From: Salisapilia sapeloensis CBS 127946
Lineage: Eukaryota; Protista; Oomycota
Reading direction: 5' to 3'
DNA: 58,165 bases
Assembly (NCBI GenBank): GCA_023334545.1
Contig: JAADVB010000108.1
Location: forward strand, 1-58,165
Below the pieces are notes generated by a model. The model was given only the letters and a program-made list of their open reading frames with translations. It was not told the DNA's origin and did no database searches. Positions 1 to 58,165 of this stretch are shown piece after piece; the first letter of the stretch is position 1; every line of letters begins with the position of its first letter. Position numbers and translations under genes: made by a program.

Positions 1-1131
1 GAACGCGCTGTTGACGTAAAGCACAAGAGGAGGTGTCATCCAGACGATAGTCGGTGGGTAGTGAACGCAAAGCAGAAATAAACCGAAAGTAGCAAGAAAC
101 CTGCGTAATAAAGTCATAGCTGGAGACTCGTGCTGTCTCGTATTCTTCGCTCCAAGAAGACAACAACGTCGATAAAGTTAGTACCGAGTGCAATACATGG
201 TGGATGCAAGGAAGAGCATGACACAAAGTGCTAGTGCACAGGAAGCTATGATGGTTGGAGTGGCGTCCTCGACAGACTGCTTGCGGGGCATGAGCTAAAG
301 CCCGACATGAATTTACTCACTGGTTCTTGATCAAGCTGTATGACTAGAAGATTACATAGGGCATGTAAGGTTGCAAGGAGGAAGACGAGCATGGCAATCC
401 TGTTGTGGTACTGGGAGCAACTGGAATGACTGGTAGATTGATGAAAACTCTTTCCAGAAACTGCATTGGCATGCACATAGAGGCATCCAAACCATCAAAA
501 GGATGCATGCGTGAACTGATGCCTTGCAGAGTTTCGGATTGAGAACATTGCTGATGGTGCTGACACTGTTAGAACTTTAATTTTCCAAACTTGAATACAG
601 ATAAAACATTGCTAACTAGGAAGGGATCATCACGACAACGCTAGCGACACTTACGAAGTAATTAGCGCTCCACAGAAACCTTTTCAACATATTTTCCCAT
701 TAAGGCACTCTGACCTAAAGTTTTCAATATAGCTTCGTCCAAATCGTGTCTAGTTTTCACAAAATGTAAAACAGCAGTATTTCGAAGAAAGATGCACCAT
801 ACAATTGAAGCTAGCAAAGTTCTTAAAACTCCTAGGATAGGATATACCCCGTCACAAAATCTCCTTACATCCAGTTGATCAATCAGCGACTTCAAAAACG
901 AGTTTGAACAGAGTCGGAGGCGCCAAACGAGCCGACAAACTACTATTTTGATACGAGAGCTAAAGAAGCTGTCAAATTTGACGCGGTGGTTTCAACAATT
1001 GTGCTAGACGTAAAATTATATCTTTGTTTTTATTAAAGTTTTTTAAAATGCAAATATAAATATACAGACACGTTAAGTACACAAGTATGGGTCTTGGTAT
1101 TTATGGGAAACGGACACTTGCTACAACTTTT

Positions 1132-2859
1132 CTACGCAGCGATTTCATCTGAGCAACCGGCACCACCAGCAATCCGTAAGCACGCGGTTTCTGGGAAAAT
1201 CGACAACAAGTTGGTCGTGATGGACCAGATGAAAAGGAAGACTGTGATGATGGCAATGGCAATGCCGATCCACTTGTTCGTCGAACCATTCCGCTTGAGC
1301 GTCTGTGCCTCTGCCTTCTGTCGTGGCAGCAAAAAGACAAATACGAGCGAGAAGAGCTGGAACGCATAGGCGATAATGTAGACGTACGTCACTTGGTAGC
1401 GGACGGTCGTATCGTCGCGCTGAAGATCAGTGGTGGCAATGTCAAAGTTCTGGTCAATGGCCTTGGTGATAACTGTTGCGAACGGGGATGCAAGGGATGA
1501 GACGGACTCGATAAGTCCATACACCATTGCCTCGTTTCCAATGTCAATGATTTCGACCATGCAATACGTCGTCACGATGAAGCCAACATTGTTCGGGACA
1601 TTTTCAAGAAGCGGAAGGCCGAGCCAGAACCACTGGCTTCGGAAGACATCCCAAGTCGTAAGCATGACTGGAATGACGTCTATAAAGACAACCATGATTT
1701 GCATGACGATGATCACTTTACGCCAGCTCCACTGAAGACCCCATCGCTGGATGATGTAGAGACTGACACCAGCGATGATGTCACCGATGATAGTCGCAGT
1801 GCTGCTGTTGACAGGTTCCACCCCAGCCCATACACTCTGGATAGGATTGCTAGCCGTGACACTGATGTATCCAAAGAGATTGTTGAAGAAGCGGAAGAGC
1901 ATGATCTGGTAGACCACTTGCTGTTGCAACAGTTCGTACACTTTAGCAAACTCCTTTCGAATCGATCGCGTCAGGTGCTTGTCTTCCGTCACAAAGAACC
2001 ACGATGCAATAGCAGTCAGGATGGAGACGGCAGCACAGATGCCAAATACGCATCCAGTGCCAACGTCAGCATCAAAGCTGCCATGATAGTCGGACGAGTT
2101 CAGACCGAAACCAACGAGACACGAGGCAGCAATATCGAAGATATTCTTAATGACGTAAATCATCGTCTGAAGTTTACCTCGAATAGCTTCTGGCTCACGC
2201 TGAGATAACTCCACCATCATACCATTCGTGGAGGCGAACGCAAGAGCCATACCAACATTGGCAATCAAAATCAAGACAATGTACGCAGTACCTCGATCTG
2301 GAGCGTCTTCGTTGATCGATTCCACTTGGGCCTGCGTGAGACTTTCAACAGGTAGGCGAGACCATTTCGGGTCCGGGTAGTATGGTTCTCCAAGTGGAAG
2401 TACTGCCATCACCAGCATACAGATACCGCAGACGGCCCAACCGAAGATCATATACGGTCGTCGACGGTACCCAAAGATCGGGAAGCAATCCGACATCATA
2501 CCAAACACGAGCTTGAGTGTCCATGGGATGTTAATCAGCACATTTGTAGACGCTTGGGCGACACCGGACATATGAAGATAGTTGTTCAGAAGTGGGTAGA
2601 CGATGTCATAGATGACACCGATGACGATACCGACGGCAGCATACTGGATGAGCACACCTCCGTGTTCTCGCCCATATATATTCGGCTCCCCACCAGGACG
2701 CAAGGCACCACTTTCTAGCACCTGAGTCTGGTCATTATGATCCGGAGTCTTCGCTGCAGTGTACCCGGTCGGGTCATCTGACTTAGTGAAACGACCGGCG
2801 GACGTCGTTGAAAGACGATCGATGACATCCCTATGAGCCTTATCGCTGGCGAGTGTCAT
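1132..2859 (-). CDS. Folate/biopterin transporter (BT1 family, MFS-like multi-pass membrane protein), single exon
   Basis: 575-aa ATG-initiated ORF with about 12 hydrophobic helices. BT1-type motifs PWTLKLVFGMMSDCFPIFGYRRRPYMIFGW and VELSQREPEAIRGKLQT. Confidence 0.9.
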   Translation of the reverse strand: MTLASDKAHRDVIDRLSTTSAGRFTKSDDPTGYTAAKTPDHNDQTQVLESGALRPGGEPNIYGREHGGVLIQYAAVGIVIGVIYDIVYPLLNNYLHMSGVAQASTNVLINIPWTLKLVFGMMSDCFPIFGYRRRPYMIFGWAVCGICMLVMAVLPLGEPYYPDPKWSRLPVESLTQAQVESINEDAPDRGTAYIVLILIANVGMALAFASTNGMMVELSQREPEAIRGKLQTMIYVIKNIFDIAASCLVGFGLNSSDYHGSFDADVGTGCVFGICAAVSILTAIASWFFVTEDKHLTRSIRKEFAKVYELLQQQVVYQIMLFRFFNNLFGYISVTASNPIQSVWAGVEPVNSSTATIIGDIIAGVSLYIIQRWGLQWSWRKVIIVMQIMVVFIDVIPVMLTTWDVFRSQWFWLGLPLLENVPNNVGFIVTTYCMVEIIDIGNEAMVYGLIESVSSLASPFATVITKAIDQNFDIATTDLQRDDTTVRYQVTYVYIIAYAFQLFSLVFVFLLPRQKAEAQTLKRNGSTNKWIGIAIAIITVFLFIWSITTNLLSIFPETACLRIAGGAGCSDEIAA

Positions 2860-3572
2860 GGCTTTTGGTCGAGCGATGGGAATTTGGAAATGCCGAGTCG
2901 GTTGTCTTCCCGATGCAAAGGATTGGCCGACATCCAGCGATCACAATTCATAAACTTAGAGTCTGTAAGATGGACGAGGCATGAATATCAGCAATATAGA
3001 AGATGCAGACGCGTGCCACTCGCGTGCCGCGAGTCCAATCACCGTTTAGGATCGGATTGTTATACATCGCACATTCAGAGCTGTAACCAGCTCTCACCAG
3101 CTGCAACTACCTGTCGGCCACAAGTTCTTCACACAGAACTAACGCAACTGACTAAAAGATGCGTAGAAACGCTTCTTCTTGCGGAGAGACAACTTCATTC
3201 CATCCTAGCAAAACTGAAGAGAACTCGAAAAGCGAGGCACAGTTGCGTCGAGTTACTTACAATAACTATCTTCCGCCCTAGTGCGTACTAGTCGCGTGCC
3301 TGCCGATCGGTTGATCCGGTCTCTAGGTAGCACTGGAAGCCAAAGGTTTGTGTCACGCACGAAATTACGTCTTCCCACATGAAGTGGCTACATCAGTCAG
3401 TTTAGTCGAATAACGCAATACACCTCACGTCAGACCGAGTGCGTCATGGATCCGCTATCAAGAGCTTCAAGATACAACAGATCCATCTCACGTAGAGCTA
3501 GCAATTGTCCTAGATGACTAAAGTTTTCATGTTCGATGATTTAGTCATCAAAAGTCTGACCGATGGTACGAG

Positions 3573-5340
3573 CTATATTCCTGATCGCTTGAATGGTCCA
3601 CCTCCAACCCCAGCATCCACACTCGCTTCCTCCTGCTTTGTCGCTAACGACGTCTCTGCATTTGCACCCGACTGACCAGTCATTTCATTCGAACTTTCGA
3701 ATCGACCGCGATAAGCCCACAGCCCAAGTGCTGGGTTGGAAATGTAAAAGAACTTGCTTCCGTCACTCGCAGTATTCCATCCGTCTTTCAGTTCCTTGAT
3801 GTTATACTTCTTTTGCATTTCACTCAGATCAGCATACTGATACCCAACGCCTTCCACTTCCTTTCTCGTCAAGTGTCCTGGGCAGTAGGTAACATGGAAG
3901 CGGCCTTCAGACGATCCGTGGATCAAATGTGCAACGGCACTCAAGTTCCGCATCAACTCCCGATTGGCCTCGAGTTTCGCCAGCACCTCCTACTTAATCT
4001 TATCAGCTACTATACGTGGATGCGTTTTACATCAATACTACAGGTGTCGTGCGATAGCCATATTTCCGAATGAGTTCATCGATTCGGTCGTCTTCGCCAA
4101 ACTTGTGAACGCCTGGAGCTAAGACGATCAAGTCCCCTCCATCTGCAATCGCCATGCGAGTACGATAGATGCTCTTGTTACCAAGCCACGTGCTCTTAAA
4201 CTCATCCGGATCCAAGTACACGACAACTTTATCCAAAGGCGCGTCCAACAGTTCAAAGTTCACTTCTAACGACAGCTCTGCAGCCTTTAAAAAGCACTCT
4301 TCATCGTCTCCAACGAATACTCCTTTCGTCGCTAACTCCCCGTCAGGTCTGTCGATTATGTGATCAGTATCGGAATGCTGTAGGATGTACTAGACGGCGT
4401 ACCCTCTACCGATGACAGTCTGGATGTAAACTATCGGCAAGTTGGACAGAAAATGGGTAGACGCGTAGTTCAGGATGCGACGGAGAGGGTTGTTCGCTCG
4501 TCCCATCATCCGTTCCATGCCATAGACGGCTCCAATAAAATGCGAAAAGTTAATCGCTTCACTGCCACCAGCGCCGACAAAGAGGTTCTTATTAAAATTC
4601 GCCATCCCCATGACTTCGTGTGGGACTACTTGGCCTACTGACAGGATCAAGTCATGGCCTCCCTCCCATAGCTACATAAGGAAGAGGTGAGGTTACGATA
4701 CAGAATGGTAATAATGCTATATATACGAGTTTATTCAGTTGCGCCGGCCATGGTTCGTTCACCTTACCATCACTAGCTTCACGGACAAGTTCGGAGGGTA
4801 CTTGACCAATGGTAACGACTTCATTCCTGTGTAGTGAGAACGAGGTCAATTTATTAGTTTGAGTTTATTTCCTTTGATGCAATGATATAGTTTTAATTTG
4901 TAGCGGATACCTCCAATCGTGGACTCGGAAGAGGTCTTTTGGAATCGTTCCGTACATCTACGATCGAGTATCCAAAAGTTAAAAAGTAATTAGAAACAAA
5001 AAAGTAATATATCAATACTTTATCCAACTCCTCGTTTGTCATAGGAGCATGGGTACCTAACGCAGGTAAGACATCCTTGACAGCATCACCAAGGTATTCG
5101 TACGAAAACTGAGAGATTTCCCCAGATTTCCTATCTCGAGGTGTTTAATAGATGATTTTGTATGTAAATAATGTACAAGTACGAATGATATCTGGTGAAA
5201 TCGGGGGGAACGATCGCAGCCTTCGTATACTTGCTTCCCTTCTTCTCCTCCAACTGCTTGAATGCATCCTGAACAATCTCTCTCAACCGTTCGTCGGTAA
5301 TGACGGCATCCTTGCCTCCTTCTGCTGCGATAAGCACCAT
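3573..5340 (-). CDS. LarA-superfamily (DUF2088, lactate racemase-like) nickel-pincer-dependent racemase/epimerase, 7 exons
   Basis: Manual splicing of GT-AG introns joins the ORF fragments: MVLIAAEGG...IVPPDFTRYHS|KSGEISQ...LPALGTHAPMT|MYGTIPKDLFRVHDWR|NEVVTIG...|...GQVVPHEVMGMANFNKNLFVGAGGSEAINFSH...|...KSTWLGNKSIYRTRMAIADGGDLIVLAPGV...|...AHLIHGSSEGRF. PDxTR, ALGTH, HD and PH-x9-K-x15-H are LarA hallmarks. Confidence 0.85.
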
Positions 5341-6546
5341 CTTACTACCAAACGGAACGAATTGACACGAATGAGGACGCAACTTGAACTACGAATGACG
5401 TGGCAGAAACATTATGTTCACTACATAATCTACACTTTAGGCACTCATGTAAATGTAACGTTGCTATCCTTGACGAGCATCCAGACGAGTGTTAGGGTAT
5501 CTGCACAGATGACAGCTTGCCTAAAACTATGATGAGGCAGTACACACGACGAAAAATATATTTGTTAGCTTTGCTTGTAACAACATTTTGCACTATAGAC
5601 CCAAATGGAGGTTGAGAATTGAATGTTTATTTTGTTGATCGAGTATCTACGTCTTTCGTGATGAAAAAACAAGCTCTATCGTAGACTAAGACCGTCACGC
5701 ACAAAAGATTTTAAAGCTGATGTTAAGTATGTCGTTCTCTCAGATATACACAAGCACCGACTTCGATCATGAGACATTGCAGCATTACCGATACTAAGCT
5801 GCATAGAAACCTAGGACTTTATTGAGTTTTTTAGCATTGATGACCTTTAAAACCATGAGAGAAACCGCTTATATTGTATATTAGGTAGAAAATAAAGTAA
5901 AAGCACAGCTGTGACAATATGCAGTCAATAGATCTCTAGGTTACCGTATCGTTTCTATCGAATAACTAGATGTATCGGTTGTGTAGGGTATCTAAAACTC
6001 TAGAGAAGATAGTAAACTATTTGACTACGTAGTTTAATGTGTTGTGTACGCTAGACAGGAGTATATAAGTGGACCTTCACTCCAAGCACTCACTGGAACG
6101 TCATGGTAATAATTTATGAACATCAGTTGTCGTCACTTCCTGTTCTATCCATGTATGAGTTAAAATAAACTCATAAGGTGCACTAGCTGATAGGAGTAAT
6201 ACAGATAAATAAAATCACTCTCATACTGTCCATACAAACTACTCTACACAGATACTTTTGCATCGCTTGGTAGGATACTATGTTGAAGTATATAGTTTGA
6301 TTGGAAACTCGGACAATGGCGTAGGTATTGACTCTTCCCGTCGTCAGTGTTTGGAAATAGTAGGATAGCCGTGTTTCTTACAGATTAAGCTTGCGTGCCG
6401 AGACAAATTGTATGGTTTTATCCATAAACTCACTTGCGAAAGAAGTAAAAGTTCGTGCCACTATTAAGAATGAGCTGATATAGATTAATAGGCGTAGGTG
6501 AGATTGACAATGACTGCAAGACAGCTAGGAAGGATCTAAGATATAT

Positions 6547-7959
6547 TTATGCTTTTTCATCACTTGGAAATGGCTCCGAAAGGTTATTATCCGCGGTATT
6601 GTTGATGTTATGATGATCCCCTTGCATGCGCTTCTTTCGTCGGCATCGATAGACGATGAAGCCAACAATGGCGATGATGACAACACAGATTGGGACAACA
6701 ATCGCAGCGATAGTTCCACTCGACATACTTCCGCCTAGTACGCATACTTCGTACGATGTTCCCTCAATATCCTCGACGTGACCATCAACACAATGGAAAG
6801 TAGTGGCTAGCCACTATTCGCTGATCGTTATATCCGCTTTGTTCAATATTTCGAAGAGCTCAGGTGTCACGCTTCAGTTAAAACCGCCATTCCCGGTGAT
6901 ATTTCTATAGCATCCATTCAACGCGCTTGTTACTTTATATTTCTACAAGTCCATAATGGAACTGTACAGTGTCTCGAGGTTCTTTGCCGTGACAAGAGCT
7001 TGTGATAAATCCTACATCACGCGTATTAAGTTACTGTGGCACCTTATTTACACGCTCTATCGCATTTAAAACCAAGCGTACGTCAGTGTATATGTTGCGA
7101 GCGCTTTCCAGATTTAAAGCCGGCGGGATTTCAAGGAACATGTTAAAACTCATGTCGCTGTTTTGTATGAAATAATTAGTTCTCTAAAGTACTTGGTGGT
7201 AAAGTAGTATAAAGCAGACTTAAATGGTACTAACATTACGCAAATAGTCCCCTCCCGGAAAATAGATTGCCCTGCTGTATGTCAGCGTAAAGCTTTGAAT
7301 GTCCTTATCTGCTAGAACTTGCTTCCAGTTGGGTATGGACTCATATTCAGCCATATTGCCAGTGAAAAACATGAGACTATCGAAGGAGATGGTCTTGAGA
7401 TTCTTGCCCGATGCGATAGTTTCATTCGTAATCGTTGTGCTCACTTGAGAGATGTATTCGTCTGTCTGGTGGAAAGCCACCTTACTACAGCATATATCAT
7501 TAGTACCACCTCTAGGAGAGTATAGAAATCGAGATATACATACAGCGTATTGATGTGATCCGGAACCCGAACATCTACACCCTTGGCAAAATTTTGAGGG
7601 ACCCATGGTGTAGTCGGGACGTCCGAATCGGTAAATTTTTCTCCTAGAATAGCCAATTAGAAGGTGGAGCTATTGTAATCGAAGAGGTGGAAACACTGGT
7701 ATACACAACCAGTATTGTATGGAGAGCGGCACTTTTCGGACGCGTCGGACGTATTTTTATGCCAATCCTTATCGGTGTTATCTCTACATCCAAACGGAAG
7801 AGAGGCTTTATCTTCATCCTGAACGGCGCATACATCATAGCCGTCACATTGACCGTTGTATTTGTGGGTAAGCATACTGGTTTTAACATCACAGCCAGTG
7901 GCAACAACGACAAATAGGCAGATAGTGGCCAAATTGGTCAATCTTCCGCTCGAGGACAT
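6547..7959 (-). pseudogene. Degraded single-pass receptor-like gene resembling an oomycete LRR-receptor (TKL kinase) ectodomain plus TM helix; no kinase domain seen
   Basis: Signal-like N-terminus (MSSSGRLTNLATICLFVVVATGC) and a Cys-rich segment, then an in-frame TAA at 7657-7659 and a frame change near 7520. The 3' part reads NITGNGGFN*SVTPELFEILNKADITISE*W...YEVCVLGG-SMSSGTIAAIVVPICVVIIAIVGFIVY-RCRRKKR...EKA*, with in-frame stops at 6874-6876 and 6814-6816. Confidence 0.55.
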
Positions 7960-9418
7960 GATGCTTATGTAGTAGTCGGCAAAATTACAAGTGATTGGAA
8001 GTTGACATGTTCATGAGCATGATCTGTGATATTGATTGAAAGCCTTGAAAGATGACAATCTCACTGTGCAGATATGTGCATGTTAAATTCTATCCAGAAA
8101 TCTTTAGCAGAGAGCAGAGACACCTATAACGTCCAAATTATTGCTGTGCATGAAGTTGTTCTGAGACCTGAACGTCTTCCGGTTTTTTACTTTAACTATC
8201 GGTTACTGACACCATGCATGTAAATTTGTCCTGTTGTCTATCTATAACATAGGTTTCCGTCCTTCCTATCATTTGCAACGCTTTTAAAATACTTGGTACG
8301 TGGCTAGTGCATGCATTAGAGTACTCACCAAAGCTAGGACAATAATGTGCTTCGAATCCATTTGGACTCTTGATAAGCGCTTGCAAAACACAACGTCTCT
8401 GGTCTTAATATTTCCTACATCTATATCTTAGGACGATGAATTAGGACTACGGGTTGCAATGATACCAATCATGCTTAGCTTGCGATCACTTTACACTAGA
8501 GAATGCACAAATGATGCACTGGTCTATTGTACTGACTCAGAAAGCTTGACACATTATGTGATGGCCTTGACATCTATGTGGCAGAAGACATCAATCGTGA
8601 AAGTTTCGGTCATCGAGAGCGACTTGCTCAAACATCATCGAAGGTCTCGTTCCCACAAGCATCAAGGAACCGTTCTTGCCATAAGTGCACTAGAATCTGA
8701 CAAAACACCTCTGAGCGTAGTACTTGCTATTCATCAACATAACTTTTGTGTCGTGCATCAGCGTTTTCACAGAGAGCACGAAAATTTTTCCCTTTACTTG
8801 TGTCTTTCAAGAGTTCTAGACGGCTTTTTCATTCCGAATTCGAGTCGATCATTAAGTCGGATTGAACAGCCAACAGTCAATAGACAAAGGTTGAAGAAAC
8901 TTCATCAAGTCTGTCCATGACGTCCGTGTCAAGAAAAAGTCGATGAGCATTTGTGGATTACCACATCTATTCATCGAGTAACTCCATGTACCGTACAAGT
9001 AGAATACCTCTACACTGCACATAATTCACTAAAGAAATCAATGTGGAAGATAGTGAACAATGATGGACGAGCATTGGCAGCTAGACCATAGCAGTTATAC
9101 AAGTGTCCATTGATCATTCACTACGAACTGATCCAATAAAGAACTCTGCATTTCTACAAAGCACCAAACCATCACAAACACCACTTTCAAAGCAACCAAT
9201 ACTTCCATTCCTATATTTTTCAAGTATAATCTAAAAGTAACTCGTATACTATACTAGCCGGAAGCTCAAATGAAATAAAAACTCATCGATTTCTATCTTT
9301 AACCTAAATTTGTTCTACAAGACATACATCAATCAAGTCTAATACCTACATACAAACGCCAAGTGTGACACCTAAACAAACAACAAAAACAAACGCGAAA
9401 ATGGGGAGCGGAGGTCGC

Positions 9419-10262
9419 ATGATCCCGCAGCTTTTCACAGCCATGCTGCTTCTCGTTGCCACTACCAAGTACATTTTCACACTCTAGCATCACTCTACTA
9501 TCTATATTTACCACTTTTATACTCGCGATTATCGTATTCGCTTCCAAACAAACAGTGCTGTGGACATTGTTGGCCACGTCTCAATCCCAAACGGACCCTC
9601 GAAAGTAGCTCCGATTAAGATCCTACTCAACGGAGGCGAGCAAGTGACCTATGTACGCTCGGACGGATCCTTTGCACTACGCAATGTGGTCCCTGGACGC
9701 TACGCACTTGACATTCCAGACACCGCGTACTTGTTCCCCCAGGTAGGCATCGAAGTAAAGTACATCTATAGATTTACTCATGTGCCTATCAATCACAGTA
9801 TAAGCTGGATGTCGCTGAAGACGAAACTATTCGAGCTCTGCACTACAAATACCCAGGTAACCACACTCGACTTCTTGCATACAAAACCACAGTCTAACGA
9901 GTAGCACAGGAGCTGGCAAGCAATCATCTGACTATCCTCTACGTATCGAACCGGTTGGTACGATCAACTACTTTGAGAAGAGAGAAAAGATGAGCATCCT
10001 CAGCCTCATCATGAACCCTTCCTTCCTCACCATCATCGTTCCCATCGGCCTCATGTACATCCTCCCGAAATTATCTGAGGGACTTATGGGTAAATCATAT
10101 CACACTATGCCAAATGATACCAAGCATAACACTCTCAATATAGATCCGGAAGAAATGAAGAAAGCACAGGAAGAGATGGGTGGGGCACAAGACCCATCGG
10201 CGATGCTCTCAAATATGTTTGGAGGTGGCGGTGGTCAGAATGACGACAGTGACGACGATTGA
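9419..10262 (+). CDS. EMC7: ER membrane protein complex subunit 7, spliced
   Basis: Signal peptide exon MIPQLFTAMLLLVATT. Then VRSDGSFALRNVVPGRYALDI, PLRIEP...YFEKREKMSILSLIMNP, a TM helix and DPEEMKKAQEEM, the EMC7 layout. GT-AG introns join the ORF pieces. Confidence 0.85.
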
Positions 10263-10328
10263 AGAAATAGAACGCTTGCTTTCGATCTAAGAAGTTGTAT
10301 TTCTTTCGATCTAAGAAAATAGACTTTC

Positions 10329-10670
10329 TTAGATGTAGAATGTGACCTTGGCGTTGTTCCACTTGATGCCATCGATGTTCGCCGTCGTGACCTGGTGTTC
10401 GTCCATTGACATGCCGCTCTCCACTTTTTCAACGCTAGTGGCGAGTGCACCCCAGTCATTTAATGGCTTGCCGTTCGTGAGCCTCTCGATGAGAGATTGG
10501 ATCTGAGCTTGCTCGCCATGCATCGTTAGCTTCACGAGCGAATTATCCGAAGGATCGTTCGTGGCGCCACCTTGGATTTCGTATTTCTTCATTGCATTGA
10601 TCACCGTGTTGCGGAACATGACGCCCTGCACTTTGCCACGGGCCTCATAGAAATGCTGTACGACGCTCAT
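10329..10670 (-). CDS. Acylphosphatase-like protein, single exon
   Basis: 113 aa with GKVQGVMFR (phosphate loop and catalytic Arg) and GGATND (catalytic Asn position). Confidence 0.85.
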   Translation of the reverse strand: MSVVQHFYEARGKVQGVMFRNTVINAMKKYEIQGGATNDPSDNSLVKLTMHGEQAQIQSLIERLTNGKPLNDWGALATSVEKVESGMSMDEHQVTTANIDGIKWNNAKVTFYI

Positions 10671-11122
10671 ATTCGATGCCGAATGTTCACTTTGCGCTTC
10701 AATCTACAGTTTGATTTGTCTCATTTAACTTTTGATCCTTTGCATTCTAGCCAGAAGAGATAGGTACGATCTATCCAAGCGTTTAAATCAGCCTACTATC
10801 TGTATGTCTAGATGCAACAACTACTCCAAACAAGCATATCACAACATCGGCATAGATGTAGAGCATATACATGCATGTGGGATAGGAGTAGTAAGGATAT
10901 CCATAGTCAATACACCATCAAGTCGAATCCAATGATTGCATTTATGATCATTTTCTATACCTTGTATGGCTATATTTGCAATAAACGGACAACAAAAACG
11001 CATCGAAACGCAATTAACCAGTTCGAACGGTGACGAGCACTTCTCTTGCATCGTATTATCTCCCGATCGCCTTTGTGGCGGCATTGCTGCCCCTATCAAT
11101 ACTTTATCCATCGAAACCTACT

Positions 11123-12019
11123 ATGACCAACCCACAGAAGCTCCGAGTGCTCTGTTTGCATGGCATGTATCAGAATGCCGAGAGCTTTCGTGCCAAAACC
11201 AAGCACTTGCACGGCATTCACGAGCAAATTGAATACGTCTATGCCAACGGACCATTCCAAGTCATCCCGAAGATCTTACAACGACAGCAATCACGTTCAT
11301 CGAAGCTTAAAAAGTCTCCTAAAGTGGATGAAAATCAATTTCGAGGCTGGTGGCCACCAGAATCACCTACAGCAGATGACCGCAGCATACTTGTGAACAA
11401 CCTCACAGAGATACTGGAAGACGTTGGTCCCATCGATGGACTCCTAGGCTTCAGCCAAGGCGCAAGTCTCGCCGCTTGGCTCAGCACCCAACAGGTACCT
11501 CGATTGTACCCATTGCAGCGACGATTTTAGCACTCGTTCCTCGCTTCAATCATTTGATTTAAGCTAACTATGTTGATGTATTGTAGGCGATGGAAGAGCT
11601 CAAGTGGAAACCATCTTTTGTCGTGCTTTTCGGTGCGTATTGTGCTGCGCCTGAGATTCAACCAGGTCTAAGTGCTGGCGTGCAGCATGACATTCCGTCG
11701 CTCCATGTCTTTGGCTCGAATGACTATGTCATTTCCGCTGCCAAGAGTCGGCAAGTCGTCTCTATTTTCCACTCATCACAGGTAAAGCCACGCTTTTACC
11801 ATCGTAAAAGTCTCTTCAAGAGCATTGATTTGACTTGCTTTTTGTATACAGAAGGAGAATGACTTGACCAATACTTGTATCCATGACCAAGGACATGTCG
11901 TCCCCAAGGCGCCACACGTGATGGAAGCGCTCGACCTCTTTTATTCGATGCAGCTCATAAGCTCCATCCATTCGAAAGCGACTCCCGATGATGACGATCA
12001 GAACCAGCTCTTCCAGTAA
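11123..12019 (+). CDS. FSH1/OVCA2-family serine hydrolase, 3 exons
   Basis: LRVLCLHGMYQN, nucleophile elbow GFSQGA, SLHVFGSNDYVI (Asp) and last exon HDQGHVVP (His). ATG at 11123; the track start at 11030 is GTG. Confidence 0.85.
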
Positions 12020-12178
12020 AGGTAGCTAGTCTCCATCTACTTTGTCGGCAATCGACTGCCTAATTTGCGTAAAAAAATTTCATCCAATCGTATGTCTTTT
12101 GTCGTCATTTCTGCCAATCACCTATCTTGGAATGAAAGGCCATACTAACAACCGAGAACAACTAATTCGAGGGCAGAC

Positions 12179-12664
12179 ATGTCGGCGGAGGAAGTAGCGA
12201 AAGCGTTTGTCCAGCACTACTACAGCACGTTCGACTCGAATCGAGCGGGGCTGCAGAACCTCTACGTAGATTCTCATATCCAAAGCCCATGTCTTTCTAT
12301 CCAATAACAACGAACATCGAATGTAGCAACCGGTCTCGACGTTGAGCTGGGAGGGCAATATGATCACGGGGCAGCAGCAGATTATGGAAAAGCTCAACAG
12401 CTTCCCAAAGGTCGCCCACGAGTACCCGATCGTCGATATCCAGCCATCCACTTCTCAGAATGCTATCATCATCTTCGTCCAGGGCAAGCTAAAAGTGCCC
12501 TCGATCTCCATCTATCTCCTTCGACCTCGTACTCACGCTTGTTATTCTTCTAGATTGAAGGTGAGAGCAACGCCATTCAGTTCACGCAAGTCTTCCAGCT
12601 CGTGGCCCATCAACCTGGCCAGTACTACATCCACAACGACGTCTTCCGACTCCAGTACGGCTAA
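12179..12664 (+). CDS. NTF2: Nuclear transport factor 2, 3 exons
   Basis: MSAEEVAKAFVQHYYSTFDSNRAGLQNLY|...LSWEGNMITGQQQIMEKL...|IEGESNAIQFTQVFQL...YYIHNDVFRLQYG*. Confidence 0.92.
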
Positions 12665-12959
12665 TTTGCACCATCATGTCTTCCATGAGGAGCGTAGGAC
12701 GAGCAAGATGCCAGTAGCAAACAAAATCAAAACGTTTTTTTGCTTTCACAACATCCAAATCGTATACATCTTCCACCTCCATATTCATCACCTCTACTCC
12801 TTCCACATAAACATAGTCGCGTATAAATAACACTATGGACCCATTCGATTGATACAATTCACATGCAGTTCCAAGATACATGACAGAAGGGATGATTGGT
12901 AAAATGAACGTATTCAGTGGCATTAATAGAAACTTTCATCTCGAATCTACCACTGAGAC

Positions 12960-14024
12960 TTAGTTGTTCGCGTACTTGTTACGCATGCCCAAGAGCGGGT
13001 TGTTATCGTCGTATCGAGGGAGAGCCTTCGGACGGTAATCCAGGATCTCATCGATACGAGACTTGATCTCTGGCGTGATCTTGTCGACAAACTCCAACGC
13101 CTTCAAGTTCTCTTCAATCTGCTGCACCGACTTGGCACCGAGGATCGTCGTGGACACACGCTCGTTCGTGACGCACCAGGCCAAAGCAAGCTGGGCCAAG
13201 GAGCATCCAACCTCCTTTGCAATCGGCTCGAGCTTTTGCGTCTTAGCAGCGTTCTCCTCCACGCCGGGCATGAAGGCTCCGAATGAACCGGTCTTACGGG
13301 ATCCTTCTGGAATTCCGTCTTTGTACTTGCCCGTGAGAACACCTCCCGCGAGCGGCGACCAGACCGTTAGGCCGTACTTGTACTTGGCGTACAGCGGAGC
13401 GTACTCGTACTCGACACGAGAGCGCTCGAGCATGTTGTACTGCGTCTGGTCAAAGCACGGACGGCATAGACCGAGACGGTCGGCGATCTCACACGCCTCG
13501 ATGATGTCCGTCGCATGCCACTCGCTCGTGCCCCAATAGAACGCATAGCCATGGTCAATCAAATAGTTCATACCTCGCACGATCTCCTCCATCGGTGTGT
13601 ATGGATCCGGACGGTGGCAGAAGACGAGGTCGACATAGTCCAATCCGAAACGCTTCAGGGATCCTTTCATGCCTTCGTAGACGTGCTTGCGGCTAAGTCC
13701 CTGACTGTTAGGTCCGGTCTTACCGGTACCGAACATGAGCTTAGTGCTGACGACCAGATCTTCGCGTTCCCAGAGTCCATCTTCGATTCCCTTCTGGATA
13801 ATCTGACCCATCAGGACCTCGGACTTGCCTTGACCGTAGATCTCAGCATTGTCAAAGAAGTTGACACCGTGTTCGTATGCTGTCTTGAGGATCTTGTATC
13901 CGGTATCAAAGTCCGGCATACCATCCACTGGCATCCAGCTTCCGAACGAGAAGCAAGAGACGAGGAGTCCAGTGTCTCCGAGGAATCGGTACTTCATGCC
14001 GTGGTTTCCAGTTGGGTTGGCCAT
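12960..14024 (-). CDS. Aldo-keto reductase, voltage-gated K+ channel beta-subunit (Kv-beta)-like, single exon
   Basis: MKYRFLGDTGLLVS, FFDNAEIYG, VSTK, DYVDLVFCHRPD, WGTSEW, WSPLAGGVLTGKY, LGAKSVQQIEEN. Start placed at ATG 14024, downstream of an INR/FPR-like motif. Confidence 0.92.
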   Translation of the reverse strand: MANPTGNHGMKYRFLGDTGLLVSCFSFGSWMPVDGMPDFDTGYKILKTAYEHGVNFFDNAEIYGQGKSEVLMGQIIQKGIEDGLWEREDLVVSTKLMFGTGKTGPNSQGLSRKHVYEGMKGSLKRFGLDYVDLVFCHRPDPYTPMEEIVRGMNYLIDHGYAFYWGTSEWHATDIIEACEIADRLGLCRPCFDQTQYNMLERSRVEYEYAPLYAKYKYGLTVWSPLAGGVLTGKYKDGIPEGSRKTGSFGAFMPGVEENAAKTQKLEPIAKEVGCSLAQLALAWCVTNERVSTTILGAKSVQQIEENLKALEFVDKITPEIKSRIDEILDYRPKALPRYDDNNPLLGMRNKYANN

Positions 14025-14059
14025 GTTGCTAGAGTTGTCGAGAAGTCTTTCGTAGCTCG

Positions 14060-14080
14060 ATGCAAATCGCGAAATGAGAC
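14060..14080 (-). promoter_or_regulatory. Oomycete INR+FPR-like core promoter element upstream of the AKR gene
   Basis: Minus strand reads GTCTCATTTCGCGATTTGCAT, resembling the oomycete TCATTYYNNAWTTY consensus, about 40-55 nt upstream of the ATG. Confidence 0.5.
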
Positions 14081-15571
14081 TTTCGAAGGATTTTTCGTAT
14101 CTTGGAGTGTGGGTCTTGATGATGTAAACAAAAAGAATGATGTGCTGTCCCATCTCATATGATGCATCTTTTTTTAACAAATTGCGCACTTAGTGCAGAG
14201 AGAGCAGCCAAATTCAAGTTCATGCATTTCGAAAGTGGAATGTGAAGCAAACCTTTTTATATGGCAAGGTCAAAGATTGCATTGTGCATGTGATAGTCTA
14301 CCAAGTCGATGAAGCACATTAAAATGTTGGAAGTATGGAAAATTACGGGCAAAATTATGCCGACATCGGTGAGTTTCTAGCTTACCATCCATAGGTGCTT
14401 TTCCGCTACAATGACAGCAATACACTCTTGATCAGTTGCTATGAATAAGTCATACCAAAAATGTCTGAAGTACACCAAGACGAAGAAAAATGTAGGTCCT
14501 ACTCATGCGAATGATCATGTCTTGACATTTGGATCAGACTACTTTCCTATTCACCAACGCTTGAACTATAGATATGCTTACAAAAGATAAAAGTGGCTAC
14601 GATGGATGTAGTTCTCACTCTAACCTATATGCATGCTGCATTCGCTTTCTCAAATGCGGCCAATAGACTTGTATTCTACGTAAGACTCTTTTCTCACACG
14701 CTCGTTATTTAAAGTACTCTTGCCGCCATCAGGAGCACTCGCAAGCGAGTAGAATGTGTCTTACTCAAATACCTGCAGCGGGAATATCTATCGTTTAAGG
14801 GTCAGCATCAACTTGCATGAACCTACATAAGTTGAAAATGAAGGATCCAACGACGCAGTGTCAATGATAATGTATAGTTCTACCCTTTAACAGTAGTAAG
14901 AACTCGGGGGTCTTTAATAATGTAGTTTGAGCTGCTTACAAGATGACAGAGTCTGATCGCAAGCCCACCAGTTTCTTGTGAGCATTGATAAGCAAATAAT
15001 GGTAAAGATGGCTGTTTCTACATTTCTATCTTCTTAACAACAAAGTTAGAGCATGCATACTCTCCATTTGAATACTTATGGCAAGTTTAGCAAATTCGGT
15101 CAATAATGCTTGCTCTGTGCAAAATGAAATATGTCTCGCGTTACATGAGCTACCAATCGATTTACTTTCCTGAACGGATACTCGAAAAAAGCGTAGAACT
15201 GGTAACGAGTACAAAGATAGTATCTTAGAACCCACGTGCTGTATCTACTGTACTCGAAAAGCTGAAGCAGCTAGCATTCCCTCAATCTTCCTGGATTAAA
15301 TGAATTCGAGTATCGGTTTCTCTGTTTGCACATGGACTACCAGCCTCCTATCAGGGTATCCAATGCGTCTTCTAATCACTACTGCATGTAAACGGTCTGG
15401 AATGTACAATACCTTTGCATGGGCATTGGCACGGCTGCAGTTACCGTATTCATACATATTTATTGCAAATTGCGAAATATAAACGATGTATTCAGTCATT
15501 AAAGCTCACAGCAGTTGGCGCAGTGAGTTTTATCCGCATCGGGCGCCAATAGCAAAACTTGTGCTATTTAT

Positions 15572-16749
15572 ATGCGATCAAAAGTTACACCAAAGCGCAT
15601 CATGTCCGGTGAACCGTTTGTTGTGAGAAAGCTCTTATGGGAGCAGGTGACGAAAGAAACTGCGGAATCGGAGCTGCGTGAGCTCGAAAGTGTTGTCGGG
15701 TCCTACTTAATTGAAGAAAACGATGTATTGTCAAATTGCTCTACTACTTCTTACGCCCGTGCCAGTAACTAATACCAAGTGCAGGCATTACGGCAAGAGC
15801 TTTTCGTACTAGCGGAAATACTAGCTGACTTTCAGCAGCAGAATGACCACATAAGGGTATGAATAACCCAAATATCCAACCTAATAGATTGTAACTATAT
15901 CTTCTCATGTAGGAAGCACTGGCAAGTAGAGAGCGAGTGCCCGAACCACCAGGACGAGACATGCTTGTGAAGAGAATTAAACTGTTAGCAGCAGAGCTTC
16001 ACTCCAAAGCCGTTTCGTCAAAGGAACTTGAGGAAGACAAGAAGATGCTTGAGTATGTGCTGACAAACACATCCAAATCCAGACAAATACATGGTGCGAT
16101 ATCGCGACGTGATAGCCTCGAGTCTACCCAATCTCTCCACGATGATCCCGATGTAGTCCTATTACGACCTGGAACTGCTAGTTCGGCACGACCAATGACT
16201 CCACGGTCACAACGACCAGAATCACGCTGTTCTACATCATCCGCTCTATCTGCTTCGTTTGAGTCGCTTCAGGTTCGTAGCAACTTACCTCTCGTATGCT
16301 ATCTTTCTCTACTAAGCAGATCTGTAGCAGCTACAGAAGACTTGCGTTCAAGACATAGACGCGATCCGAGGTGATCTATACGAGGCTTTGAGAGAGGAAA
16401 AACAACTTCTGCTCGACGATATCGACTTCTTACAAGTATGCACTCTATTTGCACAGTATATGAGCGATGATGCAACATATTGTAGAGCTGTCTAGACATG
16501 GAGCAAGATTTGATCGACAGCGATAGAAGAGAAGCATGTACAAATGCGCCTCCATCTATTCAGCAACTCCAACAGTTTCAGAAAAAGTTAGAGTCTACTT
16601 TAGAAACTCAATATGATCGAGAGCGGCTAGAGAAACCTCTTTGCTCTGGAAAAAATACGTTCCGACTAACATCATCTAAAAGTGTCAAAGTGCTACAAAT
16701 TCGTCACAAGGTGCAAGAATCAAGAGATGAACCATTTTTCACTTTGTAA
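15572..16749 (+). CDS. CCDC24-like coiled-coil protein, spliced
   Basis: Spliced read KLLWEQV...SELRELESVVGSYLIEEND|ALRQELFVLAEILADF...|EALASRERVPEPPGRDMLVKRIKLL resembles the CCDC24 domain. The 3' exons are less certain. Confidence 0.6.
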
Positions 16750-16824
16750 TGATAAAACTTGTACAAGAATATTGTAAGTATCTCGACATTCTATTCAATG
16801 CGTTTCAATGGTGGTATCACATCT

Positions 16825-19167
16825 TCAGGTATTGCAACGGGCAAGCTCCGTGAACTTGTCGGCCATTACTTCGCCTTCCTGGACAGAAGCCTTCTTCGTA
16901 GGCTTCATTGCCTTTACTATCGACGCGTTCCATTGACTCAGCACACTCTCAGGATGCAGCTTTCCTTCATTCAACACTTTCTGCATCGCTAGCGGGATAT
17001 CTTGCTTACTCGATGGGAGCTCCAGCGTCAGTTTCCACACGATTGCTGCATAAAGCTACAAGCGAAAGCCATTTAGTCTCATTTACTCGACATTCCATAC
17101 TATATATGCGTACCATGTTGATGCCTTTAAAAACATCTTGGTGACGGTTGCACTCCTTATACAACGTTCCCGAACGCAGCGTAATCACACACTGAAGTGT
17201 GACGTTGATGAGCGTGCATGCGAGAGGAAAGTGTCTCGTCGAGTCGTTCGCCAATGTGTTCATTGTCTCGGCTAATGTCGGCTGCTCTTCTACTAGAAAC
17301 AGCATCTGCAGTAGCGACAGCATACCACATCCTCGCAAGTCCGTTGATGGATCTGTTCCCTGGAATCCAATTTGTTCCCAGTGACTTCCAGTAATCGGGA
17401 CCTTCGTGGTCGTCTTGGTCAACTTGCAATAGATCGTTTGCAGTGTTAGAGCAAACATCTCATTTGACGGATCAAAAGGAGTAGCGGCAATGCACAATAT
17501 TCGGTTTCGTTGCTCAAGCGCTCCAAAGAACTTCAATTTAGGACGCAGACAACTGCATAATGGATTGGCATTAGATCCTTGAATTGAACTTCTCCTTCGA
17601 GACTTCATAAAGACGTCAGCTTCATGATAATAGGATACTAGTTCATTATACTTGATATTGATCTTTGTCTCTGCATCGGACTGCGCTTCAGTCTTCGTCT
17701 CCACAGTATTATGAGGTATCGCACCTTTAGCTTCCACTTCGTTCCAATCATTTACAGCCTCCATGGCTTTTGGAGAAACGGCATCTTTTAATGAAACTTC
17801 CTCCTCCTCCTCTTCTTCCTCTTCAGGGATAGCTCCTTTGCTAAACAGTTTCTTTATTGTTGAGGACTGTTCAGCGTTTATCGACGCAACTGTCGGACTG
17901 CTCTGATCGTCCATCATGCGAACGCTCTGATCACCCAGGCCTCGCTTGTACATACTATGGAGCTCTCCTACCGTCATGTGGTCAAGCCAAGGACTCGATT
18001 CACCTGCACCACTCTCTGGATCGTCTGTTTTAGATTCAGATCTCTTAATAATGGACTTCTCTTTCTCTGTTGCTTGCTTTAGCTCTTCCACTATCTTTTC
18101 TTCATCTGCATTAACAGGCGCAACAGGTGCTGGCATGCTCGTTGGCAATACTTTCGCTACTTCACGATAAATTTCAAACTCATTGTCGTTTGATGCATTA
18201 TCACCACCAGTGTCACCTTTGGATGACATGCTGTAATTAGCTACAGCCGTCACATCGGGATCCGTTGTCATGGCCGTCGGATCAGGTTTCATTTTCTCCG
18301 TCTTCATATTCTGGTAAGCAATCCCAAACATGTCCGAGTCTCCTCCCCTCGACTCTTTTTCAACTTTTAACGCAGGATCTAGCACTGGCATTGGGTCCGA
18401 GTCGAACACAGCTTGAGCTACTCGTATTTCGTCCGTCAAGTCTGCCTTTATAGAAGGCATCATGGGCTCCATTAACTCCTTCTCTTTCGTCACATCCGCT
18501 TTCTTATCTTTTGGTTTCTCAGCTTGGATTTCAGCAACAACAGCCTTATCAATCTCCAACTCGGTATCTTCATCTTCGTCATCACCTTCGACGATGCACA
18601 ATTCGCCATCACGAAAAGAATAGTCTTCCTCCTCTACATCCTCTTCTTCTTCATCTTCTTTAATGTCACCTTCCTCTACTTCGTAAATGGACTCTTCACT
18701 TTCATCACTATCCTCCGAGTCAGACACGGACGCTGCTTGCACGGTAGCATTTCCTCGAAAGCTCCATTCTTCGTCTGAGGTAGTGATAACTGGTGCTGGT
18801 GGCAATGAAGCTGGGTCCAACCCACAAGGACGTATGTTTACCGTATTCGGCTTATATTCCTCTATTAATTCATCCGCAGGTGGCAATGAAGCTGGGTCCA
18901 ACCCGAGTACAGATGAACACATATTATCCGACGTACCATCATCTACCCATTCTATCAGTATTATACACTTATAGTTTAATACATACTATGCACATACCGA
19001 CTGCTATGCTACCAAGACTTTCAAATGCGTCTACATTAGTAAAATATATGAGGTTTCCATAACGTCTTATCACAAATAAAAATCACAGCAATGCAATTAC
19101 CCGTACTCGAAATTCTACGCTGAGAGTCCGAGTGAAGTCTGTCCTCCGTACTGTTTGTCTCTGACAT
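16825..19167 (-). CDS. ELMO/CED-12 domain protein (ELMOD, ARF/ARL GAP-like) with long acidic N-terminal region, 4 exons
   Basis: C-terminal HWEQIGFQGTDPSTDLRGCGMLSLLQML...FPLACTLINVT. Two small upstream exons (MSETNST...; DAFESLGSIAV) and a last exon LYAAIVWKL...CNT*, all with GT-AG boundaries. Confidence 0.85.
18798..18904 (+). repeat. Exact 26-bp direct repeat at 81-bp spacing inside the ELMOD gene (encodes GLDPASLPP twice)
   Basis: GGTGGCAATGAAGCTGGGTCCAACCC at 18798-18823 and 18879-18904. Confidence 0.9.
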
Positions 19168-19346
19168 GATCTTTTACGTAGAACGAATTCCCGAAACTTG
19201 TGCGCTGCCAGAAATGAAAATGACTGCAAATTCCCGATGCATCGTTTCAAGATCGAAACGAACCTTTCTAATAATAGGTTGAAAATATACATGTTCTACT
19301 TTGATTGGTGGAAAAGATATGGACACGAAATTGACAACGAAGCAAG

Positions 19347-20034
19347 ATGCCGGCCAATGCATGGCTAAATGACGCTTGGGTCGTCTTCAGTAGCTTCCTT
19401 CGCTTCGGTGGATTCTCCTATTGCCTAGTGGAAGGCATCGATGCGATCAAATGCGTCGGACCGTCGATGCTACCTACACTGAACCGTGATGGCGACGTCA
19501 TACTGCTGGATAAGATCACTCCACGATTTCGACCGTTGGAACGAGGAGAAGTAGTCATTGCCAAATCCATGTCCAACCCTCGAAACACTGTTTGCAAGCG
19601 AATCATTGCAAAGGTTCAACAGCCTCAGTAGTACGAACCCAAAATCCCTTACTTATACTTATTATTGCCAACAGGAAGGCGAAACGGTAGCCGTACGACC
19701 ACTCTACTCTAGCTCAGATACCGAGTTTCATACGGTGTGTCTTGGTTCGAATGTGGCAAATTTCCAAAACAGAAGCCTGATTACAGTTTGATATAGATCC
19801 CCAAGGGACACGTCTGGTTGGAAGGTGACAATAAGTACGACTCCCATGACTCAAGATACTACGGGCCAGTTCCTTACGCGCTCATTCAAGGCCGCGTTCT
19901 CATGCGTGTACGTTGTGTTATCTTCTCACAAATTGACACCAAATCACTTAGCCACAATTTTTCACTAGGTTTGGCCATTTACACAAATCAAAAAGATCGA
20001 AGGCACACCTACGAAGGCATTTAAACAGCGATAA
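19347..20034 (+). CDS. IMP1: Mitochondrial inner membrane peptidase subunit, IMP1-like (peptidase S26), 4 exons
   Basis: [11 protein letters not shown] (catalytic Ser), VCKRIIAK (catalytic Lys), [12 protein letters not shown]...[20 protein letters not shown]|VWP. Confidence 0.9.
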
Positions 20035-20197
20035 ATACATGTTATCTCTCATGCATACCCACATCGATTTTCTTTTCGTCGCGGCCCATACTCCGATTGG
20101 TACTATAGTAATACAAGACTACCAAAAGGTATATGTTGTAAAGGTCATACAAAACCCAAGTTTAACAACACAAATTCCTCGCACACTTCTCGTCGCG

Positions 20198-20760
20198 ATG
20201 AATTACCTGGTCAATGGGCTTTTCATCGGTTGCTCTGCATATGTAGTGAAGCAAAATGTACTTGACATTATGTATGGTATGGGTGGATCGATGTTACCGA
20301 CCGTCCCAAATGGTTCAGTCATCGTGATCGACAAGCTATCGAAGCGATGGAGACACTACGAACGCAATGACATTGTGCTACTCAAATCTCCTACTAGAAG
20401 CAACGGTCAAACCGTTATGAAACGCATCTTGGCATTCGTACACTGCTTTTGCCCCTTTACTTCAACTTGTATCTTATGTATGGTGTAATAGGAGGGCGAC
20501 ACGGTCCATTTACAGCCAACGTCCGAAGATGACGAATCGAGGTCGATTGTCGTTCCAAAGGGTCACGTCTGGGTTGAAGGAGACAACCCGAAGGTTTCCG
20601 TCGACTCGAGGCAAATTGGCGCCATCCCGGCTGCTCTCGTCCTCGGTCGAGCCTATTTGATCGTAAGTTTCCAGCAATTCCTCCGTTTTACGATCAAGCG
20701 GACTAGTAACGATATTATATACAGGCATGGCCATGGGCAGAAGCGAAATTCCTTCGATGA
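20198..20760 (+). CDS. Second mitochondrial inner membrane peptidase subunit (IMP1/IMP2 family), 3 exons
   Basis: GGSMLPT (Ser), VMKRILAF|EGD (Lys), VPKGHVWVEGDNPKVSVDSRQIGAIP...GRAYLI|AWPW. Confidence 0.85.
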
Positions 20761-20835
20761 TATAAAAGGCCACAATAGAAAGTGTCTTAATGCAAATGTC
20801 TATCCAAAGCAACATTTATTTCCTTACTAGTCATC

Positions 20836-21165
20836 TCACTTGCGCTTCGATCCACATTGGGAACAGAATTTAGCACTAGGTGGTTGATACAGTGCTCCAC
20901 ATTCGTGGCAGACCACTTGTTCTTCGCTCTGTTTACTACTCTCACGCTGCTTTTGAGCATATACAGAGTGATAGTACTCCATTTGGGTCAGTTCTTCCTG
21001 TCCGTCGGCCAACATCCTCTTCACCCGATCTGTATCCTTAATACCCATCGCATCACGAAACTTCATCTGGACATAACGTCGCATAATCTCTCGCTGCTCA
21101 TATTCAGGACATCGCTTTGCCGATCGCAAACAGGCTCGATACAGCGCTCGCACCTGGCGCTCCAT
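20836..21165 (-). CDS. LYR-motif (Complex1_LYR) protein with C-terminal CxxC-CxxC zinc ribbon
   Basis: VRALYRACLR...VQMKFRD...GQEEL (LYR fold), followed by CHECGALYQPPSAKFCSQCGSKR. Confidence 0.8.
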   Translation of the reverse strand: MERQVRALYRACLRSAKRCPEYEQREIMRRYVQMKFRDAMGIKDTDRVKRMLADGQEELTQMEYYHSVYAQKQRESSKQSEEQVVCHECGALYQPPSAKFCSQCGSKRK

Positions 21166-21343
21166 CCGTGTCTTGGAATATCTTCGATTCTATCCGTTCT
21201 GGTTTTATTGCTCCAAATATATCCAACTTAAATCTTCAAGCAGCGACATCATGACTACGAACACTATACAAAACAACACATAAAATGGCTAGTTTCGATA
21301 TTCACTTTCGACCCCACCACCAAAACCAAATTGAGCGGTCAGA

Positions 21344-21791
21344 ATGAGCTCCCGAGCCTTGACGCATGCGCTTCGTGGTGCACCAAGACGTGCAGCCATG
21401 GCGACTCGTGGTGGTCACCACCAGTTGCCCCCACCGCCGTTCGCACGTCTACCGGCTCCGAAGCAGCCTCTGCATGAGGAAGCTGAGCTCGTCTGGAGCG
21501 ACGGCGTTGCTCCCGAAACTTTGATCGACTTTGACGCACCACACATTCCGAAATACCAGGCCCTCAAGCACTTCTTCGTGGCCATGGGCGGACTCATGAC
21601 ACTCATGGGCGTCGTCACGCTGTACAACCCGGACTCGGTCCGGCAAGCGGTATGTCTTAACTGTTAGCTAGCTAGCTGTTATATAATCGATATTGATGCC
21701 CTGTGTACAGGATAACCGCGCGAACACGCTGCCAGACCTCAGTTGGGAGCTCGGTGAAGCGGATGAACCGGCAGGTGAAATGGACGAGTAA
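21344..21791 (+). CDS. NDUFB8: NADH:ubiquinone oxidoreductase accessory subunit NDUFB8 (ASHI)-like, 2 exons
   Basis: Arg-rich presequence, then LHEEAELVWSDGVAPETLIDFDAP...KYQAL, one TM helix and last exon ...LPDLSWELG. Resembles plant-type NDUFB8. Confidence 0.7.
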
Positions 21792-21829
21792 AGGGAACTA
21801 GGAGAAGCGAAACAAGTTGGACACTTTTC

Positions 21830-22598
21830 TTAGTTGTTATCTCCGTCTCGAGATGGACTCGATCGATTGTGCATGATGTCGTCAATTAAGCCAAACTCGA
21901 TCGCAGCATCCGTGTCCATGAATAGATCTCGCTCCATTGCTTTTTCAATCTGCTCAATCGTTTGACCCGTGTGGTGCGCATACAACGAGTTCAATCTAAT
22001 CGCGTACAGGTGTGAAGGTTATGCACATGCGTTAGAGGTAGAAGGATGCTGATGTACCTAGAGCGTAGTTTGATGATCTCTTCGGCGTGGATCGCAATGT
22101 CACTTGCTACGCCCTGCGCTCCTCCGGACGGTTGATGGATCATCATCTAAGAAAATAAATCTTTCTTAGATGCATTATTTCCTACAGACACCAGCCTACA
22201 CGTACCCTGGCGTTCGGGAGGGCAAAGCGGCATCCGGGTGCACCTCCTGCAAGTAGAAGCGTGCCCATGGACATGGCTTGACCCATGCACAAGGTGTTCA
22301 CACGTGGATTGATGTATTGCATCGTGTCATATATAGCTAATCCGGAGGACACGACGCCTCCAGGGCTGTTCACATACATGAAGATGTCTTTCTCCGGATG
22401 TTCCGACTCGAGGAAGAGCAATTGTGCCGTCACGAGCGATGACATGTTGTCATCGACTGCGCCATGGACGAATACGATGCGCTCTTTGAGCAGTCGAGAG
22501 TAGATGTCAAAGACACGTTCGCCTCGAGGACTCTGTTCGAGCACCATGGGCACGAGTGAGCCGACAAAGTCTCGGAAACGCTTCCCGACGACTGTCAT
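21830..22598 (-). CDS. CLPP: ATP-dependent Clp protease proteolytic subunit (mitochondrial ClpP), 3 exons
   Basis: [40 protein letters not shown] (Ser), MIHQPSGG (His), MERDLFM (Asp). Confidence 0.95.
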
Positions 22599-23378
22599 TG
22601 GGGCTTCTTTCGGATATGAAAAGCGGTATTTTTGTTGGTTGGAAATAGTATTTGATAGCTTTACTTATTAGAATCAAATTAATTATATATATATGAATAA
22701 TTACTTGGTCGAATGCAGTTTGATCGGGTACTTGGCTGTTTCGTACTCCCATTGTATAGTACAAGTAGCTTGCTACTACTTGAATAGTAGATAGGTTCTA
22801 TAGATCACTTAATTGTGTGTAGAAAGTAAAATTTGGAAGATAGTGGACTTGGAAAAGAAACGATGAAAAGTTTAGCTTTGCATTATTAAATATGTGGAAA
22901 GCTACATACGCCCGCGTACTGCATAGATCATAAACATGGCGAGACCATTGTTCATCCGTTAGTGAGAAGCGAAATTACATTGCACGCTACAAATGAAAGC
23001 GTAAGAGGAAAGAGACGACGATGCAGAGATTTTGGGGCTCTAATGCTGCGTACATTTGCTTGTTTGTTGTTTCACTTCAGCCGTTGAACTGACGCAAAGA
23101 GCGGCTGATTCTCCTTCCAAGAAGACTTTCATGTATGCATAGAGCCGATGAAGGCGGCAAAGGCTACTTGCAAGCAGTCAGCATAGACAAAATCTAGTAT
23201 ACAGACCGTCGTAGCGACATAGTCTGGCGGCGTTTGATTACACCGCATTCGATCCTTTTCCAACCAGCTCGGAGCCGTACATGGACGACATCACATAGCA
23301 AAAGCAAAACCAAAAACAATTAACACGCGAAATAAAAGAGAAACGATATCTATAAAAGAGTCTAAATGCATTAAGATA

Positions 23379-23918
23379 TCATGGATGCTTCTGAGCCTAT
23401 CAACCATTGTAATCAGCTTGCAATACCATGTAGACTAGTACAAGAAACATACCTCATCCAAAGCTTCATACATAAAGCTAGAGAAGGATGGGTCTAGCAT
23501 CGCTTTCTCCAATTCCTTTACACGATCATTGCTATTATAGACCTACAAATATTTACGTTAGTACTTGAAAGCATCTGTCTTCGATAAATTTGCTAGCAAC
23601 CTTGCTCAACACGTTCTGAAAAGCCGGGCTCTGCAGTTTCTGCAGAACACTAGGACAAGCCCTAAGATGTTCCAATTGGTCTGTCGTCAATTTTGTAGTA
23701 TCCACATTCGATGGTATGGCTGATGGCGCTGGAACCGGCTTGGCTTCATTGGCCGTGGATGCAGCAGCAGTACTCGGTGCAGCTTTATCCGTCGTACGCG
23801 TACAAGACGTCTCCTTGTGTTTCTTGCAGCATAGTAGACTACAGTACGGTGCTCTACAGGTTGGACACTTGTACTTGGCATCGGCCACAGCACATATCTC
23901 GCATGCTTTACTCGCCAT
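23379..23918 (-). CDS. HIT-type zinc finger protein (ZNHIT3/Hit1-like), 3 exons
   Basis: CEIC...KYKCPTCRAPYCSLLCCKKHK, then a helical C-terminal domain: LQSPAFQNVLSK|VYNSNDRVKELEKAMLDPSFSSFMYEALDE|AQKHP*. Confidence 0.85.
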
Positions 23919-24062
23919 CGCACTCGTTCTCTTTTTCGTATATCAAATTGGTGTTTTAAATGTCGCTTGTACTGAAAGTGTTAAAGGCACATTCGTGCGA
24001 CCGACGATCGTTTTTCCACGAAATATCAAACGATTTAAACCCAACTCCATTTGAAATATAAC

Positions 24063-25650
24063 ATGCTCGAGCTCGAGTGCGTCGCGCAGCAGTATGCTTG
24101 GGGAAAAACTGGTGCTTCTAGTGCCGTCGCGCAATTAAAAGTTCGCTCGAGTGCAATTGAATGGTGCATCTATTAGTAGTCTAATGATGGGGCATTTTGT
24201 GCAGGATGCCGCCGATTCATCCTTTTCCATCGACGACGTGGCCCCCTACGCCGAATTGTGGTAAGCACTAGAGCACCCAGATGATGTCTGCAACTACGAA
24301 CTACTTCAAATGCAATAGGATGGGGACGCATCCGAGTGGTCCATCCAAGGTCAAACGAAATAATGAAGCGTCCGAGCTTTTGAGGGATTACATTCAAGTA
24401 CGGTCACTTTGCCGACTAGATCATCTACACTATACATTAACACGCTCATGCTCTACTAGTCTAACCCAGAGACTCTGGGTACGACCACGGGTGATATACC
24501 CTACCTTTTCAAAGTCCTCTCCGTCCAAAAAGCATTGTCCATCCAGGTACCTTGCACAGTATACTCGGTCCCCCCTTTTGTTTCTAACATTACACGCGGC
24601 AGGCGCATCCTGACAAGAAACTAGCCGAGCAACTTCATGCAAGTCATCCGGACATTTATAAAGATCCGAATCATAAGCCAGAGATGACGATTGCCCTTAC
24701 ACCCTTCGAAGCACTGTACGCAATTGCCGATGCACTCATTGCACATAACGCTTACGTTGCTTTAGTTGTCAATTTCGGGATGTCAGTGTCATTGCAGAGT
24801 ATCTCGACCATGTCCCTGAATTAAGTGCTCTCGTCGGCGAACAAGGTACCTCTTCTATACAGAAACCTATTGAACTATCCAATATTAATCTTATGGCGAC
24901 ATCAAGTTGCTTCGGAGCTCAAGATGAATCCAGATAGAGCGACGCTAGTGAAATTCTTCCATGCTTTTATTGATTCTTCTTCGGACAATATTAAAGCGCA
25001 AATGAGTGCTCTCCTCTCTCGTCTTCGATCTCGATCGGAACTGTCGAATGTAGAGCAGTGGGTACTTCGTCTGAACGAACAGTTTCCAAACGACATCGGT
25101 TGCTTTTGCCCATACCTGCTGAACATCGTCACGCTTCAACCAGGCGAAGCAATGTTTCTGTCTGCGAATGAACCACATGCATATCTCACTGGTGATTGCA
25201 TCGAGTGCATGGCTTGCTCCGACAATGTCGTCCGAGCTGGTCTCACACCCAAGTTCATCGACAAGCGCACACTTTGCGACATGCTCACCTACAAGTAACT
25301 TAAACCTTGCTCTACAATCCATCGAACTCGTTTAAATCATTTGCAACAGCATGGGCGCGCCATCGGTCATGAAAGGAAACAAGTTGGACGACTCTCTACG
25401 CTTGTACTCTGCACCTGTCCCAGAATTTCAACTAGAAGCATTGGACGTTGCCGCTGGCGCAAATTACTCTCTACCTCAACGTCAAGGCCCATCCATCCTC
25501 TTGATCATCCAAGGCAAAGCGACAGCAAAAGCAAGCGCTGGTTCATTGGTAAAAGGAAAAGTATTCTTTGTCCCAGCAGGAGAAATTGTCGACCTCCAGT
25601 GTGAAAGTCACTTGGTAGCTTATCGTGCTTGTCCGAATGAAACTGAATAA
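24063..25650 (+). CDS. MPI: Mannose-6-phosphate isomerase (type I PMI), multi-exon
   Basis: QQYAWGK, YAELW|[55 protein letters not shown]. Confidence 0.95.
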
Positions 25651-25703
25651 TGCAGGAAACAATCTTTTTATCAAAATGCAACGACAACTTGTCCAAGATG
25701 TAC

Positions 25704-27275
25704 TCATATCTCACTTCCATTATATTCCCATGCTTCAAAGCTAAAGCGAGTTTGCTTCTTTGGCGTCGGTGAACATGATGGCGCTGGCTGGCATGCGATC
25801 GCACTTGGCGTTCGCACTAGCGTCGGCCTCGTGGATTTCGGTGTATCCCACGCATGTTTAAACGGAAACTCTGTATCTTCGTATTCGTATACTTCCGTAC
25901 TGTTGTCGTCAATATCTTCACTGTCATCCGTATCATCGTCCACTATCTCGTCTCCACTGTAAATGTTCTCGAAGTCTTCATACGAGACTGAGCTGTCGTC
26001 ATCACTCCCGTCTTCACTACAGCTTTCTGCCTCCAACTGCAACTCCCGGAGGATGGAGCTTTCCGTAAGTGACGTATTGCTATTAAAGCTCGATGGACAT
26101 CTTGGATTCGATAGGCTTCCCATCAATGTGGACCATTTATCAAACGATCCAGCTGACATGAGCACAGGCACATCCATCGATTCGCTTACTTGGTTCGATT
26201 GCTGTCGAAGTTTCCGTTTACTCGCTCGAGGAGACGTCGTGAGGCTACCTTTCAAAGGCAATCGGAAACTATTGCCCCATTCTTCATTGTATTCTTGTTG
26301 AAAGTTCATATTGAAAAGCGAGTCGTCTTCCTTGAGGGACGCAAGGCTATTACTACTGCCGTGATTCGAAAAAGAAGGTTGACGACGTAGTTGTTGTCGT
26401 TGTTCGATGTGACCGCGGATATATGGGTGCATCAAGATCTTGTCCGCTGAAGGTCGTTTGGACGGATCTTTATCAAGTAATGCGCAGATCAAGCTGTTCA
26501 TCTCATTGTCAAATGATGGCGGCAACGGAGGAAACTATAGACGTTTTAACAGTAGCAAAACGATATGAGCATTACAGTTCGTAAAGACCAAATAGCTATA
26601 CGCAATTACCTCTTGTTCGACGATCTTTGGGATCAAGGCAATAATGTTGGGAGCATCAAAGGCATGCTCTAAAGCACACAATTCGTACAAGATACAGCCA
26701 AGAGACCATATATCACTTGAAAAGGAGTAGGGAGCACTATTACAAACTTCAGGACTCATAAAGTATGGCGTCCCGACCACTGTCTTTGCTTGCGATAAGG
26801 TCGAGTCGAGCGTTCGTGCGATACCAAAGTCGCCTAATTTGACGACATTGGCGGTCGTAAGAAAAATGTTACTCGTCTTGAGATCTCGATGGAGGATCTT
26901 GCGTGAATGCAAGTGACGGATCGCCGAGACCATCTGGATGAACCAGTCCAAGATCTGGGGGACTGGCAGTAGCCGCTTGGACGGCTCTTTGTGCGACTTG
27001 ATGAGAGCTGATAGATCACCACCTTCGCAGTAGGCCATGACCAGATGTAGGACATTTGTATGCACAAAGCTTTCTTTGTACTCGACGACGTTTGGGTGGT
27101 GTAGCGTCGAAAGTAGCTCTGCTTCATAGTGCGATTGTTTCTTCTCTTTCTCCGATAGCAGCTCGAGTGGAATCTTCTTGACAACAAACCATTGTTTCGT
27201 GATTAAGCTCTGCACAAGATGTGCCGAGCCATAGCTGCCTCGACCAATGCAACGAATCTCGTCGTACTTGTCCAT
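25704..27275 (-). CDS. NIMA-related (NEK-family) Ser/Thr kinase with low-complexity acidic tail, 2 exons
   Basis: IGRGSYG, VVKK, HRDLKTSNIFL, KLGDFG, VGTPYFMSPE, SDIWSLG. The intron near 26530-26600 joins to the 25704 ORF. ATG at 27275. Confidence 0.92.
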
Positions 27276-28576
27276 CGTAAGTTGCGATCTGGCATTCCTC
27301 TGCCTGGCCCTCCTTTTTTCTTCGGATTCGGCGGTTACAATGCATGCGAACAAAGAAGGATCTTGATAAGATCGCTAGAAATGCTTGTATCAAGCCTAAC
27401 GCACACAAGATTAGCCTATACACTAGCAGCATGTTTTCATGAACCGTTGGACCTGGAATCTTGTTCTAGAGCTCCGAATGTCCACTCGATCTGACCTCAC
27501 TTCAAGCTAACTTCAATCACCGAACCGTTTTCATTCGATGGCGTGCCTTTGCTACCTCGTTCGTCTGTCGTCCAGAGTGCTTGCTCGTTCTATCTTAGAT
27601 GATCCAAGTCTTTCTTGATCACCCATAACTTGTCTTCCTGCAATAGTCTACTTTGTAGCTAAACATTATATAAGCGTGTATCGATGTACTTTGGGATATG
27701 TCTGTCAAGACGGTACTAGGCTAGTGAATCATGTTTCTGCTATCACAGCTCGCACCAACCGTATCCTTGTAACTTAATCGATGTTAGGATCTTTTAACTT
27801 ACGATCACCAGCATGCAGTTATCTGCTCTATTATTACCAGCGGTATGCATCAACACTACTGGTAATAGCGTAGTACTGAAGCCATGTACCTTAGATACAA
27901 GACAGAAGGTATATCTAGCATTGCTCTTCTACTATAAACAAAATTTGATAGTAATGCAATAGCTGTCTTCGCGTTTCAATGCTTACTAGTTTGGATTTTA
28001 CACAGCGAGAGGCAGGCATCGCATCGTGCTCCCATCACCACTCAATGGATAATCTATTTAGCTATCAATAGGATAGATTATCTACAAGTTTCTTTATAAT
28101 AAGTATCTCCAACCCAGCGACTAGTACTTTGCTGACAGCACCATCCTCCAGATCCTATACTACTCGTATAATGCCATATTGTCTCGTCCGATAACAAGCC
28201 TGTGTGCCAGTACAAATGAAAGCACTCTTTGCTTTATTGACTGTTATTCATCCGCTAGATCGTACCAATAAACTGTCAATTTCTTATCTTCAATATCCAT
28301 CGATATAAAGTAGATAAAACCTCCCTCAACTCCGTATTGAACATGAAAATATACGCTCCTACCTACTAGACCTAGCCAACCATGCACTAACCCATGGATA
28401 CACAGAAGACATCCAATGCTATTCTACTGCCTCACTCAGTCGTCCCTGAAAGCCTACATCTACATTCAATACTTTTCGCTCTCTTTTTATAATAAAACAA
28501 AAGAAAACCTACAAATCGATGCAAAGCAACTCATTTTATTCTTTTTTCAAGTAAAATGAACCAGTCTGCAGACTTG

Positions 28577-28960
28577 TCAATGCCCTGGATTCGGTGCAGG
28601 TGCTTCTCCACGACGAGCGGCAGCATCCTGTTCATCCTTCTTTAGCGCGATAACGTTCAAACGCGAGAGCTATCATGATGACAAGTTAGATAAAAGCGCC
28701 GCATACAATAATCAATACCACGACATACTTCTTTCTTGTGGTGCAGACACTCGAGGTAGTCCTCCACTTCCTTGCCGCACTGGCCAGAGTACTCCGTGTT
28801 GTTCTAGTATCAAAGCGTGAGTATGGACCACCGAAAAATGTGGTTCATTGGCAGCACAACGCCAATTCTACAACAGCACACGTACGCTGCAATCCTCAAT
28901 GTCCTTCCAGAACTGATAGCATCGGCCTTCACGGCCCTTGAATCCAAATCCCGACGACAT
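28577..28960 (-). CDS. NDUFS5: NADH:ubiquinone oxidoreductase subunit NDUFS5 (twin Cx9C), 3 exons; not in the ORF track
   Basis: MSSGFGFKGREGRCYQFWKDIEDCS|NNTEYSGQCGKEVEDYLECLHHKKE|LSRLNVIALKK...PNPGH*. Twin Cx9C and the EDYLECLHH signature. Confidence 0.88.
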
Positions 28961-29115
28961 CCCTACCGGCCGCTGGTTCACGTATTTGAGGTCTGTAGTC
29001 CTCCACACTTGCTCACATACTCTATTCAAGTACTTTTATTTGCTATTTACACATCTACTACCTCTTAATAAAAGCCTTTCATGTTTTACATTATCTCTAC
29101 TGTATTACACTATAT

Positions 29116-32100
29116 ATGCAAATGGGATGTGTGAAATGTAAAAAGCCACAAGAGTCGCACAAACGTCGCGAAACGACGGGTGGCATGGCGATGGAGACCA
29201 AATGCGCTCGTCCTGAGTGTGTTTCAAGACGAGAGGAGCTCTCGCTTGTTAAGCGTGATCTTCAGGACCTAACGGATGAAAATGAGGTACTTCATGATCA
29301 ATTGGCTGATTTATCGCGTGAATATGAAGCTCAAAAGATGGATCTCGAGCAATTTACTATCGAAAATAAAGATTTAAAGAGTCATGTGGAGCAATACGCT
29401 TCTGAAATCGAGCATTTAAAGCAATTATCAAGTAATATACAGGATGAAAGTACAATACAGACACCTACTAGAGCAGAACAGGAAATACAGAGCTTAAAAT
29501 CTAAGAATGAGGAATTACAGGCACAATTAGCCACCTCTCATACTCCACAGGAGCCTACTAGAACACCTGAGAAGAGTCCATTAAGAAAGAGATCTACTGA
29601 AAAGCAAGGCAGAGAGCATTTAGACCACGAAGCCAAGTTAAATGAGCTTTATACGCTCTTAAAAGATAATGAACGACTTCGCTCTGACTTAACGCAGCTT
29701 CAGGACCAATTTGCGTTTATCAAACAAGACTCGGAGGAAAAAGACAGTGTCATCCTATCTCTCCGATCCTATCAGGAAGATTATGCTATTGCAATGGAAG
29801 AACAGACGCTTGAAATTCATCAATTACGGGTGAAAATCGAGCAATGTGAGCACCAGAAAGAACAGATCGAGAGCCAAATGCGTGACATGAGTGAACAGGA
29901 ACGCGATGTCGATCGAGTCGTTCAATCTACTCGTCAGAATTATGAAAAAGAAAAACATTATCTTGAATCGACCATCCAGTCATTACAAGAACAACTTGAT
30001 CAATCCACACGAGCTCTTCCTTCCAATCAATTCAAAACATATCAACGTCAATTAGAGACTTGGCAGCATAAACATGCTTCCCAACAAACCTATATCCTTC
30101 AGTTAGAAACAAAAGTTCAACAACAAGAATTAGATTTAGAAACTTTAATCGAATATATGGAACAAGATACATCGACAGATATGCATCTTGAAACAAGTGA
30201 AAAGCAGCATCTACAAGATATAAAGTCTCAATATCGACAAGAACGAATGTCTTATCAGACACAAATCAAAGAATTCCAATCGACAATTCATGATCTTGAA
30301 AATCAAAAAACACAAATTGAAATGAAATTAACCAAAGCACAGGACTGGAATGTACGATATGAAAAAGGAAATGGACTTGAAGCTTTGGCTGCTGCTCATG
30401 CGAAAGTCGAGAAAGAGCTTGTTGAACAGCAAGGAGCGAATGCACAGCTACGAGAGGAGCTTAATGGCTTTATTGACGCTGTTCAGAAGCTGCAGACGAG
30501 CTTTAGTCGACTAAAGACAGAGGTTGGGAAATCAGAGGACTTTAGCTATAGTGACTTGGAGCTAGAACAGCACGTAAAGGATGTACTTGAGGTCAAGGAT
30601 ACCGTTCTGAATCAACTTGAGGAAGAGCTACAACAGATAGAAAGGGAGAAGGAGAGGTTGGAAGGAGAGTTGAGGCACAAGACTCGTCTTGCTTCAGATA
30701 ATCTACAGCAAGTATATGGTCTTGATACGTCCTTGTGGAGCCAAGTCGAGACGTTTATAAAGCAGTTAAGTAAGGGTGATGAGAAGACGACACGAGATGT
30801 TGGTATCATGGTAAGCAGCAGTAAGCAAGTGAAGAGTATCGGTACAGAAACAGCGTTTGAAGACATGAACGACGTAGCTGATGAATCGGATGACACAAAT
30901 GAGGACGATATGGGGGACAACTCCGTTCCAATCACTTGTAATACGACCGTTATCACGCCACAGAAAGAGACCGTGGACGTTTGTTTAAACACAGATGATA
31001 TGACCAAAGTATCTCCAAGCCCGAAATTCGATCTAAAGTCCATCACATCGGCGGTACAAAAGGCAGTGGAGGACAAGTTGTCCACGTGGACGTTAATGCC
31101 CACCCACGACGCTACGTCCACCGCACTTGTCTCCACATCAACCTGTCAAACACATACACCTCTATCAGCAAAGTTTCGTCTTGCATTAGAAGAACTTGAA
31201 GAATTATCAGCAATCGATCATGTCCTTCAATCCCAACAGACACAAATAGCAACTACACATTCTCAATCAACTACTACCTCGTCTACTACCTCTCACGATA
31301 AAAAGAATCTTGAGCATCAACTAGATGACTTACAGACATACTGTCGTCGTCTCGAATCCAGTCTACATGTGATACAAAGTAGTTCCTACGATCGAATGAA
31401 AAAAGAGATTTTCCATCTAACCAAGTCACTCGCAGAGTTTGAAGTTGACAGTGCGAAACAGAAACGATGGATACAACAACTACAAGTAGACGTTCGTACT
31501 CGTACGGACGAAAGACTAAAGTTAGAGACATATTTTCAAAACATGATTCAGACACTAGAGCATCGTATTTTGTATTTAGACGGATATAAACAAACATCTG
31601 AAGCTCTTCTCAAACGAATGGAAGCAGAATTACGACAAAGCGTTTCCATGAAAGAATTAGAGAAAGCGGAACGTCAGGTCATTTCGTTAAAGTCCCATAC
31701 GGCAGATGTGACCAAGCAGTTAGCACAGGCAAAGATCAAGTACCTTGATCTCCGCCATCTTCCTGCCAAACTCGACAAGCTTCAATATGAGCATGATCTC
31801 TTACTAGTAAAGGCATCCAGTACCTCTTCCTCCTATGCTCCTGATCCGAATGAAGAGCTACGACGACAGAACCAGGCACTAGTGCAGCAGCTCCAGCGAC
31901 AGGAAGATGAGTTCTTCAAGGAAGAGATGCCATCTATAGAGCCATCGACAAGCCGCTTGGAAGAAGAGAACCAGACGCTCTTCACTCGCGTCGTCGAGGT
32001 AGAGCAAATGTACGAGAGTTTAGCACGAGAGAATGTCAAGTACAAGGAACTAGCGTCTATAGCAGCCAAGCAAGCTTCATCTCTTTCTAAAAAACAGCAG

Positions 32101-35031
32101 CAATGGCATCAACTAGAATCGACCATGGAAACAGATAGAAGGGAGCTCATGGCATCTTCTGAAGACCAGGCACTAGTAGGTAAGCTCCAGACGCAGCTTC
32201 GAACAGTCACGAGTGAATTCCAACGGTACATTCGGCAGTACGACACTCTCGCTTCGATGAATAACCAGCATCTGATGAAGATACAGTACTTGGAGATGCA
32301 AATGGAGGCAGAGCGGAAGGAGATGGAGGAAGAAAAGAGCAAGTCCAAGCATACGATTGAGGTCTTGCGAAATCAAGCGTATGAGGCACAAGTGTCGGAT
32401 GTGGATCGACGGGAAGAAACGTGGGCAAAGTTTAATATTCGTCTCACAGCGTTTGAAAAGCTTTCGGAGGAAATGAAAAGCACGATCGATCGTCTCGAAC
32501 GACAGCTTGAAAATACGAAAAAGCCATGTAATCATGATGATGAAGAGATTCAATCACTTCATGAGCATCTAAAACAAGCACAAGAGAAAGAGAAAGAGTT
32601 ACTAGAACATATAAATACTCAAACGCAGCAACTACAAGACATAGCTACTTTAGAAAAGCAACTAGCAGACATGCAAACATTGCATACAAATGTCCACAAA
32701 AATTTATCTCAAGTCACAGATGAGAAAAAGGAGTTGGAAACACAAGTGTCGGATCTAGTTGATAAAAATACCAAGCTGCATAATCAAGTAGATACGCTTA
32801 TTAGAATGATACACCCAGGAGCAAACTCAGATGAAGGAACGTGGTTATATTATCTCAATCTGTACGAACATGATCATCAAGAGCTCCAGCAAGCTGCTCA
32901 AGTGACAATCGCGAATCTCAAGCAAATGATCGATGGGAAGAACAAGACGATTGAGTCTCTACAAGAACAGGTCGAAAAGATACGTCAAGAAGCTCGATCG
33001 GACCAAATGCACAGTCATGCAGAGCTAGAGAAGACGAATAAAAAGCTTTTTGACGATAACCAGAAGATGATTCAAGAACTACAAGAAGCGTCTCGATCGA
33101 TACAGCACTTGAAAGCCGGAGATGGTAGTATGAAAGCTCTGCAGCAGCTTCAGGAAAAGCTGGATCATTCGAATGAAGAGTGGAAGATCACTCAAGTCAA
33201 GTGGAATGAAACGAAGGAGATACTAGCAAGTGTTCGTAGACAATATAAAGCTTTAGAAAATGAGAAAGATGTTGCGGAAGCTAGAGCTGGAGAAGCATTG
33301 GAAGAGATTGTCTTGATGAAAGAAGAGTATCATATCCAAGTCCGAAAGATAGAGCAATTCGAAAAGCAAGCAGCTATACGTAAGAAGCAGATCAAGGATA
33401 AAGATAGTAAGATTCAATTACTTCGTGAAGCTTTAATCAAACTGAAAGAAGAGTTCCTCAAGGCAGAAGATCGACATGCGATCGAGTTAAGTCATGCACA
33501 GCATCAAGTGCCTCCAAAGCCTGTTCTAGAAGACAATCAGGATGAATACAAGGAAGAGAAGGAGAAACTACAAGCGCAAGTGCAAATGCTTCGAGAGAAA
33601 CTTCGTCTAATGAAAAAGCAGCTCCAGCAACTACGTAACAAATCGGAGGAAAAGAACGATTCGAATGTTGTCTCGGATCTAGAGAACGAAATCAAACGAC
33701 TAAAGAGATTGCTTGGGGATCGAAAGACCGAGGAATGTCGACGGATCGAAGAGTTAGAGAAACAAGTCAAGCTCTATCATGCTCAGAACGCTGCACTTCG
33801 AGAGGCTGCAAAGGCAAAAGGAAAGACAAAGGAGACTAAGGACGGGAAGACGAGGGAGCAGTGGGAAGTCGAGAAACGACTACAGCGGAAGATTGAAACC
33901 TTGGGTCTATCACTCCAACGAAAGCAGACGGAAATCAAGGCACAGCAGGAAGAGATTGCTATTTTCAAGACTAAACTGACGCAATTGGAAGAGAAGGACA
34001 AGATAGTTGATAGCAAGTCTCCAGCAAAGATGAATACACCAGCCAACTGCTGTGAGAAGGATTTCATTCGACAGATCAAGATGCTACATGAGACGTTGCT
34101 ACTTAAACGAAAGGAATGGGAGAAAGCTTTTAAAGATCAAATGAATCGATACGAGACACAGTTAGATCGTCTACGTACTCGTCTCATTCAATGTGCAAAG
34201 CCACATCAGGACGACTCATTAGTTCAGGAAGAACACCAGTTCATCGTAATAAAGGAACTAGAGGACGAAGTAGTGGTCCTGGGGGAAGAGCTACAACGTC
34301 GAGAAGAGGAAGCAGTCGCAATCGAAACCAAGGTCATGGAGCTCCAACTAGAAAACGAAAGTAGTCAATTACAAGTCCATCGTCTTCGTCATAAGCTCGA
34401 GGCAACTTCGACTCCAACAGCATCATCCATCCAGAAACAACAAAAGACGAAAGAAAAGGAAGAGATGGAACGAGTCATTAGCGACATGAAAACTATCATC
34501 GATAAACTCCGAAGTGAAAACACTCGTTTAAAGACACATACCGTATCTCCAGGTAAAGTCATGGCAGTCAAGAAACGTCTGAAGCAAGTTCGAGAGGAAA
34601 AAGAGCATCTCGAAACAACATTCAAACAATTAGAAAAGAAACTCGAGACATACAGACAAGAAAACACGAAACTCGAGCGTTTCATCCATCAGTCTAAACA
34701 GTCTGGAGCGACGACAACTGCCAAGAGTAAGCAGATGAAGGACAAACTAGACGACTACGTTCATCAGTTAGAAGACAAAGAAGAACAAATCTCACAATTG
34801 CATCAAGTCATCGCGGAACTCGAACATCGACTACAAGACGATGAAAACGAAGATACGGAAGGATACATTCGACAGCTCGAAGACGAGAACAAGCAGCTTT
34901 CTCATGAACTAGCTGCCTTTGATGAAGAGTTCTTTGAAGAGATCGAAGACCTCAAGTACAAGTATGCTCAGACGATCGAGCTCAACCATCGCCTACAAGC
35001 ACAAGTACAAGATACAAATCGAAACGAATGA
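29116..35031 (+). CDS. CEP290: Centrosomal/transition-zone protein CEP290 homolog, single 1971-aa ORF
   Basis: Long coiled coil with CEP290-like segments RYEKGNGLEAL, EQWEVEKRLQRKIETL and the C-terminal LAAFDEEFFEEIEDLKYKY. Confidence 0.85.
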   Translation: MQMGCVKCKKPQESHKRRETTGGMAMETKCARPECVSRREELSLVKRDLQDLTDENEVLHDQLADLSREYEAQKMDLEQFTIENKDLKSHVEQYASEIEHLKQLSSNIQDESTIQTPTRAEQEIQSLKSKNEELQAQLATSHTPQEPTRTPEKSPLRKRSTEKQGREHLDHEAKLNELYTLLKDNERLRSDLTQLQDQFAFIKQDSEEKDSVILSLRSYQEDYAIAMEEQTLEIHQLRVKIEQCEHQKEQIESQMRDMSEQERDVDRVVQSTRQNYEKEKHYLESTIQSLQEQLDQSTRALPSNQFKTYQRQLETWQHKHASQQTYILQLETKVQQQELDLETLIEYMEQDTSTDMHLETSEKQHLQDIKSQYRQERMSYQTQIKEFQSTIHDLENQKTQIEMKLTKAQDWNVRYEKGNGLEALAAAHAKVEKELVEQQGANAQLREELNGFIDAVQKLQTSFSRLKTEVGKSEDFSYSDLELEQHVKDVLEVKDTVLNQLEEELQQIEREKERLEGELRHKTRLASDNLQQVYGLDTSLWSQVETFIKQLSKGDEKTTRDVGIMVSSSKQVKSIGTETAFEDMNDVADESDDTNEDDMGDNSVPITCNTTVITPQKETVDVCLNTDDMTKVSPSPKFDLKSITSAVQKAVEDKLSTWTLMPTHDATSTALVSTSTCQTHTPLSAKFRLALEELEELSAIDHVLQSQQTQIATTHSQSTTTSSTTSHDKKNLEHQLDDLQTYCRRLESSLHVIQSSSYDRMKKEIFHLTKSLAEFEVDSAKQKRWIQQLQVDVRTRTDERLKLETYFQNMIQTLEHRILYLDGYKQTSEALLKRMEAELRQSVSMKELEKAERQVISLKSHTADVTKQLAQAKIKYLDLRHLPAKLDKLQYEHDLLLVKASSTSSSYAPDPNEELRRQNQALVQQLQRQEDEFFKEEMPSIEPSTSRLEEENQTLFTRVVEVEQMYESLARENVKYKELASIAAKQASSLSKKQQQWHQLESTMETDRRELMASSEDQALVGKLQTQLRTVTSEFQRYIRQYDTLASMNNQHLMKIQYLEMQMEAERKEMEEEKSKSKHTIEVLRNQAYEAQVSDVDRREETWAKFNIRLTAFEKLSEEMKSTIDRLERQLENTKKPCNHDDEEIQSLHEHLKQAQEKEKELLEHINTQTQQLQDIATLEKQLADMQTLHTNVHKNLSQVTDEKKELETQVSDLVDKNTKLHNQVDTLIRMIHPGANSDEGTWLYYLNLYEHDHQELQQAAQVTIANLKQMIDGKNKTIESLQEQVEKIRQEARSDQMHSHAELEKTNKKLFDDNQKMIQELQEASRSIQHLKAGDGSMKALQQLQEKLDHSNEEWKITQVKWNETKEILASVRRQYKALENEKDVAEARAGEALEEIVLMKEEYHIQVRKIEQFEKQAAIRKKQIKDKDSKIQLLREALIKLKEEFLKAEDRHAIELSHAQHQVPPKPVLEDNQDEYKEEKEKLQAQVQMLREKLRLMKKQLQQLRNKSEEKNDSNVVSDLENEIKRLKRLLGDRKTEECRRIEELEKQVKLYHAQNAALREAAKAKGKTKETKDGKTREQWEVEKRLQRKIETLGLSLQRKQTEIKAQQEEIAIFKTKLTQLEEKDKIVDSKSPAKMNTPANCCEKDFIRQIKMLHETLLLKRKEWEKAFKDQMNRYETQLDRLRTRLIQCAKPHQDDSLVQEEHQFIVIKELEDEVVVLGEELQRREEEAVAIETKVMELQLENESSQLQVHRLRHKLEATSTPTASSIQKQQKTKEKEEMERVISDMKTIIDKLRSENTRLKTHTVSPGKVMAVKKRLKQVREEKEHLETTFKQLEKKLETYRQENTKLERFIHQSKQSGATTTAKSKQMKDKLDDYVHQLEDKEEQISQLHQVIAELEHRLQDDENEDTEGYIRQLEDENKQLSHELAAFDEEFFEEIEDLKYKYAQTIELNHRLQAQVQDTNRNE

Positions 35032-35069
35032 AAGCATGTATATTCCCTTCCATCCTTGCTCTCCATGTC

Positions 35070-36458
<1,389 letters not shown>

Positions 36459-36570
36459 TCATACAAAACTCAAGTCAGTTGAGAGACTAGGGCAAAAGTT
36501 ACTTACTAGTAAAAATCTTAAAAGTTGTGCACTACTTGTTCATGATCTGAGTCTAAGTCTGAGTCTAGCC

Positions 36571-38523
<1,953 letters not shown>

Positions 38524-38685
38524 TCAAATAAAATAGACATTCATTGCTTAAATAATTACTTAAGCATAGAAATACTGTACATAAGTATATATAGGTATTT
38601 TTTTGTCTTTTAGAGAAATAAATAGGCTATAATTGTCGAGAAGGTCGGATTTTGACACGAAAGCATAGAACGAGGATTTGGAAGG

Positions 38686-41442
38686 ATGGACGGTACTTTG
38701 ACGACTATGACGTCTCTCGCAAGTGCGATAGAGCATACCCAAATGCTTCTATACGTTCAACCAGTGGGGGAGACTTCCTCGTCCGATTTTGATCACTGTT
38801 TACAACTTCTACGAGCCCACAGCTCGCTTTCAATCGATAATCTGCCGAAGCCTGCGGGATATTCGGCCAAGTTATCTCCTTTCCCATCCTTTTCTTGGAA
38901 AAACAATGCCTGTATTACACTCCAGTTCAATCGTGTACCGACGGATGCAGATGAAACGACTGAAGTTGAAGATGTACATGCATGTAATCGTGTCCTCGGT
39001 GTCATTGGTATCCATTGTGGTCCGACAGATGCAGCCTCTTTATCCTCCACTTTAGACCAGTTCCACCAATCCATCCAGACACTCCCAGACCTTTTAATCC
39101 ACAAATGTCTCTCCTTCCAAACACAGATACAGAACGACAGCTTCCAGGACGCTAGTTTCGAACTAATCCTTCTACCTCAAGCTCTAGACAAATGTGTTGA
39201 TTCCTCCATAACCATACCAGATCTTCATCAATCTCTACAGTCCATGGCCGTGACACTCATCCTATCGATTGAAAGCGCCGTCCGAAGCGCTCGGCAAGAA
39301 GCAGCGTCCTCCATATCGTTCACACCTACTTTGTCGTTTCTAGACACCACCACAGGCGACGATCCGTCCTCCAACACATCCAAGACACACTTGCATTCCG
39401 GTCGACAGCTCAAACTCTTCGCAGATTATGCCATCATCCTCGGCTGTCCTCTCGACGCAGCACCATTATTCACGAACGCGACGCAGCTCCTCTCCGAAGC
39501 AGCTCGCAAGAGTGACTTTCATCAATCAGGAGACCTCCTATGGCTCGCAGCATCCATCCAAGGCCAAATCCTGACGACAACGACACTCTCATTCGAGCCA
39601 AACGTCCTGGACCTATGCACCCAAGCGTTCAACTACTATAAACAAGCGAATGCACGAGAGCTACAGGGAGAAATCATTCTACTTGCATCTACCTACTTGC
39701 TCCACATACTCGTCTTAGCTTCATCAAGTCGAACTTCAGACGAGACAAAGTGGATGAAACGATTAGTTGTAGACACTTGTCATCAGATGTGGACACTCGT
39801 GCCTCATATGCGTACGAATAAAGCAGCAAGTCTACTACGCTCCTGTGGCGACGTCCTTGATAAGGTCCAATCTTCTCGTCGAGCTCTTTTATTCTATCAC
39901 GCAAGTGCCTTTGTGTCTATGAACAAAAAGCATGTACAGCAGGAAGACATCCTCTCAGCTATCTCGAGTGAAAACCTCATCAGACGACACTTGCAGCATG
40001 TATCATTCAGTAGACGACAGCCATACTGGCCGTCACTTCACATCCAGACACTTCAGAATCTACTTCACTTGTCTTCTCGTCTTCATAAACCACAGGACGT
40101 CTGTTCCTACGCCATGGAACTCCTCCATCTCCTCATCCGATGCGACGCTATCAACTCCATACCGACTCTTTCCCCCTTCTCCCTTCAAGAAAACCTTCTC
40201 CCACTTTATAAGAAGAAAACGAGTACGTCTGTAGTCGATATCACCTTGTTCGGCTCTTCCGATGCGTATGCACATCCTCCTCCGACTGTAAATTTGACAA
40301 GAAGGCGACCCAGTGGGTCGTCACCGAATGTCTACAGCATGCTGGCAATGCCTCGCACACATCTCTCCTCCACTATCGCGTCTCTAAGCACCCGACCATC
40401 TACATCCCACGAGTCTTCTCCCTTCAAGTCACCTCGTTGGATCGAAGCGACGCCATCAAAGCCACTAATAAGTACATCAGACGTCCATGTGGACGTAAAA
40501 GGTGTCCAAGAAGACATTCTACAGAAAGTAGCATCCAACTGCGATAGCATGGTCATCAAGAGCTTCCTCCAGGTCAAAGGGACGACCGTCCAAGCGGATT
40601 TAACCTGTACTATCGCAAAAGTCATCGACATACTCTCAACAGATGCATTGGACCGTCAAAAAGATTTCTACTACGATCCATTCAAGTTTTCTCAGAAAAC
40701 AAGGAAAGAAGACGACGTATTTGCTCTTCATGACGTCCTGACTCTACTTGTATCCGTTCGTAACCCTCTTCAAGTCACGCTTCAAGACATCAGTATGCAG
40801 TTAGAAATGTCCGATACAAACGTCTTCCATCAGACTCACATACCATCCGTACCACAGTTGGGAGGACAGCAGACGATAGAAATCCCACTGCACTTTTCTA
40901 TGAATCAAAGCGGATCGTACACGATCGATAAAGTCTCGATGTGTGTATCAGGTATCCCTATGTCCATCTCCTTCCCTCCAAAGCACATGACGATCGTTAA
41001 TGCGCTACCTCGTGCCAGCCTTTCCATTGCATCTACTAGCCAAGAAGGATGCCTCTACCTACAAGAACAAAGCCCTCAGTACCTTTCGCTCATGATAGAA
41101 AACGTTAGTGATGCATCCATCCGAGGTCTCTATGTCCAACTAGGACTAGTACGTAGGAAGAGAGTCGTACAGCAAGTTATTCTTGTCGATACGATCCAGT
41201 CTGCAGACGTATCCACCGACCTCCTAACCGACCAATTGTGCATCACATCCTTTGTCGATGATACGACACTAGTGATTGCGAGTGGAGAAGTGCTTTGTCT
41301 GCCATTTTCTATCGAACTAATAGCTCGAAGCAAAATGGAAGAGATTGGAGAATTAGAATGGCAAGTCGTATATGTCGGTGAAGATACGAGCGAGTATTGT
41401 CGGAAGGATACAACCCGGATAAAAGTTGTTCAAGTAATGTAA
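38686..41442 (+). CDS. TRAPPC9: TRAPP II subunit Trs120/TRAPPC9-like protein
   Basis: N-terminal alpha/beta region (RVLGVIG), GRQLKLFADYAIILGCPLDA, GDLLWLAASIQG, YYDPF, and Ig-like VRNPL. A short extra 3' exon to about 41510 is possible. Confidence 0.75.
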   Translation: MDGTLTTMTSLASAIEHTQMLLYVQPVGETSSSDFDHCLQLLRAHSSLSIDNLPKPAGYSAKLSPFPSFSWKNNACITLQFNRVPTDADETTEVEDVHACNRVLGVIGIHCGPTDAASLSSTLDQFHQSIQTLPDLLIHKCLSFQTQIQNDSFQDASFELILLPQALDKCVDSSITIPDLHQSLQSMAVTLILSIESAVRSARQEAASSISFTPTLSFLDTTTGDDPSSNTSKTHLHSGRQLKLFADYAIILGCPLDAAPLFTNATQLLSEAARKSDFHQSGDLLWLAASIQGQILTTTTLSFEPNVLDLCTQAFNYYKQANARELQGEIILLASTYLLHILVLASSSRTSDETKWMKRLVVDTCHQMWTLVPHMRTNKAASLLRSCGDVLDKVQSSRRALLFYHASAFVSMNKKHVQQEDILSAISSENLIRRHLQHVSFSRRQPYWPSLHIQTLQNLLHLSSRLHKPQDVCSYAMELLHLLIRCDAINSIPTLSPFSLQENLLPLYKKKTSTSVVDITLFGSSDAYAHPPPTVNLTRRRPSGSSPNVYSMLAMPRTHLSSTIASLSTRPSTSHESSPFKSPRWIEATPSKPLISTSDVHVDVKGVQEDILQKVASNCDSMVIKSFLQVKGTTVQADLTCTIAKVIDILSTDALDRQKDFYYDPFKFSQKTRKEDDVFALHDVLTLLVSVRNPLQVTLQDISMQLEMSDTNVFHQTHIPSVPQLGGQQTIEIPLHFSMNQSGSYTIDKVSMCVSGIPMSISFPPKHMTIVNALPRASLSIASTSQEGCLYLQEQSPQYLSLMIENVSDASIRGLYVQLGLVRRKRVVQQVILVDTIQSADVSTDLLTDQLCITSFVDDTTLVIASGEVLCLPFSIELIARSKMEEIGELEWQVVYVGEDTSEYCRKDTTRIKVVQVM

Positions 41443-41525
41443 AACCAATTTTGCGTCATGTGATTCAGCAATATCATATCATTCCAACGTCTGTATACGA
41501 AAGTAATTGAATCTTATCCACGTAG

Positions 41526-42250
41526 CTATACCTCTCGCATAGTCTCACATAACCACGTCATTCCTTCATCTAATCCTTCTCCTGTCGTTGCTACAGTCGA
41601 TACGACTTGATATGGACGATTCGCTTCTTTACATCGTTGATCGATGCAAAGGGCTTCAGTAAGTTCCTCTACACTCATCGCACCAGCCAAGTCACGTTTA
41701 TTCAGCAAAATAAGCAAGCATGCTTTCTAATAGTGACTTAGACTACATTGGCATTCCTACAAGAGTGTATGGAAGAGTCGAATACCTCTACTTGAGGATC
41801 TATAAGAAGATTTTCTAGTTCCTTCTCCACTAGCTCCAATCGTTCTCGATCAGAGCTATCAACGACAAAGACGAGTCCCTAGGACGAGTGAAAGATCAGC
41901 CACTTGTCGTGTCCATAGATATCGACTCGACGCACCTGTGTACCAGTATAGTGATGCCTCCACAAAGGTCTCAGTGCATCTTGTCCACCAACATCCTACA
42001 CCGATCATGATCATCGACATTGTACACGTAGAGCGACAAGTAACTTGGATACCCATATCATAAGCTTAAACTTAGCTTTGTGCATCGTCCTGACGTTGAA
42101 TTCAAGCGTTGGGAGTGTCGATACCTTCTTACCACTGCATAGTTGATGGAGTACCGTGGTCTTACCAGCCGCGTCGAGCCCAACGAGTAACACTCGACGT
42201 TCATCTCGAGTCCAGTAGCGCCAAAACCATCTTGAAGCGCCATTGCCCAT
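41526..42250 (-). CDS. ARF-family small GTPase, 4 exons
   Basis: MG (myristoylation), GLDAAGKT, DVGGQDALRPLWRHHYTGTQ|GLVFVVDS, NKRD, TVATTGEGL. Confidence 0.9.
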
Positions 42251-42666
42251 TGCATCTGAATCGAAACGTAGGCACAACTGGTCGCGAGTACCAACAAATA
42301 AACACGAAACTGTCGACCTAAATATACTTGCAACTTGCTATCACTCCCTCGAAAGGAACTCGCATCCCTACAAGCGTATTTATTCTACTTATCCATCTAC
42401 TAGCGTATGCTACATGTACAATCTATCAGCCTACGTCTCTCGCAGCAACTTGTATTAGCGTGTACACTAGGATATACACATAGTAGACGCAAGTACAGAG
42501 AGACGTTCCATCTAGATACTACCAATTTTCATATTTAATAATAATTTCGTTTGTATTTATTATATTTATTACTTTTATTATACATTTTAAACCTCCTTTT
42601 CTTCCTCATATTCCGTTTCGATCCAAAACGCATCAACCACCAACAAGAAACAAAAAGAGCTTGTAT

Positions 42667-43887
42667 TTATGTCATCTCCCAATCATGTTCAAACGCTATT
42701 CCTTCGTACTTGAACCCTCCTGGGATCTCCATCTCGTCCATCAAGACTTGTCCGTTCGTATCAAACACCGTTAAGAAGGATGTCTGCATATCCTCTTCTT
42801 CCACTTCGACACTTTTCACGGCCACAATGACAGAATCCTGTGTTCTCGGCACGAACTTGAACGACGAAAAGCCACGTAAAGGTGATACCTCTCCCACTTC
42901 CACCACACGTATGCTACTGAAATCTTCACTCGCAATCACCATCTTATTCGATCCTCTCATCTCATCTTCCGTATCGTTATAAGCGTCTTTACTCACACGA
43001 CGCGGGAGGATGTACCACTCGCGATGAACAGAGCTCCATTCGATCGCTTCATGGACGACATACCCAGGGTAGTCACACCCAAGAACCGATCGGACACGAC
43101 CAAAGTTGGACGTCCAGTCCTCATGGCGCATCTCGCCGTCCTTACCCATGACAGCAACCCAGAGATTCGACTCCCCGAGCTTCACACCGTTATTGTCTGT
43201 GAACTCCTTCCCGACGCTACCCATGTACAGCTCTCCATCCTTGACAGTCGCCCACTCGTGCTTCTGTCCTTTACCACTCTCGCCATTCCCTTCCATGACA
43301 ATATGCTCCGGCACGGCTGTAACTTTTTCCTTTCCTTTCTCAAAGTCCATGAGACGGAAGACGATGCCAGTGCGGTCATCAAACGTCAAGAGCTTGTGAT
43401 TATACCAGTGCAATTCACTTAATTCGAAGCCACGACCGCCTTCGTTCATCGGTGTCGAGAACTGACGGACGTCACTGAAGCTGACACTGTACGTCTCTTG
43501 GTCAGAACCTGAGAGATATGCCGTAGATTCGATTTGCAACGTCGCATGTTGCAGATACGACACGAAACGAGGCTTTTTACTATCCTGATCTTTACTCTTT
43601 TTATCTAAATCGGCGACAATGACTAGTTCAAACGAATTTGGACGTGGAAGGGCTTGCTTTACTTGTTCCCTCGTCCGCAAGTACCCTGCTTGTTCCTGAG
43701 ACGAATACAATTGCGACGGAGAGGAAGAGAGGAGCGAGGAAGTGGAAAACAAATAAGCACAACCGAAGAGTACTAAAAGGAGAAGAGCTAATGCACGGTT
43801 ACGTGCTGTAGTGTGGGACTGATAGGCTCGTGCCTGTGCAGATATGGCGCGTGTAGAACGTGGCAACTCGTCCTTGGTCGTCCACAT
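42667..43887 (-). CDS. CANT1: Calcium-activated nucleotidase/apyrase (CANT1 family) with N-terminal membrane anchor
   Basis: VADLD, GRGFELSEL, FDDRTGIV, GQKHEWAT, YMGSVGKE, GYVVHEA, RGFSSFKF, KYEG. One hydrophobic helix near the N-terminus. First ATG at 43887. Confidence 0.9.
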   Translation of the reverse strand: MWTTKDELPRSTRAISAQARAYQSHTTARNRALALLLLVLFGCAYLFSTSSLLSSSPSQLYSSQEQAGYLRTREQVKQALPRPNSFELVIVADLDKKSKDQDSKKPRFVSYLQHATLQIESTAYLSGSDQETYSVSFSDVRQFSTPMNEGGRGFELSELHWYNHKLLTFDDRTGIVFRLMDFEKGKEKVTAVPEHIVMEGNGESGKGQKHEWATVKDGELYMGSVGKEFTDNNGVKLGESNLWVAVMGKDGEMRHEDWTSNFGRVRSVLGCDYPGYVVHEAIEWSSVHREWYILPRRVSKDAYNDTEDEMRGSNKMVIASEDFSSIRVVEVGEVSPLRGFSSFKFVPRTQDSVIVAVKSVEVEEEDMQTSFLTVFDTNGQVLMDEMEIPGGFKYEGIAFEHDWEMT

Positions 43888-44282
43888 CGTACGGCCAAAG
43901 TCACTCGTCTTGCGAGGCTTTTTCGAAGCGTCAGACCCGCCGCGAAGCAGCGAAGGCAGCAACGCGTGTCCCCAGTTACTGGCCGTGCTACTGCAATCTA
44001 GCGACCGGGAGATACTGGTCGCTAAACGAGGCAGATAGGATGGACGAGCACGACTCGGAAGCGATGCGCTCGATGCTGAATTTGTGTCACGCGGTCGCGT
44101 TCGAGTATACTTTGTTATAGACGATATAAAAACAGCATGGAAGTATATTTCTACGCGCAAGATCCGTTTTTATCGGTACCACCCACGATCGCTACGTCGG
44201 AGCATACAAATATTAAGTCATTTTATATGAGCTGGTACATTTTAAAAAGGGTACACCTGAGGTACAATAGACACAAAACACA

Positions 44283-44577
44283 ATGGCGGCGAATAAAAAG
44301 GAGGAAGTCGCGGCACTTGAGACGCTGCGGGACTCCTCGGCTTCATTAGTCAAGTATCTCAATGGTATCAATGGCCAGCTAACCAAGCTGAACCAGCAAA
44401 ATGAAAGTAGGGTGGAATAGTACACGTATAGTGCGTTAAATTGGATTTAAACTTCTCTTCCTTGTAGCGGCATTGCGTGTTTTGGAGAATTGGCACAGCG
44501 TCATCGACCTTACGAAGGCAGCTAGTAAGGATGAAGGAGAGTCAGATCACTTGAATGCATCTCGAACAGCTTTATAA
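44283..44577 (+). CDS. DAD2: DASH/Dam1 complex subunit Dad2-like, 2 exons; not in the ORF track
   Basis: MAANKKEEVAALETLRDSSASLVKYLNGINGQLTKLNQQNE|TALRVLENWHSVIDLTKAAS...; matches the Dad2 pattern KxxE...L..LRD.S...L...L..L.....VL.NW..V. Confidence 0.7.
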
Positions 44578-44704
44578 TTTACGCCTTTACATTTCTCCGT
44601 TTTATTCGTTTTTTAAACACGAGGATTCATGTCGATCGTGCGTCTCTTGGTCCTTCCGTTTCAACTTTCTATCCTTACCTACTGGATATGCTCATACTGG
44701 ACAA

Positions 44705-45929
44705 ATGGCACCAATGTCCTTCAAAGGTAGCCGCGTCAACGGATTCCAACCTCCGCTATCAAGAGATCAGGTGACAAGCTGGGTCCTGCAACCCGTCCTC
44801 ATGCTCGTCAGTTTTGTCATATAAAATCTACTACGTCATGAATGATGAGACTCATGTATTATAAACTACGTAGAGCTTTATCCTATTAGCTGTACAGCTG
44901 CTAGACCCTAACAAAGTATCCAACTGTGTATACCTCTATGACCAAAAACTGACAGACCGCCATTGTACCGTGCAGGCAATACCAGTGCTCATCGCGGATG
45001 CTGTCTTGATCTTGATCATCCTACTTAATTGGACGATATGTGAAACACGGAACCCAGCTGACAGCGTAGTGTCCTACTTGTACCCTTCTAGTCATTCGCT
45101 CGACTGATAAAAACCACAGACATATAAATCGAGATGGAAGCTTTCTTGCTTGAAAATACCTAAGAAAGAGACGCGATATTGTTCATTATGTAGCAAGACA
45201 AGCTACGGTCTCGACCACCACTGTACTTGGCTCAACACTTGCATCGGTGAAAACAACTACGAAGCATTCTATTGCCTCGTTATCACTGCGACATGCCAAA
45301 CATTGCTGCAGACGGTTGTCGGAATCTGCATCGGTACCATTTGGTGGAGCGAGTGCGCAGCCAGCATCAGTCCGGACTGGAAGACAACAATCTGTCTCTT
45401 GTTATGGCTACATAATGCCATCGCTCTCGTCGTATTTACTTCTTATGCGATGCTCTCCGGTTTCCATACCTACTTATTGGTCATTGGCTGTGGCACATAC
45501 GACTTCATTTTAGCGACTGGTGATGATGGGCTTTGTGTGCGAATGCTACGATGTGGTTGCTTCGGATGGTGTAGGCGAAAGCTAAAGCATATGAAGCAGA
45601 AGAAGGGTGATTTAAAGAAAAGAGTAGTAAAGGAAGCTATTTCTGCTCGGAATACGCGAGGAGATTCGATCAAAGTCATTCCGAAACTAGGACCACCAGT
45701 GTCACTCACCCCGATGCCTTCACAACAGTTCGAGGCACATCAAGCGCCAAAAGGAGCAATCCCGAACGTAGACGCATCAAATCGAAATAGTGCAAATGCG
45801 AAAGAAGAACGATCTGCCGTGAGCGAAGTGTCGGTACCCGTAGTTTTCTCCTGTCAAGGAGAAGAGCTCGACGACGATCGGCAAGGCTTGTACTTGGAGC
45901 AAGAAGAAGCAATGCACGAATCCAAATGA
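44705..45929 (+). CDS. DHHC palmitoyltransferase, spliced
   Basis: N-terminal RVNGFQPP, Cys-rich YCSLC...GLDHHCTWLNTCIGENNY, and downstream TM helices with FHTYL. The internal 5' exon boundaries are uncertain. Confidence 0.88.
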
Positions 45930-46623
45930 TTCTGAACATGGTACTGTATTGAGTACCTTTAGAGGAAATAATAAATATGGGTTTTGTGGATCACGAACTA
46001 GTTCCCATTTCCTCTCTTGTGTACATATATTATAGCTGATCAAATCCATGAATCGGTCGTGGATACCAAAGAATGTATTCAGCTATAGCTGTAAAATTCA
46101 TTAATCATTGCGTCTCCGTTTAATCTTGTGGCTTTCATGATTAGCCCATGCTGCTCTGGTTGAGCCCATTTACTTGCATTTTTCACCTTCAACTCCCCGA
46201 CGCATTCGGATCTAATCACAAGGTATTATCGAAACTCAATCGACATACACAAATAACCCATTTGGAGTCTATACAATCATCTCCTCCACTAGGAAACAAT
46301 TCAATAGCTACAACATCCGTCCTATTCCGTCCCCAAATATCCAACCTTTCAAGATCCACTCTGTCCACCCAGACACTCGAACAAAGTATGCAACTTCAAC
46401 CTCTACAAACACATACTATCCGTTTTCAGAAACTACTTGCTTTTTGTATGTCAGCACATACGATTGGTTGTCAACTGCTTGCGACCAAGACCGACCACAT
46501 TATCTCGCGAGCAATAGGGACGTCGTCGGGTACCTCCTAACTTTCTACTACAACCAACCTTAAACAAGGTACTTTATCCATCTATCCACGACATGACCAC
46601 CACTTCTCACCGCTTAAATCTAG

Positions 46624-46965
46624 ATGCGTCACGTTGCTGCGTACATGCTTTGCGTCCTCGGAGGCAACGAATCTCCTTCGGCCGCTGATGTCAAGAAGGT
46701 CGTCGAGTCCTTCGGCGCTGAAGTCGACTCGGACCGTGTCGACTTGCTCGTCAAGGAACTTGAAGGCAAGAACCTCGAGGAGGTCATTGACGCCGGCAAG
46801 GCCAAGCTCGAGACCGTCTCGGTCGGTGCTGCCACTGGTGGTGCCGCTGCCGGTGGCGCTGCTGGTGGTGAGGCTGCTGCTGAAGAGGCTGCTGCCGAGG
46901 AGGAAGAGGAGGAGATGGACCTTGGCGGTGGCATGGACATGTTCGGCGGTGGTGAAGACTACTAA
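46624..46965 (+). CDS. RPLP2: 60S acidic ribosomal protein P2
   Basis: MRHVAAYMLCVLGGNESPSAADV, Ala/Gly hinge, acidic tail EEEEEEMDLG. Confidence 0.95.
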   Translation: MRHVAAYMLCVLGGNESPSAADVKKVVESFGAEVDSDRVDLLVKELEGKNLEEVIDAGKAKLETVSVGAATGGAAAGGAAGGEAAAEEAAAEEEEEEMDLGGGMDMFGGGEDY

Positions 46966-47065
46966 GCCCAGCGATAGACGCTGTCCTTGTTCATGATAAG
47001 CTACCAATATGAACGCCAGCTCTTCTTGCGAAGATAAAATCACTTGTTTTTTGTATTGTAAAGGT

Positions 47066-47659
47066 CTATTCGATGGTCGAGACGCGATGACAAATCAGGG
47101 CCCAGGCGGACGCGGAGATGGCACCGAATGGAAAACCAGGAGACGCCAAGAGTCGCTCTAATGGGAACAAGGTACCTTGATGGAACGTCGCGATTGGCTC
47201 GTTCCAGTACAACCATAGAAAGAAGAGGAGCAGAAGCGGCTAGAGAGATGTTAGAGGTGTAGAGTACGAGAGTAGATATGTTCATACCGTGCGGACTTGG
47301 TCCAGTCGCTTCTGTAGTGGAGACGGCTCTGCTAGTCGTTGGCGTTCCGCTAGTGATCGCGTTAATTGGACTGGTTCTGTCGATCGTATATACTTTAGTT
47401 GATAGCTACCTGCAATACCGTCCATTTGCTTCTTAATAGCATTCATCTTTCTCGTAGCTTTCGACTGTTCGACAAACGTCTGCACCGAGTTCAGTTTGTT
47501 CACGATCCGGACTTGTTCATTGTATTCTTGCAGTAGCTGCATTTCCTCAGGAGTCATTTTACTCGATGCTCCCTTTGCAAAGTGTACGACTACATTAATG
47601 CTGACTGTAATGAGCGCAATGAAGAGTGCATCGTAGCACAAGAGCTGCTCGATCTCCAT
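47066..47659 (-). CDS. GET1: GET1/WRB tail-anchored protein insertase, 3 exons
   Basis: N-terminal TM, coiled coil (LNSVQTFVEQSKATRKMNAIKKQM), and last exon PLLLLFFLWLYWNEPIATF...FPLERLLASPGFPFGAISASAWALICHRV, typical of WRB. Confidence 0.75.
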
Positions 47660-47777
47660 CTCGCTTGTGATCGTGTTTGCGTGTCAAATGTTTCAGGAAG
47701 GTTGCACTTTGTAAAGTTGTACGAAGGTCGCTTGCAAACACTGGAGGACAATTCCACAGCTCCCACGGCCAAGAAGC

Positions 47778-48081
47778 ATGAAGCCGTTGTTTGGCAAGGT
47801 CGTGTCCAACAAGATGCAAAAGTCGGTGCTTGTCGAGGTCGCCCGCATCGTCAAGGACCCCAAGTACGGCAAGTACTACAAGAAGACCAAGAAATTTATG
47901 GCTCATGACGAAGAGAGCACTTGCAACATTGGTATGCACCATCGAGTATCCACCAATGGAGTATCATCGTGCTAATATCTTATTTGCTACAGGTGACCAG
48001 GTCCGATTGTCCCAAACTCGCCCTCTTAGCAAGCGCAAGCACTGGAACGTCGAGGAGATCACTCGACGAGCCGAAGTGTAG
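47778..48081 (+). CDS. MRPS17: Mitochondrial ribosomal protein uS17m, 2 exons
   Basis: [16 protein letters not shown]...HDE...CNI|[18 protein letters not shown] (bacterial-type S17). Confidence 0.92.
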
Positions 48082-48160
48082 AAACTTATTGCCATTCTAG
48101 CCAACTTTACGGCGGATAACGCGAATAAGAACGATAAAAGCAGATTCGGTTGATCTAAGT

Positions 48161-49029
48161 CTATAATTCTTCATCTGAAAGGTCTGCAAATGGGTCTTCC
48201 ACTGGGAAATCACCGACAGCGACATTATGTGGACGGATGAATCCGCCATACTTGCTCGCACACTCAAAGTACGATGTGCCTTTTACACTTCCATCGCCTT
48301 TGCCAACTGGTTCGTCGAACTTGACACCGACCCAATAGCCAGGAGCGATTTCCGGAACGAGTCCCAAGTACATGACTTGACCACGACGACTGCCTGGCTG
48401 CACTTCACATCGATTGCCAACCGCCATTTCGCTTATAGATTCCGGTCCAGGCGCATCTGCCTCACTCACTTGTTTCTTCGGACGGTTGTCCATGGTCGTC
48501 TTGGGTTTCCAGTTCGGATCCTTTGCCAATTGCTCTCGCTTATACGCTCGCACGGTTTTCTCGCCTACATGGTCCTATTCGTAAATATTTCATCCAAAAT
48601 GGCTAGAATGCGAAATATACGTTTGTCATAGTCGTCTTCTGATATCTCGTACTTTTGGATGAGCGACGTGTCTTCCAGTCCACCTCCGCGAGACAAGGAA
48701 AATGGATCGCTGTCAACCACATGCAGTCGTTCGCCATTGATCGGACTGTAGAAACCTAACTTCTTGCTATCTTCCAATCGAACTTCCTGTCCACCACTGA
48801 GACGAACTAAATACAAGTCCATCGTCTCAGGCTTGGTGCCTGTGTGCCGATACACTTTGTACTTGACTTCACTAATCGACGCATGCAAGTCCAAACGAAT
48901 GTCGACCATTTTTCGCTGCAAGTTGCTGTGGGTAATATGCAGCAATACGATACCCTCGGGTACTTCAGCATACTCCATGCCATCCTTTGCCGTCACATAC
49001 GCGCGTAAGAGCTCCAAATCCGCCGACAT
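48161..49029 (-). CDS. TBCB: Tubulin-folding cofactor B (ubiquitin-like plus CAP-Gly), 2 exons
   Basis: UBL domain, then [11 protein letters not shown], and CAP-Gly RGQVMYLG...[21 protein letters not shown]...YFEC...GGFIRP. Confidence 0.95.
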
Positions 49030-49147
49030 GTCTTTTCCAATTTGTCCGATGCGACTTTTCCCAACTATCTTGGTGTTCGTATACAGTTAAATGCGCATGC
49101 GACCACATGTGCGCACTTAGTCAACAACAAACCCATCGACCTCGAGC

Positions 49148-49935
49148 ATGACCCAGTACTTCGTTCCTTATGTCTACTTTCCTAGCGATGGAGCTTCGTA
49201 TATCAAATTCGTAACACCCTACGGAAACTATCATGTCGAAAAGCATATTCTGTATGCTCAAATCGTCATGACGATCGTCGCAGGCTTGGTCACAGCCTTC
49301 TTCTATTACCGCTTTTGTGTCAAAAAGCGTAAATGGACGGCGTTGTACACTAAAGGCAGTACGAATGAAGTCAAGGCAGAGAGAACAAAGGTTGCATTGG
49401 AGGAGAATGTGCTCAAGAAGGGTCGGAACACCTACTATTATGCACATGACTCTACAGACAGCTCACAAACTGACGATCAAGCCACGAAATCCATCGTCTC
49501 GAGCTACGGATGGACCGACGATAAAGATACCATTAGGTCCTATAGACTCTTATTTCTTTGTTAAAAGCAAGTAGTAAAGTTTGTATCATAGTATCTACGT
49601 GACGGAAGAGGGAGCTGGTGACATTTCGACCGAGCAGATCCACCTCGTACGTCTCTATCAAATCGATCCAAACGCACCTACTAAGCCTATCTACACAGGA
49701 CTGGACACCAACGTCCTTATCACTAGACGTGACGGATGAATCTGGCAGCCAAAAGATCAAGCAGCTAGTCATTCCGACATTGTTTAACGAAATTGAGAAC
49801 GTCACGTGGCGTATTCACAAGCAGCAGCTCATCGTCACGCTAACAAAGAAACAGGTTACTCCATGGACGTCTCTCAACGGCGCAGCGAAGAATATGGACG
49901 ACCACATTCAATACGACGACAGTCTCTTTGATTAG
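49148..49935 (+). CDS. Membrane-anchored CS (p23/HSP20-like) domain protein, 2 exons
   Basis: Hydrophobic helix IVMTIVAGLVTAFFYY, a KGRNTYYYAH motif, then YGWTDD and a beta-rich C-terminus ending LIVTLTKK...PWTSL, typical of CS domains. Confidence 0.6.
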
Positions 49936-49983
49936 ATAAGCATCAATACAACCATTTCGTTTCCAATCGTAATGTATTGCAAG

Positions 49984-51137
49984 TTACTTGGCCATCACCC
50001 ATGTCTTCAGCTGTTTCTCATCATACGCCGCCGTCATGACTGCTTTTTTCCCAGTGAAAGCGACACCCGTGAGCAGACTATTGTTGACACACGAAGAGCT
50101 TTCTAGATTCACTTCTCCGTTCGTCGACAGACTCCAGACGTTCAAGTACATGTCTTCACTAACGGTAGCAAAACTGTCATCATGTTCATTCATTTCCAAC
50201 GCTGTGATCGCTCGCGTGTGGGCAGACACTTCAGCATGTAGGTGGAAGGTTTCTGGAGAATAGACACGAAAGAGACCAGTCAAGTACGTCGCTACGAGGT
50301 ATTCGCGACTAGTGAAACGAACGCTCGTGGCAGCATACTCGTCTTGCTTCAAACTTTGCTGTAGCTGGAACTTCTTATCAAATGAATGAATGAGAATGTC
50401 ACCAGAGATATCGCTACTAGCGAGATAATGGCTCTTGCTGCTACTATCAAGGCTGCAAATAGCGTGGGATTTGTGGCTGATGATTGTACCAACGAGTTCC
50501 AAGTCGGTTACAGAAGATGTCTTGGCATCTTTCGATGCACTTAGCTGCAGAACTTTACCGATAGAGGTACCGATCAAGAGACTTTGTGTAGATGCATGCA
50601 CCGCAGCGATGCCTTGGCAATAGAGAAAGTCACCTAAGACGGAAGTTAGAATTTGGTACAAGAGGGGATCAGGTAAGATATCACCTTCTTCAGCGTCCTT
50701 TAGCGCGTCTTTGACTTCTAGCTGGTAGACTGATCGATCACCAGAGCAATCAAAGACCTACGAGGCCAAACTAACCATCTATCACTGTGTTACACGGATA
50801 GGACCGACCTACCTCGACACCTCGGTCGGACGCGACGACGATGACGGTCATGTCGTAGAGTTCACAGAATCGAACTTCATGAATCAAAGATTGGTAGAAG
50901 CTACCTGTCTGAGGCAGTTTATGAATGACAGGGGAATCATTAGAACCATCGACAAAGACTGCCTCTTTGCGTGACGCATATACCTACAGCTCCAGGTGTC
51001 AATAGAAACGTTCAAAGAAACCAAATTTATCATCATACACTTGCTTTGCCATACGTCGATAGGTTATTGCATATATACGAGACGGAATGTTTGGTAGAAA
51101 CATCCACAGGATCCTTAAACCAAGATGTCGATGGCAT
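49984..51137 (-). CDS. WDR54: WD40-repeat protein, WDR54-like, 4 exons
   Basis: Spliced N-terminus ...SYICNNLST|VYASR..., YCQGIA, AHTRAITALEM, FATVSEDMYLNVWSL, NSLLTGVAF. Confidence 0.7.
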
Positions 51138-51296
51138 CGTACGAGTCTCACCTTGGCACTTGCAACTAGTCCGCGACCTTTCACGATCTCTCCATTTCCA
51201 AACCTAAAATACTGGTTTTATCTAATCCATCCAATCAATGCCCGTAAAACCAACCGCCCGACACAAAGTCGGTGGACATCATTTAAAGCGAAAATT

Positions 51297-52825
51297 ATGC
51301 CTATCAAGGACGAAGAAGACGATCCTGTCGTCTACGAGGTGCCTGTTCACCTTGCAGACCACTTGCGTAGCAATCTGTACGTCCCTACGTATCCATACAT
51401 ATAACTATTATCTATCAACTCCATCTATAAGCTTTAAAAAAACAATAAAAGAACGAGTACTCATGCATTTAATACCACTGGTAGACATTTAGCTCAATTT
51501 CCGCTACGTCCAGCCTATCGACCGATGGTGGACGCACCTTCTAGTGCTCGAGTGAAGCCTCGGAACCAAATTCTACAGCTAGACTATCCAGTTAATCAAC
51601 AGAGCAAGCACTTTGATAAAGACGCCGAGGATTATCTCAAGCAAGAGCATATCAAGCTCCAGTCCTCCGTCGTGAAACCGAGCTCCAACTACGCCGTCGG
51701 TGTCTTTCGTCAAGGCCAGCTCCATCTCACACCTGTCAAAGCCACCTTTCAAATGCGTCCTGGACTTAATCATATCGATGAAGCTGCAGATGAAGAGGAT
51801 ATCGGTACACCCCATACATAAGCATAGATGAGGAGCATACTCAAGTCTAGAGTAGACATGGAAGAAGAAGAGAAAGGAGAAGAGGAGATGCAAGAAGTAC
51901 AGATGCAGTTCGCAAAGAAAGGAGATCGGTCGCTATCGCTCCAACCTGCTTCCTACGGGCAGCTCCGGCAGCAAGTGAATGCAGAGAAATGGATCGATTT
52001 GGCTGTTGCGTCGAAAGAGGTACTTTTTCGATTATATCATCTGTAAAATATCGACTGAAAGGGAGTAGGAGGCCGTGACGACGGAAGAGTTTGAAAACTT
52101 ATTTAGTGAGAGTGAGGACGGAATCATCACCAAAGTGACGCCTGAAGAGTACCTTGCTGCCTTACGATACCGTAGTTCAGTCGACATGACTGGTCCGAAA
52201 TTACCACCGTAGGGATTATCTCACATCTCAACCCTAGCACTCGCTAATTTATCTCTAGGGTCAAGCAAGAGGACAGTCGAGACAAAGCAAAGGCCACGAA
52301 AGAGTCGGTGGATAAAAAATATGCAGACGTTTTCAACGTCCTCAAGACAGACAAAATGCTTCACTTTGATACACTATCCAGTATCTTGCCATCCAAATCC
52401 GAGGATGAACTTCTGACTGCCTTATCAGCTGTCTCGACCTCCATCGACGGCCGACTCGTCGTCAAGAGGTACCCATCTCCATGCACTTTTTACTTTCTGA
52501 TCTTACCATATACCTAGTGACTTGATATGTACGACGGACACGCAACGAGATGCTCGGAACGCCATTTTAAAAGAGGTAAACACTCTCTTGTACCATAAAC
52601 GTACCGTCTATATTAACACTGTATCAGTTGAGTACCAAGGGAAGTGGTGTAATTGATCGATCGGCGTTTGCAGCGACGCTTGGCTTGGGTGCAAACACGA
52701 TCCAGCCACTATTAGAAGAAGTTGCTGTGCTGGACCATTCCACTCGGAAGTGGAGTTTTAAACTTGCAGCAGACAAGACGTTTAATTCGCGATTTGCTTC
52801 TGTCGCGAATGCCACAAAAGTTTAA
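51297..52825 (+). CDS. POLR3E: RNA polymerase III subunit RPC5 (Sin-like), multi-exon
   Basis: EEDDPVVYEVPV...LY|LAQFPLRP, NYAVGVFRQGQLHLTPV...QMRPGLNHID; C-terminal winged-helix-like region. Confidence 0.88.
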
Positions 52826-52831
52826 TTTTGC

Positions 52832-53804
52832 CTAATCATTTTCGTGTTCTTGCATGTATTTTAAAGCTTTCTGTCGCCACTGCTTATAAGTCTCTTGAGG
52901 CGCTACTGGTGCTTGCTTTTCTTCATATGTAGGAGCGTCTTGTACCACTGGAGGAACTGGTACATCCAGTGGCATTGTACGGAGTTTCTCGATCAACTGA
53001 ATCGATCGATCGGATACATTCGTACTTTTTATTTCTTTCATCGGAGTGGATTCTACTGATGATGCCGATGCAGGCCGCTTCTTGGTCCGTTTGATCGTTC
53101 CTGATAACACTTTCGCGCAGTTTTTCTAAAACGTGGATGAGCTTCAATGGGACAAGATAGACATACAAAGTACCTGTATAGAGTCCACAAGCGGTTCAAA
53201 ATACGCTCGAGTAGCACATGCAATGTCCTGTAGTAAATCTTTATCCACTTTGATCTACAAGAGATGAATAAGAATGGCTATATAAAAAACAAAATGACGA
53301 GTACATTGGTCGCATTGGCACATGCATAGAGGCAGGCTGCTGCAAAGACGGTGTTTTCAGTCGAAAACGATTCACTCGTAGTGATTTGAACCTAGGATAC
53401 ATTTGTCGGTACATGCATGGTACAAAGCGAAAGGATAGAGATACAGCGAAGTGGGCAGTGACGCGCTGGACAAGGTCTGTGATGCTTTCGCAACCAAAGC
53501 GGATGCACAAAGCCGAGGAAGAGATACTCGCGTTCCGAAGTATTCGACTATGCTTTTTCATTACAGTTCGAGCAGTGCTTCGAATGTCGTCTGGCTTGCA
53601 TCCGCCCATTTTGGCCAACTTTTTAGTTTCCAGCACATCGTTTTCCTCCAATGCAGCAACATAGAGACATGCTAGAGCCATTCGAGAACCTTTATTGGAT
53701 CCATTGGTTGCACGAGTACCCATGAGGCGATGCAGTTCCTCACTTCGAGTTACCACGGAAGCTCGTAGGCCTCCATACTTGGTCGCAAAGTGTCGAGTGT
53801 CCAT
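52832..53804 (-). CDS. ORC6: Origin recognition complex subunit 6-like, 4 exons
   Basis: ACLYVAA, LAKMGG, ALCIRFGC, then spliced ENTVFAAACLYACA|IKVDKDLL, a TFIIB-like ORC6 pattern; C-terminal TYKQWRQKAL. Confidence 0.7.
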
Positions 53805-54110
53805 TTTCGTTTTTCGTGTCCAGATTAGCTGTTCGTACTAGCGCCACCGATTTTTAGTAATTTCGATGCTCGATCTGAGACGAAGCCAAAAGTTATTCAA
53901 CGTTTTTGACCAAAGGAACCTTCCCTCGTTCGGTCTTAAGCATGCATTTAGCTCTCTGAAGTAGTCCACATGCTATGAAAATGCATTTAGACTTATAAAC
54001 ATAGCCAATGTCGATGAAAGGTGATTTAAACAGTCGGTAGCTCTAGCATACATGTGAGAACTTGTGATCACTTGATGTTTGTATAGGATGACTCCCTCGA
54101 TAGAACCAAA

Positions 54111-55831
54111 ATGGAGCTGGACGATGCGGACGCGGCAGTCAGCGCAATCGCTTCTCCCCCATTGTCCAATACTTCCAACGGTCCTGAGGATCACATAGAA
54201 GAGGAAGAGAAGCCAGCTCTACCTTCTGAGTCTCAAGAAAATGAAGAATCTGCTCAACTCGTGTCACAATGGCGAGACCGGAGCAATCGACTCGAAGCTC
54301 TACTTCGCAAGCAAAAGACTCGGACAAATGAACTCGAGCAAACAGTACTCCATCTACACTACCTTTCTACATGCAGCCATCATCTTAAGCCAATCTCATA
54401 GGAAACCAAGCTAAAACGCTTGCTAGCAATGGCCAAGAGGAGTATTGACAATAGCAAGCAAGAGATCGTCGAGAAAGACGAGACGATTACTAATCTTAAG
54501 TCCAAGGTGCACTTTCCAGCCTCTTATCATCTATCCGTATCATATTCACCTATCCATCTAGATAACCTCCCTCCAAGAGACGTCTACTTCAAGCGGCACA
54601 CGACCTCCTAAACGCATCATTCTCAAAGTATCTGTGTATAACAAGATCTGGTGTTTCGTGGAGTTTGCTGTCGATTCAGAAGATGAAGAAGTGGAGGAAA
54701 ACACGACAGGATGGGTTGTCTTTCATACAGAAGAAGAGGTACAGAGGTATGCCGAGACAAGTGGCGGGGAGCCAGTGGTCATTCCAGACTATTCCCTAGC
54801 ACCTCGACAAGTCCAGAAACAAGTACAGCATACGTTCTTTCATATAAAGCAGACCTATTGCTGACGCATACAACCTCCTAGAAACAAACTGTGGAAGAAG
54901 AACTGCAACGCGTACAGGAAGAATTCCGACGATATCGGGTGCGAGCAGGTACATTGCTTTTCTCAACCGTCGCACCTTACCTTTCCTTTGTTACTAATTG
55001 GATGCGATAGAAATCACTCGGAAACAGAAGGATGCAGAATTGAAAAAGGTACCTCGTATGTCTACAAACCTGCTTTTATCGAATTCTGACTATCCACAAT
55101 AGTTATCAACGAATGCCGTGCAAAAGCAAACGGAGCAACTTGGAGAAACAGACGTCCAATCAGAACTTCAATCAAGCAAAGCACAGATCCGGCGTCTTAT
55201 GAAAGCGCAGTCAGATGCGGAAGAAAGAGTATCTTTTACTACTCCACAAAAGTTATTGCACAAACTCAACCCATGATAGGAAGAAGACTGGCGACGCAAG
55301 TTTGAAAAACTAAGAAAAGATTATGAAAAATTAAGTGGCACCATGGGCGAGACGGTTCTCGCGACGGAATGGCGGGAGCGATATGAACAATTGGCACAGG
55401 AAAAAGCCGAACTGGAGCGGCAGGTGAAGCCCATGATGCCGACACTCGGTCGTCGTAGGAGCAATAGCAACGGTGCTTCATCTCCAAACTCAGAACTACA
55501 GTCACTTAAGAATGAATTTGCGCAATACCGTGAAAAAGCAATGCAAGCCGTGGAAGAGAAAGAGAAGGAGTTGAAGGAAGTTCAGAATCATGGGTCGGCA
55601 GGGATGCGACGACGGAGCAGTAGTAACACGAGTTTGGGTGGATTGGAGATGTCGACGTCGAATTCCAAGCAGACGGAATACTTGAAAAACATCGTGCTCA
55701 AATACATGACATCCGAGGTAGAAGAAGCTAAGGAACCGATGGAAAAAGCAATTGCTACTGTTCTTAACTTTTCACCAGCAGAAGTGAAATTAGTGGAAGA
55801 AAAAAGAAAACAGCAAGGATGGTTTTGGTAG
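54111..55831 (+). CDS. GRIP-domain golgin (coiled coil), multi-exon
   Basis: Coiled-coil exons ending in TEYLKNIVLKYM...MEKAIATVLNFSPAE...GWFW*, the GRIP signature. Confidence 0.88.
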
Positions 55832-55953
55832 TGCAATTGATTTTCTTTCTCGTTTTCTACATGAGTAATTATTACTTTATTTGTTCAAGATATAAACCGT
55901 AAGATGCAAGTAAGTAAATTTGGAATATATTTTCGTACTCGATTAGAATTGAA

Positions 55954-56636
55954 CTAGGCACGATACACACTCGAGTTGCCTTGCTCTAGTGACGCACCAT
56001 TCGACGTGTTCATTGGCTTACTCAAGTCGTTTTGCATGGCATAGTACACGTTTGAGTCACTCGACAGCGCCGCGAAGGCCATGTACGTCTTGAACAAGAG
56101 AATAGCCTATTCATATGTATAAGCACTACTTCATAAGCGTTAAAAGCCATGTGCTCTACCATTAATTGCATCTCCACAAGCAAGAATAGAATGAGGAAGA
56201 CGTAGAAAGCTGTCGGCTTGTCATAACGCTTCAACTCGTCCTCCACGACTTTCAAGCTGCTGAATAAAGCAGACTCGGCAGCAGCGTAACAAGCGATCCC
56301 GAGAGAGATGGTATGGCAAAGAAGGCTGACACCTGAGGCAACAAGGAGCTATATGTGGATATCAGTCACCGATTGGGATAAATAAAGTAGATAGATAAAA
56401 GCAATGCTTACATATTTAACTTTGTCGACTGGAATATCCGCGCGCGTGTTTTGCATTATATAGTAGCCATACGCAGACACAAGGATTGCGATGACTGTGC
56501 TCCACCAAGCTTGGAACCACGTGACACTGAAGCCGACGAGAGTCACACCGAGATTGATTATGCTAAAGAGCTTAACACCGGAGATGGCAACCTCAAGAGG
56601 CTCGCTCATAGACGCTAGACCGCTTAGCCTTTCCAT
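55954..56636 (-). CDS. Uncharacterised multi-pass membrane protein, 3 exons
   Basis: GT-AG splicing joins the hydrophobic exons KLFSIINLGVTLVGF...|LLVASGVSLLCHTISLG...FYVFLILFLLVEMQLM|AILLFKTYMAF...SVYRA*. Confidence 0.65.
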
Positions 56637-57943
56637 TACTGCTTAAAGCTATTGACAGACAGCACTAGATTAGAAAATGAACCGGCAAGATGTGGTTTAT
56701 CCTGTGAAGAGACGCATCTCGCGTAGTGGACAAATCCCATGTGACGCCTGGCAAAAGCGGCGTCGGTTCATTCTGATTGGATTTTGCGATTAAGCTTTTC
56801 CAGCTACCACGTTCTGTTGCTCACTTTTAATATCTTGGAACTACATAATCAAGTTGATCTCGAAACTATCCTATATTGGATTCAATGACTGTTCAAATTG
56901 CTTGCATTTTAAAATCAATTGTGTAATCAGAATGACTAGAATAAATTATGGCAAATACACTTTGCAACCAAATTTGATCTGATCGGTACATGTCGATGAA
57001 ATATAAAGCGATGTTCACTTCTTCGATATTTACAGTAAGCCTTGCACTTCGTGATATTGTGGTAGTAGAATAGATTGACCTAGGAAAAGTATGATAGGCT
57101 CACGAATGTACTCACATCGGATTGCGACAAAAAATGCGGTGTAACCATTCATTATCCATCCGAAAAATAACCGGCGTCTCGGCAAAATCGAATTAGACGA
57201 AGAGTATTATCGCAAAGAAATAGCAAAAACCAGTCGGTTGCCAAGAATGATATCGTCAGCTTTCAGCAAAAACTTTGAAGATTCTGGAAGTCTATATGAA
57301 TGCAAACATCCTTTCCTGGTAGATGACTTTAAGATGTATTGTGTCACGTACAAGGAGTTTCTATCGTCGATGAACCGAAAGACACTTCAGGAATCCCAGA
57401 CAAAGTCAGCACAATAGCCTTAAACAAGATAATCCTTGAACCACCTGATAACCTACCAGGCTGGTGCGTACCTGCACAACTACTACTTTAACTTTGCTAA
57501 AATTAATTTTATAAATGAAAGAAACAAAGCAAACCCTAAATGATTTATAAGCATTTGAGTGGTGACGGAATTGAGGCACACATCCGAAAAGCTGACATTT
57601 TGTACGATATATCTAACAACGCTACCAAGCACATCAACTTAGCTATTGAGAGTGTCGACGTCTCTATCGATGCTTTGCTACAACGCCTTCTGAAAACACC
57701 AAAATTCTGTCACTTTCAAACGTCAACGGCTATAGAATGCTAGAACGTCTGTCGAGGTTCAACTCACTGCGACTTGTGTACAAAATTTATGCATCTATCC
57801 ATTTACACAGCCAAACCGACACAAAGTTATACTTTGCTTCATCTATGGATGATTCTGCCTACACACTACTGCAGAACCTGGCTATAAACCTACTTCATTC
57901 CTGATTTAAATTTTATACTAACGAGTGTAACTTGTCCTACTAG

Positions 57944-58136
57944 GGACTTGTCGTGGAACCAAATCAGCAGTTTCGAAGCGAACCTTCCATCACTCTACCA
58001 TTTGTAAGCGATCTAAAAGGTGGTATGGTTGGTAAAATAAGTACTCACGGCTCATACCTGCCCTTAGGAATCTGGGCAACAATAGTCTCAAGTCAATTCC
58101 TTCTTCTGTGGTCAACTTGACAAGTCTGAGAAATTT
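57944..58136 (+). CDS. Leucine-rich-repeat exons of a partial gene running off the window end (LRR receptor-like)
   Basis: Exon 57944-58003 gives DLSWNQISSFEANLPSLYHL and exon 58068-58136 gives NLGNNSLKSIPSSVVNLTSLRNL. Both are flanked by AG/GT in phase 2. Confidence 0.65.
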
Positions 58137-58165
58137 GTAAACAACCTATCTGTCCATTAACTTCA

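Follow-up and report, generated by a model that had tools for sequence, protein, structure and literature searches.

A transcribed, intron-containing oomycete gene for a predicted nickel-pincer hexonate epimerase of the LarA superfamily

The window, a 58,165-nucleotide stretch of DNA from the oomycete Salisapilia sapeloensis, carries on its minus strand at 3573-5340 a genuine, spliced and transcribed nuclear oomycete gene, the product of which is, as judged from its sequence, a LarA-superfamily enzyme of group 18 within the GntE (D-gluconate/D-mannonate 2-epimerase) branch. The full account that we favour, and consider likely, is of a transcribed GntE-branch enzyme that uses the nickel-pincer nucleotide (NPN) for the C2 epimerisation of a hexonate, is supplied by the organism's own larB, larC and larE, and descends from an old bacterial gene. 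Within that account the cofactor use, the substrate and the physiological role are what we infer for this protein.

Gene structure and transcription

All features of the gene lie on the minus strand, and their coordinates are those of the window. The spliced open reading frame runs from the start ATG at 5340-5338 to a stop codon at 3575-3573 and comprises seven exons, 1410 nt and 469 codons, with the reading frame intact. Exon 1 (5183-5340) holds the start codon and a PPDFTR motif, and intron 1 (5131-5182, 52 nt) separates it from exon 2 (5019-5130), which holds ALGTH with a catalytic His. After intron 2 (4958-5018, 61 nt) come exon 3 (4911-4957) with VHDWR, intron 3 (4827-4910, 84 nt), exon 4 (4727-4826), intron 4 (4672-4726, 55 nt) and exon 5 (4403-4671), in which a catalytic His with its EV loop, a Lys and the Ni-binding His are found together. 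Intron 5 (4349-4402, 54 nt), exon 6 (4042-4348) with TWLGNK, intron 6 (3990-4041, 52 nt) and exon 7 (3573-3989) complete the gene, the last exon coding for the C-terminal part of the core, a eukaryote-specific tail and the stop. Six of six introns have GT..AG borders.

Transcript-like contigs from public runs X1-X3 (n=3) match the window at 100% identity with exactly the six introns missing, and the same joints are seen in a contig from run X5, which comes from a related organism and is 96% identical. Since precisely those six intervals are skipped in all of these contigs, the seven-exon model proposed in the first-pass annotation, which had also suggested RNA as a check on the splice junctions, is independently confirmed. 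A minimum 5' untranslated region of 5341-5376 is indicated by the contigs of X1 and X2, which extend to 5376, and that of X3, which extends to 5374; the ATG at 5340 is the first, and orthologues begin with the same Met. The motifs that had been read from the letters (PPDFTR, ALGTH, VHDWR and PHEVMGMANFNK...FSH) are all found in the gene, and the codon positions given for His 4919-4921, His 4618-4620, Lys 4588-4590 and His 4540-4542 are exact. Around the gene the DNA is about 45% GC, in an assembly of 22.4 Mb, and the neighbouring gene is a BT1 transporter with its nearest clusters in Oomycota.

With bacterial proteins the gene product shares as much as 80% identity in exon 6, a very high value that could suggest contamination of the assembly by bacterial DNA or a horizontally transferred fragment that is no longer functional, but that explanation is refuted by the removal of six spliceosomal-type GT..AG introns in the transcript contigs. 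The intact frame, the oomycete type of the adjoining gene and the presence in other eukaryotic contigs of orthologues with the same introns argue against it as well, and its probability seems negligible.

Family assignment and the cofactor and catalytic residues

The best family is NCBIfam NF052594 (LarA-superfamily group 18, "putative hexonate epimerase"), which is matched colinearly by the six exons other than exon 3 over positions 3-410 of 411: exon 1 at positions 3-38 (14.1 bits), exon 2 at 41-76 (29.8), exon 4 at 94-126 (25.5), exon 5 at 127-214 (150.3), exon 6 at 218-317 (171.3) and exon 7 at 319-410 (132.9). These scores add up to about 524 bits against a cut-off of 500, a sum over pieces being a rough substitute for the score of the joined protein. 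The Pfam domain Lar_N (PF09861), which is spread over five exons, gave 13.9 bits with exon 5 alone, below its cut-off of 23.3, and no match in a genome-wide six-frame search; the weakness of this signal is put down to the exon split and to the divergence of the GntE branch, and is not read as evidence against membership. The signature described for groups 18-20, an E-V/S loop behind the catalytic His and a Trp in alpha-11 (PMC7583248), is kept as the EV of PHEV in exon 5 and the Trp of TWLGNK in exon 6. Together with the best family, these two features bear out the earlier suggestion of a possible sugar-acid epimerase and speak against a lactate racemase. An ESM Atlas search with exon 6 returned solely bacterial LarA_C fragment clusters. 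In PDB searches with exons 1 and 2 alone, a match to Rob was discarded as chance, as were TAL-effector repeats, for which the summed E of 1e-7 included no single significant stretch.

By alignment, all seven cofactor and catalytic residues are retained. The NPN-binding set (R75, K184 and H200 in LarA) is represented by the Arg of PPDFTR in exon 1 (5193-5191, equivalent to R41 of GntE2), the anchoring Lys of ANFNK in exon 5 (4590-4588, aligned to K164 of 4NAR) and the Ni-binding His of FSH in the same exon (4542-4540, aligned to H180). The catalytic set (D72, H108, H174 and K298) is represented by the Asp of PPDFTR (5202-5200), the His of ALGTH (5051-5049), the His of PHEV in exon 5 (4620-4618, aligned to H154) and the Lys of TWLGNK in exon 6 (4176-4174, set against EVWTAGK of 4NAR). 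Residues of exons 1 and 2 were mapped to 4NAR indirectly through a bacterial orthologue (L019), which places PPDFTR on DYTR and LPALGTHAPMT on LNASGTHRTMK. In Thermotoga maritima GntE2 the catalytic His matching LarA H174 is H154, followed by E155/S156, and K164 and H180 match LarA K184 and H200 (PMC7583248). The H(+10)K(+16)H spacing remarked on at first reading agrees residue for residue with this GntE2 triplet (PDB 4NAR), and superfamily membership with intact ligands holds on the colinear NF052594 matches and the alignment to 4NAR. One point needs correcting: the His of VHDWR (4921-4919), named at first alongside these residues, has no assigned catalytic or cofactor role, and the equivalent of His108 is the ALGTH His.

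It is most likely, then, that the conserved Arg, Lys and His bind the nickel-pincer nucleotide and that the enzyme inverts C2 of a hexonate, probably in the interconversion of D-mannonate and D-gluconate. The chemistry would be the proton-coupled hydride transfer of the family, carried out by the two catalytic His with the Asp and the Lys.

Of the solved structures only GntE2 (group 20, PDB 4NAR) was matched, and it shares the fold family; its D38/R41, H154, K164, H180 and catalytic Lys align with residues of the window gene, and its D-mannonate/D-gluconate epimerase activity is proven (PMC7583248). It is nevertheless much more distant than the group-18 relatives, with phmmer scores of 30-38 bits per exon and an ES loop in place of EV, and the structure is of the apo form. 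With the lactate racemase LarA of Lactiplantibacillus plantarum (PDB 5HUQ), on which the superfamily was founded, the window gene has in common the H174-K184-H200 spacing and the predicted NPN chemistry. Phmmer found no detectable match between LarA and the window exons, and where the window gene has EV, LarA has bulky hydrophobic residues (FF) in the loop that binds the substrate.

Cofactor synthesis and the choice of substrate

No match to larB, larC or larE was found on the window's own contig (C91), in agreement with the first reading, which had seen none near the epimerase gene. The NPN pathway is by sequence matches dispersed, with larC, larB and a probable larE on three other contigs of the 22.4-Mb assembly. 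The larC match (Ni_insertion, PF01969; C224:71623-73186) is in four pieces, each above cut-off, that cover positions 2-362 of 375, and it has the typical N-terminus and a His-rich stretch. The larB match (NF033503; C656:35726-36690) is likewise in four colinear pieces, covering positions 1-207 of 209 with a combined score of about 187 bits (cut-off 175), and LarB-type motifs are seen in the open reading frames; a second and weaker match to the larB profile, within a 594-residue frame on C69, is taken as a PurE/ADE2-type paralogue separate from larB. For larE (TIGR00268) four colinear pieces on C667, at about 93900-95400, reach a combined score of about 111 bits, below the cut-off of 150; each piece has LarE as its best family, and the motifs SGGVDS (PP-loop), CYYC and PCLRSR are present. 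This locus is probably a larE of the CXXC-C ([4Fe-4S]-dependent) type, one of the motif types described for LarE in PMC9283937, in contrast to the sacrificial single-Cys LarE that partners LarA. All three genes are broken into separate coding pieces like intron-containing genes. On this reading the organism would make the cofactor itself, with larB, larC and a CXXC-C-type larE as separate genes. Of the options first offered it is the dispersed pathway that fits, and there is no need to invoke fusion of the genes or scavenging of the cofactor.

Cofactor use in this protein is read from its sequence, and a NicO-type nickel transporter was not found in the 22.4-Mb draft, which is possibly incomplete, so that one may ask whether a LarA-fold protein has been repurposed without NPN, for instance for binding or regulation. 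Such repurposing is very improbable given the retention of seven of seven cofactor and catalytic residues, a core that keeps 87-92% identity among oomycete-like copies and 65-80% with the bacterial enzymes, the keeping of larB, larC and a probable larE in the genome, and the NPN dependence reported for the presumed Phytophthora orthologue (PMC11770544).

This orthologue, LarAH15 of Phytophthora nicotianae, a species other than the host of the window gene, was biochemically characterised in 2024 as a D-gluconate/D-mannonate 2-epimerase (GntE), with a Km of 9.4 mM and a kcat of 111 per s on D-mannonate, and the same paper places all eukaryotic LarAHs on the GntE branch and proposes the enzyme as an oomycete-specific drug target (PMC11770544). 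Orthology with the window gene is presumed from that placement and from the N-terminus, the primer-encoded MATLLFAEG of LarAH15 resembling MVLIAAEGG of the window gene and MPLFFAEG of two other eukaryotic contigs (L096 and L097).

An enzyme of the same NPN-dependent family might instead have as its physiological substrate another hexonate, a uronate-derived acid or an aldarate, within a pathway specific to eukaryotes. The hexonate is a hypothesis for group 18 in PMC7583248, and group 19 may prefer an isomer; the Km of LarAH15, being millimolar, leaves room for a native substrate other than D-mannonate; and there is the additional conserved tail of the eukaryotic copies. Against this, PMC11770544 gives LarAH15 as '-' on the first seven listed 2-hydroxy acids (lactate to 2-hydroxycaproate) and as epimerising D-mannonate, and the loop and alpha-11 signatures are common to proven GntEs; measured D-mannonate/D-gluconate C2-epimerase activity is confined to LarAH15, GntE1 and GntE2.

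Gene context enters on both sides of this question. Bacterial orthologues have as neighbours an SDR, a PfkB kinase, 6-phosphogluconate dehydrogenase (6PGDH), transketolase and UxuA, which points to mannonate and gluconate feeding into the pentose-phosphate pathway, and the adjacency to 6PGDH and UxuA speaks for the usual substrate. A search of the oomycete genome turned up none of the canonical partner enzymes for mannonate or gluconate: the queries for UxaC, UxuA and GntK (TIGR01313) and for a PfkB kinase of the bacterial-cluster type found nothing in the possibly incomplete draft, and an FGGY gluconokinase model met generic FGGY kinases only, at 147 bits where the cut-off is 648. These absences favour a different substrate, but little weight attaches to what is missing from a 22-Mb draft assembly. 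Altogether a physiological substrate of this other kind seems unlikely, if well short of negligible, and D-mannonate/D-gluconate epimerisation is the reading that we retain.

Bacterial origin, the eukaryote-specific tail and what the gene means

Bacterial group-18 genes agree with the window gene in the colinear exon matches, all catalytic and cofactor residues, the EV loop and the Trp, and their protein fragments carry the PGAP name 'D-mannonate epimerase'. The identity of 65-80% across the core exons comprises 65-77% in exon 5 and 70-80% in exon 6; it is 47-87% in exon 3 and only 25-42% in the N-terminal exon. The bacterial genes differ in being without introns, the proteins of those examined end some 39 residues sooner with no Gly-rich tail, and in several of the examined loci they sit in sugar-acid/pentose-phosphate clusters. 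Introns 1-4 and 6, five of the six, are at the same positions in three other eukaryotic contigs (L096-L098), and intron 5 is found in L098 and missing from L096 and L097. Because five intron positions are held in common the acquisition is taken to be old, and with the C-terminal tail common to eukaryotic and not bacterial copies, the old acquisition from bacteria proposed at the outset gains support. The likely sequence of events is that a bacterial gene was acquired long ago, and later gained introns now common to related species as well as the eukaryote-specific tail.

In a tree built by a quick method from 99 columns of the exon-7 core, the window gene falls in a 16-row eukaryote clade (SH-aLRT 90, not starred), and a second eukaryote group is placed separately. 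Both groups fall among rows of Planctomycetota, Verrucomicrobiota, Acidobacteriota and Spirochaetota, and the tree resolves no donor and speaks neither for nor against a single origin.

The tail (3576-3692, about 39 residues) consists of a low-complexity linker and then a conserved DAGVGGGPF (3617-3591). In alignment A1 all 19 other eukaryote-like fragments have a tail and the two bacterial orthologues have none. Most eukaryote-like fragments have DAGVGGGPF; the variant GGVGGW is found in the four fragments of the second group, whose tails end in GGVGGWKxPP and which come from environmental contigs (Tara metagenome and JGI samples). No mention of a Gly-rich tail was found in the cited literature on LarA homologues. 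It can be imagined that eukaryotic GntE-type LarA homologues belong to a single old clade set apart by a functional tail, and that they serve a sugar-acid route unlike the bacterial one from uronate to pentose phosphate. The different route is proposed because the usual partner enzymes were not detected in this genome, and the tail may serve in cofactor loading, regulation or partner binding; taken as a whole this proposal is speculative and rather doubtful.

The kind of enzyme described is already published, as LarAH15 (PMC11770544), and the finding is sound but ordinary: its main value lies in confirmation and annotation, and current understanding is unchanged by it. Minor leads on the nickel-carbon cofactor in eukaryotes are offered by a larE of iron-sulfur type, by the eukaryote-only tail and by the want of obvious partners or of a nickel importer. 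What is added is an oomycete that appears to hold a four-gene nickel-pincer set, the epimerase with larB, larC and a probable larE, scattered and split as nuclear genes, and this lends support to the proposal in the literature that some unicellular eukaryotes make real use of D-gluconate/D-mannonate epimerisation.

Transcription and splicing of the epimerase gene

The predicted epimerase gene lies on the minus strand at window positions 3573-5340, and its seven exons as modelled from the reading frames (5340-5183, 5130-5019, 4957-4911, 4826-4727, 4671-4403, 4348-4042 and 3989-3573, all minus strand) give in the three-frame model a CDS of 1410 nt, or 469 codons, divided by six introns of 52-84 nt that are GT..AG in 6/6 cases. 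The motifs and codon coordinates of the first-pass annotation proved exact when checked against the frames of this strand, and its seven-exon ORF agrees with the transcripts. Transcript-like contigs from one study's three public runs (X1-X3) match the window at 100% identity, leaving out precisely the six introns, and a 1404-nt contig from a run of a different organism (X5), at around 96% identity, has the same exon joints. Since contigs without all six introns are only possible from mRNA, the gene is transcribed and the splice model is correct. The 5' end of the transcript contigs extends to 5376 and the 3' end runs past 3400.

The next gene, 713 nt downstream, encodes an intronless BT1/folate-biopterin transporter of 575 aa (1132-2859, minus strand) whose nearest ESM-Atlas clusters are oomycete (score 1.00), and no sugar-acid genes stand beside the epimerase in the window. 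The X2 contig continues for some 950 nt beyond 3400 into the transporter gene, which may reflect read-through, overlapping transcripts or contigs merged during assembly. An aldo-keto reductase ORF of 409 aa (12960-14189, minus strand) lies some 8 kb away from the epimerase; aldo-keto reductases using the nickel-pincer cofactor were reported in 2026 (PMC13524815), and the one here is presumed to be of the ordinary NADPH-dependent type.

Family assignment and active-site residues

When exons were searched singly Pfam gave a weak Lar_N match on exon 5 only, and each exon tested matched the NCBIfam profile NF052594, “nickel-dependent putative hexonate epimerase” (NPN_18). Along the 411 profile positions these matches are colinear, through exon 1 (3-38, 14.1 bits), exon 2 (41-76, 29.8 bits), exon 4 (94-126, 25.5 bits), exon 5 (127-214, 150.3 bits), exon 6 (218-317, 171.3 bits) and exon 7 (319-410, 132.9 bits), and the per-exon scores add up to around 524 bits, the cut-off of 500 being set for a full-length match. 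The exon-1 peptide (5184-5340, minus strand) also matched TAL effector structures (phmmer E 1e-7), an artefact of some 24 summed sub-threshold repeat matches.

Within the LarA superfamily NF052594 is “group 18”, for which hexonate epimerisation is predicted as for groups 19 and 20, the proven D-gluconate 2-epimerases GntE1 and GntE2 (PMC7583248). The prediction is made because groups 18-20 have a common signature, E-V/S after the catalytic His together with a Trp in alpha-11 (PMC7583248), and the epimerase carries both, PHEV being the first and TWLGNK holding the Trp. Among solved structures its exons matched only GntE2 of Thermotoga maritima (4NAR), with whose H154, K164 and H180 the H, K and H of exon 5 align, and with whose catalytic Lys the exon-6 Lys of GNK aligns; two further motifs can be placed via the bacterial orthologue L019, PPDFTR at D38/R41 and ALGTH at the position of the second catalytic His of 4NAR. 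On these alignments, direct and via L019, the 7/7 cofactor-binding and catalytic residues of PMC7583248 are kept, as the earlier reading of intact nickel-pincer nucleotide (NPN) ligands had proposed.

Bacterial group-18 proteins were found in Bacteroidota, Ignavibacteriota, Calditrichota, Planctomycetota, Spirochaetota, Acidobacteriota and others, and identity to them is 70-80% for exon 6, 65-77% for exon 5, 50-67% for the core of exon 7 and 25-42% for exon 1. Their genes adjoin those for an SDR, a PfkB kinase, 6-phosphogluconate dehydrogenase, transketolase or UxuA, consistent with mannonate/gluconate being linked to the pentose-phosphate pathway.

A probable dispersed set of NPN cofactor genes

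The first-pass annotation had correctly seen no larB, larC or larE in the window (contig C91 of the organism's assembly, 22.4 Mb in 1365 contigs), and larC, larB and a probable larE were located on other contigs. larC (C224:71623-73186) is in four pieces covering Pfam positions 2-362 of 375, each above cut-off, with an N-terminus of the usual kind and a long stretch rich in His. That stretch (C224:72700-73000) comprises around 70 residues with many H-x repeats and a short non-His interruption (HNHAHDHSHSH... and ...HDHDHGHGHSHSHDHH), and presumably binds nickel. larB (C656:35726-36690) has typical LarB motifs in four colinear pieces, summing to around 187 bits where the cut-off is 175; a weaker match to its profile, on C69, probably represents the PurE/ADE2 paralogue of the purine pathway. 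The C667 locus (L014:1429-2700) is a probable larE, in that each of its four colinear pieces has LarE as best family and it has the PP-loop motif SGGVDS, a tiny exon with a CYYC pair, and PCLRSR further on, although the pieces sum to only around 111 bits against a cut-off of 150. This CXXC-C pattern marks a catalytic, [4Fe-4S]-dependent LarE, in contrast to the sacrificial single-Cys type of L. plantarum (PMC9283937), and so NPN synthesis would then need the host iron-sulfur cluster machinery. All three loci consist of short coding pieces separated by stops or frame changes, as expected of intron-containing nuclear genes, and have a GC content of 45-50%, similar to the window. With larC, larB and a probable larE on three other contigs, the dispersed pathway, one of the options put forward earlier, is thus supported.

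UxaC, UxuA, a GntK-type gluconokinase, a cluster-type PfkB kinase and a NicO nickel permease were not found in the 22.4-Mb assembly, absence from a draft being weak evidence, and the gluconokinase search returned generic FGGY kinases only. This points either to an incomplete assembly or to other proteins serving the sugar-acid route and nickel uptake.

Eukaryotic relatives and the Phytophthora enzyme

A word search with exon 7 gave many ORFs of last-exon size, three of them on long eukaryotic contigs (L096-L098, GC 53-62%) that each hold a complete epimerase gene, 87-92% identical to the window in core exons 5 and 6. Intron positions 1-4 and 6 are identical in all four genes. Intron 5 (window 4349-4402) is present in the window and L098 (3019-3085) and absent in L096 (3075-3082) and L097 (3047-3051), and so is a presence/absence polymorphism among related species. 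A second group of eukaryote-like fragments comes from metagenomes, namely a Tara scaffold and contigs of JGI samples, the JGI ones with eukaryotic zf-MYND and HMG box neighbours, and has an uninterrupted exon 6/7 junction. A C-terminal extension (window 3576-3692) is found in all eukaryote-like copies (fragments P0001-P0031 and L096-L098) and in 0/2 aligned bacterial orthologues; a Ser/Thr/Ala-rich low-complexity linker leads to a conserved Gly-rich end (window motif 3591-3617), whose sequence is DAGVGGGPF among the oomycete-like copies and GGVGGWKxPP among those of the second group. No mention of this extension was found in the published LarA-superfamily work consulted for comparison. Because introns 1-4 and 6 are shared with L096-L098 and the tail with all eukaryote-like copies, the old, domesticated acquisition from bacteria first suggested by the introns is supported. 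In a small tree built on the core of exon 7 the window and 15 eukaryote-like fragments cluster (SH-aLRT 90), and neither the donor nor the question of one origin is settled by it.

According to a 2024 J Biol Chem paper (PMC11770544), LarAH15 of Phytophthora nicotianae is a D-gluconate 2-epimerase (with a Km for D-mannonate of 9.4 mM and a kcat of 111 per s) and is termed the first eukaryotic LarA homologue of confirmed activity. The same paper places all eukaryotic homologues on the GntE branch, proposes them as anti-oomycete targets, and reports NPN-biosynthesis genes in some unicellular eukaryotes. The primer-encoded N-terminus of LarAH15, MATLLFAEG, is close to MVLIAAEGG of the window and MPLFFAEG of L096/L097, and the window gene is therefore a further member of the published kind. 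Overall the original observation is confirmed and its interpretation supported.
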